A DNA stretch of 64,000 nucleotides from Syntrophales bacterium (lineage in GTDB: Bacteria > Desulfobacterota > Syntrophia > Syntrophales > UBA2210): the NCBI GenBank assembly GCA_963662405.2, contig CAXXKT010000001.1, positions 2,016,001 through 2,080,000 on the forward strand, in the 5' to 3' direction. Of this stretch, positions 1-64,000 are shown piece by piece. The notes under the pieces were generated by a model. That model was not told the origin of the DNA, did no database searches, and saw nothing but the letters and a program-made list of their open reading frames with translations. Position numbers and translations under genes: made by a program. Numbering within the stretch: the stretch's first letter is position 1; each line of letters starts with the position of its first letter.

Positions 1-1
1 G

Positions 2-664
2 GGTGTCGATACGTGCCACTGCATGGGGGCCTGTATCAGCCAGGGGGCGGGATTCTATCACGCCCACGCGGCGGACGGTCCCGATTGGCCCACGGTCGTT
101 GTCACCATCGGCGATTCGACCTTCTTTCACGCGGGGATCCCGGGGCTCGTCAATGCCGTCTTCACCGGGGCCCGGTTCATCCTCGTGATCCTCGATAACG
201 CGACCACCGCCATGACGGGGAACCAGCCCACCCCGCAGGTGGGGCTGATGGCCGACGGGACGCCGGGACATACCGTCTACATCCCCGATCTGGTCAGGGC
301 GAGCGGGGTGAAATTTCTCGAGGAGTGCGATCCCTACGACCTGGAGGCCTTTACCGTCCTCCTGAGAGAGGCGGATCGGTTCTGCCGGAGCGACGAAGGC
401 GGGGTGGCGGTGATCATCGCGAAGCACCCCTGCATCATGGACCGGAAGGCGCGGGAAAGCCAGAAACGCTACCGGGTGACGGTGACCGACGAATGCACGG
501 GGTGCAAGATCTGCATCAAGCGGTTCGAGTGTCCGTCACTCGTCTTTGACGAAGACGCGGAAACGGTATTTGTGGATGAGAACACCTGTATCGGGTGCGG
601 CGTTTGCGAGACGGTCTGCCCCGTGGGTGCGATTGAGATAGCGGAAATCGGAGGTGAGGCGTGA
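2..664 (+). CDS. iorA: Indolepyruvate ferredoxin oxidoreductase alpha subunit, 5'-truncated by the window edge
   Basis: TPP-binding motif GDSTFFHAG...LDNATTAMTGNQP; C-terminal 2x[4Fe-4S] motifs (CTGCKIC...CP, CIGCGVCETVCP); overlaps iorB. Confidence 0.9.
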   Translation, partial: GVDTCHCMGACISQGAGFYHAHAADGPDWPTVVVTIGDSTFFHAGIPGLVNAVFTGARFILVILDNATTAMTGNQPTPQVGLMADGTPGHTVYIPDLVRASGVKFLEECDPYDLEAFTVLLREADRFCRSDEGGVAVIIAKHPCIMDRKARESQKRYRVTVTDECTGCKICIKRFECPSLVFDEDAETVFVDENTCIGCGVCETVCPVGAIEIAEIGGEA

Positions 665-1167
665 AACAGCAGATCATTATCAGCGGAAGGGGAGGGCAGG
701 GCGTCCTCTTCGTGACGCGTCTTCTCGCCGAGGCGGGGTTGGCGGCGGGGGCCGATGTCCTGACATCGGAGACCCACGGCATGGCGATGCGCGGGGGGAC
801 CGTGGTCGCTCACGTCAAGGTCGGCGCATTCAAGAGCCCCCTCATTCGGATGGGGAGGGCGGATGTGGGCCTCTTCCTGACGGATGCCAATATCACCATC
901 CACGGCGACTTTGTCGGGCCGGATGGCCGGCGTATCGTCAATACGGGAAACACCGGCGCATACGAGGGGATCGACGCGACGGCCATGGCCAGGGAGCTCG
1001 GCTCTCTCCTCGCCACGAATCTGGTCCTCCTCGGGTTTGCCGTCCGGAAGGGGGCCCTCTTCTGCGATGAAGAGGTCATGCGAAGAGTTATCACAGAAAC
1101 ATCTCGTCCCCGACAGGTCGAGCTCAATCTCAAGGGGTTCGAGAGGGGGTTGCAATTATCCGTATAA
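661..1167 (+). CDS. iorB: Indolepyruvate oxidoreductase beta subunit (2-oxoacid:acceptor oxidoreductase gamma-like)
   Basis: ISGRGGQGV and SETHGMAMRGGTV motifs; GTGA overlap with the iorA stop. Confidence 0.88.
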   Translation: MKQQIIISGRGGQGVLFVTRLLAEAGLAAGADVLTSETHGMAMRGGTVVAHVKVGAFKSPLIRMGRADVGLFLTDANITIHGDFVGPDGRRIVNTGNTGAYEGIDATAMARELGSLLATNLVLLGFAVRKGALFCDEEVMRRVITETSRPRQVELNLKGFERGLQLSV

Positions 1168-1186
1168 CAAAAGGAGGGTTATATAT

Positions 1187-2209
1187 ATGAGAGTACTATG
1201 CAAAACAATCGTAGTGTGTGCCGTTATGGCCACGGTCTGTATGGCGGGCGTTGTGCCCGCGTCGGCGGGGTCGACGACGCTTTCCTATGCGAACTTCCCC
1301 CCCGCCCCCACCTTTCCCTGCGTCCAGATGGAACGGTGGAAGGGGGAGGTTGAGAGACGGACGGATGGCGCCCTCAAGATCAACACCTTTCCCGGCGGGA
1401 CGCTCCTCGGGGCGAAGAACATGTTCGACGGGGTCGTGGCGGGACAGGCCGATATCGGCTGCTTTGCCATGTCCTATCATCCCGGTCGCTTCCCCGTGGT
1501 CGAGGCGATCGACCTCCCCCTGGGGTGGCCCAACGCGACGGTGGCGAGCCTCTCGCTCCTCGATCTCTTTGAGAAGTACCGGCCCGCATCATTCGGGAAG
1601 GTCAAGGTCCTGACTCTGTTCACCTGCCCGCCGGCCAATGTCATGTCGATCGATCCGGTGCGGACCCTGGCGGATCTGAAGGGGATGGAGATCCGGGCGG
1701 CCGGTACCGGCGTCAAGGTCTTCGAACTCCTCGGGGCGAGTCCCATCGGGATGCCCCAGTCGGACGTCCCCGACGCCCTCCACAAGAAGGTGATCAAGGG
1801 GATGGCCTCGTCCCTCGAGGTGATGAAGGATTTCAACTATGCCGAGTACTGCCGGTACATTACGATGACCAATCTCCAGGTGGTGACCTTTGCCGTGGTG
1901 ATGAACCGTGACCGCTGGGACTCTCTCGCTCCCGAGGTTCAGAAGGTTCTCGACGACCTGTGCCGCGAACAGACGGAGTGGACGGGGCGGTATGTGGACG
2001 CGCACGTTGATGAGGCCGTTGCCTGGTCGAAGGAAACGTACACTGTTGAGGTGATCGAGTTCGACGCCGCAGGGAAGGCAGAGATGAAGAAGAGGCTCGA
2101 ACCCCTCGTGAACGGATACATCGAACGGGTCGGCTCGAAGGTGCCCTCAAAAGAGATCATCACGGATGTCATGAAGTTCCAGGATATCTATGCCAAGAAA
2201 TATCGGTAA
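1187..2209 (+). CDS. dctP: TRAP transporter solute-binding protein (DctP family)
   Basis: AAGGAGG RBS before ATG 1187; signal peptide; FPGGTLLG, DLKGMEIR, LGASPIGMP motifs; followed by dctQM. Confidence 0.9.
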   Translation: MRVLCKTIVVCAVMATVCMAGVVPASAGSTTLSYANFPPAPTFPCVQMERWKGEVERRTDGALKINTFPGGTLLGAKNMFDGVVAGQADIGCFAMSYHPGRFPVVEAIDLPLGWPNATVASLSLLDLFEKYRPASFGKVKVLTLFTCPPANVMSIDPVRTLADLKGMEIRAAGTGVKVFELLGASPIGMPQSDVPDALHKKVIKGMASSLEVMKDFNYAEYCRYITMTNLQVVTFAVVMNRDRWDSLAPEVQKVLDDLCREQTEWTGRYVDAHVDEAVAWSKETYTVEVIEFDAAGKAEMKKRLEPLVNGYIERVGSKVPSKEIITDVMKFQDIYAKKYR

Positions 2210-2219
2210 GAAAGCGGGA

Positions 2220-2729
2220 ATGAGGACTATGAGACACCTTGTCGGATACCTTGACCGTTCGGTGCGCTTCCTGAACGGCATCCTGATGGGAACAGCCGGT
2301 ATCTTCCTTGTGGCGATGGTGCTCCTCGCCTGCGCGAACGTAGTGTGCCGGGGTTTCAGTGTGCCCGTGAAGGGGACCTTCGAACTGATGGGGCTTTTTG
2401 GTGCCGTCGTGGCCGCATTCGCCCTGGCCGCGACACAGCTCCAGCGGCAGCACATCGCGGTCGATGTCCTGGTCAATTCCTTTCCAAAGGGGGTCAGGCG
2501 TATCCTGAGTACCCTCAACTACCTGATCGGGGCGGCCCTCTTTCTGCTGGCCGCCTGGCAGACCGGGGTCCTGGCGACCAATCTCTGGAAGGTCCATGAA
2601 CTCTCCGAGACGCTCCGGATCATCTATTTCCCCTTCGTCTACGCCGTCTCGTTCGGGTGTGTGGTGATCGCCCTGGTCCTGATCATTGAACTCTTAAAGA
2701 TTCTCAGCGGAGAGGAGGAAGGGACATGA
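2220..2729 (+). CDS. dctQ: TRAP transporter small permease
   Basis: 4 TM segments, HIAVD motif; start could be 2229. Confidence 0.88.
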   Translation: MRTMRHLVGYLDRSVRFLNGILMGTAGIFLVAMVLLACANVVCRGFSVPVKGTFELMGLFGAVVAAFALAATQLQRQHIAVDVLVNSFPKGVRRILSTLNYLIGAALFLLAAWQTGVLATNLWKVHELSETLRIIYFPFVYAVSFGCVVIALVLIIELLKILSGEEEGT

Positions 2730-4030
2730 GCGTTACCTGTATCGGCCTCGCCGGTATCGTCATTCTCCTCTTTCTGCTCCTCTTCCTGGGGATGCCCGTG
2801 GGATTCACCATGGCCGCTGTCGGTTTCGGCGGGATCTGGTACCTCATCTCCTTCAAGGCGTCTGCGGGGATGGTCGGGGCGGAACTGTGGAACACCTTTT
2901 CCTCGTATGGTCTCACCATGGTCCCCCTCTTCGTCTTTATGGGGCAGATCTGTTTTTATTCGGGGCTCAACGAACGGCTCTTCCGGGCGACCCACACCCT
3001 GACGGGGCATATCCGCGGGGGGCTCGCCATGGCCACGATCTTCGCCTGCGCCGGTTTTTCGGCTATCTGCGGCTCCAACACGGCAACGGCGGCGACCATG
3101 ACCTCCGTCGCCCTCCCCGAGATGAAGAAGTACCGGTATCATCCGGACCTCTCCGTCGGGTCGATTGCCTGCGGTTCCACGCTCGGGGTGGTCATCCCCC
3201 CCAGCGTGGTCCTCATCCTGATCGGCCTGTACACGGGGCAGTCGATCAGCAAGCTCTTCTACGGGGGGATACCGGCGGGACTCCTCCTCGCCGCCTCCTT
3301 CATGCTGACCATCGTTATCCTGTGCAGGATCAATCCCCAGTGGAGCCCGCTCGGCGAGAGGCGGTCCATGAGGGAGAAGATGGCCGCCCTCCCCGGTTTT
3401 CTGGAGACCATTCTCCTCTTTGCCCTGGTCATGGGGGGACTCTACGCGGGGGTCTTCACCCCGACGGAGGCCGGGGCCGTGGGGAGCTTTCTGGCCCTTG
3501 CCATCAGCCTGGTCAGGAGGACACTGACCTGGCAGGGGTTCAGGGCGGCCGTTGTCGATACCCTCCAGGTATCCTGCATGGTCTTCGTCATCATCGCCGG
3601 GGCGGTTATGTTCAGTCGATTTCTGGCCCTTACCCGGATCCCCTTCGATATCGCCGACTGGGTCGCCGCCCTGCCGATCCCGCCGTTTGCCATCTTGGGC
3701 GTCATATTCGTGATCTATGTGATCGGTGGGGCCTTGATGGACGCCCTCGCCCTGCTCCTGATCACCATCCCCATCTTCTTCCCCGTCGCCGAGAAGCTCG
3801 GGTACGACCCGGTCTGGTTCGGCGTGATGATTACCATTATCACCACGCTGGGCGCCGTGACGCCCCCCGTGGGGGCCTCGACCTATGTGGTGGCTGGCAT
3901 GGCGGAGGGGATCGGGTTGGGGGGTGTCTTCCGGGGCGTTCTCTACTTTCTCCCGGCCTACATCCTGTGTATCATACTCCTGATGGTGGTCCCCGAGATC
4001 ATCACCTACCTGCCGGGCCTGGTTCGGTAG
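2726..4030 (+). CDS. dctM: TRAP transporter large permease
   Basis: GGLAMATI, LGVVIPPS, FTPTEAGAVG, TPPVG motifs; highly hydrophobic. Confidence 0.92.
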   Translation: MSVTCIGLAGIVILLFLLLFLGMPVGFTMAAVGFGGIWYLISFKASAGMVGAELWNTFSSYGLTMVPLFVFMGQICFYSGLNERLFRATHTLTGHIRGGLAMATIFACAGFSAICGSNTATAATMTSVALPEMKKYRYHPDLSVGSIACGSTLGVVIPPSVVLILIGLYTGQSISKLFYGGIPAGLLLAASFMLTIVILCRINPQWSPLGERRSMREKMAALPGFLETILLFALVMGGLYAGVFTPTEAGAVGSFLALAISLVRRTLTWQGFRAAVVDTLQVSCMVFVIIAGAVMFSRFLALTRIPFDIADWVAALPIPPFAILGVIFVIYVIGGALMDALALLLITIPIFFPVAEKLGYDPVWFGVMITIITTLGAVTPPVGASTYVVAGMAEGIGLGGVFRGVLYFLPAYILCIILLMVVPEIITYLPGLVR

Positions 4031-4216
4031 GGGCTTCCGTCTACAAATTGTAGAAAATTCTGTCCACATGGAAGAACAACTCCCATTTTCTCATTTTGCT
4101 ATCGAATATCGTATAAACGATCCAATTTCATATTCTTAGTGATTCAACTTTTGGATGCCAGAGGTATGAAAACGCCGTGTGGCAGGGAGAAGATCTTCTA
4201 CGTAACGAAACATGAC

Positions 4217-4256
4217 TTGACGTATTGTAGATGTTGCCTTAAAATGTGTCATCTAC
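4217..4256 (+). promoter_or_regulatory. Sigma70-type promoter with an overlapping inverted-repeat operator
   Basis: TTGACG(4217-4222)-17 bp-TAAAAT(4240-4245); GTAGATG(4227-4233)/CATCTAC(4250-4256) inverted repeat brackets the -10. Confidence 0.6.
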
Positions 4257-4284
4257 TAAATCGAAGGTATTCGTGAGGTGTGCT

Positions 4285-4857
4285 ATGTTGACAGAAAAAA
4301 CATTGAATCAAATCTTGGGAGTGCTTGAACTAACATCCAAATATTGTGAAACGGGCCTTCCTCTCCAAAAAGCTTATCAAAAATCTGTAAAAAATATCGC
4401 TCACAAATATTCAGTGAGATATCAGACCATTGCCGATGGCTGCCGCAGGAGATTGAATCTGGATAATATTAATGAATTTATCAGTCTATTGGATGAATGG
4501 TTAGGAGGTAACCCCAGTAATTTGAAAAGATTGCTTTTAAAGAATGTTGGTAATCTTGAGGAGTATAAAATTGAAAACTTTTTTGACCATATCAGAACTT
4601 CATCTCAAGAAGCACTAATTGAAAGAAAAGTAGAAAATTCATTTGAGGTAATTACTTTCAAAACTACAAGAGATGTGGCCAGTAAACTACGCTCATTAGC
4701 TGATGCAGAAGGTGAAAACATCCAAGATTATATGAATGTAATTATAAAAAACCACGTAGACAAACATTATGTTGAATATTTGAAGCAACTGATTAACGCT
4801 TTGCCTCATGAGCATAGAGAAAAAGTCATGGCAGAGTTGGCTAAGGGCTTGGAGTAA
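4285..4857 (+). CDS. AT-rich hypothetical protein with a possible C-terminal ribbon-helix-helix (CopG-like) domain
   Basis: GAGGTG RBS before ATG 4285; segment ITFKTTRDVASKLRSLADAEGENIQDYMNVII fits a beta-alpha-alpha RHH pattern (judged by eye). Confidence 0.6.
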   Translation: MLTEKTLNQILGVLELTSKYCETGLPLQKAYQKSVKNIAHKYSVRYQTIADGCRRRLNLDNINEFISLLDEWLGGNPSNLKRLLLKNVGNLEEYKIENFFDHIRTSSQEALIERKVENSFEVITFKTTRDVASKLRSLADAEGENIQDYMNVIIKNHVDKHYVEYLKQLINALPHEHREKVMAELAKGLE

Positions 4858-4880
4858 GTTTATAAATTGTTATAGATGAC

Positions 4881-6209
4881 CACTAGTGTCCGGAATAATT
4901 ACCTCTAGTCACGAATAACATATTGTTAATATTTGTTAATAATTGAAAAATGACTGTCCTCGACTTGAAAATTGCCCGTTATGCCTGCCATACTTTCCCA
5001 ACAACTTCTCTGGGAAAGGATTCTTATGTACACAGGCCCGCTCGTCTTCGCCCAAGTCATGAACTTCATGCCTCTGAAGCACTTCCAACGATGTATAGAG
5101 AAGTATCAGGGCAATTTCAGTGTCAAAAGTTTCTCATGCCTCGATCAGTTTCGAGTCATGGCCTTCGCTCAGTTGACCTATCGCGAGAGTCTTCGGGATA
5201 TCGAGGCATGCCTTCGATCCCAGAGCAAGAAGCTTTACCACATGGGCATACGGGGCAAGGTATCCAGGAGCACGCTTGCCGAGGCGAACGAAAACCGCGA
5301 TTGGCGTATGTACGCCGACTTCGCTCATCATCTGATCGATATCGCTCGGAATCTGTATCTGGACGAGCCAACCGTTCTCGATCTCAATCAGACAGTCTAT
5401 GCACTGGATGCTACAACTATCGATTTGTGCCTGTCCCTGTTTCCATGGGCACTCTTCCGACAGCACAAAGGTGCGGTCAGGCTTCACACATTGCTGGACC
5501 TGCGGGGTCATATCCCGACCTTCATCTACATCTCCGACGGCAAGCTCCACGAGGTCAACGTGTTGGACATCGTCCCCTTGGAACCGGGTGCCTTTTATAT
5601 CATGGACCGTGGATATACCGACTTTCTCAGACTCTACGCGATAACACAGGCATCGGCTTACTTGGTCATTCGAGCAAAATCCAATCTGAACTTTCGCAGA
5701 GTGTACTCCCACGCAGTAGATCGAAGTACCGGTTTGATATGCGATCAAACCATACGACTATCAGGCTATTACGCATCCAGAGACTACCCGGAAAAGCTGC
5801 GCCGCATAAAGTATCGCGACAAAGAGACCGGCAAAACTTTGGTGTTTCTGACCAACAACTTTACGCTTCCTGCCCTTGTCATTGCGAAGCTTTACAAACA
5901 GAGATGGCAGATAGAGCTCTTCTTCAAATGGATCAAACAGAACCTGCGCATCAAGCGTTTTTACGGAACCTCGGAGAATGCCGTCAAAGTGCGAATATGG
6001 ATTGCCGTATCCGTATACCTGCTTGTAGCTATTATTCGAAAGAAGCTCAATATCCAGGCCAGTCTCTACACAATTTTACAGATCTTGAGCGTGTCTATTT
6101 TTGAAAGAACTATGCTAAATCAACTACTTGGATTCTATGACTACACAACAGAAACAACAGAAAACAATAACCAACTGAATTTATTTACAGATTATCCCGG
6201 ACACTAGTG
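4881..6209 (+). mobile_element. Intact IS4-family insertion sequence (1329 bp)
   Basis: Terminal IRs CACTAGTGTCCGGAATAAT and its reverse complement at 6191-6209 (18/19 match); 9-bp target duplication ATAGATGAC at 4872-4880 and 6210-6218. Confidence 0.95.
5026..6207 (+). CDS. IS4-family DDE transposase (DUF4372-type N-terminus)
   Basis: ALDATTI, MDRGY and YKQRWQIELFFKWIKQ (YREK-like) motifs; stop codon lies inside the right IR. Confidence 0.93.
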   Translation: MYTGPLVFAQVMNFMPLKHFQRCIEKYQGNFSVKSFSCLDQFRVMAFAQLTYRESLRDIEACLRSQSKKLYHMGIRGKVSRSTLAEANENRDWRMYADFAHHLIDIARNLYLDEPTVLDLNQTVYALDATTIDLCLSLFPWALFRQHKGAVRLHTLLDLRGHIPTFIYISDGKLHEVNVLDIVPLEPGAFYIMDRGYTDFLRLYAITQASAYLVIRAKSNLNFRRVYSHAVDRSTGLICDQTIRLSGYYASRDYPEKLRRIKYRDKETGKTLVFLTNNFTLPALVIAKLYKQRWQIELFFKWIKQNLRIKRFYGTSENAVKVRIWIAVSVYLLVAIIRKKLNIQASLYTILQILSVSIFERTMLNQLLGFYDYTTETTENNNQLNLFTDYPGH

Positions 6210-6288
6210 ATAGATGACAATCTTTCATGTTTGCATTTGCTAGGATGCTATTACTAAGTTCGGTGTTATCTATAAAAAGGAGAAATGT

Positions 6289-6522
6289 ATGGAATATATG
6301 TTTACAGATTGGGATGGCCGGAGCTATAAAAGGAAAACAAAAGACAATATTTCAATTGCAGCGGAATATATTTCACCGGGAAAGATAGATGTGTCTTTGA
6401 AGCAAGAATCTGGGAAAAGCTTTCTTCGGTTAATTCTTGCAAGAAAAGAAGCGGCAGCTATTATCAGTTCGCTAAATGCAGCGGGTTCTGAATGCAAGCT
6501 TTGTATTATTTCGACATCATAA
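6289..6522 (+). CDS. Small AT-rich hypothetical protein (77 aa)
   Basis: Strong AAGGAG RBS; open frame; no recognised motif. Confidence 0.55.
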   Translation: MEYMFTDWDGRSYKRKTKDNISIAAEYISPGKIDVSLKQESGKSFLRLILARKEAAAIISSLNAAGSECKLCIISTS

Positions 6523-6676
6523 CCAAAGTAATTTGACGACGCTCTACTATTTTCTCAAGAACAAGGCGAATTTTTACGCTATCGCCGTATTCTCTAGCTC
6601 TTTTCCTAAAGAATAGGGAAATATCTTGCTCACTTCCTAAGAGACGGTTGGTTGCTACATCTTTTTGAGAGGGCTC

Positions 6677-7198
6677 ATGGGAAACACAAAAGAAGAAACA
6701 TCATGGATCGAAAAAGCGGGAGAGGATCTCTTCAACTTTGCTGTTGATCGCGAGGACTTAAAGTCGGTTATGCTGCTTCTCCCGGAGGAGGCGGACATCA
6801 AACGGGAGACGGTCGCATATGAACTCCAGGTATTGAAGTTTATCAGTACCGGATGGAGTATCCCCTATTTCCTTGAAAACTCTCCAGACAAGGACCGGCT
6901 TGCCCGGTTGTATTGGGAAACGGTGTATCAGTCTTGTCTCGGCATATCCGAGGCAACGAATATGATGATCGGTCAAAAAATAGATTATTTCGATATATTA
7001 AAGAAACGCCTTGCAATGTATGTTGAGGCCATGAAGGGGCGACCGGATGCCCCCGAACCCGCCAGTGTCGTGGGACCGGAATTCGCACGGACCTGCGGGA
7101 ATGGGGACGACGTATTCACGGTCATGGCGGGTGCACGGATGTTCAAATCGACCGTTGCCAGCGTCAAGAAATATTTAGAGACGGTGGGGATGCTGTAG
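6677..7198 (+). CDS. Hypothetical protein
   Basis: GAGGG RBS before ATG 6677; protein-like composition; no recognised motif. Confidence 0.65.
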   Translation: MGNTKEETSWIEKAGEDLFNFAVDREDLKSVMLLLPEEADIKRETVAYELQVLKFISTGWSIPYFLENSPDKDRLARLYWETVYQSCLGISEATNMMIGQKIDYFDILKKRLAMYVEAMKGRPDAPEPASVVGPEFARTCGNGDDVFTVMAGARMFKSTVASVKKYLETVGML

Positions 7199-7200
7199 CT

Positions 7201-7302
7201 TTCAGTGTGGCCGTCTCCGTCTTGCTTGTGTATATCGCGTGCATGATCCCTGTGATGATGGTTCCCGAGATCCTTCCCTGCCTGTCCGGTCTGGCTCGAT
7301 AG
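7201..7302 (+). pseudogene. Decayed copy of a dctM 3' end
   Basis: Translates FSVAVSVLLVYIACMIPVMMVPEILPCLSGLAR*; 15/33 ungapped identities to the last 33 aa of DctM (2726-4030), with the same TAG stop. Confidence 0.7.
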
Positions 7303-7408
7303 GGAAGGAGAGTCTTTTCCTTTCCCCGCTGGAAATCGAACGGGTTCTGCGCATCCTCGATCATGACCCGGTGGCGCCCCGGTTTCCGCTGAAACAATCC
7401 TCGAATTA

Positions 7409-8108
7409 ATGAAAGCGTATAAGACAAATAACTTTTATCAGGTTTACGGAATGACTGAAACAGGACCGAAGGGTATGACCTTGGCTCCGAGAGACCAACT
7501 CCGGAAAGCCGGTTCCATCGGCTGTATCGGCAGTTATGGGTGCAGCATGAGATTAATGAACAGTGATGAGGTGGAAGCTCTTCCCGGTGAAGTAGGTGAG
7601 ATTTATCTCAAGACCGATAGTGTGATAACAGGTTATTATAATGATCCTCAGGCAACGGCAGCCGCGTTTCACAATAGGTGGTACAAGTCCGGTGACGTGG
7701 CCCGCATGGATGAGGACTGGTTATCTATTCATTGCGGATCGGACGAAGGACATAATTATCACCGGTGGTGAGAATATGTATTCCAAGGAAGTTGAGGACG
7801 TGATCCGGGAACATCCTGAAATCGCCGATTGCGGTGTCATTGGGGTTTCCCATCCTGACTGGGGTGAAACGGTGGTTGCGGTTATTGTGACGGTTCCCCG
7901 GGCACACCTGACCGCTGATATCATTTCCGCGTATCTGAAAGACAAATTGGCAAGGTATAAGATTCCGAGACGATATGAGTTTGTAGACGAATTACCCTAT
8001 ACCCCTTCCGGTAAGATTATGAAATTCAAGCTTCGTGAAACCTTTTCCAGGTCAGCTCGAATGTTTGGTGAGTGTATGGGTCAAGATGTCGGCGCCGCGA
8101 ATCTTTGA
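7409..8108 (+). pseudogene. Acyl-CoA synthetase (AMP-binding) C-terminal relic with a frameshift
   Basis: YGMTETGP, GEIYLK, SGDVARMDED in one frame; GYLFIADRTKDIIITGGEN...SGKIMK in another (one extra base near 7718); N-terminal half absent. Confidence 0.85.
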
Positions 8109-8275
8109 TCCTCTGTACGGGAGCATCTCTTTTTGAGCGAGATAGACGATATTCCTCCGAGTGATCTGATCCCCCGGTTTTGCCGGGGGATCGCTCAATC
8201 TTGGTTTTCCGCTTATATCAGGCTTAATCGGTTTCAGGGCTGGTGGTCGTGCTGTGTCTTGCACCTGCGTGAGGG

Positions 8276-9448
8276 TTATTCCGTTTCCCCGGACCGTTTC
8301 CTGGAGCCGCCGTACAGATCGTATCCGAAGAGCCGGCATTCGATGTTGCTGTTGTGAAAAGGGGTCCGGGTTTTCGCCCGCAGCCCCACCTGCTTGGCGA
8401 GTTCCCTGTTCCCCGTGAAGATGTAGCCGCGGTACCCGGTACACCGCTGTTTGAAATAATCGCCCATCCGCCGGTAGGTACCCTCCAGCTGTCTGATCTC
8501 TCCCATCCGCTCGCCGTATTCCGGGTTCAGGACGACCACCCCCGGTCCATCCGGGACCGGAGTGTCGGCAAAGTCGCAGACCTCGAACTCGATGAGGTGG
8601 GCCACCCCGGCGGCCGTCGCGTTTTTCCGGGCCGCCTCGACTGCCTTCGGATCTTGATCCGTCGCGATGATCCGACCGGGTGTTGCCTTCCTTCTCTTTT
8701 CCGCCTGCCCCTTCATCTTTCTCCAGAGGGTCCGGTCGAATCCCGTGAGGTGCATGAAGCCGTAGTTGCCGCGCAGGGAACCCGGATCTCTCCCGGCGGC
8801 GATGAGGGCCGCCTCGATGGCGAGGGTTCCGCTCCCGCACATGGGATTGACGAAGTTCTCCGAGACTTGCCACTCTGAGGCGAGGACGACCGCCGCCGCG
8901 AGTGTCTCCTGCATCGGGGCCGAGAGGGGGATCTTCCGGTATCCCCGGCGGGAGAGCGATTCTCCCGAGGTGTCCAGATAAACGCTGCACCGGGTGCCCT
9001 TCCAGTAGATGAACACGACCGACTGGTCTCTCTTCGGGCCGGAATCGGGTCGATAGTCGAGCTTTGCGTAAAACCGGTCGACAATGGCATCCTTCCCCCT
9101 GAGGTTGGCAAATCGGGTATCCTTCACCGATGGGGTCTCGACGGCGGAGGTGACACAGAGGTATCCTCTGGGAGAGAAATAGTCTTCCCACGGGATCTTC
9201 CGCATCTGCGCGTAGAGATCGTCGGTGGTTTTCGCCTGGAAGGTCCGGAGAAGGTAGAGGGCTCGCTGCCCGGTCCGCACCGAGAGGTTAATCCTCATGG
9301 CGTCCTCGAGGGTGCCTTTCGTCTCGACCCCCGCGATACGTTCCGATCGGACGGGAAGGCCCAGGGCGGCGATCTCCCCCTTCAGGAAGGGAGCGATCCC
9401 CTTCGAGCAGGTGACGAGGATGATGCTGCTGTTCGTAAAAACGGCCAT
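8276..9448 (-). CDS. THUMP-domain class I SAM-dependent RNA methyltransferase (RlmL-like)
   Basis: LDTSGESLSRRGYR, APMQETLAAA, NPMCGSGT, LNPEYGER motifs. Confidence 0.88.
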   Translation of the reverse strand: MAVFTNSSIILVTCSKGIAPFLKGEIAALGLPVRSERIAGVETKGTLEDAMRINLSVRTGQRALYLLRTFQAKTTDDLYAQMRKIPWEDYFSPRGYLCVTSAVETPSVKDTRFANLRGKDAIVDRFYAKLDYRPDSGPKRDQSVVFIYWKGTRCSVYLDTSGESLSRRGYRKIPLSAPMQETLAAAVVLASEWQVSENFVNPMCGSGTLAIEAALIAAGRDPGSLRGNYGFMHLTGFDRTLWRKMKGQAEKRRKATPGRIIATDQDPKAVEAARKNATAAGVAHLIEFEVCDFADTPVPDGPGVVVLNPEYGERMGEIRQLEGTYRRMGDYFKQRCTGYRGYIFTGNRELAKQVGLRAKTRTPFHNSNIECRLFGYDLYGGSRKRSGETE

Positions 9449-9489
9449 GCGGTTACTTTCGGCGACCTCGCGGATAACGGGTCTCTCAA

Positions 9490-10191
9490 CTATTCACCGT
9501 CGGCAAATTTATACCCGAATCCGCGTACGGTGAGGATATACTGAGGGCGCGATGTACTTTCCTCGATCTGTGCCCTGAGACGCTTGATGTGGACATCGAC
9601 GGTCCTCGGTTCCACGAAGGCCTCGTCCCCCCATACCCGGTCCAGGAGCTGGCCCCTTGTATAGACCCTTCCCGGGTTCAGGGCAAGGACTTTCAAGACT
9701 TTAAACTCCGTGGGGCTCAGATCGATCTGCTGGCCGTGGGCCATCACTCGATGGGATGCAAAATTGATATGAAGATCTTTGTAGCCGAAGGTGTTGTCCT
9801 CCCCGGTCTCATTCCCCCTTGTCATCCTGCGCAGGAGGGAACGAACGCGGGCCACCAGTTCCTTCACGCTGAATGGTTTGGCCATGTAGTCGTCCGCCCC
9901 GACCTCGAGCCCCAGGACCGTGTCCGTCTCCGTCCCCTTTGCCGTCAGCATGATGATGGGGAGGGCGGCATGTGCCGGATCACGGCGGATCCGCTTGCAG
10001 ACTTCGATCCCCTGGATACCGGGGAGCATGAGATCGAGAAGCAGCAGGTGCGGCTCTTCCGCCTCGATCTGCCTGAGGGCCGTCTCTCCATCGTAGGCCT
10101 TCACGACGGCGAACCCTTCCTTTATAAGGTTGTACGCGATCAGTTCGACGATGTCTCGTTCGTCATCCACCACCAGGATCTTTTCAGCCAT
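9490..10191 (-). CDS. phoB: Phosphate regulon response regulator (OmpR family)
   Basis: ILVVDDE, LLDLMLP, GADDYMAKPF, RTVDVHIKRLR; last gene of the pst-phoU-phoR operon. Confidence 0.88.
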   Translation of the reverse strand: MAEKILVVDDERDIVELIAYNLIKEGFAVVKAYDGETALRQIEAEEPHLLLLDLMLPGIQGIEVCKRIRRDPAHAALPIIMLTAKGTETDTVLGLEVGADDYMAKPFSVKELVARVRSLLRRMTRGNETGEDNTFGYKDLHINFASHRVMAHGQQIDLSPTEFKVLKVLALNPGRVYTRGQLLDRVWGDEAFVEPRTVDVHIKRLRAQIEESTSRPQYILTVRGFGYKFADGE

Positions 10192-10204
10192 ATCCCTCCA
10201 CTTG

Positions 10205-11971
10205 TTATGCGGTGATATCTTCATAATACACCGGGAAGACGAGAGAGACCGTGGTTCCTCTCCCCAGTTGGCTCTCGATTTTCATCCTCCCGTCGTGGGC
10301 CGCCACCAGGTGCTTGACGATAGACAGTCCCAGGCCGGTGCCCCCCAGTTCCCGGGAGCGGGTCTTGTCCACCCGGTAGAAGCGTTCCCCCAGGCGGGGG
10401 ATCTCATCGGGCGGGATCCCGATCCCGGTATCGGTAATCGTGACGGAGACCGTGCCGTCTTTCCCGTCGGCACCCCGTATCGATATCGTGCCCTCATCGG
10501 GGGTGAACTTGACGGCGTTATCGAGAATATTCAGGACGATCTGGTGCAGGCGGTCCCGGTCGCCCCGGATCGACGGGAGGTCCTGGGGCATCCTGGTCTC
10601 GATGTGGAGCTCTTTTTTCGATGCCCCCGGTTCGATCACGGGGAGGACGTTCTCGATGATCCCGCCCAGGGAAACGGGTTCAAAGACGAATTGCATTTCT
10701 CCCATCTCGACGTTGGAGATAACCAGGAGATCATCCACCAGCCGGTCGAGGCGCTCGGCATTCTTCTGGATGGTTTCAAGGAATCCCTTCGCCGTTTCCT
10801 TCTCCTCAATGGCCCCCTCCCGGAGGGTCTCGATAAAACCGAGGATGGCTGTCAGGGGGGTCTTGATCTCGTGGGTGACGTTCGCAATGAAGTCGGCGCG
10901 GACCCGTTCCAACTGTTTGAGGCGGGTGACGTCGCGCAGGACGATCATCGTTTTGTCCTCTCCTTCCGGGAGCCCCTGAACCGGCGAGATGGTGGCATGC
11001 AGCACCGTGGGTTTTTGTTTTCCCAGGACGAGCTCTTGGAAAAGGGGAGTACCGGTCTTTTTGAATTGGTCGAGTGCCTGTTGCAGGGGGATGTTCCTGA
11101 ATGTTTCAATGGGTATCTTCCCCACCATCTCTTCGAAGCTGAGGCCGAAGATCCTCTCGGCGGTGTCGTTTGTCGTCTCTATGCTGCCCTGGGTGTCGAG
11201 GACCAGGATACCATCTTCCATGCTGGAGAAGACCGCCTCCAGTTTCCCCCGTTCTTCATCGGCGAACCGGATCTTTTCCTTCAGCTCCGTAACCAGATAG
11301 TTGATGTTCCGGGCCAGACGTCCCGTCTCGTCGCCCGTGGCGATCATCAGGCTCCCCGTCTCTTCTCCGTCGCGCAGGCGTTTTGTGAACCGTTCCATCT
11401 CCTGGATGGGGGAGATCAGTCTTGATGTCATAACGAAGGCGATGAAGAATGACAGGGCGCCGACAATGAGGAACGATTGCAGGACCAGCATATTGATGTC
11501 TCGGATGGACTGCCTGACCTCCACGAGCGGGCGCGCGAGCCTGACGTATCCCCGTATCTCGGGACTCTCTCCCATGGGAAAAGCGAGATACAGGGTGTCC
11601 ACGCCGAGAGTCGTGCTGAACCGCACCGATTTCCCCCTTCCCTTCACACGGGCCTCCTGGATCTCCGGACGGTTCAGGTGGTTGTCCATCGCCGAGGCCT
11701 GTTCGCTCGAATCCGTGAGGACCACTCCTCCGGGATCGATCAGGGTGATCCGTGCGTTGGAAAGGGCGGACAGTTTCTGTATGGTGCGATCGATTTCGGC
11801 ATTCGAAAAGCCGAGGGAGATCATCCGGGCATGGGCGTTCAGTTCTCCCTCTATCCGTTCCATGATCGTTCCCTTGATCTGTCCGGTTGCGTACACCCAC
11901 ACCGCAACCATCACGACCAGAGTGATGACGAGATAGGTGCCGAGAATCTTGTAAAATAGGTTATTTTTCAT
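10205..11971 (-). CDS. phoR: Phosphate regulon sensor histidine kinase (HAMP, PAS, HisKA, HATPase)
   Basis: MDNHLNRPEI periplasmic motif; FIANVTHEIKTPL H-box; RFYRVDKTRSRELGGTGLGL. Confidence 0.92.
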   Translation of the reverse strand: MKNNLFYKILGTYLVITLVVMVAVWVYATGQIKGTIMERIEGELNAHARMISLGFSNAEIDRTIQKLSALSNARITLIDPGGVVLTDSSEQASAMDNHLNRPEIQEARVKGRGKSVRFSTTLGVDTLYLAFPMGESPEIRGYVRLARPLVEVRQSIRDINMLVLQSFLIVGALSFFIAFVMTSRLISPIQEMERFTKRLRDGEETGSLMIATGDETGRLARNINYLVTELKEKIRFADEERGKLEAVFSSMEDGILVLDTQGSIETTNDTAERIFGLSFEEMVGKIPIETFRNIPLQQALDQFKKTGTPLFQELVLGKQKPTVLHATISPVQGLPEGEDKTMIVLRDVTRLKQLERVRADFIANVTHEIKTPLTAILGFIETLREGAIEEKETAKGFLETIQKNAERLDRLVDDLLVISNVEMGEMQFVFEPVSLGGIIENVLPVIEPGASKKELHIETRMPQDLPSIRGDRDRLHQIVLNILDNAVKFTPDEGTISIRGADGKDGTVSVTITDTGIGIPPDEIPRLGERFYRVDKTRSRELGGTGLGLSIVKHLVAAHDGRMKIESQLGRGTTVSLVFPVYYEDITA

Positions 11972-11986
11972 GGATTCACCCGCCGA

Positions 11987-12673
11987 TCAGAGCTCTTTCC
12001 CGGGGCCGCGGTGCCGCACGCTTTCCCCCGTTACCATGTAGATCACCATCTTGGCGATACTCTCCGCGTGGTCTGATATTCTCTCCAGATTTTTCGATAT
12101 CTGCGTTATCAGGAGGGCCCGGTGGATGGTCTTGGGGTCCTCCAGCATGAAGGTGAGGAGCTCCCTGAATATCTGCTCGTTGAGGTTGTCCACAACCTCG
12201 TCTTTCTCCCTCACTGCGCGGGCCATATCGCAATCCTCATAGACCAGGGCGTCGAGGCTCTCTCTGACCATCTCCCGGGTGATGTCGGCCATCCGGGGGA
12301 GGTCGATATAGGGCTTGACGGGGGGGACTTCGTTGAGGTCCGCCGCCCGTTTGGCGATGTTAACCGCGAGATCTCCGATCCGTTCCAGGTGTCCGTTGAC
12401 CTTGATCGTGGTGGTGATGAAACGCAGGTCCTTCGCCGCGGGTTGCCTGAGCGCGAGGAGGCGTATGCAGGCACCTTCGATCTTCTCGTCGAGCGTGTTG
12501 ATCTGGTCATCCCCGGCGATAACGGATCGCGCCAGGGCGGAATCCCGCTCCAGGAGAGAGCGGACGGCGAGATGTATGGCCTGCTCGACGAGTGCCCCTT
12601 CGTAGAGGAGGTTTTTTTTGATCTCCTGCAGTTCCTTCTCGTAGTGCATGCTGGTATGCGTCTTCTCTTCCAT
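11987..12673 (-). CDS. phoU: Phosphate signalling protein PhoU
   Basis: QPAAKDLR, LERIGDLA, LERISDHA repeats. Confidence 0.95.
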   Translation of the reverse strand: MEEKTHTSMHYEKELQEIKKNLLYEGALVEQAIHLAVRSLLERDSALARSVIAGDDQINTLDEKIEGACIRLLALRQPAAKDLRFITTTIKVNGHLERIGDLAVNIAKRAADLNEVPPVKPYIDLPRMADITREMVRESLDALVYEDCDMARAVREKDEVVDNLNEQIFRELLTFMLEDPKTIHRALLITQISKNLERISDHAESIAKMVIYMVTGESVRHRGPGKEL

Positions 12674-12695
12674 GTATTTACCCCCGTCTCGTTCC

Positions 12696-13457
<762 letters not shown>

Positions 13458-13458
13458 G

Positions 13459-14313
13459 CTACCACCCTTTATTCTTTCTCACATAACTCCGTATGACAAT
13501 CGCGATCAGGTCGATGCCGAGAACGAGTGCCACCAGGACGAGGACGGTCCCGTACTGGAGGGGCCTCGTCTCTTCGATATGGGTTCCCGCCGTCGCCAGG
13601 ACGTACACGTGGTAGGGAAGGGCCATTACCTCGTCGAAGATCGACGTGGGCAGTTTGGCTGTGAAGAATGCTGCCGCGGTGAACATAATCGGGGCTGTTT
13701 CTCCCGCCGCCCTCCCGATCCCCAAGATTGACCCCGTCAGGATACCCGGCAGGGCGTTGGGAAGGACGATGCGCAGTATCGTCTGCCACTTGGAGACGCC
13801 GAGCCCGAGAGAGGCCTCCCGAAAAGTCTGCGGCACCGCCTTCAGAGCCTCTTCCGCCGCCCCGATAATCGTAGGGAGGATCAGAAAGGCGAGCGTCAGT
13901 GAGCCCGAAAGGATGGAGGATCCGAACTTCAGAAAAACCACAAAAAGTCCCAGGCCGAAGAGGCCGAAGACGATCGATGGCACACCGGCCAGGCAGTTGA
14001 CGCCGACCCGTATGATTCTGATTACCGGTCCCCCCTTTGCGTATTCGCTGAGATAGATAGCCGAGGCGACGCCGAGAGGGAGGGCAATGATGATGGCCCC
14101 CGCGGTGAGATAGAGGGTTCCCAGAATCGCCGGCATGATTCCTCCTTTTGTCATCGAATCCCGGGGAGGCTGGGTCAGGAACTCCCAGTTAATCGCTCCG
14201 ATCCCATTGACGAGAATATATACAAGAAACCCGCCGATCGCCACCGCGATGATCAGTGCCGAGAGGCGAACGGTCATGAAGAAAAGCTGTTGTTTCAGAT
14301 AACGCCACTTCAT
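13459..14313 (-). CDS. pstA: Phosphate ABC transporter permease
   Basis: [21 protein letters not shown] motifs. Confidence 0.95.
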
Positions 14314-15197
14314 AATGTCGCGGAGCCGACCTCCTTGAATCGGTGTGATACGTAATCGGCGATCAGGTTGAATCCCAGGGTGAGGAAAAAGAGAACGACC
14401 CCCGTCGCGAAGAGCGCGTGGTAATGATCGCTTCTGAAGGGGGCCTCCCCCATCTCCGCCGCGATGCTGGCCGGCATCGGCCTGACCGAGTCAAAGATGC
14501 TTTCGGGAATGGCCGCCGCTCCCCCGGCGACCATGAGGACGACCATCGTTTCACCGATGGCACGGGCCATCCCCAGGATCACCGCCGTCGAAATTCCCGA
14601 CAGGGCGGCGGGGACGATCACCCGCGCGATGGTTTCGAACCGCGTCGCCCCCAGCGCGTACGATGCCTCCTTGAACTCCTGCGGGACCGAGTAGAGGGCG
14701 TCCTCCGATATGCTCGATATAGTGGGGACGGCCATGAGGGCCAGGACGAGAGAGGCATTGACGATATTCAGTCCGGTGGGGAGATCGAAGGTTTCCTGCA
14801 TCCAGGGGGCCAGGACCGCCATCCCGAAGAACCCGAGAACGACGGAGGGAAGACCGGCGAGGAGCTCGACAACCGGTTTGAAGATTTCCTTGATCAGGGG
14901 AGGAGCAATTTCAGCGATATAGATCGCCGATAGGACGCCGATCGGGACGGCCAGGAGTGAGGATAGTATTGTAACGATGAAGGAACCGACAATGAGCGGC
15001 CAGATCCCGAATTCGGGGGGATCGTATGTTGGATACCACTCCATCCCAAAGAGGAATTCTCTGACGGAGACCACGGTGAATATCGGGACCCCTTCGACGA
15101 AGAGAAAGAGGATGATAAGCCCGAGGATCACCACCGATACGAGGGCGATGAGAAGAAAGGTGTTTTTTATGATGATCTCTTTTGCTTTTCTTGACAT
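14310..15197 (-). CDS. pstC: Phosphate ABC transporter permease
   Basis: ELLAGLPSVVLG, ARAIGETMVV motifs; start uncertain (15197 chosen). Confidence 0.94.
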   Translation of the reverse strand: MSRKAKEIIIKNTFLLIALVSVVILGLIILFLFVEGVPIFTVVSVREFLFGMEWYPTYDPPEFGIWPLIVGSFIVTILSSLLAVPIGVLSAIYIAEIAPPLIKEIFKPVVELLAGLPSVVLGFFGMAVLAPWMQETFDLPTGLNIVNASLVLALMAVPTISSISEDALYSVPQEFKEASYALGATRFETIARVIVPAALSGISTAVILGMARAIGETMVVLMVAGGAAAIPESIFDSVRPMPASIAAEMGEAPFRSDHYHALFATGVVLFFLTLGFNLIADYVSHRFKEVGSATL

Positions 15198-15281
15198 GCG
15201 ATATCCCCGGCAGAGTGACATTGGAGGGGGGATCTCCATATCGATCGGCCCCCTCTCGGTGAATCTTCGTGTACGGTCCTG

Positions 15282-16115
15282 TTAGAAGAGGGGAACAAAC
15301 CCTTCCTTCTTGACAAGTTCCTGCCCGTCTTTGCTCACGACGAAGGTGATAAAGTCGGCAACGACTCCCGTCGGCCAGCCGTTGGTGAACATGAAGAGGG
15401 GACGGGCGACGGGATATGCACCCGAGAGTGCGGTTGCCGAGGTTGCCTCGATATCGTTTACCTTGGTTGCCCGAACGCTCTTGTCCAGGTAACCGAGTCC
15501 GATGTACCCGACCGCGTACCGGTTCTTCGAAACAGTCTGGACGACCGCGCCGTTCGATGCCTGAAGCTGTGCCCGCGGTGTCACTTTCGCCTTGTGGAGG
15601 ATTTTTTCCTCCCACACCTCGTAGGTACCTGAACTGGTGTCACGCGATACCACGACGATCTTCAGGTCGTTTCCCCCCACTTCTTTCCAGTTGGTGATCT
15701 TTCCCTGGTAGATCAGGCTCAACTGTTCGATCGACAGATCGGTGACCGGGTTATTGGGGTGGACGATCGGGACGATCGCGTCGATGGCGACGCGGTGCGG
15801 AACTGGGTATCTCTCTTTTTCTTGTGCGAGTTTGACTTCTTTGTCCTTGATGAACCGTGATGCGTTGGCGATGTCGGTTGAGCCGTCGATCAGGGCCTTG
15901 ATCCCGTTTCCTGAACCACCCCCCGAGAGAGAGATGTTAACACCGGGATGAGCCTTCATGTATGCCTCGGATGCGACCTGGGCGACGGGGAGTACCGTTG
16001 TGGAACCCTTGATAACGATGGAATCACCGGCAAGGGCGGTTGATCCGCCGACAAAACCGAAAACCACAATAACCGTCAGCAAGATCTTTAACAGATTCTT
16101 TGTTACTTTGTTCAT
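15282..16115 (-). CDS. pstS: Phosphate-binding protein
   Basis: GSTTVLP, GGGSGNG, SRDTSSGT, YPVARPLF; signal peptide; GGAGG RBS. Confidence 0.95.
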   Translation of the reverse strand: MNKVTKNLLKILLTVIVVFGFVGGSTALAGDSIVIKGSTTVLPVAQVASEAYMKAHPGVNISLSGGGSGNGIKALIDGSTDIANASRFIKDKEVKLAQEKERYPVPHRVAIDAIVPIVHPNNPVTDLSIEQLSLIYQGKITNWKEVGGNDLKIVVVSRDTSSGTYEVWEEKILHKAKVTPRAQLQASNGAVVQTVSKNRYAVGYIGLGYLDKSVRATKVNDIEATSATALSGAYPVARPLFMFTNGWPTGVVADFITFVVSKDGQELVKKEGFVPLF

Positions 16116-16165
16116 GGTTGTTTACCTCCATTTTTCAGTCTTGGGAAGTAAAATAACTCAAACCT

Positions 16166-16216
16166 GTTACGGCAATATGACGGTTATGTTACAGTTTAAT
16201 GACATAATTTATGACA
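16166..16216 (-). promoter_or_regulatory. Tandem Pho box (five half-sites)
   Basis: The minus strand reads TGTCAT-TGTCAT-TGTAAC-CGTCAT-CGTAAC at 12, 11, 11, 11 bp spacing, ~50 bp upstream of pstS; matches the 11-bp PhoB direct-repeat architecture. Confidence 0.85.
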
Positions 16217-16477
16217 CGCTACTTGCGATGAGACGGGATCTGTGACACCGGCCTTGCACGTAACAGGCTCATGTTTCCATGATTTATTTTTGAATCGTAT
16301 TGTCCGTCATCTCTTTCTATTTTTCAAGCGGCAAGAGAGGTCTTTTGTGACAGGAATCTCTAATGCCGAATATATATAAGGGAGATGACAGGAATGTTAT
16401 GGATGTATGAAAGTTCGATTACATCTGGAGTGTGGATTTGACAGGATTGAAGGGAAAGGTTGGAATTATTGAATTTG

Positions 16478-17245
16478 CTATTTTAAATCTCTGTGAATCT
16501 CTTTCTCATCCATTATCTTCCCCACATTGTGTTCCTTAAAATGGGTGACCTCAACGGCATCTTCGCTCTGCAATAAAGTCTTTGCATTCTGAACCGCTTT
16601 GCCTAAATCCTCCTCGGGATTTGTTGATATGTTGCCGTGGCCGGGGTATATCTCGACTATCTTTCTCGTGCTCAGCGACAACATGGAATTGATATAGTCC
16701 CCCACGCTCCCTGATTCCGCTATGTATGAAAGGGTCCCACCGGCAAAGACGGTGTCGCCCGTAAAGAGGATTCTTTTCTTAGGTTCATAGAGACATATGG
16801 ATCCCGAGGTGTGGCCGGGGGTATGTATAACGTTGAGGCTGCAATTTCCCAGGTCGAAACGGCTCTTGCTCTCCAGCCAAAGGTGGACCTTCATAGGGAT
16901 CTCGTTCAGATCTGAGGATTGATAGAGGGTAACGTACTTATCGTCGAAAATCATCTTTGTTGCCGCAAAGCGGTGGGCGGCTATGAGCGCGTAGTCCTGA
17001 AAATAGCGATTGGCCCCGATGTGGTCGAAGTGTTCATGTGTATTGATGACGATATCAATATCACGGATCTTTAGCCCAATCCTTAAGAGAGATTTTTGTA
17101 GGTCGGGAAAGTTGGAATCGATACCGGAATCGATGAGGAGGTTTGCGTCGTCCCCCTTGATAATGTAACTGTGGCTGCTCGTTCCCTGTCCTTTGATCCT
17201 GAAGATATCAGGCTGCAGTTCCCGTATCCTGTCGTTTTTCTCCAT
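16478..17245 (-). CDS. MBL-fold metallo-hydrolase
   Basis: THEHFDHIG, HTPGHTSG, LFTGD, YPGHG motifs. Confidence 0.9.
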   Translation of the reverse strand: MEKNDRIRELQPDIFRIKGQGTSSHSYIIKGDDANLLIDSGIDSNFPDLQKSLLRIGLKIRDIDIVINTHEHFDHIGANRYFQDYALIAAHRFAATKMIFDDKYVTLYQSSDLNEIPMKVHLWLESKSRFDLGNCSLNVIHTPGHTSGSICLYEPKKRILFTGDTVFAGGTLSYIAESGSVGDYINSMLSLSTRKIVEIYPGHGNISTNPEEDLGKAVQNAKTLLQSEDAVEVTHFKEHNVGKIMDEKEIHRDLK

Positions 17246-17600
17246 CTCGTTTCCTCTTCCAGGGGCTGTTTTCGGCACTGTCCAGATCTTCATAGGTATC
17301 AATGATCCGGTCCAGCCTGTTTCTGTTCAGATAGCTCTTTATGCCGGGTTGTAATGAACAGATCTTCAAGGACCCGTTCAACAGATCCACCTCTTTTTTA
17401 AATGCGATAATCACGGCGAGTTGCGTAGCCATGTTACTGCTCTCATCCAGATTTTCTAAATCGAGGATCACTTTGGGTTGTCTTCCGTGGAATTCGGCAT
17501 TCACAATGCTTTTTATAAGAAAGGGGAGATTCTTTGTGATCGAACCGGAAAACTTGGCAATAGCGAAGTCTCCTTTTTCGATAATAAGACATTTCATCAT
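17208..17600 (-). CDS. STAS-domain (anti-sigma antagonist-like) protein
   Basis: KVILDLENL...GSLKICSLQPGIKSYL...LDRIIDTYEDLDSA STAS pattern. Confidence 0.7.
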   Translation of the reverse strand: MMKCLIIEKGDFAIAKFSGSITKNLPFLIKSIVNAEFHGRQPKVILDLENLDESSNMATQLAVIIAFKKEVDLLNGSLKICSLQPGIKSYLNRNRLDRIIDTYEDLDSAENSPWKRKRDGEKRQDTGTAA

Positions 17601-17908
17601 ATTGCACCTTCTCATCTGGATATTCATATAATGACCCGCATTGATTAGTCATTTCCATTTTTTGCTGTGCCGGTCTCAGGTACGAGGGTTTTTGTTTCTT
17701 CGATCGGGATGATAACAACGGATTATTGCATCTTTGTGAAGGATTCATGAATGGTTGGTGACATGTTTCTGGGTTGTATCTTTAGGATTGGAATTTGTTG
17801 TTTTAACCGCTTCACACTCGCCTGAGGCGTCACCATCATGGACCTGATCCCGGGTGATTTGGGAGAGTTCAGTCTGTTGGAGAGGTTGTCGGATAGGAGG
17901 AGAGGTCG

Positions 17909-17943
17909 ATTCCCCCCCCCGTCTTTGAGACAGGGGGGGGAAT
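17909..17943. terminator. GC-rich hairpin downstream of dapL
   Basis: ATTCCCCCCCCCGTCT-TTG-AGACAGGGGGGGGAAT. Confidence 0.55.
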
Positions 17944-17975
17944 AACGGGTGGTGCTGTTTGTTATGGAATGAGTC

Positions 17976-19196
17976 TTATAATGCCTCTGCGATCCGATCC
18001 ATGGCGACCTCGACCTGTTCATACTGGTTGAAGGCGCTCAGGCGGATATACCCCTGACCGCACGCGCCGAACCCGCTCCCCGGGGTACAGACGACGGCAG
18101 CCTTGTTGAGGAGGAGGTCGAAAAAGGCCCAGGAATCCGCCCGCGTGTTGACCCAGATGTACGGGGAATCCTCTCCCCCGGCGCAGGTAAACCCGAGCTT
18201 TCGCATCCGTTCGAGGATCAGGGAGGCGTTTTTCAGGTAGTAGTTGGTCAGTTGACGGACCTGCTCCTTTCCCTCGTCCGAATAGACCGCCTCGGCGGCG
18301 CGCTGGATGGGGTAGGAAACGCCGTTGAATTTCGTCGTGTGGCGGCGGTTCCACAGGGAGTGAAGATCGTGGGCGCTCCCTTTGGCATCGTAGCCGGCAC
18401 ATGTCTTCGGGACAACGGTGTACGCGCACCGGGTCCCGGTGAAGCCCGCGGTCTTCGAGAATGATCGAAATTCGATCGCCACATCGCGGGCCCCGTCGAT
18501 CTCATAGATGCTCCGGGGGAGGGAATCGTCACGGATGAAGGCGACGTAGGCTGCGTCGTACAGGATCAAGGCTCTGCTCTCGCGCGCGTAGGCGACCCAC
18601 TCCGAGAGTTGTTCTCTCGTGACCGTGGCCCCCGTGGGGTTGTTGGGGAAACAGAGGTATATCAGATCAACCCGCTCGTTCGGAATCGCCGGGACAAAGC
18701 CGTTCTCCTCCGTGGCCTCGAGGTAGACGAGCCCCTCGTATCGTCCGTTGTTCCACCCGCCGGTCCTCCCGGACATGACGTTGGTGTCGACATAGACAGG
18801 ATAGACCGGATCGGGGACGGCGATCGTCATGTCGGCGGAAAAGATGTCCAGAATATTACCGGTATCGCACTTCGCCCCGTCGCTGACGAAGACCTCGTCG
18901 GGATGAATGTCGGCCCCCACCGCCTGAAAATCGTTCTGTGCGATGGCCTCGCGGAGGAACCCGTATCCCTGTTCCGGGCCGTAGCCGCGGAAGGTGCTGT
19001 CGAAGGACAGTTCCTCGACGGCCTCATGGAGGGCGGCGATACATGCCCCGGGGAGGGCACGCGTCACGTCACCGATCCCGAGCCTGATGATTTCTTTATC
19101 GGGGTTTGATGCGGCAAATGTCTGGATCCGCTTCGCGATGTCGGAGAAGAGGTATGATGACTGGAGTTTCAGGTAATTCTCGTTGATCTGTATCAT
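17976..19196 (-). CDS. dapL: LL-diaminopimelate aminotransferase
   Basis: [50 protein letters not shown]. Confidence 0.95.
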
Positions 19197-19350
19197 GGTG
19201 CTCCCTGCTTTTTTAGATATCCTACCTTATATTCTAAAATATACAGGAAGGGATGTATGTGTCAATGCCAAAACGGAGATGCTTGTAAAAACAGCCATTT
19301 CGACAAAAAGACACACCTGTGAAAAAAAGGAGTCTTATCCGAAATAACAG

Positions 19351-19408
19351 TTGACAAAGGGTGTCAGACTTGGTAAAGGAATTTGGTAAGTAAGTGATCA
19401 CTCACTTA
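19351..19408 (+). promoter_or_regulatory. Promoter and palindromic TetR operator
   Basis: TTGACA(19351)-17 bp-TAAAGG; TAAGTAAGTGA|TCACTCACTTA (19387-19408) is a 22-bp palindrome with one mismatched pair, just upstream of tetR. Confidence 0.65.
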
Positions 19409-19420
19409 AGAGAAGGTGTT

Positions 19421-20026
19421 ATGGCGGTACCGAATAACAAGCGCCTCTGCGCGGAAGAACGAAAAAAAGACGTTCTCAGAAGCGCCATCAATGCCTTTGG
19501 GAAATCAAATTACCGCGCGACGCGGATGGCGGATATCGCAGCCGAGGCCGGTGTCTCCGAAGCCATGCTCTATAAACACTTTGCCTCGAAGAAGGTCCTG
19601 TTCCTCAGTATCCTCGAGAACGTCTCCTATCGAACCGCGACCACGATCGGAAAAGGGTTCGAAGAAGAACCCGATGCCCTCAAGCTGCTGCGCCGGCTCC
19701 TCATCACCTACTATAACCAGATTCAGGAACACCCCAATCTCCTCAAGCTGCACTTCCAGGCCGTCTCCGAGATAGACGACGAGGAGATCGGGGGGAGGAT
19801 CAAGAATGATCATGAGGTGTATGTCAACAATATCAAAGAGCTTATAAAGAAAGGGCTTGAGCAGGGAACGGTTCGGAAGGATATCGAGATCGATCCGATC
19901 TCGTGGCTTTTCAACGGGATCGGTGTATTGATCAGTATGATGGTTCTACTCGGTCGTGAAGGCGAAATAAAGAGGGGTATCGCTGATAAGATGATCGACC
20001 ATCTGATAGAGAGCATCAGGGCGTAA
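19421..20026 (+). CDS. TetR/AcrR family transcriptional regulator
   Basis: TRMADIAAEAGVSEAMLYKHFASK helix-turn-helix. Confidence 0.92.
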   Translation: MAVPNNKRLCAEERKKDVLRSAINAFGKSNYRATRMADIAAEAGVSEAMLYKHFASKKVLFLSILENVSYRTATTIGKGFEEEPDALKLLRRLLITYYNQIQEHPNLLKLHFQAVSEIDDEEIGGRIKNDHEVYVNNIKELIKKGLEQGTVRKDIEIDPISWLFNGIGVLISMMVLLGREGEIKRGIADKMIDHLIESIRA

Positions 20027-20098
20027 GCTCTGTCGGTTTTTCATTCAGGTGACCATCTTAAAAAACCCTGAGAAGGGGTAAAGCAAAAGGAGGCAGGT

Positions 20099-21571
20099 AT
20101 GTTAAGGACGAAAGAGCAGTATATAGAAGCGCTGGGCAAGATGAAACGGAACATCTACTTCAACGGAGAGAAGATCTCTCGTACCGATGAACGGCAGATG
20201 GACTGTATCAACACCATCGGGACCACCTATGACGAGGCCCAGAGTTCCGATCCCAAGGTGCAGGAGTTGATGCTGGCCAAATCTCACCTGACGGGTGAGA
20301 CAATCAACCGGTTCACCCACATTCACCAGAACACGGATGATCTCCACAAGAAACAGGATATGACCCGGCATCTCTGCCGGATCGTCGGCGGCTGTATCCA
20401 GCGGTGTATGGGGATCGATGCCACGAACGCCATCTACAACGTGAGCTACGAAGCGGACAAAATAAAACCCGGCGAAACGGAGTATCATGAGAACTTCAAG
20501 AAATGGCTGATACGATTTCAGCAGGAAGACCTGATCGGGTGCTGCGCCCAGACGGATGTCAAGGGTGACCGGATGAAACGACCCCACGAGCAGGTCGATC
20601 CCGACCTGTATGTACGAATCAAGGAGAGACGGAGCGACGGCATCATCGTATCGGGATGCAAGCTGCACATCTCCGAGGCCTCGGTGGCGGACGAGGTGTT
20701 GGTCGTTCCGACCCGTGCCCTGGGTCCGAAGGACAAGGACTACGCCGTAGCCTTCGCTCTTCCCGGTGACTGGGACGGGATGAAGCAGGTGACAACGATC
20801 CACAACCTGCGTCCCCGGAAGCATTTCCCCCGCGGTTTCATGCCCGGCGCGACGGATTCCTACGTGGTTTTCGACGATTGTTTTGTCCCCTGGGATCGAG
20901 TTTTCCTGTGTGGCGAATACCAGCACGGCGGTGCACTTGCTCTTCTCTTTGCCCTCTTCCATCGCCACAGCTACTCGGGATGTAAACCGGCGATCGGTGA
21001 TGTGATCTTGGGTACGGCGGCCCTGGCGGCTGAGTACAACGGGATCGAAAAGGCCGGTCACGTCCGGGAAAAATACGCGGAGATCATCCTGACCACGGAA
21101 CTGGGATACGCGGCGGGGTACACCGCTTCCGATCTGGGCAAACCGGAGGTTTACATGCCCGGTGTGGGTTTTGTCCCTTACGGTCCGGGGAGCTACATCC
21201 CGAATTCGATCTACGCCAACGTCGGCCGCTGTCTGACCGGTGAGGCCGTCTACCGTGAGCAGGAAATCCTGTGCGACATCTCGGGCGGCATCGCAGCAAC
21301 CTTCCCCCACGAGGAGGACTGGGTCAACCCCGAGACGAAGGATCTGATGGAGAAATACGTCATGCGTAATCCCAATTGTTCGGCGAAGGGCGCCGCGCAG
21401 TTCTGGCGGTTTCTCGGCGACACCCTCTGCTCGGCCACGGGCGGTATCACCAACGTGGGAAACTACCACGGCGGCGGATCACCCGTTATGGAGCAGGTTG
21501 CCATCACGACGCAGTACGATATCGAGGATCGAAAGAAACTCGTGAAGTACCTTGCGGGTATTGAAGACTAA
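20099..21571 (+). CDS. abfD: 4-hydroxybutyryl-CoA dehydratase-like protein (HpaB/AbfD family, [4Fe-4S]/FAD)
   Basis: CIQRCMG and HRHSYSGCK carry the 3 Cys + His cluster ligands; TDVKGDR and HGGGSP motifs. Confidence 0.75.
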   Translation: MLRTKEQYIEALGKMKRNIYFNGEKISRTDERQMDCINTIGTTYDEAQSSDPKVQELMLAKSHLTGETINRFTHIHQNTDDLHKKQDMTRHLCRIVGGCIQRCMGIDATNAIYNVSYEADKIKPGETEYHENFKKWLIRFQQEDLIGCCAQTDVKGDRMKRPHEQVDPDLYVRIKERRSDGIIVSGCKLHISEASVADEVLVVPTRALGPKDKDYAVAFALPGDWDGMKQVTTIHNLRPRKHFPRGFMPGATDSYVVFDDCFVPWDRVFLCGEYQHGGALALLFALFHRHSYSGCKPAIGDVILGTAALAAEYNGIEKAGHVREKYAEIILTTELGYAAGYTASDLGKPEVYMPGVGFVPYGPGSYIPNSIYANVGRCLTGEAVYREQEILCDISGGIAATFPHEEDWVNPETKDLMEKYVMRNPNCSAKGAAQFWRFLGDTLCSATGGITNVGNYHGGGSPVMEQVAITTQYDIEDRKKLVKYLAGIED

Positions 21572-21581
21572 CAGGGACACG

Positions 21582-21612
21582 TTGCCCCGCGCCGCCCGGC
21601 GGCGCGGGGCAA
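21582..21612. repeat. Perfect GC-rich inverted repeat with 15-bp arms
   Basis: TTGCCCCGCGCCGCC-C-GGCGGCGCGGGGCAA, 10 bp after the abfD-like stop. Confidence 0.8.
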
Positions 21613-21645
21613 TAGCCCAGTAATAGAGAAAAGCGTTTTTCATGG

Positions 21646-21680
21646 ACCGGTGGCGCGTTTGAAGCGCCACCGGTTTTTTT
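21646..21680 (+). terminator. Rho-independent terminator
   Basis: ACCGGTGGCGC-GTTTGAA-GCGCCACCGGT followed by a T-tract. Confidence 0.85.
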
Positions 21681-21768
21681 CTGGGAATTCGTGAGCATGA
21701 ACGGGGAGAAACGGTTTCACCCATACTCATATCGTGTCTCGGTGTGGATTGGTAACACGTGTGGTAGA

Positions 21769-22674
21769 TTACTTCGCGTGATCGGCGATCGCGTCTATAA
21801 TCTCTTGCCATACCGGGACAAGGAGTCCGTGTCCCATTCCCTCTACGATCTTCAGTGTTGCGCCGGGAACGGCCTTCGCGATATCGATGCCGCACTCCAC
21901 CCGGAGGAGCGGATCGACGCTACCGTGGATAACGAGCGTCGGGACCTCCAGAGATCTGAGCGCCTCTCGTCTGCTCCCCGAGGCATTGATTGCCGCGATC
22001 TGCCTCGCCACGCCCGCTGGATCGATCCCACGCGCGAATGTCTCCCGGGCGTACTTGCGCGCTCTCTCTTCATCAATCGGGAATCCGTTTCTGTTAAGGA
22101 TGCGCCACATCTCCAGAAAACTCGCGATGAATCCTTCTTGATCCGAAGGGGGTGGGGTCGAAAGAATCTTGAGTGCCTCGGGTGTTGGTGGCGGGAGATC
22201 GGGGCTCCCCGTCGTGGATGACATCGATGTGAGGGACCGGATGCGGCCGGGATTCAGGAGGGCCATGGTCTGGCCAATCATTCCGCCCATTGATATTCCT
22301 ACCACGTGGACGGATGCTATCTCAAGGTGGTCGAGAAGACCGAAGGTATCTCCTGCCATGTCGGAGAGGAGGTAGGGAACCTGCACCGGTTTCCCCGCCG
22401 CGAGATCGGCCAGGAGTCGGGCGATACGGGGAACCCTCGCATGGTCGAGGTGGGTCGACAGCCCGATATCCCGGTTGTCAAAGCGTATGACGAAGTATCC
22501 CCGTTGTGCCAGTGCGCTGCAAAACTCCTCGTCCCACATCACCATCTGCCAGCTCAGCCCCTGGATGAGGATGAGTGGAATATCAGAGCGGGCGCCAAAG
22601 GTGTCGTAGATCAGCTCTATGCCGGTGTCGAGACGGGCCGTCGTGGGACCGTTGTGCGGGGGATCCTGTGTCAT
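21769..22674 (-). CDS. Alpha/beta-fold hydrolase (esterase-like)
   Basis: RFDNRDIGLS, GISMGG nucleophile elbow, HGSVDPL, GMGH. Confidence 0.9.
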   Translation of the reverse strand: MTQDPPHNGPTTARLDTGIELIYDTFGARSDIPLILIQGLSWQMVMWDEEFCSALAQRGYFVIRFDNRDIGLSTHLDHARVPRIARLLADLAAGKPVQVPYLLSDMAGDTFGLLDHLEIASVHVVGISMGGMIGQTMALLNPGRIRSLTSMSSTTGSPDLPPPTPEALKILSTPPPSDQEGFIASFLEMWRILNRNGFPIDEERARKYARETFARGIDPAGVARQIAAINASGSRREALRSLEVPTLVIHGSVDPLLRVECGIDIAKAVPGATLKIVEGMGHGLLVPVWQEIIDAIADHAK

Positions 22675-22887
22675 CTGTTTGCTCCTCCATTGATTTCTCT
22701 CTAAGCACTCGTATACGTTCGTGAATGGAAAGTCAAAAAGTTATTGCCCCCGTATCCCGCCTCTGGTTGCGTCGAGATGGCCCCCAGCGATCCCACTGTT
22801 GTATTTTTGGCTTGACCGGGCCGGGAATAAAAGAGACTATGAATATGATTTTGAACAAATCCATCAATCTTGCAGAGGGAGGTGGTT

Positions 22888-23319
22888 ATGTTTGAGAAGA
22901 TACTGTATCCGACCGATTTTTCTGAAGAGGCGAACAAGGCATTGGATTTTGTCGTTTCATTGAAAGATGCCGGCGCGAAGGAAGTGGTGATCCTCCATGT
23001 TATCGAAAAGGGCAGCTTCGATGCCATCGCTCGGTACGCTACAAAAGACATCTTAGAAATTGAAAAAAATCTGACAAAGCGGGCGTTTGATGAGATCAAG
23101 CCGATCGAAGAACGATTGAAAAAAAAGGGGTTCAAGGTCAAGGTCGTTATCAGTAAAGCGGTTCCCTACATGGGGATACTCGAAGTGGAAAAAAAGGAGA
23201 AGACCTCTGTCATCGTGATCGGTTCACACGGTGTGACGAACATCGCGGAGGTTCTGATCGGTTCCGTCTCGGAAAAGGTGGTGAGGCGGGCAAAGGCCCC
23301 TGTCTTGGTCGTCAGGTGA
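22888..23319 (+). CDS. Universal stress protein
   Basis: KILYPTDFSE, IVIGSHG...LIGSVSEKVVRRAKAPVLVVR. Confidence 0.93.
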   Translation: MFEKILYPTDFSEEANKALDFVVSLKDAGAKEVVILHVIEKGSFDAIARYATKDILEIEKNLTKRAFDEIKPIEERLKKKGFKVKVVISKAVPYMGILEVEKKEKTSVIVIGSHGVTNIAEVLIGSVSEKVVRRAKAPVLVVR

Positions 23320-23334
23320 GGGCTCAACCAAATC

Positions 23335-23369
23335 CGGTGGGGGCTTGTGAGCACCCGCCGTTTCTTTTT
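23335..23369 (+). terminator. Probable rho-independent terminator
   Basis: CGGTGGGGGCT-TGTG-AGCACCCGCCG followed by TTTCTTTTT. Confidence 0.6.
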
Positions 23370-23436
23370 CCGGCAAAAGGTGTTTTACCCTGCTGTGCGA
23401 TCCGTGCCGTTCTTTGTCAGAGCGGTTTGACCGGAA

Positions 23437-23943
23437 TTAGATCTTCCGGCTGTCATACGCCCAGTTCAGGAGCGCCTGTCGTTGCCGCGGCCGACAGCTC
23501 AGGTCTCCCTTTCCGCAGTGTCTCTCGATCTGAGCGATATGCCGCGTCATCGCTTGCCATCGTTTGATCTGTCGTTCGTCATCGGGGCATCTCCTCCCCG
23601 TATAGTACCGGCAGTACCACTGGAACCACCCCCGGGGGTCTTCATGGTAGATCCAGTCTTTCTCCCGCCAGACGGATAAGGGTTGCGAGGCATTAACGCC
23701 GAAGTAATTCAGCGCCGGGTCGTGCCGTTCGTGGCAGAGTTTCGCGCGCGTGAACCATTCTGCGGGGAACTCGCCCCGGCAATCGGTCATGTACCTGCCG
23801 CCGAAGACCCCCATCTCCAGCATCTGTGGGGGTGTCAGCGCCGGTGTAAATCCCGCATGAAAGTTCGCCCCGACAGGCTCGGTACGGTAATAGACGTATC
23901 CCTTTTGCATCAGGTCGTTGACGATTACCTTGTGCCGTTTCAC
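23437..23943 (-). CDS. Conserved hypothetical protein
   Basis: FTPALTP..ML..GVFGG.Y, DPRGWFQWYCRYY.GRR..DD.RQI.RW, RQRQALL.WAYD motifs; family recognised, function unknown. Confidence 0.75.
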   Translation of the reverse strand: MKRHKVIVNDLMQKGYVYYRTEPVGANFHAGFTPALTPPQMLEMGVFGGRYMTDCRGEFPAEWFTRAKLCHERHDPALNYFGVNASQPLSVWREKDWIYHEDPRGWFQWYCRYYTGRRCPDDERQIKRWQAMTRHIAQIERHCGKGDLSCRPRQRQALLNWAYDSRKI

Positions 23944-24282
23944 CAGAGTCTTCCCCCGACAGGGATACAGGAACGGGTATTATTCGCGTCGTCACTATGA
24001 ATATGCGATGTAACGATATGACACTACTTTGTTCTCATCGTAACACAGGAAAGAAGGAAAGGAAAGTATGCGACAGAAGGGGCCGGAAGTGTTCATGTTG
24101 CCCGGATAACAGTTATTCTTGACGCGACGGCTTGAACTCTGTTAGGTCAGATGGTCAGAAAGACGTGTGGGAATGGCGGATATATGCCGGTAATACGAAG
24201 CGCCGCGACGGCCTGATGGTTTCCGGATGCCGGCACTCGGAAAGGGCATGCAGGCGCTAGACAGTAAGGTGCGGATGAAAAC

Positions 24283-24744
24283 ATGGACCGCGCACACTAT
24301 TCATATCTGATGCTGACCGTTGTATTTTTGTTGAGCATGACTTCAGTTTCATGTGGGGCCGGAGAAAGATCTCCGTCGAACCGAATCGTCGGCGGCCCGT
24401 GCGAGTATCGGGAATACACGGGGAAGGCGACCGTCGTTTCCGTTCGACCGAGAGAACTGCGGGATCGAGATCCCCGCCCGAATTACGAGCAGTATGAAGT
24501 CAGGTTTATCTTCCATCCTGACGAGACGATCCGGGAACGCCACGGTCAGGTCGAAGGACGGGAATTTCTGCTTCTCCAGCGAAACTCCCGGTATCCGGGT
24601 CCGGCGTTTCTCCGGAAATACGGTATAGAGGAAGGGACGGTACTCGATGGCTCTGTGAAGGTCATCACGAAGGGGACCTGCACGCCTGTCCTCTTTGATT
24701 TTCCCCTGATCAACCTCGATGGTCATTCTGGAAACGAGGATTAG
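24283..24744 (+). CDS. Hypothetical exported protein, possible lipoprotein
   Basis: Hydrophobic N-terminus ending SVSC; GGPCEY and KGTCTP Cys pair. Confidence 0.7.
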   Translation: MDRAHYSYLMLTVVFLLSMTSVSCGAGERSPSNRIVGGPCEYREYTGKATVVSVRPRELRDRDPRPNYEQYEVRFIFHPDETIRERHGQVEGREFLLLQRNSRYPGPAFLRKYGIEEGTVLDGSVKVITKGTCTPVLFDFPLINLDGHSGNED

Positions 24745-24799
24745 CTGCCCCTTGAATGAAATTTCACGCATAATACCGGATCCAAGGGTGGAGAATATA

Positions 24800-26482
24800 A
24801 TGAAAAACAAATATTTTAGTAGGATTTTCCCCGTTCTTTTACTTGTCGTTCTGTTTCTGGCGCCGGTGTGGGTCGGGGCAGAGGACGGCGGGGCGGACTC
24901 AACCGGTTTGGGAGATTTTTCCAGTACCTATCCCATCATGCGCCCGGACCGCGAGACACTGAGGGAGTGGATACGAGCCTATGAACGGGCCCCCCAATTC
25001 TCCATCAAACGATTCGGGATATCCCGCCCGCTTCAGGGCTCCCAGAACCTCATCGATTACCTGCAATACACCCCTGAGGAGCGGGATCAGGGGTCCTGTG
25101 GTAACTGCTGGGCCTGGGCCGGCACCGGTGTGATGGAGATCGATTTGTCCGTCAACGAGGGGATCCGTGACCGGCTTTCCGTTCAGTACCTCAACTCCTG
25201 CAAATCCACCGGGAATTACGCCTGCTGCGGGGGCAACATGTCACGCTTCAAGGGTTTTTATCGAAACAATCCCCGGGCCGTTCCCTGGTCCAATACAAAC
25301 GGGAGCTACGCGGACGCCACCCAGCGGTGCGGTGACGGCGCATCGTCTGTCTCCTGCGGTGATATTCCGACCGAGCCCGGGTACCCCATAGAGTCCATAT
25401 CGGTCATGTCGATCGAAACGATGGGGGTTTCCCGGGAAGCGGCCATCGACAATATCAAGGCCGTACTCGATGCAAACAAGGCCGTATCCTTTGCATTTTA
25501 CCTTGCCGACGATGCTGATTGGTATGACTTTTTTGATTTCTGGAGAAACGAGGGGGAAAGTGCCCTGTGGGATCCGAACCCGTACTGCGGGCATACCTGG
25601 CTTGACGAAGAGGGGGGCGGACACGCGGTCCTCTGTGTGGGATACAATGACGAGGACCCGGATCCGGCGAATCACTATTGGATCATCCTCAACAGCTGGG
25701 GCGCAAACGACGGGAGACCGAACGGCCTCTTCCGTATGAAGATGGATATCGATTACAGCTGCTGGCTTGACGATACCGTATCTGGTCCCTTCTATGCCCT
25801 GTACTGGGAGACACTGAACATTGAGTGGGGTGAGGGAGAAGAGGGGACACCCTGCGATATTACCTATCGATACACCGATGCAATGCCATACGCCTTTGAC
25901 GACATCAGCACAACCGGTACCCCCCTGGGCCTCGGCGATGAGGGATATGCGTATTTCTCTATTCCATTTACTTTCCGTTTTTACTGTGAGGACTATACCG
26001 CTGTGGCGGTGGGTTCAAACGGTCTGATCTATTTTATCGACGACGCCTCGGGGTATAAGAATGTCTGCATTCCCGGGGCGAATGAAGACGGTATCCCCGC
26101 CTTCATCGCTCCCCTCTGGGATGACCTGAATCCGGGACGGGCGGGAGAGATCTATATCCAGGTAAAGGGGAATGCTCCCAACAGAAAACTCGTCGTCCAA
26201 TGGGAAGGAGTGCCGCATTACAGTGGTGATGGTACGGTGACCTTTCAGGCGATCCTGTGTGAAAGGAACGGCGCGATACTTTTCCAGTATCAAGACGTCG
26301 ATTTCGGAGATGCATCGTATGATGACGGTGCCTCGGCTACCGTCGGCATCCAGCTGGACCCCTCCACGGGGACCGGCTATTCTTGCGATCGGGCCGCCCT
26401 GAGTGACAAACATGCCATCCTGTTTGCACCCGTTAATCAGACAGGCTCCGGGGACACGGGACCGGTTCGGACGCGATGGTAA
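24800..26482 (+). CDS. Secreted papain-like C1A cysteine peptidase with a C-terminal beta domain (NIDO-like)
   Basis: QGSCGNCWAW, GHAVLCVGY, WIILNSWG catalytic motifs; signal peptide; IAPLWDDL...TFQAIL C-terminal domain. Confidence 0.88.
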   Translation: MKNKYFSRIFPVLLLVVLFLAPVWVGAEDGGADSTGLGDFSSTYPIMRPDRETLREWIRAYERAPQFSIKRFGISRPLQGSQNLIDYLQYTPEERDQGSCGNCWAWAGTGVMEIDLSVNEGIRDRLSVQYLNSCKSTGNYACCGGNMSRFKGFYRNNPRAVPWSNTNGSYADATQRCGDGASSVSCGDIPTEPGYPIESISVMSIETMGVSREAAIDNIKAVLDANKAVSFAFYLADDADWYDFFDFWRNEGESALWDPNPYCGHTWLDEEGGGHAVLCVGYNDEDPDPANHYWIILNSWGANDGRPNGLFRMKMDIDYSCWLDDTVSGPFYALYWETLNIEWGEGEEGTPCDITYRYTDAMPYAFDDISTTGTPLGLGDEGYAYFSIPFTFRFYCEDYTAVAVGSNGLIYFIDDASGYKNVCIPGANEDGIPAFIAPLWDDLNPGRAGEIYIQVKGNAPNRKLVVQWEGVPHYSGDGTVTFQAILCERNGAILFQYQDVDFGDASYDDGASATVGIQLDPSTGTGYSCDRAALSDKHAILFAPVNQTGSGDTGPVRTRW

Positions 26483-26676
26483 CGTTGCTGAGGTGGGATC
26501 ATGCAACAAAATCTTTTTCTGAGTTTTTCGAGAGATGTTGCCCCCGGTTATGCGCGGCGCCCATGAGAAGAAGGGGCATACCGGGGACCCGGGGTATGGG
26601 AGGGGGGATCGGGGAGTGCCGGTGTTTTTGTAAGATTCCGACGTGTGTGCCTCATAAGCCAGTCCAAAAATAAGGC

Positions 26677-26704
26677 AAGGGCTGAGGGATTTCCCTCAGC
26701 CCTT
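26677..26704. terminator. Terminator hairpin at the 3' end of tRNA-Glu
   Basis: AAGGGCTGAGGGA-TT-TCCCTCAGCCCTT. Confidence 0.8.
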
Positions 26705-26713
26705 TTGATTTAC

Positions 26714-26789
26714 TGGCGTCCCCACGGGGAGTCGAACCCCGGCTGCCGGCGTGAAAAGCCGGTGTCCTAGGCCACTAGACGATGGGGAC
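26714..26789 (-). tRNA. tRNA-Glu (TTC)
   Basis: GTCCCCATCGTCTAGTGGCCTAGGACACCGGCTTTTCACGCCGGCAGCCGGGGTTCGACTCCCCGTGGGGACGCCA; 76 nt, TTC anticodon, GTTCGA T-loop, encoded CCA. Confidence 0.97.
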
Positions 26790-26826
26790 GTGTTATCTGT
26801 ATGATTCCACGTGAAATGAATTGCCG

Positions 26827-26855
26827 TTTATAATCTTTATCCCTCGTTATGTCAA
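26827..26855 (-). promoter_or_regulatory. Sigma70 promoter of tRNA-Glu
   Basis: TTGACA-17 bp-TATAAA on the minus strand. Confidence 0.8.
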
Positions 26856-26868
26856 ACACAAATTATAT

Positions 26869-27738
26869 TGTTGTCAGGAGCACGTAATATGTCCGGATTT
26901 GTAGCACGTAACCTGTCCGGTTTACAATAGCCACCCCGAGGAGGTGGTTATGAGACGGACAGAGATGCTACAGGAGGTCCGGAGGATGCGGTTTGAAGAG
27001 GCGTATGGTGTATGGACGGAGAGACGATTAACCCAAGCATTCTACACTGATCGTGGGAGTCATTACTGGTACACGCCTGAGACAGGGGGAAGAGTAAGCA
27101 AAGGTCAACTCACCCAGTTTGGGCGTGCCATGAAGTATTTAGGGATAGAGATGATTGCCGCCTATTCTCCGCAAGCACGGGGAAGGAGTGAGCGGGCCTT
27201 CAGTACGCATCAAGGTCGCCTTCCCAAAGAACTGGCCCTATATGGAATCACCACAATGGACGCTGCCAATCGGTATCTGGCCGAGGTCTATCGCCCAGCG
27301 TATAACGCCGAGTTCATGCAGCCTGCCGCAGAATAAGGTAGTGCCTTTGTACCATGGGTTGGAGCGAACCTTGACGACATTTTATGCGAGCAGCATCAGA
27401 GAACCGTGACTGCCGATAACTGCTTAAGTTTTGAGGGAAAGACACTGCAAATCCCGGCCAACCGGCATAGATGCCATTACGTCAGGGTTAGGGTGCGTGT
27501 TCATCGGTACATGGACGGCTCGCTGGCCGTTTTCCATGGCCCGAGAAAGCTGGCTGATTATGATGCACAGGGGAAATTGAAAGAAAATAAGAATGGAAAG
27601 GAAAAGGCAGCGTAAGTCTGCCGCTCGCCACTTTCTCAGAAAAGCAGATCCAGGCCATACCTTCCGCTGCTTTTCTGAGAGGTAAAAAGCGGACAACTCA
27701 TTTGCTACAAAACCGGACAGTTCTATTTGTTGACAACA
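26869..27738 (+). mobile_element. Internally deleted ISNCY/IS1202-like insertion sequence with both ends retained
   Basis: Both ends start TGTTGTCA and contain two TGTCCG repeats separated by TTTGTAGCA; no target duplication visible. Confidence 0.8.
26950..27615 (+). pseudogene. ISNCY-type transposase relic
   Basis: N-terminal MRRTEMLQEVRRMRFEEAY...RLTQ is fused directly to the core AFYTDRGSHY...PQARGRSER (large in-frame deletion); in-frame TAA at 27334-27336. Confidence 0.85.
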
Positions 27739-27925
27739 CAGGGATTCAATGCGACTAAACCATTGTGCCCCAGAACTTCTATGCTCAAAAGAACTATCCG
27801 GAAAAACTACGGAGAATCAGGTATCTCGATGTGAACACCAACAAAAGACTGGTCTTTCTCATCAACAATTTTACGCTTCCGGCAAAAACTATCGCAGAGC
27901 ATCTACCGCTGCCGCTGGCCGGTGG
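27739..27925 (+). pseudogene. IS4-family transposase relic, part 5' of the intron
   Basis: GIQCD*TI...YPEKLRRIRY...LVFLINNFTLPAKTIAE..YRCRW, homologous to the IS4 at 5026-6207; has a stop and a frameshift; begins at the ISNCY right end. Confidence 0.85.
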
Positions 27926-29514
27926 GCGTGTCCAGACAAGGACGCATAATCCAGTCGGTGAAAGTCCGACCGAGGCTAAAAGACTCAGGGCCTCGTAGCT
28001 TGGAAGGTGCCGTGGCGCGAAAGCAAGACGGTAAAGCCCTTCGACAACATTCTTTGAAAGGAGGATGCGCAACGTACCAGGTTGTAACGTGCAGTGAACG
28101 TAGACGTAGCCTCGTTACACGCATTCCGGTGGCCGAGATGGTCGATGACGTGCGAAGGCAGCAAGAGATGGCGGTGATGAGTCGTATACGCTATTTCTCA
28201 CCGGCGGGGTATCAGCGGCGACATGGTATGAAGGATTATGCGGAAACTGGAGAAGCCTTCGACGCCCGTCGGAGAAACCTCGACGAGGAGTTCCGGCCTA
28301 TAACCTTGAGTGGGAAGTGGCGGGAAAGGCGTCAGGGTGGCGGATCGGGTCGTAGTACTTTTGATCTGTGTGCAGCAAAACGCACAGGGAGGGAAGGCCC
28401 CGGACCGGTAGACATTCCGTTTCGGCAAAGCGAGGCACGGGTGAGATGACAAAGACGCCCATCAGTGTGCAGGAGCTGCGCCGGCGGATTTATCGAAAGG
28501 CGAAGTCTGAGAAAGATCATCGCTTCTGGGGGATCTTCGTGCATGTGACGAAGATCGAAGTGCTTGCAGAGGCATACCGGCTGGCAAAGAGGAATGGCGG
28601 CGCTCCGGGTATCGACGGACAAAGCTTCGAAGACATCGATGCGGCGGGCGTGGAAACATTCCTCCAGACGATACGGAATGACCTCATTGCAGGCGACTAC
28701 AAGCCGCAAAGGAATCGTTTTGTGGAGATACCAAAGGGAAACGGCAAGACCCGCACGCTTCAGATACCGTGCATCAGGGATCGCGTGGTACAAGGTGCAC
28801 TGAAATGGGTGCTCGAAGCGATCTTCGAGGCGGATTTCTGCCCGAACTCCTATGGGTTTCGACCGAAACGATCGCCGCACCGTGCCCTTGCGGAAGTCCG
28901 GAGGAGCATTCTTCGGCGGATGAACATGGTGATTGATGTTGATCTATCCAAGTACTTCGACACGATCAGGCATGACGTTCTGTTGGAGAAAATAGCGCGG
29001 CGGGTCCAAGACCCGCAGGTGCTGCACCTTGTGAAGTTGATATTGAAAACAACGGGGAAAATCGGCGTTCCGCAAGGAGGGCCGTTCAGTCCCCTGGCTG
29101 CCAATATCTACCTGAGCGAGGTTGACTGGTACTTCGACGGCATACGGCGCAAGACGGCGGAAGGGGAGTTCGAGGCGGTAAACTATCATCGGTTTGCTGA
29201 TGATATCGTAATCACCGTAAGCGGCCACCATACCAAGCGAAGCTGGGCGCAAAGAGCCCTGCAACGACTCTGTGAACAGATCGAGCCCTTGGGCGTCAGT
29301 CTGAACATGGAGAAAACGAAGGTGGTAAACATGCTTGACGGCGGCGCCTTTGGATTCCTCGGGTTTGACCTCCGGCGGATATTGAACCGTGAAAGGAACC
29401 GGCATTACATTTCGGAATGTCCCAGAATAAGGTAGTGTAATTATGATTAAATGAGATTGTTTCTTGAATATTAGTATAGTATAACTCATCTCACATAAAA
29501 TAGGGGGGTGAGTT

Positions 29515-29934
29515 ATGATAAAAGGGATTTCAAATATATCAGTAATAGCTTCTTTCATCTTATATGTAATTGTGACGTTAATTGATCGGTGGGAAGCGGT
29601 TACTAAAATAGTGGGGTCAACTATGCTTACAAATATATCGTATGTATTGCTTATAATCGCAGCCATATCTGCTGGGGTTCTGTATTATTTATCAAACAGC
29701 AAGTCGCAAAAGAAACAAAAAGTGCGGCTTATTCAAGACCCAGCATCGGAGAAGTGCTATCTGGTCAGGGGTAAGACAATCTCCCATATCCCAGATCCAG
29801 AAACATTCAGGTATCTTGGAAGTTATTTTGGGTTTTCTTGGGCTAATGTTGAGACAGTTTTACAAGATGAAATTAATCGTAAATTTACAATTAGTACACC
29901 ACTGCCAAGTATTCTGAAACATATTCAAAGGTAA
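29515..29934 (+). CDS. IS1595 passenger: two-TM membrane protein with a small C-terminal domain
   Basis: Two hydrophobic segments, then KVRLIQDPASEKCYLVRGKTISHIPDPETF..LG..W; GGGGGGTG RBS; AT-rich. Confidence 0.75.
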   Translation: MIKGISNISVIASFILYVIVTLIDRWEAVTKIVGSTMLTNISYVLLIIAAISAGVLYYLSNSKSQKKQKVRLIQDPASEKCYLVRGKTISHIPDPETFRYLGSYFGFSWANVETVLQDEINRKFTISTPLPSILKHIQR

Positions 29935-29983
29935 TATTGATGCTTTTTAATCTTTGACTTTTTTTGTGGCGAGGTGTTATTGG

Positions 29984-29998
29984 TGGGTGCAACGGTAT
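29984..29998. repeat. Left arm of a perfect 15-bp inverted repeat (partner 31463-31477)
   Basis: TGGGTGCAACGGTAT; the partner ATACCGTTGCACCCA is its exact reverse complement. Confidence 0.9.
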
Positions 29999-30009
29999 GG
30001 TGTCACCGT

Positions 30010-30120
30010 TTAGTTGGGCGTTGAGCGTTTGTGCCGCTTAACCCTAACTGGACGACCGTTCACAATCCGCGTGTACGGTCTAACGGGAACAACCTTCTTG
30101 TCCTCTTTGGTTTTAGCCAA
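30010..30120 (-). CDS. Unannotated 36-aa basic peptide MAKTKEDKKVVPVRPYTRIVNGRPVRVKRHKRSTPN
   Basis: TTG start preceded by a near-perfect AAGGAGGTGA Shine-Dalgarno; below the ORF-track length cutoff. Confidence 0.6.
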   Translation of the reverse strand: MAKTKEDKKVVPVRPYTRIVNGRPVRVKRHKRSTPN

Positions 30121-30216
30121 TCAGACTCACCTCCTTCCCGGCGTAGGAAGAGGTGGTCCGGTTTCTTTGGACAGGTAACAGGGATTTATAAGTGGGAAGT
30201 TGCCCTGGGTTTGTGT

Positions 30217-31047
30217 TCATGCCGCAGCCTGTCCCTGTGGTAGTGATTCAAAATAAACCATAGCCGGTGTCTTTCTGTCAAAAGTATTGTGCCACCGTTT
30301 CTCGTTGTAGAACTGAAAATAGTCGGTAAGCCCCTTCTTCAACTCTTTCATTGAACCGTATGCCTTCAGATAGATATCTTCGTACTTGACGCTCTTCCAG
30401 AGCCGTTCGATGAAGACATTGTCCATCCATCGCCCCTGACCGTCCATGCTGATAGAGATATCATGAGAGCGAAGGACATCGATGAATGCCTGTGAGGTAA
30501 ACTGACTGCCCTGATCGGTATTGAAGATAGCCGGGCGCCCATACGTGGTGAGTGCTTCTTCAAGCGCATCCACACAAAACGCACTGTCCAACGTATTCGA
30601 CAACCGCCAGGAGAGGACCATCCGACTCGCCCAGTCCATAACGGCTACCAGATAACAGAACCCTCGTTCCATGGGAATATACGTGATATCGGCAGACCAT
30701 ACGTGGTTGGGACGGATGATATCAAGTCCCCGTAACAGATACGGATATATCGGGTGCTGGGGATGCTTTATCGATAATCTCGGCTTGATGTACAACGCCT
30801 CGATCCCCATGCGACGCATCAACCGACGTACCTTATCACGTCCGATATCATACCCTCTCTGCCACAGCTCATTGCGAATCTTCCGACTCCCATAGAAGGG
30901 ATACTGAAGATGAATCTCATCAATCTGACGCATCAGCTCCAGATCCTTCGCGCTGACCGGAACCGGAGAGTAATAAACACTCGATCGGGACAGCTCCAAG
31001 AGTTCGCATTGACGGGTTATGGGCACACTCTTTTCTCTCTTGATCAT
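30217..31047 (-). CDS. IS3-family transposase OrfB (integrase core)
   Basis: WSADITYI, FNTDQGSQF, DNVFIERLWKSVKYE DDE motifs. Confidence 0.92.
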   Translation of the reverse strand: MIKREKSVPITRQCELLELSRSSVYYSPVPVSAKDLELMRQIDEIHLQYPFYGSRKIRNELWQRGYDIGRDKVRRLMRRMGIEALYIKPRLSIKHPQHPIYPYLLRGLDIIRPNHVWSADITYIPMERGFCYLVAVMDWASRMVLSWRLSNTLDSAFCVDALEEALTTYGRPAIFNTDQGSQFTSQAFIDVLRSHDISISMDGQGRWMDNVFIERLWKSVKYEDIYLKAYGSMKELKKGLTDYFQFYNEKRWHNTFDRKTPAMVYFESLPQGQAAA

Positions 31048-31346
31048 CGCTTTGCGCTCGTTCCGTTGATGCGACCGAGCGCATGTGATAAAAAATCATT
31101 CTCCATCGATAACTGTCCGATCTTGGCGTGAAGTTCTTTTACACCCGGACCCTGGTTGTCCTTATGACCCTTGCCAAATACGTCCGATGCGTGATCCATC
31201 AACTGCTTCTTCCATGTGGTGATCTGGTTCGGGTGTACCTGATACCGCTCGGCAAGCTCAACGATCGTCTGGTCCCCTTTCAGTGCCTCCAATGCCACCT
31301 TCGCCTTGAAGGACGGTGCATGGTTCCTCCGCGGTCTCTTGCTCAT
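31044..31346 (-). CDS. IS3-family transposase OrfA (HTH)
   Basis: FKAKVALEA...ELAERYQVHPNQITTWKKQ; slippery T TTT TTA at 31089-31095, whose -1 frame is open into OrfB. Confidence 0.9.
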   Translation of the reverse strand: MSKRPRRNHAPSFKAKVALEALKGDQTIVELAERYQVHPNQITTWKKQLMDHASDVFGKGHKDNQGPGVKELHAKIGQLSMENDFLSHALGRINGTSAKR

Positions 31347-31462
31347 ATCTCTTTCCTCCTTACGTCCACTATAGAGCAACTTTCCCACTTATGCACCTGT
31401 CCAAATTTGCCCGACCAGCTCTGGAACCGCCTTGCCCTTTGCGGTATACGTCAAGTTAAAGG

Positions 31463-31477
31463 ATACCGTTGCACCCA
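31463..31477. repeat. Right arm of the perfect 15-bp inverted repeat (partner 29984-29998)
   Basis: ATACCGTTGCACCCA; begins 7 nt downstream of a minus-strand TTGACT-17 bp-TATCAG promoter candidate (31512-31484). Confidence 0.9.
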
Positions 31478-31516
31478 TTTTTTCTGATAGGGAATTTAAC
31501 CAATTAAGTCAAGAAT

Positions 31517-31545
31517 AAAAAGGCGGGGTTTTGCCCCGCCTTTTT
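31517..31545. terminator. Bidirectional rho-independent terminator after the P63C gene
   Basis: AAAAAGGCGGGG-TTTTG-CCCCGCCTTTTT. Confidence 0.88.
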
Positions 31546-32457
31546 CTAATCGTCATCTCCGAGATCAATGGTGTATTGATCTCCAAAGGCTGGGTATGCC
31601 CTTTCAACAAGTCTAACGTATTTTTTCCAATTTGTGGTAGCCCTTGCTAGCGCCAGCAGACCACCAAAAAACTCTCTTAACCTAGGCTCTCCAACTTCAT
31701 CGGTAAGAAATTGAAAGTGCTTATGCTTTCTATACCCCTTGTCTGTTTTTGAGTTTCGTTTTTCAAGTTCTCCCAATAAGTTGGGGGCCATTCTTTCGTA
31801 GATGTATTTATTGGTCCATTTTCCAATAATACTCGGTCTTTTTTGCGCATTTTCTACGCTCCATGGCCAATTATTCAACCTAAACCACTCTTTGTATAAT
31901 ACCAGTGGGAACGTAACCTCGTATTTTTTGGCCTCGTTCAAGAGGAACTGATTTAATATCTCATTTAAGACCCCCTTCATTCTAAGGTCTTGATATCCAG
32001 TGGCCTCATCAACCAGAGCCGTTATTCCAACATGAGCAAAACCTCGCATCAGCAACTCTGCTTTAAGCGCCGTTTTTTCTTGTGCTTTTGAAAGAGCGCC
32101 TTTTTCTCTTGCCTTGAGCCAAATATTACAAATATCAGAGAGAAGATGTGCTGGTAATCCCTGCGCTTCTGTACCAGATTTTGTCATGTAGGTAATTGGA
32201 TTTAGGAGTTTATCTCTTATTTCCAGTTCAATAAATGGCTCTAGTTTTTTGGCTGAAACATATTCTGGAAGATGAGCGCCTTTTTCATCGGCTCTTTTGC
32301 GTTGCCAATGTGCGCCAGCGCCTTTTTTACCTAATGCTCTCGCAACACTTCTTTCTCTTAAAACTCTAGTTTCATCTTCTAGTACTGCGCATGGTATTAC
32401 TGTATCACCTATCTTCAATTCACCTTGATGTGTTGCCTTTGGTAACCCCTTCGCCAT
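31546..32457 (-). CDS. IS1595 passenger: P63C-domain protein (phage-associated family)
   Basis: GELKIGDTVIPCAVLED.TRVL, GFAHVGITALVDEATGYQ, RPSIIGKWTNKYIYERM, KHFQFLT motifs; directly downstream of the transposase. Confidence 0.8.
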   Translation of the reverse strand: MAKGLPKATHQGELKIGDTVIPCAVLEDETRVLRERSVARALGKKGAGAHWQRKRADEKGAHLPEYVSAKKLEPFIELEIRDKLLNPITYMTKSGTEAQGLPAHLLSDICNIWLKAREKGALSKAQEKTALKAELLMRGFAHVGITALVDEATGYQDLRMKGVLNEILNQFLLNEAKKYEVTFPLVLYKEWFRLNNWPWSVENAQKRPSIIGKWTNKYIYERMAPNLLGELEKRNSKTDKGYRKHKHFQFLTDEVGEPRLREFFGGLLALARATTNWKKYVRLVERAYPAFGDQYTIDLGDDD

Positions 32458-32459
32458 TC

Positions 32460-33332
32460 CTACACCTCCAATGCTCTTTTTATTGTGAGGCCAAACAAAT
32501 CTTCATGTTCACGGTAATTGTAGCGGTAGCAGAATTCATTCACGTAGTGGGGAAGATAGCGGATACTAACTTTGTGAAATTGGCCTATGATACCACGTTT
32601 TAACAAAGCCCAAAAGGATTCAATGGTATTGGTATGCACCTCACCGTCAACGTACCACATGGTATGATTGATAACCTTGTGCGCCATTATCTGTTGAATT
32701 CCCGCATAGCCACGGTATTCATCAGTCATGAGCGTGGTGTTTTTAATGTCCACATGCTGTCTGATGAGCGATTTAAGGTCTTTTGATTTGAGCTTGTACT
32801 TATTGACCACTTTGGCAGTTACCCGCCCTTGACGCTCCACCATCCCAACCACCGGGGTCTTGGTTGTTCCCCGGCCACGGTGAATTTTGCCACCGTTTGG
32901 CCCTCCCTTGCGTGGTTTCCCTCCGATATAGGTTTCATCCACTTCAACAATCCCCGTCAATAGTTCTCTCTGTGTGCGCTCCATCATAGCTTCACGGATC
33001 TTCATGGAGATACGCCATGCTGTGTCTTTGTTGACCTGGAGATCACGGGAGAGTTGACGGGCAGAAATACCCTTCTTTGCATTGAGGATGAGAGTAATAG
33101 CAAGGAACCATTTCTGTAATTGTAAGTGGGTATGGTGAAAGATCGTGCCAACCGTCACGCTGTAAGTTGTGTTACAGTTATTACAGTGGTGACGTTTTTG
33201 TTTTGGCAGTGGTGTGGAGTTTGGAGAATTACAGTAGGTACAACGCGGTTTACCTTGCCACCGGACTGCCTCTAAATGTCTAAGGCAATCATCTTCGGTT
33301 GGAAACTTTTGGTAGATTTCTATGATATTCAT
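32460..33332 (-). CDS. IS1595-family transposase
   Basis: Zn ribbon CTYC...CNNC; VEVDETYIGG, TDEYRGY, HTNTIESFWALLKRG, YVNEFCYRYN. Confidence 0.94.
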   Translation of the reverse strand: MNIIEIYQKFPTEDDCLRHLEAVRWQGKPRCTYCNSPNSTPLPKQKRHHCNNCNTTYSVTVGTIFHHTHLQLQKWFLAITLILNAKKGISARQLSRDLQVNKDTAWRISMKIREAMMERTQRELLTGIVEVDETYIGGKPRKGGPNGGKIHRGRGTTKTPVVGMVERQGRVTAKVVNKYKLKSKDLKSLIRQHVDIKNTTLMTDEYRGYAGIQQIMAHKVINHTMWYVDGEVHTNTIESFWALLKRGIIGQFHKVSIRYLPHYVNEFCYRYNYREHEDLFGLTIKRALEV

Positions 33333-33920
33333 ATGTGCTACCTCCTGTTGGGACAAAAGATAGCACACATTAAAACTAATTGCAAGAGAATTCTTCTACC
33401 TTAAATTGGGACATTCCGTTACATTTTGCTGAGCCCAAAGAAGAACGCCCGCAAAGCCATCAAGGCAAAGATTCGGGAGATCATCCGACACGGGGGCTCC
33501 ACCCCCGCGAAAGACCTGATCAAAAGGATCAACGCCGCCTTGGCCGGATGGGTTGAATACTTCCGGGTCGGCAACTCAAGCCGGGCCTTCAGCGAAGTCC
33601 GCGACTATGGAGAAATGAAGGTCAGGACGTTGCTGACGCGGCGAAAGCGCAGACAGAAGCGAAGCGTGGGCTGGCGGCGGTGGAGTAACGAATACATCTA
33701 TGGTGTGCTGGGGCTGTTTTGGGATTGGAAAATCCACCCCCTGCAAAACGTGGAGGCATACTCGTGAAAGTGGCTGTCAGCATCACAAGGACCCATAACC
33801 CTTTCGGAGAAGACTACTGGGCGAGCTGCTTGAGGGAAAACCTCACGAGCAGTTCCTATGGGGAGGGGCTGGAAACGAGCCGGGAAAGTGCCCAGGAACC
33901 GCGCCAGTCCTTTACCCGAC

Positions 33921-34166
33921 AACTCTTCTTCAAATGGATCAAACAACATCTGAGAATCAAGTCCTTTTACGGTACCTCGGAGAATGCTATAAAAACACAG
34001 ATCTGGATTGCAATTTCCGTATATGTTCTGGTAGCTATTATCAAGAAGGATTTGAAATTTGAAAAAGAACCAATTTTACAAGTCCGTACGAATAACGATT
34101 ACATAAACCCAACCCCTACCTCTTCTAACCAGCCGAATCTATGCGGGTAACGTTGGGACAGTAGTA
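33921..34166 (+). pseudogene. IS4-family transposase relic, part 3' of the intron, with a degenerate right end
   Basis: LFFKWIKQHLRIKSFYGTSENAIKTQIWIAISVY; ends GGGACAGTAGT, resembling GGACACTAGTG of the intact IS4. Confidence 0.85.
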
Positions 34167-34367
34167 AACCGCTTTAATGCCTGAAATGACATTGCAATAT
34201 GTCTGCAACATCCGTGTGAATAATGGTGAGGGCACCTATCTCCGAATCAGGTGAGAGGGTTGCTGGCCTCTTGTTCCCTTTTGAGGTACAATGCCCGATA
34301 GCATCGAAAGAGGAGTGATTTTTTAAAGATAGAGAGTAAATCCCGCTAACCCAAGTGGAGAGTAATA

Positions 34368-35708
34368 ATGGAAGAGGCAAACAAGGGAAAACCAGCGCAG
34401 GCTGATAAAGACAGAAACGGAGTTCAGTCCATCGAAGACAAAAAAACGACGAATAATACAATGTCTCATCTGGGTGATAATCTTTCACTGCCGACGGATT
34501 ATATGAGACTGGTGCTCGAAAATTCTCATGAGATGATTACAATCATACAGAATGAACAATATCAGTTTGTTAACCAGAAAGTTGTCGAAAATCGTGGATA
34601 CTCACCCGAGGAGATGTACAACAAGCATATAAAGGACATTGTTCATCCCGAAGATTACGAAAGGATAAAGGGAAATTTTTATAAAAGACTTCGTGGTGAA
34701 TTGGTTGAGAAATATCCATACAGGATTATCGACAAATTCGGCAATATCAGATGGGAAGAACTCTCCGGGGTCGAGGTTTTGTGGAATGGAAAACCCGCCG
34801 CGCTGAATTTTATCACCGATATCACACGCCGGTTCCATGCGGAAGAAGCTCTTAAAAAATCTGAACGACAATTGTTTGATATTGTAAATTTTCTTCCCGA
34901 TGCCATGTTTGCTATTGATGCAGAGGGCAAGGTCATCGCGTGGAACATGCGGATGGAAAAACTATCAGGGGTCAAGGCCGCTGATATGGTTGGAAAGGGT
35001 GATTATGAGTATGCCCTTCCTTTTTATGGAGAGAGGAGACCTATGTTGATCAATCTCATATCTCAGCCGGATGCCTCGATAGAGCGGAACTATACATATT
35101 TAAAGAGAGATAAGAATTCTCTTGGTGCTGAAACATTCTTTGAAAATGGGGGGACTTCCTTGTGGATGTGGTCCGAGGCAAGCCTTATGCTTGACCATAA
35201 TGAAAATATTGTTGGTGCGGTACAGTTGATCCAGGATATTACAGCCCTTCGATATACCCAGGACGAGTTAAAAGAAAAATCTATTCATCTCGAGGAGACA
35301 AATACAGCTTTACGGGTATTGCTGAAACATCGCGAGGATGACAGACAGGAAATAGAGGAAAGGTTCGTTTATAATATCAATAGCCTGGTGATGCCTTATC
35401 TGGAGAAACTGAGACAGGTCGGGCTCAGTGCAAGTCAAAAAAACTATCTCTCTATAGCCGAGGAGCATCTTGAAGAGGTCCTTTCTCCTTTTCTGGTGAA
35501 GATGGCACGGAAGCATTTACAGCTTACCCCACGGGAGACAGAAATAGCGGCTCTCGTGAAGGATGGAAAGACAACAAAGGAAATCGCAGAGATACTCCAC
35601 ATAGAGGTCAATACCATTAATAATCACAGGAGGCACCTCCGAAAAAAAATGGGTTTGAAAAATAAAGAAGAAAACCTCAGATCCTATCTCTTATCTTTCC
35701 AGAAATGA
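34368..35708 (+). CDS. PAS-PAS-LuxR HTH one-component transcriptional regulator
   Basis: Two PAS domains (IVHPEDY; FLPDAMFAIDAEGKVIAWN); LTPRETEIAALVKDGKTTKEIAEIL...NNHRRHLRKK. Confidence 0.9.
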   Translation: MEEANKGKPAQADKDRNGVQSIEDKKTTNNTMSHLGDNLSLPTDYMRLVLENSHEMITIIQNEQYQFVNQKVVENRGYSPEEMYNKHIKDIVHPEDYERIKGNFYKRLRGELVEKYPYRIIDKFGNIRWEELSGVEVLWNGKPAALNFITDITRRFHAEEALKKSERQLFDIVNFLPDAMFAIDAEGKVIAWNMRMEKLSGVKAADMVGKGDYEYALPFYGERRPMLINLISQPDASIERNYTYLKRDKNSLGAETFFENGGTSLWMWSEASLMLDHNENIVGAVQLIQDITALRYTQDELKEKSIHLEETNTALRVLLKHREDDRQEIEERFVYNINSLVMPYLEKLRQVGLSASQKNYLSIAEEHLEEVLSPFLVKMARKHLQLTPRETEIAALVKDGKTTKEIAEILHIEVNTINNHRRHLRKKMGLKNKEENLRSYLLSFQK

Positions 35709-35757
35709 TCATATATTATAGTCATTATAAGATCATTATTTAGCAGTTCCATTTTTC
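35705..35757 (+). promoter_or_regulatory. Conserved upstream motif, copy 1 (TCAT(T)AT direct repeats)
   Basis: ATGATCATATATTATAGTCATTATAAGATCATTATTTAGCAGTTCC; near-identical copy at 47926. Confidence 0.7.
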
Positions 35758-35894
35758 GGATTCTTGTCATAGTGATCATACTTATACAAGGGCATGATGA
35801 TTTGCCTGATGCAAGGCTCACGTCATCTCTTTGTTTATTTATATGGCGAACGCATATATGCGTTCGCATTCATTATATCAATGAGGAGCGTAAT

Positions 35895-37100
35895 ATGCAG
35901 GAGCAGCCCTTTGAGGGTATTAAAATTCTCGATTTATCAAATCACATCAGTGGATCTTTTTGTACAAAGCTTTTTGCGGATTATGGAGCGGATGTCATCA
36001 AGATCGAGAAGCCAGGCACGGGAAGCCTGACCCGTTATATGTCACCGTTTGTGGGTGATATGCCAGATATTAATAAAAGCGTTTATTTTCTGTATCTTAA
36101 TACAAACAAGAGAGGGATCACACTCAACCTGAAAACAGAGACAGGAAAGGAAATATTCTCACGGCTTGTTCAAGATGCCGATATTCTCGTAGAGAGTTTT
36201 GCACCCCGTGTGTCGAACCGTCTGGGACTGAGTTTCGATGTGATAGAAAAACTGAATCCTCGATTGGTTATGGCGTCAATTTCAAACTTCGGGCAGACAG
36301 GTCCTTACCGGGACTTCAAGGCTTCCGATCTGGTTGAATATGCCATGGGGGGCGCGATGTATTCGACCGGGCTCCCCGACAGAGAACCGCTGGCCAAGGG
36401 TCCCAACTCTTTACTTTTTGAAACAGGGACCCAGGCAGGCTACGCCATTTTGGGTGCCTATATGAGTGCGAGACAAGACGGTGTGGGTGATTATATTGAT
36501 ATCTCGATTATGGAGGCACAGCTTGCCGGATGCGAGCGAAGGACTGCTAATCTGCTCACCTACCAATATACGGGCGATATAACTCGTCGTGTTTCACCGG
36601 CCGATGGGATTGTATCGACAGCGCCGTCGATATTGCCGTGTAAGGACGGTTATGTGACATTGACGATAGGACCCAAGAATTTTTCAAAGTTTCTATCACT
36701 GATAGGGAGACCCGATCTTGTCAATGACCCTGCGTGGGATGCCAACAATATGGAAATGTCAGATGAAGTAATGAAAGTGTACTACGATTGTTTTTCGAGA
36801 AAAACGAAAATGGAATGGGCTGAGATGTTTCAGAAAGAGGGATTGATCTGTACCCCTCTGAGCACCCCCGAGGATGTTTGCACAGATGAGCATTGGGAAC
36901 AGCGAGACTTTTTCGTGGCAGTTGATCACCCTTCAACGGGAACGATCAAATATCCCCGAGGGCCAATTCGAACCAATCCTGAATGGTGGAAGATACGGAT
37001 ACCCGCTCCATTGTTGGGTCAGCACAACAGAGAAATCTACGGTGAATTGGGTTTTACCGCTGAGGACATGACTGTGTTGCAGGCCCAAGGAATTGTCTAG
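35895..37100 (+). CDS. Family III CoA-transferase (CaiB/BaiF), subunit A, copy 1
   Basis: GIKILDLS, GADVIKIEKPG, NTNKRGITLNLK, SISNFGQTGPY, APLLGQHN; canonical catalytic Asp not seen. Confidence 0.92.
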   Translation: MQEQPFEGIKILDLSNHISGSFCTKLFADYGADVIKIEKPGTGSLTRYMSPFVGDMPDINKSVYFLYLNTNKRGITLNLKTETGKEIFSRLVQDADILVESFAPRVSNRLGLSFDVIEKLNPRLVMASISNFGQTGPYRDFKASDLVEYAMGGAMYSTGLPDREPLAKGPNSLLFETGTQAGYAILGAYMSARQDGVGDYIDISIMEAQLAGCERRTANLLTYQYTGDITRRVSPADGIVSTAPSILPCKDGYVTLTIGPKNFSKFLSLIGRPDLVNDPAWDANNMEMSDEVMKVYYDCFSRKTKMEWAEMFQKEGLICTPLSTPEDVCTDEHWEQRDFFVAVDHPSTGTIKYPRGPIRTNPEWWKIRIPAPLLGQHNREIYGELGFTAEDMTVLQAQGIV

Positions 37101-37142
37101 GAATGTTGAATTAGGTAGCAAAGAGAGTAGGGTCGAATAACT

Positions 37143-38489
37143 ATGAATAAGAAAACAAAAAAATTTCCGTTAGAGGGAATACGAGTGCTGAGCCTGACGG
37201 CATCGTGGTCAGGCCCCTTTGCGAGTATGTTGTTGGGCGATATGGGAGCAGAGGTTCTGAGGCTGGAGCAGATTCAATATGCCGGTGGTATGACCCGGGG
37301 ACTCGAAGCCCGGCCAAATGAGAAGAGATGGACAAATGATAAGAGGGGGGGGGTAATGCAATACGTTGACCGTGAACCATGGGGACCAAATGGAGAATCC
37401 CCATGGAACCGGTTCAGTTTTGGGAATTGCCATTTGCAAAATACCCATAGTTTCACACTCGACTTTTCCCGACCCAAAGGATGGGAGCTCTTGAAACGCA
37501 TCATAAAGATGAGTGACATTTTCATGGAAAACAACACTCCTACCACGGCACCGAAGCTGGGGTTCACATGGGAATTTCTCCACGAAGTCAATCCTCGAAT
37601 CATCGTTATTCGATCGCCTGGTTTTGGCCTTAGTGGTCCGCATGCGGGCTGGAAGGGGTTTGGAAGAAACATTGAGGCAGCTATGGGGCATTCCTGGTTA
37701 TGTCGGTATTCCGAAAGTCCTGAGCATCTCCTCAGCAACAGGCAGACATATCTCATGGACAACATGGGCTCTCATGCGATAGCCATGTCTGCCATGATGG
37801 CCCTCATTGACAGAGAAAAAACAGGGCAAGGAGCGCTGGTGGAGGTTGCGCAGGCAGAAGGCGCGATGGGTGCTTTGCCTGCTCCTTGGATTGATTACTT
37901 TGCGAATGGACGGATGCGGACGGTCAAGGGTAATCGGCTTCCCACAGCGGTGCAGGGTTGCTACCCAACGGCCGGGAATGACCAGTGGGTGGCCATCACT
38001 ATCAATAACGATGAAGAATGGGAAAGATTCTGTCACGCCGTCGGCAATCCTCCCTGGACACGAGATGAACTTTTCAATAGTTTGTTAAGCAGACTTAAGA
38101 ATCAGGACGATCTGGATGCGAATATTGCGCAATGGACGAAGAAACGGAGCAATTATGACGTCATGTACCTTTTGCAAGCGCATGGTGTTCCGGCCGGACC
38201 GGTGATGACGGAGGCAATGACCTTTGCGGATGGTCACCTCAAAGACCGTGAATTTTTCATAGAGGAGACACAGAAGTGGAGTGGCACTCACAAGTATACG
38301 GGATATACCGGCAAGTACGCCAGAACTCCCCGGAAGAACCGTGTCGATATGCCCCCTTGTGGTCTCGGCGAGCATAATGAGTACGTCTTTAAGACACTAT
38401 TGGGCCTCTCCGATGAAGAATACACTGCGCTCGAAAAGGAGGAGTATATCGGGACCGAGATACTGGCCAAGGCTAAGGCAAGTCTTTAA
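37143..38489 (+). CDS. Family III CoA-transferase, subunit B, copy 1
   Basis: LEGIRVLSLT, LLGDMGAEV, GFGLSGP, YLMDNMG, LGEHNEYV. Confidence 0.9.
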   Translation: MNKKTKKFPLEGIRVLSLTASWSGPFASMLLGDMGAEVLRLEQIQYAGGMTRGLEARPNEKRWTNDKRGGVMQYVDREPWGPNGESPWNRFSFGNCHLQNTHSFTLDFSRPKGWELLKRIIKMSDIFMENNTPTTAPKLGFTWEFLHEVNPRIIVIRSPGFGLSGPHAGWKGFGRNIEAAMGHSWLCRYSESPEHLLSNRQTYLMDNMGSHAIAMSAMMALIDREKTGQGALVEVAQAEGAMGALPAPWIDYFANGRMRTVKGNRLPTAVQGCYPTAGNDQWVAITINNDEEWERFCHAVGNPPWTRDELFNSLLSRLKNQDDLDANIAQWTKKRSNYDVMYLLQAHGVPAGPVMTEAMTFADGHLKDREFFIEETQKWSGTHKYTGYTGKYARTPRKNRVDMPPCGLGEHNEYVFKTLLGLSDEEYTALEKEEYIGTEILAKAKASL

Positions 38490-38608
38490 GGATATTCGAT
38501 AGGTCGTTGAAGAGTGATCTTAAGATTTCTCGTTTAGAAAAAGGGCGGTGAATCTGAGGCTGTATTCATGAAGAGGTATACGCAAGAAAAAGAAAGGGGG
38601 TATTTATT

Positions 38609-39115
38609 GTGAGGCGTTTAATACGTGGAATAGACACCATTAATGCTCTCGTGGGGCTTACGATGGGGATCGTGTCTCTTTTCGTAATGCTCAGCGTTAT
38701 ATATGAGGTGGTATCCCGCTACTTCTTTAATGCGCCGACACTCTGGTCGATGGAAGTCAACCAGTACCTGTTTTGTGCGATTACCCTTTTGGGGGGGGGA
38801 TATTGCCTTCTGCGAGATGGACATGTCCGGGTTGATATCCTGTATCCCAAACTTTCACCCAGGGGGCAGGCAATCAGCGATTTTTGCTGTTTCCCTCTTG
38901 CACTTATGTTTTGCGGATTTCTTATCTGGTTTGGCTGGCAGGAAACATGGGATTCGATAGTGGGCCATCGCCTTTCTGACTCAGTTATTGCCTTGCCTCT
39001 CTGGCCGGTGTGGCTTGTCGTTCCTGTAGGCGGTTTGCTGCTGGGAATGCAGGTCATCTCCAGATTATTGAGGCGGGTGGAAGATATGAAGTCATCATGT
39101 GAAAAGAACGATTGA
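38609..39115 (+). CDS. dctQ: TRAP small permease
   Basis: EVVSRYFFNAPTLWS, GHVRVD. Confidence 0.9.
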   Translation: MRRLIRGIDTINALVGLTMGIVSLFVMLSVIYEVVSRYFFNAPTLWSMEVNQYLFCAITLLGGGYCLLRDGHVRVDILYPKLSPRGQAISDFCCFPLALMFCGFLIWFGWQETWDSIVGHRLSDSVIALPLWPVWLVVPVGGLLLGMQVISRLLRRVEDMKSSCEKND

Positions 39116-39183
39116 CTATGTTTCTTTGGCATCATGGTGAATCATAGTGAGTTGGAACAGCTCATATAAGAAAAGGTGAAAAA

Positions 39184-40500
39184 ATGGAACTATGGATGCT
39201 TTTTGCGATAACCGTTGTCGGTCTGGCCGCGCTGCTGATCTTGGGATTTCCGATAGCATTGACTATGGCTGGACTTGCAATTCTCGGAACTCTCCATGTC
39301 TGGGGGCCACTGGGTCTTTATTCAGTCGCCACGACGGCGTTCGGTAATGCGACCAATTTTGTCTATATCGCCGTACCGCTTTTCCTCTTGATGGCTTCTT
39401 TTCTCCAATCCAGCGGTCTTGCGGACGATATGTATGAAATTATTTACCGGTGGTCTGGCCGTGTTCGTGGAGGTCTGGCGGTCGGGACGATCATTATCTG
39501 TGCCGTATTTGCAGCTATGGCTGGCATCAGTTCCGTTGCGACCGTCACAATGGGCATGATCGCGTTACCGTCGATGATGAAACGGGGCTATAACCAATCG
39601 ATGGTCCTCGGGTGTATCATGGCTGGAGGTGCCCTTGGCATTCTTATACCGCCGAGCATAATCATGATTGTCTATGGCGGTGTTGCCGAGGTGTCTGTCG
39701 GGAAACTCTTTATGGGCGGGATCGTACCGGGTTTGCTCCTTGCTGCTCTTTATATTCTCTATGTGCTGATTCGATGCTGGATCAACCCTGCAATGGGACC
39801 CGCAGTAGATACACGGTTCACCTTTATGGAGAAACTGGTTATTCTGAAAGGTGTTATTCTCCCGGTTCTCTTGGTTATACTGGTTCTTGGTACCATATAT
39901 GCGGGTATATGCACACCAACGGAGTCGGCTGCAGTTGGGGCCTTTGGCGCTTTGATATGCATGATTATCCACCGTAAATTTACGTGGGGCACCATAAGAA
40001 ACTCGATTCTGGAGACGGTGAAGACTAATGCGATGATCATGTGGATTATTATCGGCGCGGCCTGTTTTTCAAATTTTGTTGCGGTGGCTGGGTTCCAAGA
40101 CAAAATAAACGAATATCTGGTGAATCTGGATATATGGCGGTGGTGGATCATCGTTCTCATGCAGGTCATCTTTTTTATTATGGGAATGTTTCTCAATCCT
40201 GCGGCAATAGTTACCCTCCTCGGTCCCCTCTTTGTGCCGATTATCATTAGTTTGGGATTTGATCCGTTATGGTTCGGGATACTTTTTGTTATTAATATGG
40301 AAATGGGTTACCTGACGCCCCCGTTCGGATTCAACCTCTTTATCATGAAAGGAGTGGTTCCCGACAGTATCACCATGAATGATATCTACCGCTCCATAGT
40401 GCCTTTTATCGGCATACAGATAGTCGCCTTGATATTGGTTATGATTTTCCCTGAAATTGCGACGTGGTTACCCGGCCTGATGATAGAGGGAAATGGTTAG
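39184..40500 (+). CDS. dctM: TRAP large permease
   Basis: GGLAVGTI, LGILIPPS, TPTESAAVG, LTPPFGFNLF. Confidence 0.92.
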   Translation: MELWMLFAITVVGLAALLILGFPIALTMAGLAILGTLHVWGPLGLYSVATTAFGNATNFVYIAVPLFLLMASFLQSSGLADDMYEIIYRWSGRVRGGLAVGTIIICAVFAAMAGISSVATVTMGMIALPSMMKRGYNQSMVLGCIMAGGALGILIPPSIIMIVYGGVAEVSVGKLFMGGIVPGLLLAALYILYVLIRCWINPAMGPAVDTRFTFMEKLVILKGVILPVLLVILVLGTIYAGICTPTESAAVGAFGALICMIIHRKFTWGTIRNSILETVKTNAMIMWIIIGAACFSNFVAVAGFQDKINEYLVNLDIWRWWIIVLMQVIFFIMGMFLNPAAIVTLLGPLFVPIIISLGFDPLWFGILFVINMEMGYLTPPFGFNLFIMKGVVPDSITMNDIYRSIVPFIGIQIVALILVMIFPEIATWLPGLMIEGNG

Positions 40501-40630
40501 TGCTTCGTTTCAATGTATTCTAGAACATTGCCGAATAGAATGTTCTTAGAATATTAATATTCTTAAAATTCATGCCTTAGTGTTTGGTCAACGCGAATGC
40601 ATGAATGATAATGAAAGGGAGGAAGATAGA

Positions 40631-41668
40631 ATGAAAAAGAAGTTAGCGTCAATGTTGGTAGTTATGGTGTTCGTCGCATCTTTCTGCATGCTGAGCGCCG
40701 GGGCGGTATGTGCTGAATCTAAGGTTCTTAAGTTGCAAGCAACGTTCCCGCCGTTGAGTCAGATAGGTAACAATGTTAAGTTTTTTGCCGAGAAGGTGGA
40801 GTTATTGACCAATGGTGAGGTGAAGGTAAAAGTTTTCTGGCCCGGCCAGCTGGTTCAGACAAAGCAGGCACTTTCGGCTGTGCAGAAGGGGATGGTCGAG
40901 GCTGTCATGACGGGTGTGGGATACTATTTTCTGGGTACCATCCCCGAGGCTGCCGGTGTCCTTCTTCCTTACGGATGGGAGAATACCGACGATATGGTCG
41001 ATGTTTTTTTGAACTATGGGTATCTGGATCTGCTCCGTACCATATATGATCAACACGGATTGTACTATGTGACACCAATGTCTGTGGGTAATCAGGGATT
41101 GATCACAAAGTTTCCTGTTCATTCAATGGAAGACCTGAAGGGAAAGAAAATACGGGCGACTGGTATGATGGGATATGCCATCAAGGCGTTGGGTGCCGCT
41201 CCCGTTTCTTTAGCACCAACGGAGATATATACAGCTCTTCAGCGAGGGACGGTGGATGGAACCACGTGGGCGTGGTATGCAATGGTAGACTATAAATTTT
41301 ATGAAGTGGCGAGTAACATTAGCATTCCTGGCATCCTCACTCCCGCTATATGCGATATCATAATCAACAAGAAGGTGTGGAGCAGCTTGACCCCTGATCA
41401 GCAAAACGCCATTAATCTGGCTGGTCTGCAGATGTTTTTCCGCTCCAAGCAGTTGAATGATAAAGCTGATGCAGATACATTCGCTTTCTGCAAAAAGAAT
41501 AATGTTGGAGTCATTACTCTCAGTGATGCTGAGTTGAAACGATTCAAGGAGACGGTTCAGCCGATCTGGAAGAAACACAAGGAGACGTCGCCTCTGTGTG
41601 CCAAGCAAGTTGAAATTCTGGAGAAATATGCAGCCAAGAAGGCGGCGGCAAGAAAGGCTCAACAGTAA
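40631..41668 (+). CDS. dctP: TRAP solute-binding protein
   Basis: Signal peptide; EDLKGKKIRATG, EIYTALQRGTVDG. Confidence 0.9.
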   Translation: MKKKLASMLVVMVFVASFCMLSAGAVCAESKVLKLQATFPPLSQIGNNVKFFAEKVELLTNGEVKVKVFWPGQLVQTKQALSAVQKGMVEAVMTGVGYYFLGTIPEAAGVLLPYGWENTDDMVDVFLNYGYLDLLRTIYDQHGLYYVTPMSVGNQGLITKFPVHSMEDLKGKKIRATGMMGYAIKALGAAPVSLAPTEIYTALQRGTVDGTTWAWYAMVDYKFYEVASNISIPGILTPAICDIIINKKVWSSLTPDQQNAINLAGLQMFFRSKQLNDKADADTFAFCKKNNVGVITLSDAELKRFKETVQPIWKKHKETSPLCAKQVEILEKYAAKKAAARKAQQ

Positions 41669-42042
41669 GGTGATCGCCCAGCGTTGAATACAGCATTACA
41701 ACCGATAGTATACAATTGTCCCCCCTCTTTTTGTGTTCGTTTGTAGTGGCTGTGACGGAGGTTTTGCGGATCTCCCCCGCCCGTTTATGTGGGGAGATCC
41801 TATCCTCTGTTTCCTATTGGTTGACTGTAATTATATGCAGGAACTGACTTGAAATCGGCCGGCCAATACAATGGGAATGAAGAAACGGAAATCTTACGAT
41901 GCAAACGATTTTCAGGACATCGATTGATTTTTCGGGGATGCGGTAATGAGAGAAACGCTGATTCATGATGAGTTTTAACGTGTTATGAGACGGTCGAGAA
42001 AAAAATCAGTGTAGATAACTGTGTGATACGAGGTAACAAAGA

Positions 42043-43782
42043 ATGAAAAAAAATTTATTGTTGAATCCTCAAAAGATGGATCAGGTGATGGCTGACAAGA
42101 AAACACAAGATCTGTTCAATCTTACGGTGGATTTTTTCGAACACAAAGGCAACTTTTCGATGCGCATCGACTCCAAGGCGAGACGTATGCCGACTGATTT
42201 CTATCAGTTTGTCAAAGAATCCGGCTTGTTTGCTACTTTACTAACTCCGGCTGGGTACGGTGATGCCGATGCCAGGTGGGATCACTACAGAATAACATCC
42301 GCCAGTGAGCTGATAGGTTTCTACGGACTTTATCAATATACGTTCCAGGTTTCGATACTTGGGGTAGGGCCGATATGGATCAGTAAGAAAGAGACGCAGA
42401 AAAAGGAGCTGGCACAGTTACTCAAGGAAGGCCATGTTTTTGCCTTTGGTATGTCCGAGCGCAACCATGGTGCCGACCTGTACAGTAACGAAGCCAACAT
42501 CACTCCCATTGGTGATGGCAGGTATATAGCAAATGGAGAAAAGTATTATATCGGCAACTCTTCTCGGGCACCGAAGATCAGTGTCATGGGAAAGAATGCA
42601 AAGACGGGAGAGTATGTATTCTGGGTTGTCGACTGTCGTGACAGACACCTCAAGTATTGCGGTGACATAGACGTTGTCGGTATGTTCCAGGGTCAGCTGG
42701 GCCAGTTTGCAATGATTGAGTATCCCATCACCGATGTGGACATTCTGGAGACCGGGGATGCCGCTTTCGCAATGGGTCTTTCCACGGTCAATATCGGGAA
42801 AACGCAGACAAGCATGAAGAATGCGGGTATTGCGACGCATATGCTCTATGAAGCGATTAATCACGCCCATAACCGTTACCTGTATGGCAAGAGAGTGACG
42901 GACATGCCGCATATCAAGAGAGGATTTCTGGAAGCCTGGAGCCGAATCGTGATGAGCAGGTTGTATAACTATCGTGCCGTCGATTATTTCCGTCAGGCGG
43001 ACAAGGAGACGGATCGTCGGTACTTATTGTTTAACCCAATCCAGAAAGCACGTTCAGGGGCGCAATGTGATCTGGCCGTTACCATCATGCACAACATCAT
43101 GGCTGCCAAGGCATATGAAACAGATACATTTGCCGAGACAGCCGTACGTCAAATCGGCAACTCTGTTCGCCTCGAAGGGACAGCTCATGTCAATCTGTCT
43201 CAGGCAGTCAAATTTATCAATAACTACTTCAATGACAATGTAGATTTGCCTGAAGTTCCAGACGGTAAGATGGTGAAGGATGATTCTTCGAGCATGTTTG
43301 ACCAGGGCTTCGGCAAGGTCAAAAACATCAAGTTTAATGATTACCGGAAGGCATTTAACGGGTGCACACTTCCTAATGTGAAAATATTTCTCGAGCAGGC
43401 TGAAGCGCTCAAGGAATTTAACAATTGCTCACCCATGACCAAGGATCAGGTTAAAAACTCTGATTTTATGCTGAGTATTGCTGAGATCTTTGCCGTTGTT
43501 GTCTACGGCCAGCTTGTGTTCGAAAAAGCCAAGTTGGAAAGTATCGAAGATATGGTTGTTGATCAACTCTTCAGCTATTTGGTCCGTGATATTAACAGTT
43601 CTGTTATGCGCCAGATCAATGAATACGCCGGCCACTTTCAGGCAGGCCAGAAAGAAGGTCTTGCGGCTATTATTAAAGATCCTCACATTGATTTTGTGCG
43701 TGAAGAGGCTATCCTGACCGATTATATCTTGGCACTCGATGGTGCTTATAGCAGTACGTATGGAGTCGTTATCAACGAGTGA
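42043..43782 (+). CDS. Acyl-CoA dehydrogenase family protein
   Basis: FAFGMSERNHGAD, ANGEKYYIGN, RLEGTAHVN. Confidence 0.85.
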   Translation: MKKNLLLNPQKMDQVMADKKTQDLFNLTVDFFEHKGNFSMRIDSKARRMPTDFYQFVKESGLFATLLTPAGYGDADARWDHYRITSASELIGFYGLYQYTFQVSILGVGPIWISKKETQKKELAQLLKEGHVFAFGMSERNHGADLYSNEANITPIGDGRYIANGEKYYIGNSSRAPKISVMGKNAKTGEYVFWVVDCRDRHLKYCGDIDVVGMFQGQLGQFAMIEYPITDVDILETGDAAFAMGLSTVNIGKTQTSMKNAGIATHMLYEAINHAHNRYLYGKRVTDMPHIKRGFLEAWSRIVMSRLYNYRAVDYFRQADKETDRRYLLFNPIQKARSGAQCDLAVTIMHNIMAAKAYETDTFAETAVRQIGNSVRLEGTAHVNLSQAVKFINNYFNDNVDLPEVPDGKMVKDDSSSMFDQGFGKVKNIKFNDYRKAFNGCTLPNVKIFLEQAEALKEFNNCSPMTKDQVKNSDFMLSIAEIFAVVVYGQLVFEKAKLESIEDMVVDQLFSYLVRDINSSVMRQINEYAGHFQAGQKEGLAAIIKDPHIDFVREEAILTDYILALDGAYSSTYGVVINE

Positions 43783-43909
43783 ACTGATTGACAAGATGTC
43801 TGTTCATCCAGCTGTTTTGTACAGAGAAAGCCACACGTGCTTTCACCGTATGGCTGAATGGACAATGATATCTACTTCAAACGCTGAGAGAGTCAACGTG
43901 AAAACACAT

Positions 43910-44143
43910 ACAGCAGCGGCGTTTCAGTGCGGTTTTGTGAACAAGGTAGTCGTGCCCGAACGGCTCGATGACGAGGCGTATGCAATAGCTAAGGAAAATT
44001 TCAATCACGCACTGTATGGTCTTTTAGAGCGTCAACTCGAACTGGAACGGGATGGCATGATCAAGGCCGGAAGAACGACGGATTCGAAAGAAGGGTTTGC
44101 TGCATTTCTGGAAAAACGGAAACCACACTTTGCAGCAAAATGA
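43910..44143 (+). pseudogene. Enoyl-CoA hydratase (crotonase) C-terminal relic
   Basis: AAAFQCGFVNKVV..ERLDDEA and TTDSKEGFAAFLEKRKPHF are crotonase C-terminal motifs; N-terminus absent. Confidence 0.75.
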
Positions 44144-44208
44144 GACATTATACACAGAGGCTGAATCAAAAAAGATCAGATATCTGGACAATGAAGAAAA
44201 GGAGCTTG

Positions 44209-45558
44209 GGTAGTGTAAAAGAAAGGTCGCAATTTGAGGTATTGTCAGAGGCCATCGATATCTCCTAAAAAGGTGTCAGCGAAGACACTTGGGAAAGGAG
44301 ACAGAGCGATGGCCCGGAAGTATGATACCGCGACGTAAAAGAAATTACTACTGCATTTCATGGGAGAATCGGATCCGTTATATGCGATGCTCCAGTGGTT
44401 GACACAGCGGATGATGGAAGTGGAATCGGAGATAAAAGTGGGAGCGGCCAAGGGGAAGCATACAGATGAGCGGACGACGCATTTTTCAGGGACCCGAGTT
44501 CGGCGGTTTGATACCCGGTTGGGGGCCTTGTATCTGTTGGTTCCGAAGCTTCGCCAGGGTGGGTATGTTCCCTTCTTTGTCACGGAGAAGAAGCGTTCCG
44601 AGCAGGCGCTGATCCAGGTGGTACAGGAGGCATTTATCAACGGTGTCTCTACCCGGAAGATGGAGCGTCTGGTCCAGTCCCTGGGGATTGAGGGGATATC
44701 AGCGAGTCAGGTATCGGTGATGGCGAAGGAACTGGACGACCAGGTTTCCTGGTTTCGATCCCGGCCCCTGGAGCGAGAATATCCCGTTATCTGGCTGGAC
44801 GCCCTATATGAGGATATCCGGTTCGACGGTCGAGTGACAAGCATGGCGGTTCTGGTTGTTGCCGGGATCACCGTTGAGGGACGTCGTGATATCCTGGCCT
44901 GTGAGCCCATGATGACCGAATCGGAAGAGACCTATCGAGCGCTCTTTGCCAATCTCAAGAGACGGGGAGTGGAGAAGGTCTGGCTGTGTGTTTCTGACGC
45001 TCACATCGGTTTAAAGAAGGCGGTTCGGAAGGCATTTCTCGGGTGCAGTTGGCAGCGATGCAAGGTTCATTTTATGCGGAACATTCTGGCTCACATTCCC
45101 CACAGAGAGAAAGACTCCTTTGCTGCGAGATTGAAGGCCATCTGGCTGCAGCCCACAAAGGAGACGGCCCTCCAGGTAGCCCGGATGGTGATCGATGAAT
45201 ATCGAGATCGTTTTCCGCAGGCCATTACGATCTTGGAAGAAGGTCTGGAGGATGCCCTGCAGTACCTGTCATATTCCTCATTCGATCATCGGAAGATCAG
45301 CTCCACCAACATTCTCGAACGTCTGAACCGGGAGATTCGGAGGCGGTCACGGGTTGTGGGGATCTTTCCCGGCATGGACTCTTATATCCGACTGATCACT
45401 TCGTATCTGATTGAGTACAGCGAAGACTGGTCGACAGGAAAATGTTACATCAAACCGTCACTCATCGAGGAGAAAAGAGAGTCGCTACAAAGGGTGGCGT
45501 AACAGGGAAATATCGATGACCTCATGAATTGAAATTGCGAACATTTATTGACGTGACC
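44209..45558 (+). mobile_element. IS256-family insertion sequence
   Basis: Imperfect IRs GGT...TCGCAATTT at both ends; flanks GAGCTTG / AAGCTTG (imperfect 7-bp duplication). Confidence 0.85.
44309..45502 (+). pseudogene. IS256-family transposase with an early in-frame stop
   Basis: GGAAAGGAG RBS, then ATG 44309 reads MARKYDTAT*; the frame continues to GVSTRK, WLDA, VSDAHIGL, WQRCKVHFMRN, STNILERLNREIRRR; a restart at 44360 is possible. Confidence 0.8.
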
Positions 45559-45802
45559 AAGCTTGAGCGGAAGTTATTCAATTGAATATAAAAGAAAAAT
45601 GGTATCTGCTGCAGAGGCCGCCGAGAAGCGGGACATATGGACGAGGAGTAATAAGATAACATAGAAAAAACATAGAGAGAAGCATCTGCGATAGATCACT
45701 CATTGTCTTTTCTGGAAAACTCAACTGCCGGGAAAGGCATCTTTTCTGACCGCCGGACAGGAAAATGTCCGCATTCCTGTCCGGCATTTATGAAATACCC
45801 CG

Positions 45803-45913
45803 CAGAATACCCCGTCCTGTGGACGGGGATGAATGCGGAGCAGGGGCAGGGGGGATGCAATCCCCCTCATTTAAGCTTTTCAGATGCCCCGCCCTGTGGG
45901 CGGGGTAATTCAC
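45803..45913 (+). mobile_element. IS200/IS605-like non-autonomous mini-element (two subterminal hairpins, no ORF)
   Basis: Left CAGAATA-CCCCGTCC-TGT-GGACGGGG-ATGAATGCG; right CAGATG-CCCCGCCC-TGT-GGGCGGGG-TAATTCAC; hairpin+TTCAC is the typical right-end form. Confidence 0.6.
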
Positions 45914-47793
45914 GTGTGCCCGGCATGGGCAGCAGCTTGGAGGTGAGAGTCCTCTACAGGTCCTGATGGTGGAAACTGTTAGCCGAGGGCAAGGGCGTCC
46001 ATCGCGAGGTGGGGTCTGAAGGAAGCCGGAGGCAAAATCCCGATCCGAGGAACACGAATCGCATATCAGGCTGTATCATTGGGGCGAGCTTACGTGAGAA
46101 GGCGAAGCCCGTAGCCATCAAACGGTGATGCAGTAAATGCGGCGGATGCGGGGTGAAGGCGGCTGTTCTTACCCGGGGAGGTCTGGGAACCTGTCGGAGA
46201 CGACAAGGGGTTTCGCAAGGGACTCTGAACGGTTTCCAGAAGTCAGCAGAGGCCGTATTAGGTGTGGCGCAAGCCGGGCTGAAGGGCCGAACGTGTGGTC
46301 GGTGGTGAGACTCAAGGATTCGTGGTCGTGGAGATGCGGCAACTTTCATTATTCGATGAAGGCCTTCTGTCATGTTTGAAGGGTGAAGCCCCGAGGAGAG
46401 ATGGGAGGAGGTATCAAGCGGCGGCGGCATTGGAGAGATCCGAACCCATCATGGTTGACCTGATGCAGGAGGTAGTGAACAGGGAGAACGTGATTCGCGC
46501 ATGGAAACGAGTCAGGGCGAACAAGGGGAGCCCCGGCATTGACGGGATGACCGTCGATGAACTGACGGATTACCTGCGGGAACACTGGCCGCGGATTCGG
46601 GAGGAGTTGTTGACAGGGGAGTATCGCCCCCAACTGGTGAAAGAAGTAGTGATTCCGAAGCCGGGAGGCGGGACCAGACGGCTTGGTATCCCCACGGTGA
46701 CGGATCGATTTATCCAGCAGGCAATTTTGCAGGTGCTCGATCCCCTGTATGATCCGACCTTTTCGGACTACAGTTATGGCTTTCGTCCTCGTCGCCGTGC
46801 TCATCAGGCGGTGAACCGAGCGAAGAGATGCATATCTGAAGGATACGAATGGGTGGTCGATATTGACCTGGAGAAGTTTTTTGACCGGGTGAACCATGAC
46901 ATCCTCATGGGGAGACTGGCCAAGAGGATCGGTGACAAGCGCATTCTCCGGGTTATTCGTCGGTATGTGCAGGCCGGGATCATGGTCAATGGGGCCGTAC
47001 AGGAAAGGTGGGAAGGGACGCCGCAGGGCGGACCCTTATCGCCGCTGCTGGGCAACATTCTTCTGGACGCACTGGACAAGGAGTTGGAACGGAGGGGTCA
47101 CCGATTCTGCCGGTATGCGGACGATGTGAACATCTATGTCAAGTCTCAGCGCGCCGGGAAGAGGGTGTTTGAATCCATTGAGGCATTTTTGCTCAAGCGG
47201 TTGAAGCTTCGGGTGAACCGGGACAAGAGTGCGGTAGCCCGATACCATGAGCGGGGATTCTTAGGATTCGGCTTTACCTCCGGGAAACTCCTCAAGATCA
47301 AGCTGACGGGCAAGGCCCTGAGGAACTTCCGGGACCGAGTCCGGGCGATCACGAGGCGATCTCGGCGCGTCTCCATCAACCGGATAATCGAGGAACTCCA
47401 GACGTATTTGAGAGGATGGATCGGGTATTTTCATCTGATCGAGACGTGGACGATTCTGCGGGATCTGGATAGTTGGATGCGCAGGAGGTTGCGGTGTTTC
47501 ATGGTCAAACAATGGGTAAACAACTGCCATACCCGTTATAAGAACCTGATCCATCTGGGAGTAGGGAAAGATCAGGCGCGTATCGCGGCAGGGTCAAGCA
47601 AAGGACCTTGGGCGTTGTCCAACATGAAACCGCTGAAGATTGCTTTGTCCAATCGGTTTTTTGCCGAACGGGGTTTTCTTGGACTCTGGGGTCAGGCTCA
47701 AACATTGGGCAAGACTACATGAACCGCCGTGTACGGACCCGTATGCCCGGTGGTGTGGGAGGGGAAGGCCGTGAGGCCTTCCCCTATCCCGAT
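45914..47793 (+). mobile_element. Intact class C (IIC) group II intron (1880 nt)
   Basis: 5' GTGTGCCCGGCATGGG; short domain V with CGC triad AACCGCCGTGTACGGACCCGTATGCCCGGTGGTG (~47722-47755); domain VI ends CCCCTATCCCGAT; inserted 8 nt after a DNA hairpin. Confidence 0.93.
46451..47722 (+). CDS. ltrA: Group II intron reverse transcriptase/maturase, class C type, no endonuclease domain
   Basis: NKGSPGIDG, IPKPGGGTRRLGIPTVTDR, SYGFRP, DLEKFFD, GTPQGGPLSPLL, RYADD, GWIGYF; start may be 46334. Confidence 0.95.
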   Translation: MVDLMQEVVNRENVIRAWKRVRANKGSPGIDGMTVDELTDYLREHWPRIREELLTGEYRPQLVKEVVIPKPGGGTRRLGIPTVTDRFIQQAILQVLDPLYDPTFSDYSYGFRPRRRAHQAVNRAKRCISEGYEWVVDIDLEKFFDRVNHDILMGRLAKRIGDKRILRVIRRYVQAGIMVNGAVQERWEGTPQGGPLSPLLGNILLDALDKELERRGHRFCRYADDVNIYVKSQRAGKRVFESIEAFLLKRLKLRVNRDKSAVARYHERGFLGFGFTSGKLLKIKLTGKALRNFRDRVRAITRRSRRVSINRIIEELQTYLRGWIGYFHLIETWTILRDLDSWMRRRLRCFMVKQWVNNCHTRYKNLIHLGVGKDQARIAAGSSKGPWALSNMKPLKIALSNRFFAERGFLGLWGQAQTLGKTT

Positions 47794-47835
47794 TTGGTAA
47801 TCATGGCAGATACCTCCGCAGAAAATGAGGTTACC

Positions 47836-47862
47836 GTGATTACCCCACCCGCAGGGCAAGAT
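47836..47862 (-). repeat. Degenerate inverted copy of the mini-element right end
   Basis: The minus strand reads ...GCCCTGCGGGTGGGGTAATCAC versus GCCCTGTGGGCGGGGTAATTCAC at 45891-45913. Confidence 0.6.
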
Positions 47863-47925
47863 AATCCAATTCTATTTTTCATAAAAGAAAAGAAATCTCC
47901 ATTTTTAGCCCCTATCCTTTCAATG

Positions 47926-47978
47926 ATGATCATATTTAATAGTCATTATAAGGTCATTATTTGGGAGTTCCCTTTTCC
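47926..47978 (+). promoter_or_regulatory. Conserved upstream motif, copy 2
   Basis: ATGATCATATTTAATAGTCATTATAAGGTCATTATTTGGGAGTTCC; similar distance to the CoA-transferase start as copy 1. Confidence 0.7.
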
Positions 47979-48105
47979 AAATCCATAGCATAGGCTGCAT
48001 TTCCATAGAGAGATGCGTCGTGTCTGAAGAGTGGTAAACAACATTTTTTTTAAACATGTAGTGGATATATGTTCGTTAACGGAAATTGTAAAAGAGGAGC
48101 ATGGT

Positions 48106-49311
48106 ATGGAGGCGCAACCCTTTAAGGGAATAAAGATTCTCGATTTATCGAATCATATTAGCGGATCATTTTGCACGAAGCTTTTTGCGGATTATGGGGC
48201 GGAGGTTATCAAGATCGAGAAGCCGGGCAGGGGAAGCCTGACACGTTGCATGCCGCCGTTTGTAGATGATGTGCCTGATGTGAATAAAAGTGTTCATTTT
48301 CTGTATCTGAATACGAACAAGAGAGGAATTACGCTCAATCTGAAATCAGATACCGGGAAGAAGATTTTTGCACAGCTGGTCCAGAGTGCTGACATCCTGG
48401 TAGAGAGTTTCGCTCCGCAAGTGTCGTCGGATCTTGGATTGGAGTTCGACGCGATAGAGAAGCTGAACCCCTCGTTGGTTATGGCCTCGATTTCGAATTT
48501 CGGGCAAACGGGGCCTTACCGGGATTTCAAGGCTTCCGATCTGGTTGAGTATGCCATGGGAGGGGCGATGTTCCAGACTGGTCTCCCCGACAGAGAACCT
48601 CTGACCAAGGGACCAAACTCTCTGCTTTTCGAGGTGGGGACGCAGGCGTGTTACGCCATACTCGGGGCTTATATGGGTGCGAGGCGAGATGGCATTGGTG
48701 ATTATATCGACATCTCGATCATGGAGACTCAACTTGCTGGAGCTGACCGAAGAAGTGCGAATCTGCTTACGTATCAGTACACTGGTGATGTGACCCGTCG
48801 GGTTGCCCCGCTTCAGGGCGTGACATCAAAAGCACCGGCAATTCTGAGTTGTAAGGACGGCCGTGTGTCTTTGGCGATAGGGCCGAAAGTTTTCCCCAAG
48901 TTTCTGACCTTGATGGGGAGACCTGATCTCGTTGATGATCCCGAGTGGGATCCAATCACCATGAAGGTGACTCCTGAGGTGATGAAGGTTTATAACGACT
49001 GCTTTGCGAAGAAAACAAAGATGGAATGGTCGGAAATGTTTCAGAAAGAGGGACTGATTTGTACTCCTTTGAGCACACCCGAGGACGTATGTAAGGATGA
49101 TCACTGGAGATCCAGGAGTCTTTTTGTTGATGTGACACATCCCTCGACAGGAACGGTCAAGTATCCCCGAGGGTTTATTCGTACGGAATCTGAGTGGTGG
49201 AAGGTAAGAAAGCCGGCTCCGTTGCTGGGGCAGCACAACGGTGATGTCTACGGTGGCTTGGGTTATACCGCCGATGAGATGGCTACTTTGGAGGCACAGG
49301 GGATAATATAG
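48106..49311 (+). CDS. Family III CoA-transferase, subunit A, copy 2
   Basis: Close paralog of 35895-37100; GAGGAG RBS. Confidence 0.92.
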   Translation: MEAQPFKGIKILDLSNHISGSFCTKLFADYGAEVIKIEKPGRGSLTRCMPPFVDDVPDVNKSVHFLYLNTNKRGITLNLKSDTGKKIFAQLVQSADILVESFAPQVSSDLGLEFDAIEKLNPSLVMASISNFGQTGPYRDFKASDLVEYAMGGAMFQTGLPDREPLTKGPNSLLFEVGTQACYAILGAYMGARRDGIGDYIDISIMETQLAGADRRSANLLTYQYTGDVTRRVAPLQGVTSKAPAILSCKDGRVSLAIGPKVFPKFLTLMGRPDLVDDPEWDPITMKVTPEVMKVYNDCFAKKTKMEWSEMFQKEGLICTPLSTPEDVCKDDHWRSRSLFVDVTHPSTGTVKYPRGFIRTESEWWKVRKPAPLLGQHNGDVYGGLGYTADEMATLEAQGII

Positions 49312-49352
49312 CTGCGAACACTGCTTGAGGAGTCAAGAGGGAGTAAAGTCGA

Positions 49353-50705
49353 ATGAAAGTGAATGAAAAAATAAAAAGTCTTCCGTTGGAAGGGGTCCGG
49401 GTGCTGAGCTTGACGGCATCGTGGTCAGGACCCTTCGGATCTATGCTGTTGGGTGATTTGGGAGCAGAGGTTCTCAGGCTGGAACAGATTCAGTACGCAG
49501 GCGGTATGACGAGGGGGGTGGAACCGCGCCCTGAAGAGAAAAAGTGGATAAACAATAAGCAAGGGGGGATCGCTCAGTATGTCGACCGAAAGCCGTGGGG
49601 ACCGAATGGGGAATACCCGTGGAACCGATTCAGCTTCGGAAATTGTCATCTCCAGAATACCTATAGTTTTACACTTGATTATTCCCGGCCTAAGGGGTGG
49701 GAGCTTGTAAAACGTGTCATAAAGATGAGTGATATCTTTATCGAGAACAACACCCCCACCACCGCGCCGAAATTAGGATTCACGTGGGATGTTCTCCACG
49801 AGATTAATCCGAGACTCATTGTCGTTCGGTCGCCCGGGTTCGGTCTCGATGGTCCCCATATGAACTGGAAAGGGTATGGAAGGAATATAGAAGCGGTGAT
49901 CGGCCATGCATGGTTGGTGAGGTATTCCGAAGCCCCCGAACATCTCTTCAGCAACAGGCAGACATATCTAATGGACAATATGGGTGCTCACTCTATCGCC
50001 CTGTCCGCCATGATGGCACTTCTTGACAGAGAGAGGACGGGAGAAGGGTCTCTTGTGGAAGTTGCTCAGGCGGAGACTGCCATGTGTGCCTTACCGGCAC
50101 CCTTTATCGATTACTTTGCCAATGGAAAGATACGACCCGTAGAGGGCAATCGGTCTGCAACGGCAGTCCAGGGGTGCTATCCGACGGCGGGGAATGATCA
50201 ATGGGTGGTTATTACGATCAACGGTGACGACGAGTGGAAAGGATTTTGTAAAGCTATTGGAAACCCACCCTGGACACAAGATGAGCGTTTCGGTGATCTC
50301 TTAGGTAGATTGAAGTACCAGGACGATCTTGATGAGAATATCACACAATGGACGAAGGAACGCGGTAATTACGAGATCATGTACCTGTTACAGGCGCACG
50401 GTGTTCCTGCCGGGCCCGTTATGACAGAGGCAATGACCTTTGCAGATGATCACCTAAAGGATCGTGAGTTTTTCATAGAGGAAACACAGAAATGGTGCGG
50501 CACACATCTCTATACGGGATATACCGGTAAGTATACCAGAACTCCACGGAAAAACAGGGCCGATATGCCACCCTGTGGCTTGGGCGAGCATAACGAGTAT
50601 GTTTTAAAAGGACTCTTGGGGCTCTCTGATAAAGAGTATGTGGAACTGGAACGAGAAGAATATATCGGGACCGAAATATTGGCGGGAGCCAAGGCAAATC
50701 TCTAA
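49353..50705 (+). CDS. Family III CoA-transferase, subunit B, copy 2
   Basis: Close paralog of 37143-38489. Confidence 0.9.
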   Translation: MKVNEKIKSLPLEGVRVLSLTASWSGPFGSMLLGDLGAEVLRLEQIQYAGGMTRGVEPRPEEKKWINNKQGGIAQYVDRKPWGPNGEYPWNRFSFGNCHLQNTYSFTLDYSRPKGWELVKRVIKMSDIFIENNTPTTAPKLGFTWDVLHEINPRLIVVRSPGFGLDGPHMNWKGYGRNIEAVIGHAWLVRYSEAPEHLFSNRQTYLMDNMGAHSIALSAMMALLDRERTGEGSLVEVAQAETAMCALPAPFIDYFANGKIRPVEGNRSATAVQGCYPTAGNDQWVVITINGDDEWKGFCKAIGNPPWTQDERFGDLLGRLKYQDDLDENITQWTKERGNYEIMYLLQAHGVPAGPVMTEAMTFADDHLKDREFFIEETQKWCGTHLYTGYTGKYTRTPRKNRADMPPCGLGEHNEYVLKGLLGLSDKEYVELEREEYIGTEILAGAKANL

Positions 50706-50930
50706 GTATGTTCAGTGGATATTACATGAGTTGGCATTCTTGTATATGTCACAGGAGATATGAGACGAAGTGGCCAACTGAATAGGCAGCAGCAAAACCC
50801 TTACTGCGAAAGATAAGGGAGAGATCACACTCAACAGTACTTATTGTTCAGCGTAGAGGCACTATCTGGGGAAGTTTTGTTTGTTTAAGATTTCCTTGAT
50901 CAAAAAACAAATGAGGGAAAGGAGCAACAA

Positions 50931-52010
50931 ATGAGACAGGCATTAAAAAGCTGTGGGGTGTTGAGTATTTTGATTTTATTTGCGGGATTTGTTGTGTTCA
51001 ATGCGGGTACGGCTGACGCGGCAAAGGTTCTCAAATTTCAGTGTGCTTATGTGAAAACGGCCGGATCGAGCCAAACCATGGAATTTTTGGCTGACAAGGT
51101 CAAAGAATACACCAAGGGTGAGGTCGAGCTCAAGCTATACTGGTCTGGCCAGCTGGTAAAGGCATCGGAGGCGCTCACTGCAATACAGAGGGGAATGATT
51201 GACGGATACAGTGGTTCGGTGCTGTATTTTGCAGGAACGATCCCGGAGGCAAACGGCCACTATCTTCCCTATGCCTGGAAAAATCCACTGGAACTCTTAG
51301 ATATATATTACAACCATGGATTCAGGGAGGTGACGCGTGAAGCATTCGCAAAACATGGAGTATTGTACCTGACAACATTTACCGCAGCGAAATACGGTTT
51401 GATGTCAAACTTCCCGATACGCAAGCTGGAAGATCTCAAGGGGAAAAAGATGCGAGCGGTTGGAACCGGTGCGCGTGTTCTCAAGGAGTTCGGAGCAGCC
51501 CCCGTATACATGCTGGCAAATGAGGCGTACACAGGCCTGCAACGGGGAACGGTCGAAGGTAATCTCTACGTTTATTACGTATTGCAGGATTACAAGCTTC
51601 ATGAGGTGACTAAGTATGTAATCGAGCCGCCGCTGTACAGTCCCGGAATGGGCGATATCATTATGAGCCTGAAGGTCTGGAATGAGCTTACTCCTGATCA
51701 ACGAGAAGCCATTGAACGCGCTGCCGCAGAGACGACTTTGCGGTCCTATCTGTATGGATTGGTTAAAGATGAGTACGTGTTGAATGAATTCGCACGGGAA
51801 AAAGGAGTGGAAGTTATCACCTTGGAGCCGGAAGAGCTTGAACGTTTCAAGAAAGCGGCCGCTCCGGTGTATGATGACCATGCGAAAAAATCCCCCCTGT
51901 GTGCTAAGCAGGTCGAGATTCTGAGAAACTATGCCCAAGGCAGAGGGAAGATTAAATCCCCTCAGTTTTTGCCGAGCAGAGTCAGGATAGAAGCTATGAA
52001 TAAAAATTAA
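50931..52010 (+). CDS. dctP: TRAP solute-binding protein
   Basis: Signal peptide; EDLKGKKMRAVG, EAYTGLQRGTVEG. Confidence 0.9.
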   Translation: MRQALKSCGVLSILILFAGFVVFNAGTADAAKVLKFQCAYVKTAGSSQTMEFLADKVKEYTKGEVELKLYWSGQLVKASEALTAIQRGMIDGYSGSVLYFAGTIPEANGHYLPYAWKNPLELLDIYYNHGFREVTREAFAKHGVLYLTTFTAAKYGLMSNFPIRKLEDLKGKKMRAVGTGARVLKEFGAAPVYMLANEAYTGLQRGTVEGNLYVYYVLQDYKLHEVTKYVIEPPLYSPGMGDIIMSLKVWNELTPDQREAIERAAAETTLRSYLYGLVKDEYVLNEFAREKGVEVITLEPEELERFKKAAAPVYDDHAKKSPLCAKQVEILRNYAQGRGKIKSPQFLPSRVRIEAMNKN

Positions 52011-52046
52011 ACAGCAGTCAATATTAACCAAACAGTGCACCAGCTG

Positions 52047-52081
52047 TGCACGGGTATTCTTCTTCGATGAATACTCGTGCA
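52047..52081 (+). other. Intergenic stem-loop after dctP
   Basis: TGCACGGGTATTC-9 nt-GAATACTCGTGCA (13 bp with one G-U). Confidence 0.55.
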
Positions 52082-52202
52082 GTTGGTTGCTATGAGAGTA
52101 GACGTAAATGGCAGGTGTTGGCGGGGATGTGAAGGATAACATTCTCTTTCCCTTATATCCAACAAGTGTCGGTGGAAAGGAAGAGAGGAGGTAAGGCTTG
52201 GT

Positions 52203-52697
52203 ATGAAAAGCATTGTGAAGGTCATTGATGCGATTAACCGCTTTTTCGAGTACTTTCTCGGCGGGGTTACCTTGCTGTTGGCATTTCTGGTCTTATTTGA
52301 AGTTATATGCCGATATTTTCTGGGTAAACCAACATTGTGGTCCATGGAGGTCAATACATATCTGTTCTGTGGTCTCAGTCTGTTGGGAGGGGGATATTGT
52401 CTTCTGCAAGAGGGACATGTTCGGGTGGATCTCTTTTATCCAAAATTTTCCCCCAAGACGCAGGCGATAGTAGAGATGAGCACCTTTATTCTTCCCTTAC
52501 TCTTTTGTGTAGTTCTCGTTTGGCTGGGAGGGAGGGAATTTTGGGCAACACTGATCGAGAATAGAAGATCCGATGGGGTTCTCGCGCTCCCCTTGTGGCC
52601 GGTCTGGATGACCATGCCTTTAGCCGGGTTTTTGCTGGGGAGTCAAATTGTATCCAGATATCTTAAGGATATAATGCTATTAACCACTAAGGAATGA
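52203..52697 (+). CDS. dctQ: TRAP small permease
   Basis: PTLWSMEVN, GHVRVD; paralog of 38609-39115. Confidence 0.9.
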   Translation: MKSIVKVIDAINRFFEYFLGGVTLLLAFLVLFEVICRYFLGKPTLWSMEVNTYLFCGLSLLGGGYCLLQEGHVRVDLFYPKFSPKTQAIVEMSTFILPLLFCVVLVWLGGREFWATLIENRRSDGVLALPLWPVWMTMPLAGFLLGSQIVSRYLKDIMLLTTKE

Positions 52698-52780
52698 GTT
52701 GGCCTTCCGCCTCTTTCCTTGGGGGATTGTGGTTGTTCGATATGCCAGTCAACTGAGAGGGCTTAAAGGGAGAAATAAAG

Positions 52781-54091
52781 ATGGATGTAGGGTTACTTTC
52801 TTTGATCATTGCCGCATGCTTATTTATATTGCTGGGGCTGGGATTGCCGATAGCCTTTGTTATGGGGGGATTGGCAATTTGTGGCACAATTTACGTGTGG
52901 GGATGGGCAGGTCTGTACATGGTAGTGACTACCACCTATAGCAATGCGACCAATTTTGTTTATGTTGCCATCCCGCTTTTCCTTTTGATGGCCAATTTCC
53001 TGCAGCAGAGCGGTCTGGCTGATGATCTGTATGAGGTTATATACCGGTGGGCGGGCAGAGTGAAGGGAGGCTTGGCAATGGGTACCGTTATTATCTGTGC
53101 CATATTCGCCTCCATGGCGGGTATCAGTTCGGTGGCCACGGTTACAATGGGTACTGTCGCGTTGCCGTCCATGATGAAGCGTGGGTATGACAAGTCAATG
53201 GCCCTGGGATGTATTATGGCCGGGGGCTCTCTCGGAATTCTTATTCCTCCCAGCATTATTATGATTGTTTACGGTGGCGTGGCGGAAGTTTCAATCGGCA
53301 AACTTTTTATGGGCGGTATAATCCCTGGGATCCTTCTTGCAATCCTCTATATACTGTACATCGGTATCAAGTGCTGGATTCACCCTCAAATGGGTCCACC
53401 TGTGGATGCCAGTTTTTCGCTGAAAGAAAAAATAACGAGCCTGAAAGGGATTATTCTTCCGATCATACTGGTTATACTTGTTCTTGGGAGCATATATACC
53501 GGCGCGTCTACGCCGACTGAAGCAGCTGGCGTGGGGGCTCTTGGAGCCCTTGTGTGTATGGCGATTTATGGCCGGGTGACTTTTGCGCGAGTGAGAGCCG
53601 CGTTGTCTTTCACGGTGATCAATAATGCCATGGTGATGTGGATCATCATCAGTGCCGCATGTTTTTCTCACTTTATCGCCGTTGCCGGGGTTCACGACTG
53701 GTTGTTTGGATTCTTTGACGGGTTAAATATCTGGCGGTGGTGGATTATTGTTATTATGCAGGTTGTTTTCTTTATACTGGGAATGTTCCTGAATCCAGCT
53801 GCCATTGTTACCCTGTTGGGTCCTCTTTTTGTGCCAGTTGTTGTCAATCTGGGGTTTGATCCCCTGTGGTTTGGAATCCTGTTCGTTATCAATATGGAGA
53901 TGGGTTATCTTACACCGCCGTTCGGGTTCAATCTTTTTGTCATGAAGGGGGTCGTGCCGAAGGAGATAACCATGATGGATCTCTACCGTTCCATAGTGCC
54001 TTTTGTAGGTATCCAGGCACTCCTTTTGCTGATCATCATGGTGTGGCCGCGACTGGCAACGTGGTTGCCGAGCTTAATGATAGGAGGATAG
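52781..54091 (+). CDS. dctM: TRAP large permease
   Basis: Paralog of 39184-40500; LTPPFGFNLF. Confidence 0.92.
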   Translation: MDVGLLSLIIAACLFILLGLGLPIAFVMGGLAICGTIYVWGWAGLYMVVTTTYSNATNFVYVAIPLFLLMANFLQQSGLADDLYEVIYRWAGRVKGGLAMGTVIICAIFASMAGISSVATVTMGTVALPSMMKRGYDKSMALGCIMAGGSLGILIPPSIIMIVYGGVAEVSIGKLFMGGIIPGILLAILYILYIGIKCWIHPQMGPPVDASFSLKEKITSLKGIILPIILVILVLGSIYTGASTPTEAAGVGALGALVCMAIYGRVTFARVRAALSFTVINNAMVMWIIISAACFSHFIAVAGVHDWLFGFFDGLNIWRWWIIVIMQVVFFILGMFLNPAAIVTLLGPLFVPVVVNLGFDPLWFGILFVINMEMGYLTPPFGFNLFVMKGVVPKEITMMDLYRSIVPFVGIQALLLLIIMVWPRLATWLPSLMIGG

Positions 54092-54238
54092 TGATAGGTT
54101 TTCAGCCTGTTGTAATTGTAAAGTATAACTGATGTGGCTAACCTTTCTCATGCGGAATGTATTGCAGTATAGGCCATATGTTCAGAACAAGATGAAAGTG
54201 ACAACCGAATTCTAAACTTAGAATTTATGAGGATAAAT

Positions 54239-54952
54239 ATGAAAAAGATGCATTGCTCGATTCAAGATGGAATTGCACAAATCACACTTGACGATGGTAA
54301 GATGAACGTCATGAACTGGGAATTTTTCAGTGAGTTGAATCAATCTCTCGACCGTGTCCAAGAAGACGATGCCGGTGTTTTAATCCTTACATGTAAACCC
54401 GGCATTTTTTCCGCTGGTCTTGATTTGAAACTTCTTCCTACGCAGTCCCTGGAGGAAAAGTTGAAATTTCAGAAAACCTTTGCCACAATAATGTTACGAG
54501 TCTTTCAGTTTCCCATTCCAACCATAGCGGCTTATGAAGGGCATGCTGTTGCCGGAGGAGCAATTCTTTCATATGCATGCGATCGGTTCATGATGCTTGA
54601 CGGCTCCTATAAGATTCAGATCAATGAAATCGCTAACAAAATGGCTATTCCCAGCTGGATACTTTTGATTTGTCGATCCTCGATTCCTCACCGTTGGTGG
54701 AGAGAAGCGCTGCTTCATGCCCGTGCCTATACTCCTCGTGAAGCCTTCGATCGAGGTATTGTAGATGATCTTATTCCTTCTGGTTCCAACATCCTTGATG
54801 CGGCTCGGGAGACGGCCCAGGACCTTCTAAACCTTGATCGACGTGCTTACGCGGTTACGAAGAAATATATGTACCAGGAAGAAGCAACACGCGTTCTGGA
54901 TATTTTCTACCGGGAGGTTGTGGAATGGAGGCTTGCCTCCGCAAAATCGTAG
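54239..54952 (+). CDS. Crotonase/enoyl-CoA hydratase-isomerase family protein
   Basis: LDDGKMN, FSAGLDL, GHAVAGGA, INE motifs; GAGGA RBS before ATG 54239. Confidence 0.88.
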   Translation: MKKMHCSIQDGIAQITLDDGKMNVMNWEFFSELNQSLDRVQEDDAGVLILTCKPGIFSAGLDLKLLPTQSLEEKLKFQKTFATIMLRVFQFPIPTIAAYEGHAVAGGAILSYACDRFMMLDGSYKIQINEIANKMAIPSWILLICRSSIPHRWWREALLHARAYTPREAFDRGIVDDLIPSGSNILDAARETAQDLLNLDRRAYAVTKKYMYQEEATRVLDIFYREVVEWRLASAKS

Positions 54953-55158
54953 AAAACGAATTCAGCGAGTGTGTTTCCCAAAGATACGTTTTAAGCAATA
55001 AAAAGCAATCACGAGATTATGGTGTTGTTATCGACAGGTGATCTTTTGTGATCAAGCGCTTCTGAACCGAATGAAGTCTCGGTATCTATGCATTACGTGT
55101 CCTCCTACCTTCTCACCATCTTCTTTCAAAAGGAACGCCATGCCGGCGGAAATTTTTC

Positions 55159-55205
55159 TTGACAACGGATGTGTGATCGCTTAGAAGTGGGTGACCTACA
55201 GTCAT
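55159..55205 (+). promoter_or_regulatory. Promoter and candidate TetR operator
   Basis: TTGACA(55159)-17 bp-TAGAAG; TGAC-CTACA-GTCA inverted repeat at 55192-55204. Confidence 0.5.
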
Positions 55206-55295
55206 ATTTTGACCTTTGTTTAGACGCCAGCCCTTGTGGTTGCTAGATGCCAAGCCTGCGTACATTTGAAAAATTGTATAGAGGGGGGAACGCGA

Positions 55296-55952
55296 TTGGT
55301 TCTGGAGAAGCGCAGAGAGAAGGAGCGGAAGCAGCGGAGGAAGGCTATTCTCCGGGCTGCCAGGTCGCTTCTCTTCAAACAGGGGCACAAACCGGTCACC
55401 ATCGCGGATATTGCCCAGAAAGCCGAACTGAGCAAAGGCGCAATCTATCTCTATTTCAATAGCAAAGAGGAGATTTGTGCGCAGATACTCCTTGATGATA
55501 TCGGAAAAGTTCACAGCAAGGTCCTCCCCATATTCAACGGTACCAGTCGCGCTTCTGAGAACCTGACGGAGTTTGCCCACCTGTATGTGGATTATTTCCT
55601 GAGGGACAGGGGTATGTTCAGACTCCTCATGGATTTCATGATGCATGCCGATCATCTGAACCTTTCGACCACTACCAACCAACGAATTATCCAGGAAACA
55701 AACAAGGCGATCTCCGTCACGGAAAGTATCTTTCAATACGGAATCGATACGGGAGAGTTCTCCCTCGAGAAAGGGGATGTGCTTGATATGAGGAATGCCT
55801 TATGGGGTATGCTCAACGGGGTGATCTCCCTGCACCTCTTTATCGGTCAGGAGTCAACGCGGGCGGAGAGAATACATAAGAATGTGAATGATTGTTTGAA
55901 GCTTTTTATCGAGGGGCTCAGTAAGTCCGGAAACGGTTCCGGCGTAAAATAA
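55296..55952 (+). CDS. TetR/AcrR family regulator upstream of the beta-oxidation genes
   Basis: VTIADIAQKAELSKGAIYLYFNSKEE; TTG start after GAGGGGGG. Confidence 0.9.
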   Translation: MVLEKRREKERKQRRKAILRAARSLLFKQGHKPVTIADIAQKAELSKGAIYLYFNSKEEICAQILLDDIGKVHSKVLPIFNGTSRASENLTEFAHLYVDYFLRDRGMFRLLMDFMMHADHLNLSTTTNQRIIQETNKAISVTESIFQYGIDTGEFSLEKGDVLDMRNALWGMLNGVISLHLFIGQESTRAERIHKNVNDCLKLFIEGLSKSGNGSGVK

Positions 55953-55998
55953 CGGTAAAACAAGTTTTTTGTTTTACACGTAACAAAGGAGGAGTGAT

Positions 55999-58419
55999 AT
56001 GCCGTATAAGATCAGGGAAGCCGCCGTTATAGGGGCGGGAGTCATGGGCGCGACGATAGCCGCTCACTTGGCCAATGCAGGAATCGAGAGCGTGATGCTT
56101 GATATCGTGCCCCCCTTTGATCCGAGTGAGAAGGATCTGAAAAAGGGGGTGACCAAGGAGAGCAAGGCGTGGCGGAACAGTTTTGCGGCCAATGGTCTTG
56201 CCGGAGTGACAAAGTCCAAACCGGCGAGTTTCTTTTCCAAAAAACTCGCGTCGATGATCACTATCGGAAACCTCGAAGACGATCTCGATCTCCTAAAGGA
56301 TGTTGATTTTCTGCTCGAGGTGGTGGTGGAGAATCTCAAGGTCAAGCAGGAACTCTTTGCGAAGCTGAAGAAGGTCCTCAAACCGGACTGTATCGTTGCG
56401 ACCAACACCTCCGGCATCCCGATCGCCGATATCTCCGCGAAAATGGACGATACGCTCAAAGAACGTTTCCTGGGTGTCCACTTCTTCAATCCCCCCCGCT
56501 ATATGAAGCTGGTGGAGGTGATTCCCGGCAAGACGACCAAGAAGGATCTCATCAGCTATATGGTTGCCTTTCTTCAAAATGTCGTCGGGAAAGGTGTTGT
56601 CCTCTGCAAGGATGTCCCCAATTTTATCGCGAACCGGATCGGAACCTTCGATATGTCGAACGCGATCGACACCATGGTCAGCACGGGAATGACGGTGCCG
56701 GAGATGGATGCCATCATCTCCAAGCCCCTCGGCAGACCCGGTTCGGCGATCTTCGGTACGCTCGACCTCGTCGGTCTGGATACCGGCGACCATGTCAACA
56801 AGAACCTGATGGAAGCGGTCCCGAATGACGAGATGATCTGGATCTTCAAGGGCCCTGATTTTATGGAAAAAATGCTCGAAAACAAGTGGCTCGGCAACAA
56901 GACGGGGCAGGGCTTTTACAAAAGGGCAAAAGACGAGAAAGGGAAGAAGGTCAAACTGGTACTTGACTACAACACCCTGGAGTATGCCCCCTTCCAGAAG
57001 CCGGTCTTCGAGTCCATCGCGGAGGCGGCAAAGGCCCCCGGCGGATTCGACGGAAAGCTCAAGGCACTCTTCTACTCGAAGAAGGATAAGGCCGCTGATG
57101 TCGTCCGGCAGTACCTCTGCAGGAACTTCATCTATGCGGCAAACCGGATCCCCGAGATCGCCGACACGGTGTACCAGATCGACAACGCCATGAAGTGGGG
57201 CTACAACCACCAGAAGGGTCCCTTCGAGACGTGGGATGCCGTGGGGGTGAAGAAGTCGTTGGGGGTGATGGAGAAACTGGGGCTGAAGGTCCCCAAGAAG
57301 ATCAAAGATATGCTGGAGAAGGGGTGCAAGACCTTCTACACGAAGAAGAAGGACGGGATCTACTGTTACGACTTCAAGAAGAACGATTACGTCAAGATGG
57401 AGGAGAACCCGCGGGTTATCCTCCTTCCCGAACTCAAGGCGAAGAAGAAGGTTGTCAAGGAGAATGCCGGCGCCTCTCTCGTCGATATCGGTGACGGCGT
57501 GGCATGCCTCGAGTTCCATACCAAGATGAACGCCATCGATCAGGATCTCACGCAGATGATATATGACAGCTGTGATATCGTGGAGAAGGATTTCGAGGGG
57601 CTGGTCGTTGCGAACCATGCCACGAACTTCTCTGTCGGCGCCAATGTCTTTAACCTGCTTGTGGCGGTCCAGCAGGGGCAGTGGGACGATATCGACAAAG
57701 AGATCCACGCCCTGCAGTATGCCAACATGAGACTTAAGTATCTGGACAAACCGGTCGTCACCGCTCCGGCGGGTATGGCATTGGGCGGGGGCTGCGAGAT
57801 AGCCATGCACGGCCACCGCTGCCAGCCCTGCGGCGAGTCATACATGGGCCTGGTGGAAGTGGGCGTCGGCCTGCTCCCCGCGGGCGGCGGATGCAAGGAA
57901 CTGATGGTGCGCTGCACCGAGGGTCTGCCGACCGGTGTCGTTGAGGTTGCGAACCTGGATCCCATCTATCAGAAGGTCCTGCAGAACATAGCGCAGGCAA
58001 CGGTTTCCACCAGCGCGGTGGAGGCGATGGAACTGGGGTATGTCAGGAAGACGGAAAATCTGAGTCTCAACCGTGAGCACCAGATATGGGATGCCAAGGA
58101 GCTCGTCTTGGCGATGGCCGGGTCCTTCAGGAGGAAAAAACCCGACATGATCCCCGTCCTGGGAGAGAATTTTATGGGTATCGTACAGGCCTTCCTGTTC
58201 AACATGAAACACGGGAACTACATGTCCGACTACGACCTGCACGTCACCACAAAGATCGCATGGGTCCTCTCCGGCGGTCAGTGTCCGGAGAACACCTTTG
58301 TCACTGAAGACGCGATTCTTGATCGTGAACGGGAGGCATTTCTCAGCCTCGCCGGTGAAGAGAAGACGCAGAAGCGTATTGAGCATATGCTCACGACGGG
58401 GAAACCGCTTCGTAACTAA
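55999..58419 (+). CDS. fadN: 3-hydroxyacyl-CoA dehydrogenase / enoyl-CoA hydratase fusion (FadN type)
   Basis: GAGVMG, TNTSGIP, HFFNPPRYM N-terminal HAD; C-terminal crotonase FSVGAN, ALGGGCE; ends GKPLRN. Confidence 0.9.
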   Translation: MPYKIREAAVIGAGVMGATIAAHLANAGIESVMLDIVPPFDPSEKDLKKGVTKESKAWRNSFAANGLAGVTKSKPASFFSKKLASMITIGNLEDDLDLLKDVDFLLEVVVENLKVKQELFAKLKKVLKPDCIVATNTSGIPIADISAKMDDTLKERFLGVHFFNPPRYMKLVEVIPGKTTKKDLISYMVAFLQNVVGKGVVLCKDVPNFIANRIGTFDMSNAIDTMVSTGMTVPEMDAIISKPLGRPGSAIFGTLDLVGLDTGDHVNKNLMEAVPNDEMIWIFKGPDFMEKMLENKWLGNKTGQGFYKRAKDEKGKKVKLVLDYNTLEYAPFQKPVFESIAEAAKAPGGFDGKLKALFYSKKDKAADVVRQYLCRNFIYAANRIPEIADTVYQIDNAMKWGYNHQKGPFETWDAVGVKKSLGVMEKLGLKVPKKIKDMLEKGCKTFYTKKKDGIYCYDFKKNDYVKMEENPRVILLPELKAKKKVVKENAGASLVDIGDGVACLEFHTKMNAIDQDLTQMIYDSCDIVEKDFEGLVVANHATNFSVGANVFNLLVAVQQGQWDDIDKEIHALQYANMRLKYLDKPVVTAPAGMALGGGCEIAMHGHRCQPCGESYMGLVEVGVGLLPAGGGCKELMVRCTEGLPTGVVEVANLDPIYQKVLQNIAQATVSTSAVEAMELGYVRKTENLSLNREHQIWDAKELVLAMAGSFRRKKPDMIPVLGENFMGIVQAFLFNMKHGNYMSDYDLHVTTKIAWVLSGGQCPENTFVTEDAILDREREAFLSLAGEEKTQKRIEHMLTTGKPLRN

Positions 58420-58470
58420 CCATGACACATTGAGCCGCCATGAGCGCGGCAGACGATAAGGAGGATTATT

Positions 58471-59658
58471 ATGCGTGAAGCTGTTATTGTTGCATCAGTA
58501 AGGAGTCCGGGTGGACGATACAAGAGGGGCGGTCTGGCCCAGACCAGGGGAGACGAGATAGGAATCCAGGTGCTCAGGGGGCTGATGAAAAGGGTGCCAC
58601 AGGTCAAACACGAGATGGTCGACGATATCGTCTGTGGGTGCTCATTTCCCGAGGCCGAACAGGGGATGAACCTCGGCAGGATCATAGGGCTCGGGGCCGG
58701 GTTCCCGATAACCACCTCGGGGATGACGGTCAACCGTTTCTGCTCTTCCGGTATCCAGTCCATAGCGGATGCGACGGCGAAGGTCAGGGCGGGATGGTCG
58801 GATATCATCATTGCCGGCGGCTGCGAGACCATGAGCCATATACCGATGGGTGGATGGATAACCCGCCCGCATCCCGACTGGGGCGATCTCCCGATGGCCT
58901 ACGTCTCGATGGGAATCACCGCGGAAAATGTTGCGGCCAACTACGGCATTTCCCGTGAAGAGCAGGACAAGATGGGGCTAGAGAGCAACCGCAGGGCCTA
59001 CGAGGCCATACAGGCGGGCTTGTGGAAAGAGGAGATCATTCCCATCAACGCCTGGAAGTACAAGAAGGACAAGAAGGGGCAGTGGGTCAGGAATACCTTT
59101 GTCTTTGACATGGACGACGGCGTGAGATGGCCCTCGACCATGGAGAACATGGCGAAGCTGAAATCCCCCTTCAAGCTGGGTGGGTCGGTGACGGCGGCAA
59201 ACGCCTCGCAGATGACCGACGGGGCCGCCTTCTCGATGATCATGTCCGCCGAGAAGGCGGATGAGCTGGGGTTGAAACCCCTCGCCAAGCTGACCCATTA
59301 TGCGGTCGCGGGGAACAAACCGGAGGAGATGGGTGTCGGTCCCCGTTACGCGATCCCGAAGGTCCTGAAGCTGGCCGGGATGACGACGGACGATATCGAG
59401 CTGTTCGAGATCAACGAGGCCTTCGCTTCCCAGGCCCTGTATTCCTGCAGGGAACTCGGGCTGACCGAGCGGTACTGGAAGGGAGATATCAATCCGAACG
59501 GCGGTGCCATCGCCATCGGCCATCCCCTGGGATGCACCGGCGCGAAGCTGACCTGCCAGTTGCTGCACGAGCTGAAGAGGCGGAAACTGAAGAGGGGAAT
59601 CGTTTCCATGTGTATCGGTGGCGGAATGGGCGCGGCCGGTATCTACGAGATGCTGTAA
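58471..59658 (+). CDS. fadA: Acetyl-CoA acyltransferase (thiolase)
   Basis: NRFCSSG, EINEAFA, GHPLGCTG, MCIGGGMG. Confidence 0.93.
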   Translation: MREAVIVASVRSPGGRYKRGGLAQTRGDEIGIQVLRGLMKRVPQVKHEMVDDIVCGCSFPEAEQGMNLGRIIGLGAGFPITTSGMTVNRFCSSGIQSIADATAKVRAGWSDIIIAGGCETMSHIPMGGWITRPHPDWGDLPMAYVSMGITAENVAANYGISREEQDKMGLESNRRAYEAIQAGLWKEEIIPINAWKYKKDKKGQWVRNTFVFDMDDGVRWPSTMENMAKLKSPFKLGGSVTAANASQMTDGAAFSMIMSAEKADELGLKPLAKLTHYAVAGNKPEEMGVGPRYAIPKVLKLAGMTTDDIELFEINEAFASQALYSCRELGLTERYWKGDINPNGGAIAIGHPLGCTGAKLTCQLLHELKRRKLKRGIVSMCIGGGMGAAGIYEML

Positions 59659-59682
59659 TCCCTGACGATCATCTCTGATCTG

Positions 59683-59715
59683 GAAAAGCCATGGCCCCCG
59701 CGGTCATGGCTTTTC
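59683..59715 (+). terminator. Terminator hairpin after the thiolase gene
   Basis: GAAAAGCCATGGCC-CCCGC-GGTCATGGCTTTTC. Confidence 0.8.
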
Positions 59716-60036
59716 TGCGTTTTATAGGCGGATCGGCCTATCGTCGGTCTGTGGAAACCCGCCGTTCGATCCCGGGGAAGGGGAAAAACCGAGGCGGGTG
59801 CAGACAGGGCTGTATCTTTTGTTTCCGGTGTGATACTTTATCCAAAAATAGCTATTACAACCCGATTTCCATCTTCTCAATCTCCACTCACCTCGGCTCA
59901 AGTGACTGGAATAATGGCCATAATTTGCTGTAAGTCTTGAAGCACGGCCTGCCATAGCACGTTGTTTGATCGCACCACAGAGACCCAACATCATTGCATA
60001 TAATTTGATAAACAGATTACCCAAAGGAGGGCTCCC

Positions 60037-62697
<2,661 letters not shown>

Positions 62698-62729
62698 ACA
62701 AACAGTGCCGTATATCTGGTAGAGATCCG

Positions 62730-62763
62730 GAAAAGCCGTGACCGTTCCGGCCATGGCTTTTTC
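62730..62763 (+). terminator. Terminator hairpin after the ALDH-ADH gene
   Basis: GAAAAGCCGTGACC-GTTCC-GGCCATGGCTTTTTC. Confidence 0.75.
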
Positions 62764-62859
62764 GCTTTACACGAGAGCTCGGACGGGATATTGACGGGAA
62801 ACTCCCGGCAGGAAAGCATAGCAACCAGGAGCCGGGAAATTTCCATATGAGAGGAAGAG

Positions 62860-63672
62860 ATGAAGATCGGTTTTGTACAATTTAAGCCGCGGTTCGGCGA
62901 TATCGACGGCAACCTGGAACAGGCCGCGGGCCTGGTCAGGGGAACAGACGCGGATCTGCTGGTCCTCCCGGAGCTCTTCAACACCGGGTACGTCTTTACA
63001 TCAAAGGAAGAAGCGATAGCTCTTGGTGAGGAGGTGCCGGATGGGAAGACGACGCGGGCCCTGTGTGAGCTGGCGGAGGAAACGGGCACCTGTATCGTCG
63101 GCGGTCTCGCCGAGCGAGACGGCGAGCGGGTCTTTAATGGAGCCGTCATGGTATCGCCTGACGGGTATGTCGGCAGGTACCGCAAGACGCACCTCTTCTT
63201 CGAAGAGACGCTGTGGTTCGACCCCGGGGACGAGGAATTCACCGTTTACGATATCGGTATCTGCCGAGTGGGGATCATGATCTGCTTCGACTGGTTTTTC
63301 CCTGAGTCCATGCGGATCCTTGCCCTCAAGGGGGCAGATCTCGTCTGCCACCCCTCGAATCTGGTGCTGCCCTTCTGCCAGGAATCGATGAAGACCCGGT
63401 GCCGGGAAAACCATGTCTTCGCCGTGACGGCAAACCGCACGGGAACCGAGACACGAGGCGATCGCTCACTCTACTTTACCGGGATGAGTCAGATCACCGG
63501 GGCCGACGGGACCATCCTCTCCAGCGCCGGCGAGGATTCACAAGAGGTCAAGATCGTGGAGATCGACCCGACGGAGGCACGGAACAAAAACGTCAACGAC
63601 TACAACAACATCTTTACGGACAGGAGACCGGACTTCTACGGCGATATCGTCGGGAAGAAGGCGGAGGAGTAG
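62860..63672 (+). CDS. Nitrilase-superfamily carbon-nitrogen hydrolase
   Basis: E-K-C triad in LPELF, YRKTHL, ICFDW. Confidence 0.9.
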   Translation: MKIGFVQFKPRFGDIDGNLEQAAGLVRGTDADLLVLPELFNTGYVFTSKEEAIALGEEVPDGKTTRALCELAEETGTCIVGGLAERDGERVFNGAVMVSPDGYVGRYRKTHLFFEETLWFDPGDEEFTVYDIGICRVGIMICFDWFFPESMRILALKGADLVCHPSNLVLPFCQESMKTRCRENHVFAVTANRTGTETRGDRSLYFTGMSQITGADGTILSSAGEDSQEVKIVEIDPTEARNKNVNDYNNIFTDRRPDFYGDIVGKKAEE

Positions 63673-63720
63673 AAGACGGCATTCCTGAATATCGAAATTC
63701 ATATTCCAAGGAGGCATGCT

Positions 63721-64000
63721 ATGTTCGATAGAAAGAAATGCGCTTTGTTCGTACTGGTCGTGATCTTCTGCTTGGGTTTGCTGGCCACCCCGGCTTCTGC
63801 GACCCAAAACTTCACCCTGATCAACCACAGCCCGTGCATTATCTGGATCCAGATACGATCCGACCAGGGGGGGGCGTCATTGCAAAAGCACTGGTCCCCA
63901 ATGAGATGTTCACCAGAGAGAATCGTGGGGGCAACGGCATCAGCAGAATACAGGCCGGTCCCACCTGTGCCGTGGATGATTGCTGCTACATCAAAAAAAT
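63721..64000 (+). CDS. Secreted hypothetical protein, 3'-truncated by the window edge
   Basis: AAGGAGG RBS; MFDRKKCALFVLVVIFCLGLLATPASA signal peptide; frame open to the window end. Confidence 0.6.
   Translation, partial: MFDRKKCALFVLVVIFCLGLLATPASATQNFTLINHSPCIIWIQIRSDQGGASLQKHWSPMRCSPERIVGATASAEYRPVPPVPWMIAATSKK

Follow-up and report, generated by a model that had tools for sequence, protein, structure and literature searches.

A mobile 36-residue peptide gene with pairing ends in its predicted mRNA and a layout resembling type I toxin-antitoxin loci

Introduction

What function can be assigned to a 217-nt segment with perfectly inverted ends and a 36-codon reading frame that travels inside one insertion element and is itself interrupted by another? 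The original prediction for this locus was an mRNA closed by 5'-3' pairing together with an antisense RNA, i.e., type I toxin-antitoxin logic with a basic, non-hydrophobic peptide, and a two-operator switch and an invertible cassette were named as alternatives. Type I loci are defined, in the relevant passages of the T1TAdb paper, by an mRNA of 150–400 nt, a toxin of 20–60 aa and an antisense RNA of 60–200 nt, and are annotated there by Shine-Dalgarno (SD)/anti-SD and 5'-3' interactions (PMC8594479). The toxins are characterized in the sections drawn on here as mostly small hydrophobic membrane proteins, hydrophobicity being one discovery criterion (PMC8594479, PMC8167048), and both a 5'-3' interaction and 3' processing are described for hok and aapA3 in the excerpts used (PMC9841398, PMC6733600).

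Results

An interrupted unit in the cargo of an IS1595 element

Positions refer to the window, i.e., the whole stretch of 64,000 nucleotides that was analyzed. The unit belongs to the cargo of an IS1595-family element, together with the transposase, a P63C-domain gene and a 139-aa gene. An ISXO2-like transposase, terminal inverted repeats and an 8-bp target duplication, which is typical of the IS1595 family, are all present:

29413..33418, minus strand: IS1595-family element with passenger genes, inside the reverse transcriptase gene of a group II intron
29405-29412 and 33419-33426: 8-bp target duplication of the IS1595 element, TTACATTT
32460..33332, minus strand: IS1595 (ISXO2-like) transposase (Pfam PF12762, E 4e-39; PF12760)
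31546..32457, minus strand: P63C-domain passenger gene, 303 aa (PF10546, E 1e-24)
31517..31545, no strand assigned: terminator-like hairpin with T runs on both strands, between the P63C gene and the peptide unit
29515..29934, plus strand: 139-aa passenger gene with a hydrophobic N-terminus, convergent to the peptide gene

Deletion of the IS3-family element and of one GGA joins the two flanking segments into 217 nt with inverted ends, as had been proposed, and the 15-nt arms are 100% complementary. The parts of the unit, in the order of the predicted transcript, are:

31484..31512, minus strand: predicted sigma-70 promoter, TTGACT (31512-31507)-17-TATCAG (31489-31484)
31463..31477, minus strand: 5' arm of the predicted mRNA closing stem (mean pairing probability 0.96)
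31426..31463, minus strand: 5' leader with a predicted anti-SD (UCCUU) and the 5' half of a leader hairpin
30149..31422, minus strand: IS3-family element splitting the leader, with GGA duplicated at 30146-30148 and 31423-31425
30127..30136 (30136-30127), minus strand: SD sequence AAGGAGGTGA
30010..30120, minus strand: gene of a 36-aa basic peptide with TTG start, PHROG 21154 family, predicted β-hairpin
29984..29998, minus strand: 3' arm of the predicted mRNA closing stem
29954..29983, plus strand: weak convergent promoter candidate, TTGACT-18-TATTGG with a TG extension

The minus-strand promoter, ribosome-binding site (RBS) and reading frame of the original prediction all lie where it had placed them, and for the reading frame both the position (30120-30010) and the 36 codons stand, while the start codon is corrected to TTG. 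The -10 box TATCAG ends 6 nt before the 5' arm, at which the predicted transcription start falls, and the 3' half of the leader hairpin is assigned to 30137-30148 in the predicted fold. A clean IS3-free relative, locus L084, has the IS1595 ends, transposase, P63C gene and peptide unit, with TTGACG-17-TATAAA as the counterpart promoter; it has a 12-bp stem of the same sequence. Another locus (L002) has the gene order of L084 but a different 11-bp stem. A local hairpin, AACGGT/ACCGTT, had been suggested to compete with the end-to-end stem; it is present in the window but is mismatched in L084, the closest IS3-free relative, and is not conserved. As a measure of chance, one perfect inverted repeat of at least 15 bp spanning 150–250 nt occurs in contig C3 (564 kb). 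Among viral contigs the exact 15-mer arm gave 64 single matches, none with both arms at one locus.

The leader is split between promoter and RBS by the IS3 element, as had been claimed. Twelve further near-full-length copies are found in the genome (13 near-identical copies in all), and of the 10 that have exact ends, 9, the one in the window among them, are flanked by a 3-bp duplication. As the insertion is part of a recent 13-copy burst and lies within a nest of broken elements, selection for silencing is at most a possibility. The insertion displaces promoter, 5' arm and anti-SD by 1.28 kb; in addition, base pairing of the IS3 end with the SD is predicted, by which the RBS opening energy would rise to 19.2 kcal/mol versus 12.5 kcal/mol in the joined unit, for which shuffled untranslated regions (UTRs) give 10.9 kcal/mol. 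On these models the peptide allele of the window is probably silenced by IS3.

A conserved basic peptide

For comparison, 161 units including the joined unit of the window were assembled, 152 of them with full flanks, after removal of three false pattern hits (L083, L108, L121), 24 duplicates, one cut locus, four broken frames and two loci labelled human gut; the set is biased by its search patterns towards close family members, and its loci are related rather than independent. Frameshifted or truncated peptide frames are seen in 4/116 metagenome loci (L167, L175, L177, L231).

The proposed reading frame has both homologues and a coding-type pattern of conservation. A phmmer search returned 21 matches, i.e., 20 short homologues and one unrelated repeat protein, and a profile search 948 clusters; all 21 alignment members match PHROG 21154, a family of unknown function. 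Identity by codon position over 102 reading frames is 0.73/0.77/0.35, and the peptide genes of the window and L084 differ at nine synonymous and five non-synonymous codons. By this codon-position evidence the peptide gene is a real conserved gene. None of the 21 alignment members has a convincing NCBIfam match, and the window peptide belongs to no Pfam, NCBIfam or PADLOC family and matches no curated toxin or antitoxin family. A literature search of main articles listed no paper on PHROG 21154, which supplementary catalogues of small proteins may nevertheless include; the mini-gene is conserved, undescribed as far as these articles go and usually unannotated. Of longer fused forms, two proteins were considered and rejected, both looking like read-through or mis-called ends. 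In one protein (P0130), a HicB domain runs into the peptide, probably through a lost stop codon.

The window peptide is hydrophilic and very basic (GRAVY -1.26, best 15-residue hydropathy -0.19, pI 11.7), without a hydrophobic stretch, and the transmembrane helix of membrane type I toxins is absent from it. The AlphaFold2 model is all-β, a bulged two-stranded hairpin with pLDDT 84.7; a bulged two-stranded basic ribbon is also the form of the HU/IHF arm, to which the likeness is weak. A fold search with the model of a homologue ranks IHF, Hbb and HU first, with Z of 2.3–2.9 in the noise range and, at Z 2.9, an rmsd of 2.8 over 40 aligned residues; the window's model gives Z 2.4, rmsd 3.1 and 36 aligned residues, tied with TFIIA. 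All fold searches with peptide models stayed at Z under 3 or E above 1, a sequence search of the PDB gave nothing below E 0.13, and in the ESM Atlas there were unnamed clusters only, all under 0.9. Homology with HU/IHF by profile was rejected, as the hhalign score of 8.5 against 24 HU/IHF sequences was equally high in 26/40 shuffles, and the 36-aa peptide has neither the HU/IHF dimerization body nor any helical body.

Predicted end-to-end pairing of the mRNA

A strand-neutral finder detects a 5'-3' stem at p ≤0.01 in 51 of the 152 units with full flanks, with 50 distinct 5' arms, versus 2/150 for a comparable stem in control neighbouring reading frames. The remaining two thirds or so (101/152) fall short of this strict cut-off. 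Two of the 51 (L165 and L255) resembled other hairpins and were excluded from later tests. For 36 stem units in a plain MAFFT alignment, RNAalifold predicts the 5'-3' stem and nothing else, with two-sided changes at 6/6 pairs, and 87% of alignment cells pair in the stem register compared with 22–51% in slid registers; these units were preselected for the stem, and the figures describe compensation rather than test for it.

Internal mismatches of the stems comprise 20 G·U, 8 A·C and 21 others (G·U versus A·C, p 0.036). When G·U or A·C is allowed, the sense strand is favoured in 27 versus 13 stem units (p 0.038), and in 47 versus 39 of the non-stem control units. The G·U excess lends modest support to pairing at the mRNA level, and variable arms combined with compensatory and G·U changes point to RNA pairing and not to a DNA switch.

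Promoter scores are enriched at the arm, the sigma-70 score just before the 5' arm having a median of 7.9 versus 3.6 in the flanks of 49 stem units. Stem units are 188–271 nt long, transcript ends being predicted. A terminator is found in 5/46 stem units versus 48/97 others, i.e., stem and local terminator tend to exclude each other. Thirty SD-bearing units have no clear stem and are mostly not antisense units of the Bacteroidota type described below. In L138 and L150 the inverted repeat reaches 25–27 nt into matching -10 boxes on both sides, suggestive of two mirror promoters, and L169 has a perfect 31-bp repeat.

Predicted occlusion of the ribosome-binding site

Folding was evaluated in 44 units, 7 of the 51 with uncertain arm limits being left out. 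The predicted stem probability exceeds 0.8 in 39/44, and the RBS opening energy lies above that of shuffled UTRs in 37/44 (median 12.3 versus 9.7 kcal/mol; eight mononucleotide shuffles per unit). Long-leader units have the anti-SD in the leader, short-leader units often have it in the 3' UTR, and leader hairpins recur adjoining the SD. Removal of the 3' arm in silico shifts the median unpaired fraction of the SD from 0.27 to 0.34; SD access is hardly changed, which speaks against a simple hok-like model, and loss of the 3' arm does not account for the activation step. A metastable 5' hairpin like that of hok was not supported (25/43, p 0.24).

A second architecture with a predicted leader antisense gene

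Units with neither SD nor stem are mostly from Bacteroidota among the titled records, and 37/56 of them end in a terminator. In 27/48, an antisense -7 box 55–105 nt before the start codon is followed by a terminator, which predicts a leader antisense RNA of about 60–70 nt, and 19/48 also have a sense -7 box further upstream; in control reading frames of the same loci, antisense promoter plus terminator occur in 2/166 and the upstream sense promoter in 0/166. These counts are to be read with the position windows having been chosen after viewing the sequences and about nine of the 27 antisense-bearing units being close Algoriphagus-like relatives. As far as these predicted elements go, the leader layout of the Bacteroidota type is that of a cis-antisense RNA inside a toxin leader. 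In six units (L096, L097, L106, L143, L197, L225) the purine-rich loop of the antisense terminator hairpin can be paired, with matching changes, to a stretch that lies about 60 nt ahead of the start codon, and a switch in the mRNA is one possible role. For units of this type, another leader pairing was tried and dropped, as it reached p ≤0.05 in just 9/29.

In the stem class, no conserved antisense promoter was detected: good sites are present in 7/49 leaders and 8/47 3' arms without a positional peak, and the scores are slightly raised (p 0.027). The opposing promoter of the original prediction, with its 18-nt spacer and poor -10 (TG-n-TATTGG), keeps -35 and spacing in L084 but has a good site in just 8/47 long-leader units, so that the convergent antisense promoter of the window is a weakly supported candidate; a strict consensus scan passes neither this nor the sense promoter of the unit. 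The KKIV codons were considered as the site of an antisense -10, a reading that was rejected. A search within 500 nt of 43 units gave no trans-encoded antisense copy, the longest matches being 11–13 nt (three units), no IsoA-like RNA was found in the stem class, and Rfam detects no antitoxin in the loci scanned, its matches being neighbours outside the unit.

The two layouts were also sought in 13 distant loci picked by protein alone, with flanks ignored, of which the four compared with PHROG 21154 all match. The best stem begins at the predicted start site in 5/13 (L294, L295, L298, L299, L300), with compensatory changes between L294 and L295, and p ≤0.05 is reached in only 5/13 (L296, L298, L299, L300, L301). 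Four loci (L296, L297, L301, L302) have an antisense -10 at 62–77 nt before the start and a hairpin further upstream, and in L291, L292, L303 and L304 neither the stem nor the antisense layout is clear.

Discussion

Relation to known systems

The unit resembles type I loci in RNA layout and is a member of no family tested. With a GRAVY of -1.26 the peptide is hydrophilic and differs in this from most type I toxins, including Hok, AapA, Fst and TxpA. AapA is a membrane toxin, whereas the peptide here has a predicted β-hairpin, and 3' truncation in silico does not clearly open the SD. The aapA/IsoA loci of Helicobacter are alike in their mRNA of about 225 nt, peptide of about 30 aa, 5'-3' interaction and SD/anti-SD sequestration, as given in the parts of the paper used (PMC6733600). 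With hok/Sok the unit shares, according to the passages cited, a full-length mRNA closed by 5'-3' pairing plus an antisense RNA, while Hok differs as a 52-aa hydrophobic membrane toxin with the mok leader frame (PMC9841398). The peptide units have no conserved leader frame and no sequence likeness to hok. Bacteroidota-type units resemble Sok in their short leader antisense gene with its own promoter and terminator, a likeness based on the size and shape of Sok. SymE/SymR and RalR/RalA, as portrayed in the review sections drawn on, are precedents for type I toxins that act on nucleic acids and not on the membrane, and differ in that SymE and RalR are described as nucleases (PMC8167048); the 36-aa peptide is probably too small for an enzyme.

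A proposed type I-like module

We favour, with a probability of roughly 0.55, the reading of a stand-alone mini-gene with an mRNA predicted to close on itself, which would constitute the toxin half of a type I-like module. This reading of a closed mRNA is supported by the varied and compensating arms, the arm-anchored promoter, the RBS occlusion and the sister class with a predicted leader antisense gene. The predicted 217-nt unit and its 36-aa product fall in the type I size range (150–400-nt mRNA, 20–60 aa), and an SD/anti-SD and/or 5'-3' interaction is found computationally; by analogy, both layouts, i.e., the end-to-end stem and the leader antisense RNA, are hallmarks of type I toxin-antitoxin loci. 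The homologues support the main proposal, in which 5'-3' pairing closes the mRNA of a peptide that is not hydrophobic and type I logic applies; the original interpretation as a whole is supported in part.

In the mechanism that we propose, transcription would begin at the 5' arm, and the RBS would be hidden by the leader anti-SD, or by a 3'-UTR anti-SD in short-leader members. Owing to the 5'-3' stem, the full-length RNA would be long-lived yet little translated, like those of hok and aapA, and translation would be freed by RNA processing or refolding. The labile antitoxin would be the antisense RNA of about 60–70 nt made inside the leader in the Bacteroidota-type class, and in the class of the window it might be a convergent RNA that originates past the 3' arm, if there is an antitoxin at all. 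The lack of a membrane segment and the predicted bulged β-ribbon suggest that the peptide would be a cytoplasmic binder of DNA or RNA, and the likely benefit would be maintenance of the mobile element or abortive phage defence.

A more far-reaching version, which we put forward as speculative and unlikely in its entirety, is that PHROG 21154 comprises undescribed type I toxins of many phyla, i.e., free-standing nucleic-acid-binding β-ribbons (an HU/IHF arm without the body) under two interchangeable RNA locks, which would be released on loss of the element or on phage shut-off of host transcription and would stop growth. 

A family of basic β-hairpins would escape searches for type I toxins that are based on hydrophobicity. 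Should it prove toxic, the family would represent a further class of toxins acting in the cytoplasm, its fold new and its target probably so, and a single protein family would be seen to work with two RNA control designs, in lineages that do and do not initiate translation by way of an SD; if not toxic, it would still be a conserved small protein new to science, with an mRNA whose structure is likewise conserved.

Alternative explanations

The best of the competing explanations, which we consider rather unlikely, is that the peptide is a non-toxic small nucleic-acid-binding regulator or mobile-element accessory, and that the stem only stabilizes or tunes the mRNA. The negative association of stem and local terminator (5/46 versus 48/97) agrees with a stem that may mainly protect ends, an SD access nearly independent of the 3' arm also speaks for this reading, and the peptide models have a weak shape likeness to HU/IHF arms (Z 2.1–2.9); left unexplained are the RBS occlusion above controls and the dedicated leader antisense gene in 27/48 sister units. 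A parallel is hbs, a core, highly expressed gene, whereas the peptide gene is mobile and patchy (0/100 relatives) and has an occluded RBS. In the portion of the hbs paper used here, a 14-bp 5'/3'-UTR interaction around the small B. subtilis gene modulates RNase Y cleavage (PMC5737220), which implies that 5'/3' pairing can serve stability alone.

It is improbable that the structured RNA is itself functional and bound by the peptide, whether for autoregulation or as a small ribonucleoprotein. Such a complex would suit the leader hairpins that recur next to the SD and the very basic β-hairpin of the peptide, but the peptide is almost invariant at 14 positions whereas arm and leader sequences vary widely, the leader architecture is wholly replaced in Bacteroidota-type units, and the Rfam matches in the scanned loci fall outside the unit.

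That the arms act as DNA, i.e., as paired operators at two convergent promoters or as recombination sites of an invertible cassette, is disfavoured and very improbable despite the many perfect inverted repeats, the symmetry extending into the -10 boxes of L138 and L150 and the slightly raised antisense promoter scores (p 0.027), since 50 arm sequences accompany one conserved peptide, G·U outnumbers A·C, a recombinase is not a regular neighbour, the arm begins at the predicted +1, and an inverted reading frame would be antisense to the strong promoter. For inversion, orientation was checked in the contigs of runs X1–X4; they show neither an IS3-free nor an inverted joint, which carries no weight since they break at IS3. 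Among 23 sequencing runs no RNA holder was listed.

Occurrence and genomic setting

The type I-like module, if it is one, is found in IS1595 elements, prophages, defence islands and enterobacterial plasmids of many phyla. The gene is patchy, with 0/100 relatives and 2/400 genomes of the phylum carrying it; protein searches reach plasmids, phages and one E. coli chromosome, the E. coli control genome carries a peptide match and E. coli K-12 MG1655 has none. More than one copy is rare (1/160 loci with two). The 124 nearest-neighbour genes include no recurring partner, and about half belong to no family; those with names include Mrr, type I and III restriction, methylases, KwaB, E2/JAB/ThiF and AbiEi, as well as HNH, PIN, RloB, integrases and prophage genes. 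An IS1595 transposase lies near 11/160 loci, within flanks of 1.5–4 kb or less. The peptide units thus sit in defence-island, prophage, plasmid and IS settings without a fixed partner. P63C as a cognate or obligate partner was rejected, being near only 4/160 homologous loci. No Pfam or PADLOC family matches the 139-aa passenger gene, which is missing from L084 and has no tblastn match in 160 loci; a variant with about 44 differences over 313 bases is present in runs X2 and X3.

In the window, 26717-34066 is a nest of mobile elements adjoining a tRNA gene (26717-26789). It includes a short element with inverted ends and a broken reading frame (26890-27719), and its order is that of transposase-like fragments split by a group II intron (Rfam matches at 27952-28092 and 33821-33920), which is in turn split by IS1595, and this by IS3.

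Several distant loci have settings of their own. In an Acinetobacter pittii plasmid (L299, NZ_CP139358.1, 1-1579) the unit is flanked by a reverse transcriptase gene and by a DUF3800 gene in convergent orientation, and a T run follows the stem. In E. coli (L298, NZ_CP027103.1, 722-4846) the homologue faces an AAA ATPase gene in a satellite-like island with an integrase and the EFASI, C4 antisense and isrK RNAs, and in two enterobacterial plasmids (L294, L295) the unit likewise faces an AAA ATPase gene. In three prophages (L071, L072 and L290, the last being Marinitoga camini virus 1) the unit is, judged by eye, divergent from a small repressor-like gene, and the units of L071 and L290 are near recT.

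What the first reader, a model, noticed from the sequence alone, without database searches (positions are those of the whole stretch)
45803..47793. Class C group II intron docked exactly at an IS200/IS605-type right end, with a matching EBS1
Seen: the intron starts at 45914 immediately after CCCCGCCC-TGT-GGGCGGGG-TAATTCAC. That hairpin has no U-tract and has a sister hairpin ~75 bp upstream. The loop at the expected EBS1 position (GCTTAC-GTGA-GAAGGC, 46094-46097) is the exact complement of the last four exon bases TCAC. Established: IIC introns recognise a DNA hairpin plus a 4-nt IBS1 and typically use terminators or integron attC sites; IS200/IS605 right ends are a subterminal hairpin followed by a conserved tetranucleotide such as TCAC/TCAA. 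Inference: this intron lineage is specialised on HUH-transposon ends, using dispersed mini-elements as safe landing pads and inserting at the TnpA cleavage boundary. The EBS1 assignment is by eye, and I cannot check whether this targeting has been reported for this lineage.
Basis: partly seen in the sequence, partly recalled or inferred. Interest (0 to 1): 0.75.

Follow-up and report, generated by a model that had tools for sequence, protein, structure and literature searches.

The report
Hairpin-seeking intron docked on IS200 ends
A mobile self-splicing (class C group II) intron sits exactly at the right-hand tip of a miniature IS200-type transposon, and its relatives elsewhere sit at the same spot behind real IS200 transposase genes, so this intron lineage appears to use transposon ends as its landing sites.

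Summary
An intact class C group II intron occupies 45914-47793, directly after a GC hairpin plus TAATTCAC. The loop GTGA (46094-46097) is EBS1; this position covaries with the last exon bases across 92 relatives.

The upstream 122 bases are a transposase-less mini-IS200 with left and right hairpins. The same genome holds a full IS200 (Y1 transposase) whose right end is hairpin+AGCTTCAC.

All four near-identical intron copies follow such right ends. All four have their sense strand on the lagging-strand template.

In an intron-protein tree, a clade of 25 shows T-N-A-Y exon ends in 24. Of 22 related loci that can be assessed, 9 have an IS200 tnpA directly upstream.

The last exon base pairs with the base beside the hairpin foot in 23 of 25 junctions. 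That is the TnpA guide/cleavage rule, so the intron sits at the cleavage boundary.

Retrohoming, TnpA cleavage and "safe landing pad" benefit are inferred, not shown.

Eight literature searches found no report. Earlier agents of this scan noted the same phenomenon on other genomes.

Verdict: a new variant of hairpin-targeting IIC introns, moderately high interest.

The parts
45788..45791 (+). TTAT, the left target/cleavage tetranucleotide outside the mini-element
   Evidence: Shared left boundary of three mini-element copies. It is complementary in parallel order to the guide AATA. In 16 left ends of this IS family, the tetranucleotide 19 nt upstream of the foot matches the guide at 15, 13, 14 and 14 of 16 positions. 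Here the spacing is 18 nt, not 19.
45792..45913 (+). 122-base transposase-less mini-IS200 (left end plus right end, internal deletion)
   Evidence: 106 bases are identical upstream of intron copy C. An 83%-identical intron-free copy lies at C1:~903876-903780(-). Both flanks align to the LE and RE of the full IS200 at C1:266187-266795.
45806..45828 (+). Left-end guide AATA (45806-45809) and left hairpin CCCCGTCC-TGT-GGACGGGG (45810-45828), followed by ATGAATGC
   Evidence: Same layout as the LE of the full IS200 (..GCAGAATA-hairpin-ATGAATGC). Fold -9.7 kcal/mol, z -5.1.
45850..45866 (+). Internal hairpin GGGGGAT-GCA-ATCCCCC of the mini-element
   Evidence: A comparable G5/C5 stretch lies in the LE region of the full IS200. 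Function not examined.
45883..45905 (+). Right-end guide GATG (45883-45886) and right hairpin CCCCGCCC-TGT-GGGCGGGG (45887-45905)
   Evidence: GATG-hairpin is the RE layout of this IS family in 14 of 17 intron-free right ends.
45906..45913 (+). 8-base tail TAATTCAC. Its last four bases, TCAC (45910-45913), are both the inferred TnpA right cleavage site and the intron's IBS1.
   Evidence: Homology among mini-element copies ends here. 17 of 17 intron-free right ends of the family end ..TC(A/T/G)C and then diverge. The last base pairs with the guide base beside the foot in 23 of 25 junctions.
45914..47793 (+). Class C (IIC) group II intron, 1880 bases, apparently intact
   Evidence: Rfam hits. 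Four copies at 99.95-100% identity. 5' GTGTG, 3' ..GAT.
46092..46099 (+). EBS1 loop ACGTGAGA; EBS1 = GTGA at 46094-46097
   Evidence: Aligned to the terminal loop of RF02001, whose consensus is GCaaaacA. Covaries with the exon end across relatives.
46087..46087 (+). Candidate EBS3 (A in the internal loop 5' of the EBS1 stem)
   Evidence: Inferred from its position in the RF02001 alignment, and from T as the first 3'-exon base in 4 of 4 own copies and in nearly all clade loci. The assignment rests on recalled IIB/IIC anatomy and was not tested.
46451..47722 (+). Intron-encoded reverse transcriptase/maturase. The frame is open from 46295; the likely start is ATG 46451, giving 423 aa.
   Evidence: RVT_1 2.9e-40 and GIIM 5.2e-18, no endonuclease domain found. 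The best solved relative is GsI-IIC RT at 4.4e-140, aligned from query residue 43.
47722..47793 (+). Domains V and VI
   Evidence: RF00029, 38.8 bits (gathering 40), E 1.5e-5. CGC stands where the consensus has AGC.
47794..47794 (+). T, first base of the 3' exon (IBS3)
   Evidence: T in all 4 own copies and in nearly all clade loci. It is also T after 17 of 17 intron-free right ends of the IS family.

Best explanation
What it is. The window holds an active-looking class C group II intron. It has inserted at the junction between the right end of a miniature IS200-family transposon and the flanking DNA.

How the site is recognised. The lineage appears to recognise three things:
- the transposon's right-end hairpin, in the way IIC introns recognise terminator hairpins;
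- the four bases 5-8 nt past the hairpin foot (TCAC), read by EBS1 (GUGA);
- the next base (T), read by EBS3.
Those four bases are also the tetranucleotide after which the IS200 transposase TnpA is expected to cut. The intron therefore lands exactly at the transposon's tip and leaves the transposon's own recognition elements intact.

Consequences. Every new IS200 copy or mini-derivative offers a fresh, gene-free target. Both elements need the same single-stranded, hairpin-folded lagging-strand template.

Shown: the anatomy, the copies, the IS200 identity of the exons, the clade-wide pattern and the register.

Inferred: retrohoming by reverse splicing into ssDNA at the fork, TnpA cleavage at TCAC|, and any benefit to either element.
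For: Class C:
- The IEP has RVT_1 and GIIM with no En domain.
- Its best PDB hit is GsI-IIC RT (4.4e-140), then the E. rectale IIC RT. LtrA and a IIB RT score far lower.
- CGC triad in domain V.

Four copies:
- Each follows a hairpin plus 8 nt ending TCAC (A, B) or TCTC (C, D).

IS200 identity:
- A full element lies at C1:266187-266795 with the same hairpin at both ends and a Y1 TnpA.
- Copies B and C sit on a two-hairpin mini-element.
- Copies A and D sit on single hairpins with an LE-type 5' flank and an RE tail.

Boundary:
- B, C and an intron-free third copy share sequence only up to ..CAC.
- 17 of 17 intron-free right ends from a 301-genome class sample end ..TC(A/T/G)C and then diverge.

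Register:
- The base beside the hairpin's 5' foot pairs with the last exon base in 23 of 25 junctions (0 of 20000 shuffles). Shifted registers give 1, 12, 7 and 9.
- This matches the IS608 guide/cleavage rule read in PMC3201880.
- Left ends obey the same rule at 19 nt.

Lineage:
- A clade of 25 IEPs has 100% local support in FastTree. 24 of the 25 have T-N-A-Y exon ends.
- tnpA lies directly upstream on the same strand, 34-175 nt from the intron, in 9 of 22 assessable loci. Outside the clade it occurs in 3 of 63 rows, all one element.
- L004 shows a complete IS200 (LE, tnpA, RE) abutting the intron.
- EBS1 ATGA goes with exon end ..T in 5 of 5 loci.

Orientation:
- The origin is near 0.98 Mb by GC skew and dnaA. 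All 4 introns have their sense strand on the lagging-strand template.
- The one intact IS200, with a perfect but empty site, faces the other way.

Metagenome contigs:
- A contig carries a ~96.5% identical intron behind a different hairpin plus AGATTCAC.
Against: - No experiment: neither intron mobility nor TnpA cleavage at TCAC| was observed.
- 13 of 22 assessable clade loci show no tnpA upstream. Their hairpins are called IS200-derived only by likeness; two have a second similar hairpin.
- Several tails are T-rich (TTCTTTAC, AGTTTTCAT) and could also act as terminators.
- Copies C and D carry TCTC, a U-U mismatch with GUGA at -2.
- L086 and L103 have no hairpin at all, and L094 ends TGGC.
- In the right-end register test, only position 4 covaries clearly. 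Positions 1-3 give 11, 9 and 11 of 25.
- Three hairpin feet were set by hand.
- The tree is a FastTree with several long branches, and the loci are not phylogenetically independent.
- The base after the right end is T in 17 of 17 intron-free copies. The true IS end could therefore lie one base further on, which would put the intron one base inside.
- No orthologous empty site was found in 30 relatives.
Confidence: 0.8

Rival explanations
1. Ordinary IIC behaviour with no specialisation. The intron targets any stable hairpin followed by a short IBS1. IS200 right-end hairpins, which may serve as the tnpA terminator, are merely among the commonest such hairpins.
For: - IIC introns are described as lying after terminators 'or other inverted repeats' (abstract of PMC1702495 in the listing).
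- The hairpin-to-site distance of 8-9 nt is the same as in T-tract relatives.
- Some tails are T-rich.
- 13 of 22 assessable clade loci lack tnpA.
Against: - EBS1 in the clade is GUGA, AUGA or GUGU rather than A-rich. 24 of 25 exon ends are T-N-A-Y, the IS200 cleavage-site type. T-tract exons fall in sister clades.
- tnpA is upstream in 9 of 22 clade loci against one element outside it.
- The site coincides with the IS boundary and with the guide-pairing register.
- No terminator-like site is scored at the window's hairpin.
Confidence: 0.12
2. Composite element. The mini-IS200 and the intron move together as one unit, in the manner of an IStron, mobilised by TnpA.
For: Copies B and C share both the 106-base mini-element and the intron. 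IStrons, which fuse a group I intron with IS200/IS605, are a precedent (abstract of PMC4227781 in the listing).
Against: - Copies A and D carry the same intron behind a different, single-hairpin element.
- Intron-free mini-elements exist.
- The intron's 3' end has no right-end-like hairpin plus TCAC.
- Relatives sit behind many different IS200 subfamilies.
Confidence: 0.03
3. The hairpins are REP-like or other host repeats unrelated to IS200 transposition, and the tnpA neighbours are coincidence.
For: The genome has 13 Y1_Tnp matches, some weak and in long frames, which might be REP-associated. Extended palindromes GTGAAGCT-hairpin-AGCTTCAC exist.
Against: The very same hairpin flanks a canonical 146-aa IS200 TnpA on both sides. 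Left and right ends follow the guide/cleavage architecture of IS608. Full-length 82%-identical copies occur in two other genomes.
Confidence: 0.03

Closest known systems
Terminator-targeting class C (IIC) group II introns (B.h.I1, GsI-IIC, O.i.I1, E. rectale IIC; names partly recalled)
   Same: The IEP family is the same: GsI-IIC RT is the best solved relative at 4.4e-140. There is no En domain, EBS1 is short, and a hairpin lies 8-9 nt upstream of the site. The sense strand is on the lagging-strand template; that this bias is usual for such introns is recalled.
   Different: The hairpin is a transposase-binding IS200 right end without a T-tract. EBS1 is GUGA rather than A-rich. The site coincides with a transposon boundary.
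IIC-attC introns of integrons (mentioned in PMC7923331, passages read)
   Same: A IIC sub-lineage specialised on a hairpin-forming recombination site of another mobile system that acts as folded ssDNA.
   Different: The target is an IS200 end (HUH/Y1 transposase), not an attC site (tyrosine recombinase). The flanking sequence logic also differs.
IStrons (group I intron fused to IS200/IS605; PMC4227781, abstract only)
   Same: A self-splicing intron physically coupled to an IS200/IS605 element.
   Different: IStrons are one chimeric unit moved by the transposase, and their intron is group I. Here two autonomous elements are involved, and the intron arrives by its own route.
T. elongatus F4 introns inserted in ISEL1, an IS200-family element (PMC2882425, passage read)
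   Same: Group II introns that repeatedly occupy one site of an IS200-family element.
   Different: Those are a different intron class, inserted at a conserved site in the element. They are not hairpin-guided and not at its terminal cleavage junction.
IS608 of the IS200/IS605 family (PMC3201880, passages read)
   Same: Subterminal hairpins on one strand. The left cleavage tetranucleotide lies 19 nt 5' of the left foot, and the right one lies a few bases 3' of the right foot. Both are read by a 4-nt guide 5' of the foot.
   Different: The elements here are IS200-type (tnpA only) or have no gene at all. The right site is 8-9 nt from the foot and reads TCAC rather than TCAA.

Membership tests
Class C (IIC) group II intron | IEP of the class C lineage, with RT and maturase domains but no endonuclease domain | tested here: met
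   RVT_1 and GIIM only. The best PDB matches are IIC RTs (GsI-IIC 4.4e-140; 7uim 1.7e-105), against LtrA at 8.3e-41.
Class C (IIC) group II intron | Group II ribozyme domains with 5' GUGYG and domain V/VI at the 3' end | tested here: met
   RF02001 at 144.8 bits and RF01998 at 46.6 bits. RF00029 scores 38.8 bits, just below its gathering score of 40. 5' GTGTG.
Class C (IIC) group II intron | Domain V catalytic triad CGC instead of AGC (feature recalled) | tested here: met
   In the RF00029 alignment, CGC stands opposite the consensus AGC.
Class C (IIC) group II intron | Target is a DNA hairpin followed by a short IBS1 and a one-base IBS3; no EBS2 | tested here: inconclusive
   Hairpin plus a 4-nt IBS1/EBS1 is supported by covariation. 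T at +1 holds in 4 of 4 copies. Absence of EBS2 was not examined.
Class C (IIC) group II intron | Self-splicing and retromobility | not testable with these tools
   Only indirect evidence: four copies at 99.95-100% identity with intact ORFs.
IS200/IS605 family (the upstream mini-element and its full-length relative) | Y1 (HUH) transposase TnpA | tested here: met
   The full-length relative in the same genome matches PF01797 at 8.7e-39. The window's own 122-base element has no gene and is therefore non-autonomous.
IS200/IS605 family (the upstream mini-element and its full-length relative) | Subterminal hairpins at both ends on the same strand, with no terminal inverted repeats | tested here: met
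IS200/IS605 family (the upstream mini-element and its full-length relative) | Cleavage tetranucleotides read by 4-nt guides 5' of each hairpin foot; the left one is outside the element and about 19 nt upstream | tested here: met
   Left ends: complementarity at 15, 13, 14 and 14 of 16 positions at 19 nt, much lower in shifted registers. Right ends: position 4 pairs in 23 of 25. The rule was read in PMC3201880. In the window copy the left spacing is 18 nt.
IS200/IS605 family (the upstream mini-element and its full-length relative) | Insertion without target duplication, 3' of the target tetranucleotide | tested here: inconclusive
   Flanks of copies B, C and the third copy share TTTAT on the left and show no repeat on the right. 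No empty site was recovered.
IS200/IS605 family (the upstream mini-element and its full-length relative) | Single-strand 'peel and paste' transposition by TnpA | not testable with these tools
   No assay was possible.

The most novel reading that the evidence does not exclude
A whole lineage of IIC introns is a parasite of a parasite. Its EBS1 (GUGA, AUGA, GUGU) and EBS3 have co-diversified with the TnpA cleavage tetranucleotide (TCAC, TCAT, TTAC) and with the +1 T of different IS200 subfamilies. As a result, the transposase's own guide-encoded cut site doubles as the intron's homing site.

The two elements stay independently mobile. When the IS excises, it leaves hairpin-less 'orphan' introns fused to the left target. 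L086 ends ..TTAT| and L103 ends ..TTAG|, the same tetranucleotides that flank IS200 left ends.
Probability: 0.4. Interest if true: 0.75.

Novelty: new variant of a known kind. Interest (0 to 1): 0.62.

Why it matters
Class C introns are described as following terminators, with no bias in their neighbours (PMC7306698, passages read). A sub-lineage tied to the cut site of IS200 transposons would be a second case, after attC sites, of these introns adopting another mobile element's single-stranded hairpin.

- It links two elements that both depend on lagging-strand ssDNA.
- It gives a natural test bed for how IIC ribonucleoproteins read DNA hairpins.
- It predicts where such introns will spread: the IS family was found in 85 of 301 genomes sampled in this class.
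- It offers a compact, sequence-defined hairpin target for engineering.

Tried and rejected
- Empty site in relatives: the 3' flank (47794-48500) found no orthologue in 30 relatives, only a paralogue in the own genome and a 40-base match. No pre-insertion allele was obtained.
- The intron's 5' 427 bases in the same 30 relatives gave only other IIC lineages at 72-78% identity. One example (G014) lies behind a tRNA terminator ending TTTTTTTAT and has a different EBS1 stem. None belongs to this clade.
- TnpB: no PF07282 match in the genome, so the omega-RNA idea does not apply here.
- Two-register EBS1: the loop also contains GAGA, complementary to the TCTC of copies C and D. But copies A/B and C/D have identical loops and differ only by one C in domain VI. 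TCTC also occurs in 2 of 17 intron-free right ends. It is therefore more simply a natural variant tolerated with one mismatch.
The runs laid were DNA contigs, so nothing can be said on expression or splicing.
- Script slips: one search was an unfinished script. One search used a wrong reading frame and was redone. One search failed on row names and was redone.
- Literature: eight searches found no report of IIC introns at IS200 ends. Robart et al. 2007 and Mohr et al. 2018 are not in the library and could not be read.
Full report
**The object.** Positions 45914-47793 are a group II intron.
- Rfam places RF02001 at 45998-46167 (144.8 bits) and RF01998 at 46204-46287.
- With relaxed thresholds it places domain V/VI (RF00029) at 47722-47793 with 38.8 bits, just under the gathering score of 40.
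- The intron starts GTGTG and ends GAT.
- Its reading frame (open from 46295; likely start ATG 46451) carries RVT_1 and the group II maturase domain, and no endonuclease domain.
- The closest solved proteins are group IIC reverse transcriptases: GsI-IIC at 4.4e-140, then the E. rectale enzyme at 1.7e-105. LtrA and a IIB enzyme score 8.3e-41 and 2.2e-34.
- Domain V has CGC where the consensus has AGC.

I file it as class C.

- The exon ends CCCCGCCC-TGT-GGGCGGGG-TAATTCAC.
- The hairpin is stable as ssDNA (-11.1 kcal/mol, z -4.5).
- A sister hairpin lies 77 bases upstream.
- No terminator-like site is scored in 45450-46050.

**EBS1.** I took 159 loci encoding relatives of the intron protein, from species genomes and metagenomes. 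I aligned the 5' regions of those with recognisable motifs. The terminal loop that Rfam's model shows as GCaaaacA is ACGTGAGA here.

A fixed positional rule (the four bases ending two before the loop's 3' end) pairs with the last four exon bases at 298 of 368 positions in 92 introns.
- 44 introns show four pairs and 32 show three.
- The shuffled mean is 180, and 0 of 5000 shuffles reach the observed value.
- Examples: AACG/CGTT, ATTG/CAAT, AGAT/ATCT, CACT/AGTG, and AAAA/TTTT in terminator-type relatives.
- Some of the 16 weak cases are register errors of my simple rule.

GTGA at 46094-46097 is therefore EBS1, complementary to TCAC.

**Copies in the genome.** The assembly holds four copies. A and B are identical. 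C and D share one extra C in domain VI.

| Copy | 5' exon end | First 3'-exon base |
|---|---|---|
| A | CCCCGCGGC-TT-GCCGCGGGG AGTTTCAC | T |
| B (window) | CCCCGCCC-TGT-GGGCGGGG TAATTCAC | T |
| C | same hairpin as B, TAATTCTC | T |
| D | CCCCGCGGC-AA-GCCACGGGG AGCTTCTC | T |

**What the hairpins are.** A scan of the genome for this hairpin type, together with a Y1 transposase search (13 matches), found a complete IS200-type element at C1:266187-266795. Its layout is:
- TTAT;
- 19 bases ending ..TTTGCAGAATA;
- hairpin CCCCGCGGCTTGCCGCGGGG, followed by ATGAATGC..;
- a 146-aa TnpA (PF01797, 8.7e-39) whose gene ends ..CTGCGCTAA;
- AGATG, the same hairpin, AGCTTCAC, then unrelated DNA.

The window's 45792-45913 aligns to both ends of such an element and lacks the middle. 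It is a 122-base non-autonomous derivative.
- Copy C sits on a near-identical mini-element: 106 identical bases, a 12-base difference at the left, and A/T at -2.
- A third, 83%-identical, intron-free copy lies at C1:~903876-903780(-).
- Copies A and D sit on single hairpins whose 5' flank is left-end-like (TTAC, 19-20 bases..TTTGCAG..) and whose tail is right-end-like. I read these as products of deletion between the two identical hairpins. The same solo form occurs intron-free in three other genomes (L211, L213, L214) and in a metagenome contig.

**Is the intron exactly at the transposon's end?** Three lines say so.

1. Copies B, C and the intron-free copy share sequence up to ..CAC and nothing beyond, apart from a T.
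2. I searched the full IS200 against 301 genomes of the same class; 85 had matches. In the 30 loci returned I found 17 intron-free right ends. They end TCAC (14), TCTC (2) or TCGC (1), eight bases after the hairpin, and then continue with unrelated sequence.
3. For IS608, the published rule is that cleavage tetranucleotides are read by the four bases 5' of each hairpin foot. The left site lies 19 nt upstream and outside the element; the right site lies a few bases downstream and inside it (PMC3201880, passages).
   - Left ends of this family obey the rule. In 16 of them the tetranucleotide 19 nt upstream is complementary to the guide at 15, 13, 14 and 14 positions, with clear covariation (TTAT/AATA, TTAG/AATC, TTAA/AATT) and low values in shifted registers.
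   - At intron-occupied right ends, the base beside the foot pairs with the last exon base in 23 of 25 junctions: G-C 17, A-T 6. None of 20000 shuffles reaches this, and shifted registers give 1, 12, 7 and 9.
   - The intron has no known reason to care about the base 5' of the hairpin. This covariation is therefore the transposon's own and fixes the register.

Caveats on this point:
- Positions 1-3 of the right-end comparison are weak (11, 9 and 11 of 25).
- Three hairpin feet were set by hand.
- The base after the right end is T in 17 of 17 intron-free copies. This is either a target preference of the IS or a sign that the true end lies one base further on.

**The lineage.** A FastTree of 88 intron proteins with mapped junctions gives a clade of 25 rows with 100% local support.
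- 24 of the 25 have exons ending T-N-A-Y.
- T-tract exons fall in sister clades.
- With three further clade-like loci whose ORFs were too short for the tree (L096, L103, L105), 27 external junctions are available.
- Across the non-redundant clade junctions plus own copies A, B and D, a hairpin ends 8 (18 cases) or 9 (7 cases) bases before the junction in 25.
- A profile built from the genome's own Y1 proteins finds tnpA directly upstream on the same strand, ending 34-175 bases before the intron, in 9 loci: L002, L004, L080, L083, L084, L091, L096, L099 and L102.
- Five loci have under 200 bases of upstream sequence and cannot be judged, so the count is 9 of 22.
- Outside the clade, tnpA is upstream in 3 of 63 rows, all one element.
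- L004 shows the whole arrangement: TTAG, 19 bases, guide AATC, left hairpin, tnpA, right hairpin, AGCATCAC, intron.
- Within the clade, EBS1 ATGA goes with an exon ending in T in 5 of 5 loci. GTGA/GTGT goes mostly with C.
- 3' exons begin with T and are otherwise unrelated.
- Contigs of an unrelated metagenome carry a ~96.5% identical intron behind yet another hairpin plus AGATTCAC.

**Orientation.** Cumulative GC skew has its minimum at about 0.98 Mb, and dnaA lies at 992.5 kb.
- Copy A (minus strand, 0.27 Mb) and copies B, C and D (plus strand, 2.06-2.55 Mb) all have their sense strand on the lagging-strand template.
- That this is the orientation expected for endonuclease-less introns and for active IS200/IS605 ends is recalled, not tested.
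- The intact IS200 at 0.27 Mb has a perfect, unoccupied site (AGCTTCAC|T) but faces the other way.
- The two extended palindromes bury TTCAC in the stem.
- Four of four is suggestive only.

**Mechanism.** I think the ribonucleoprotein binds the right-end hairpin when it folds in single-stranded DNA at the fork. It pairs EBS1 with TCAC and EBS3 with the following T, then reverse-splices at the junction and is copied from a nascent lagging strand. All of this is inferred by analogy with IIC introns.

Because TnpA's recognition elements (guide, hairpin, TCAC) all lie 5' of the site, the transposon should stay mobile. Its excision would leave the intron fused to the left target. Two clade members without any hairpin end ..TTTTAT| (L086) and ..TTTTAG| (L103), which fits that prediction. 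They may equally be ectopic insertions.

**Comparison and novelty.** This works like a terminator-targeting IIC intron and is a member of class C. What differs is the target. The nearest parallel is the attC-specialised IIC lineage.

Published surveys state that class C introns show no biased flanking features (PMC7306698, passages). A different intron class occupies a site in an IS200-family element in T. elongatus (PMC2882425, passage). Eight searches of the open library found no report of IIC introns at IS200 ends. Key subscription papers could not be read.

Earlier agents of this scan noted the same phenomenon on other genomes. I read those notes after forming my view, and they agree with it. 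I did not count them as evidence.

**Verdict.** This is a new variant of a known kind, with interest about 0.6.

Noticed in passing
window 44360-45502 (+): An IS256/Mutator-family transposase (PF00872, 8.6e-105) lies just upstream of the mini-IS200. It is inserted after a truncated enoyl-CoA hydratase fragment (43739-44143). Three kinds of mobile element are thus stacked within 3.5 kb.
   Followed up: partly
window 27952-29435 (+): A second group II intron signal: RF02003 at 27952-28092 (109.9 bits), followed by a 355-aa frame with RVT_1 only and no maturase domain. It is probably a truncated intron of another class.
   Followed up: partly
17 intron-free IS200 right ends in L187-L216: The base after the inferred right cleavage site is T in 17 of 17 copies, although the sequence beyond is unrelated. 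Either this IS family prefers TTAN|T targets or its end lies one base further on. T is also the intron's IBS3.
   Followed up: partly
G000:C1:2554715 onward (3' exon of copy D): The 3' exon of copy D begins TTCACAATCAC, so it repeats the TTCAC motif right after an exon that ends TTCTC. This may be chance or a trace of an unusual insertion event.
   Followed up: no
window 46092-46099: The EBS1 loop ACGTGAGA differs from the clade's usual ACGTGACA by one base. The change creates GAGA, complementary to the TCTC tails of copies C and D and of 2 of 17 intron-free right ends.
   Followed up: partly
G000:C2:149233-149252 and G000:C1:2490931-2490950: Extended palindromes of the form GTGAAGCT-hairpin-AGCTTCAC read as a right end on both strands. 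Both are unoccupied, and TTCAC would be paired in the longer stem.
   Followed up: no
G000:C1:2297519-2297939 (-): A different, partial IS200-type tnpA with its own hairpin (CCCCGGC-TTT-GCCGGGG) lies 1.5 kb downstream of intron copy C on the opposite strand. Another Y1 match lies just beyond the window's end (C1:2080325-2080648).
   Followed up: no
L023, L133, L143: A more distant IIC lineage (EAS1 AAAT in my alignment; EBS1 AAAT, exon ..GGGTGGTTGTGATTT|) also lies about 175 bases after an IS200 tnpA. Use of IS200 ends may therefore have arisen more than once.
   Followed up: no
L165-L168 (relatives G018, G028, G005, G012): Relatives of the host carry another IIC lineage with EBS1 ACGT and exons ending ..CGT after imperfect hairpins of the form CAGC..GCTG.
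   Followed up: no
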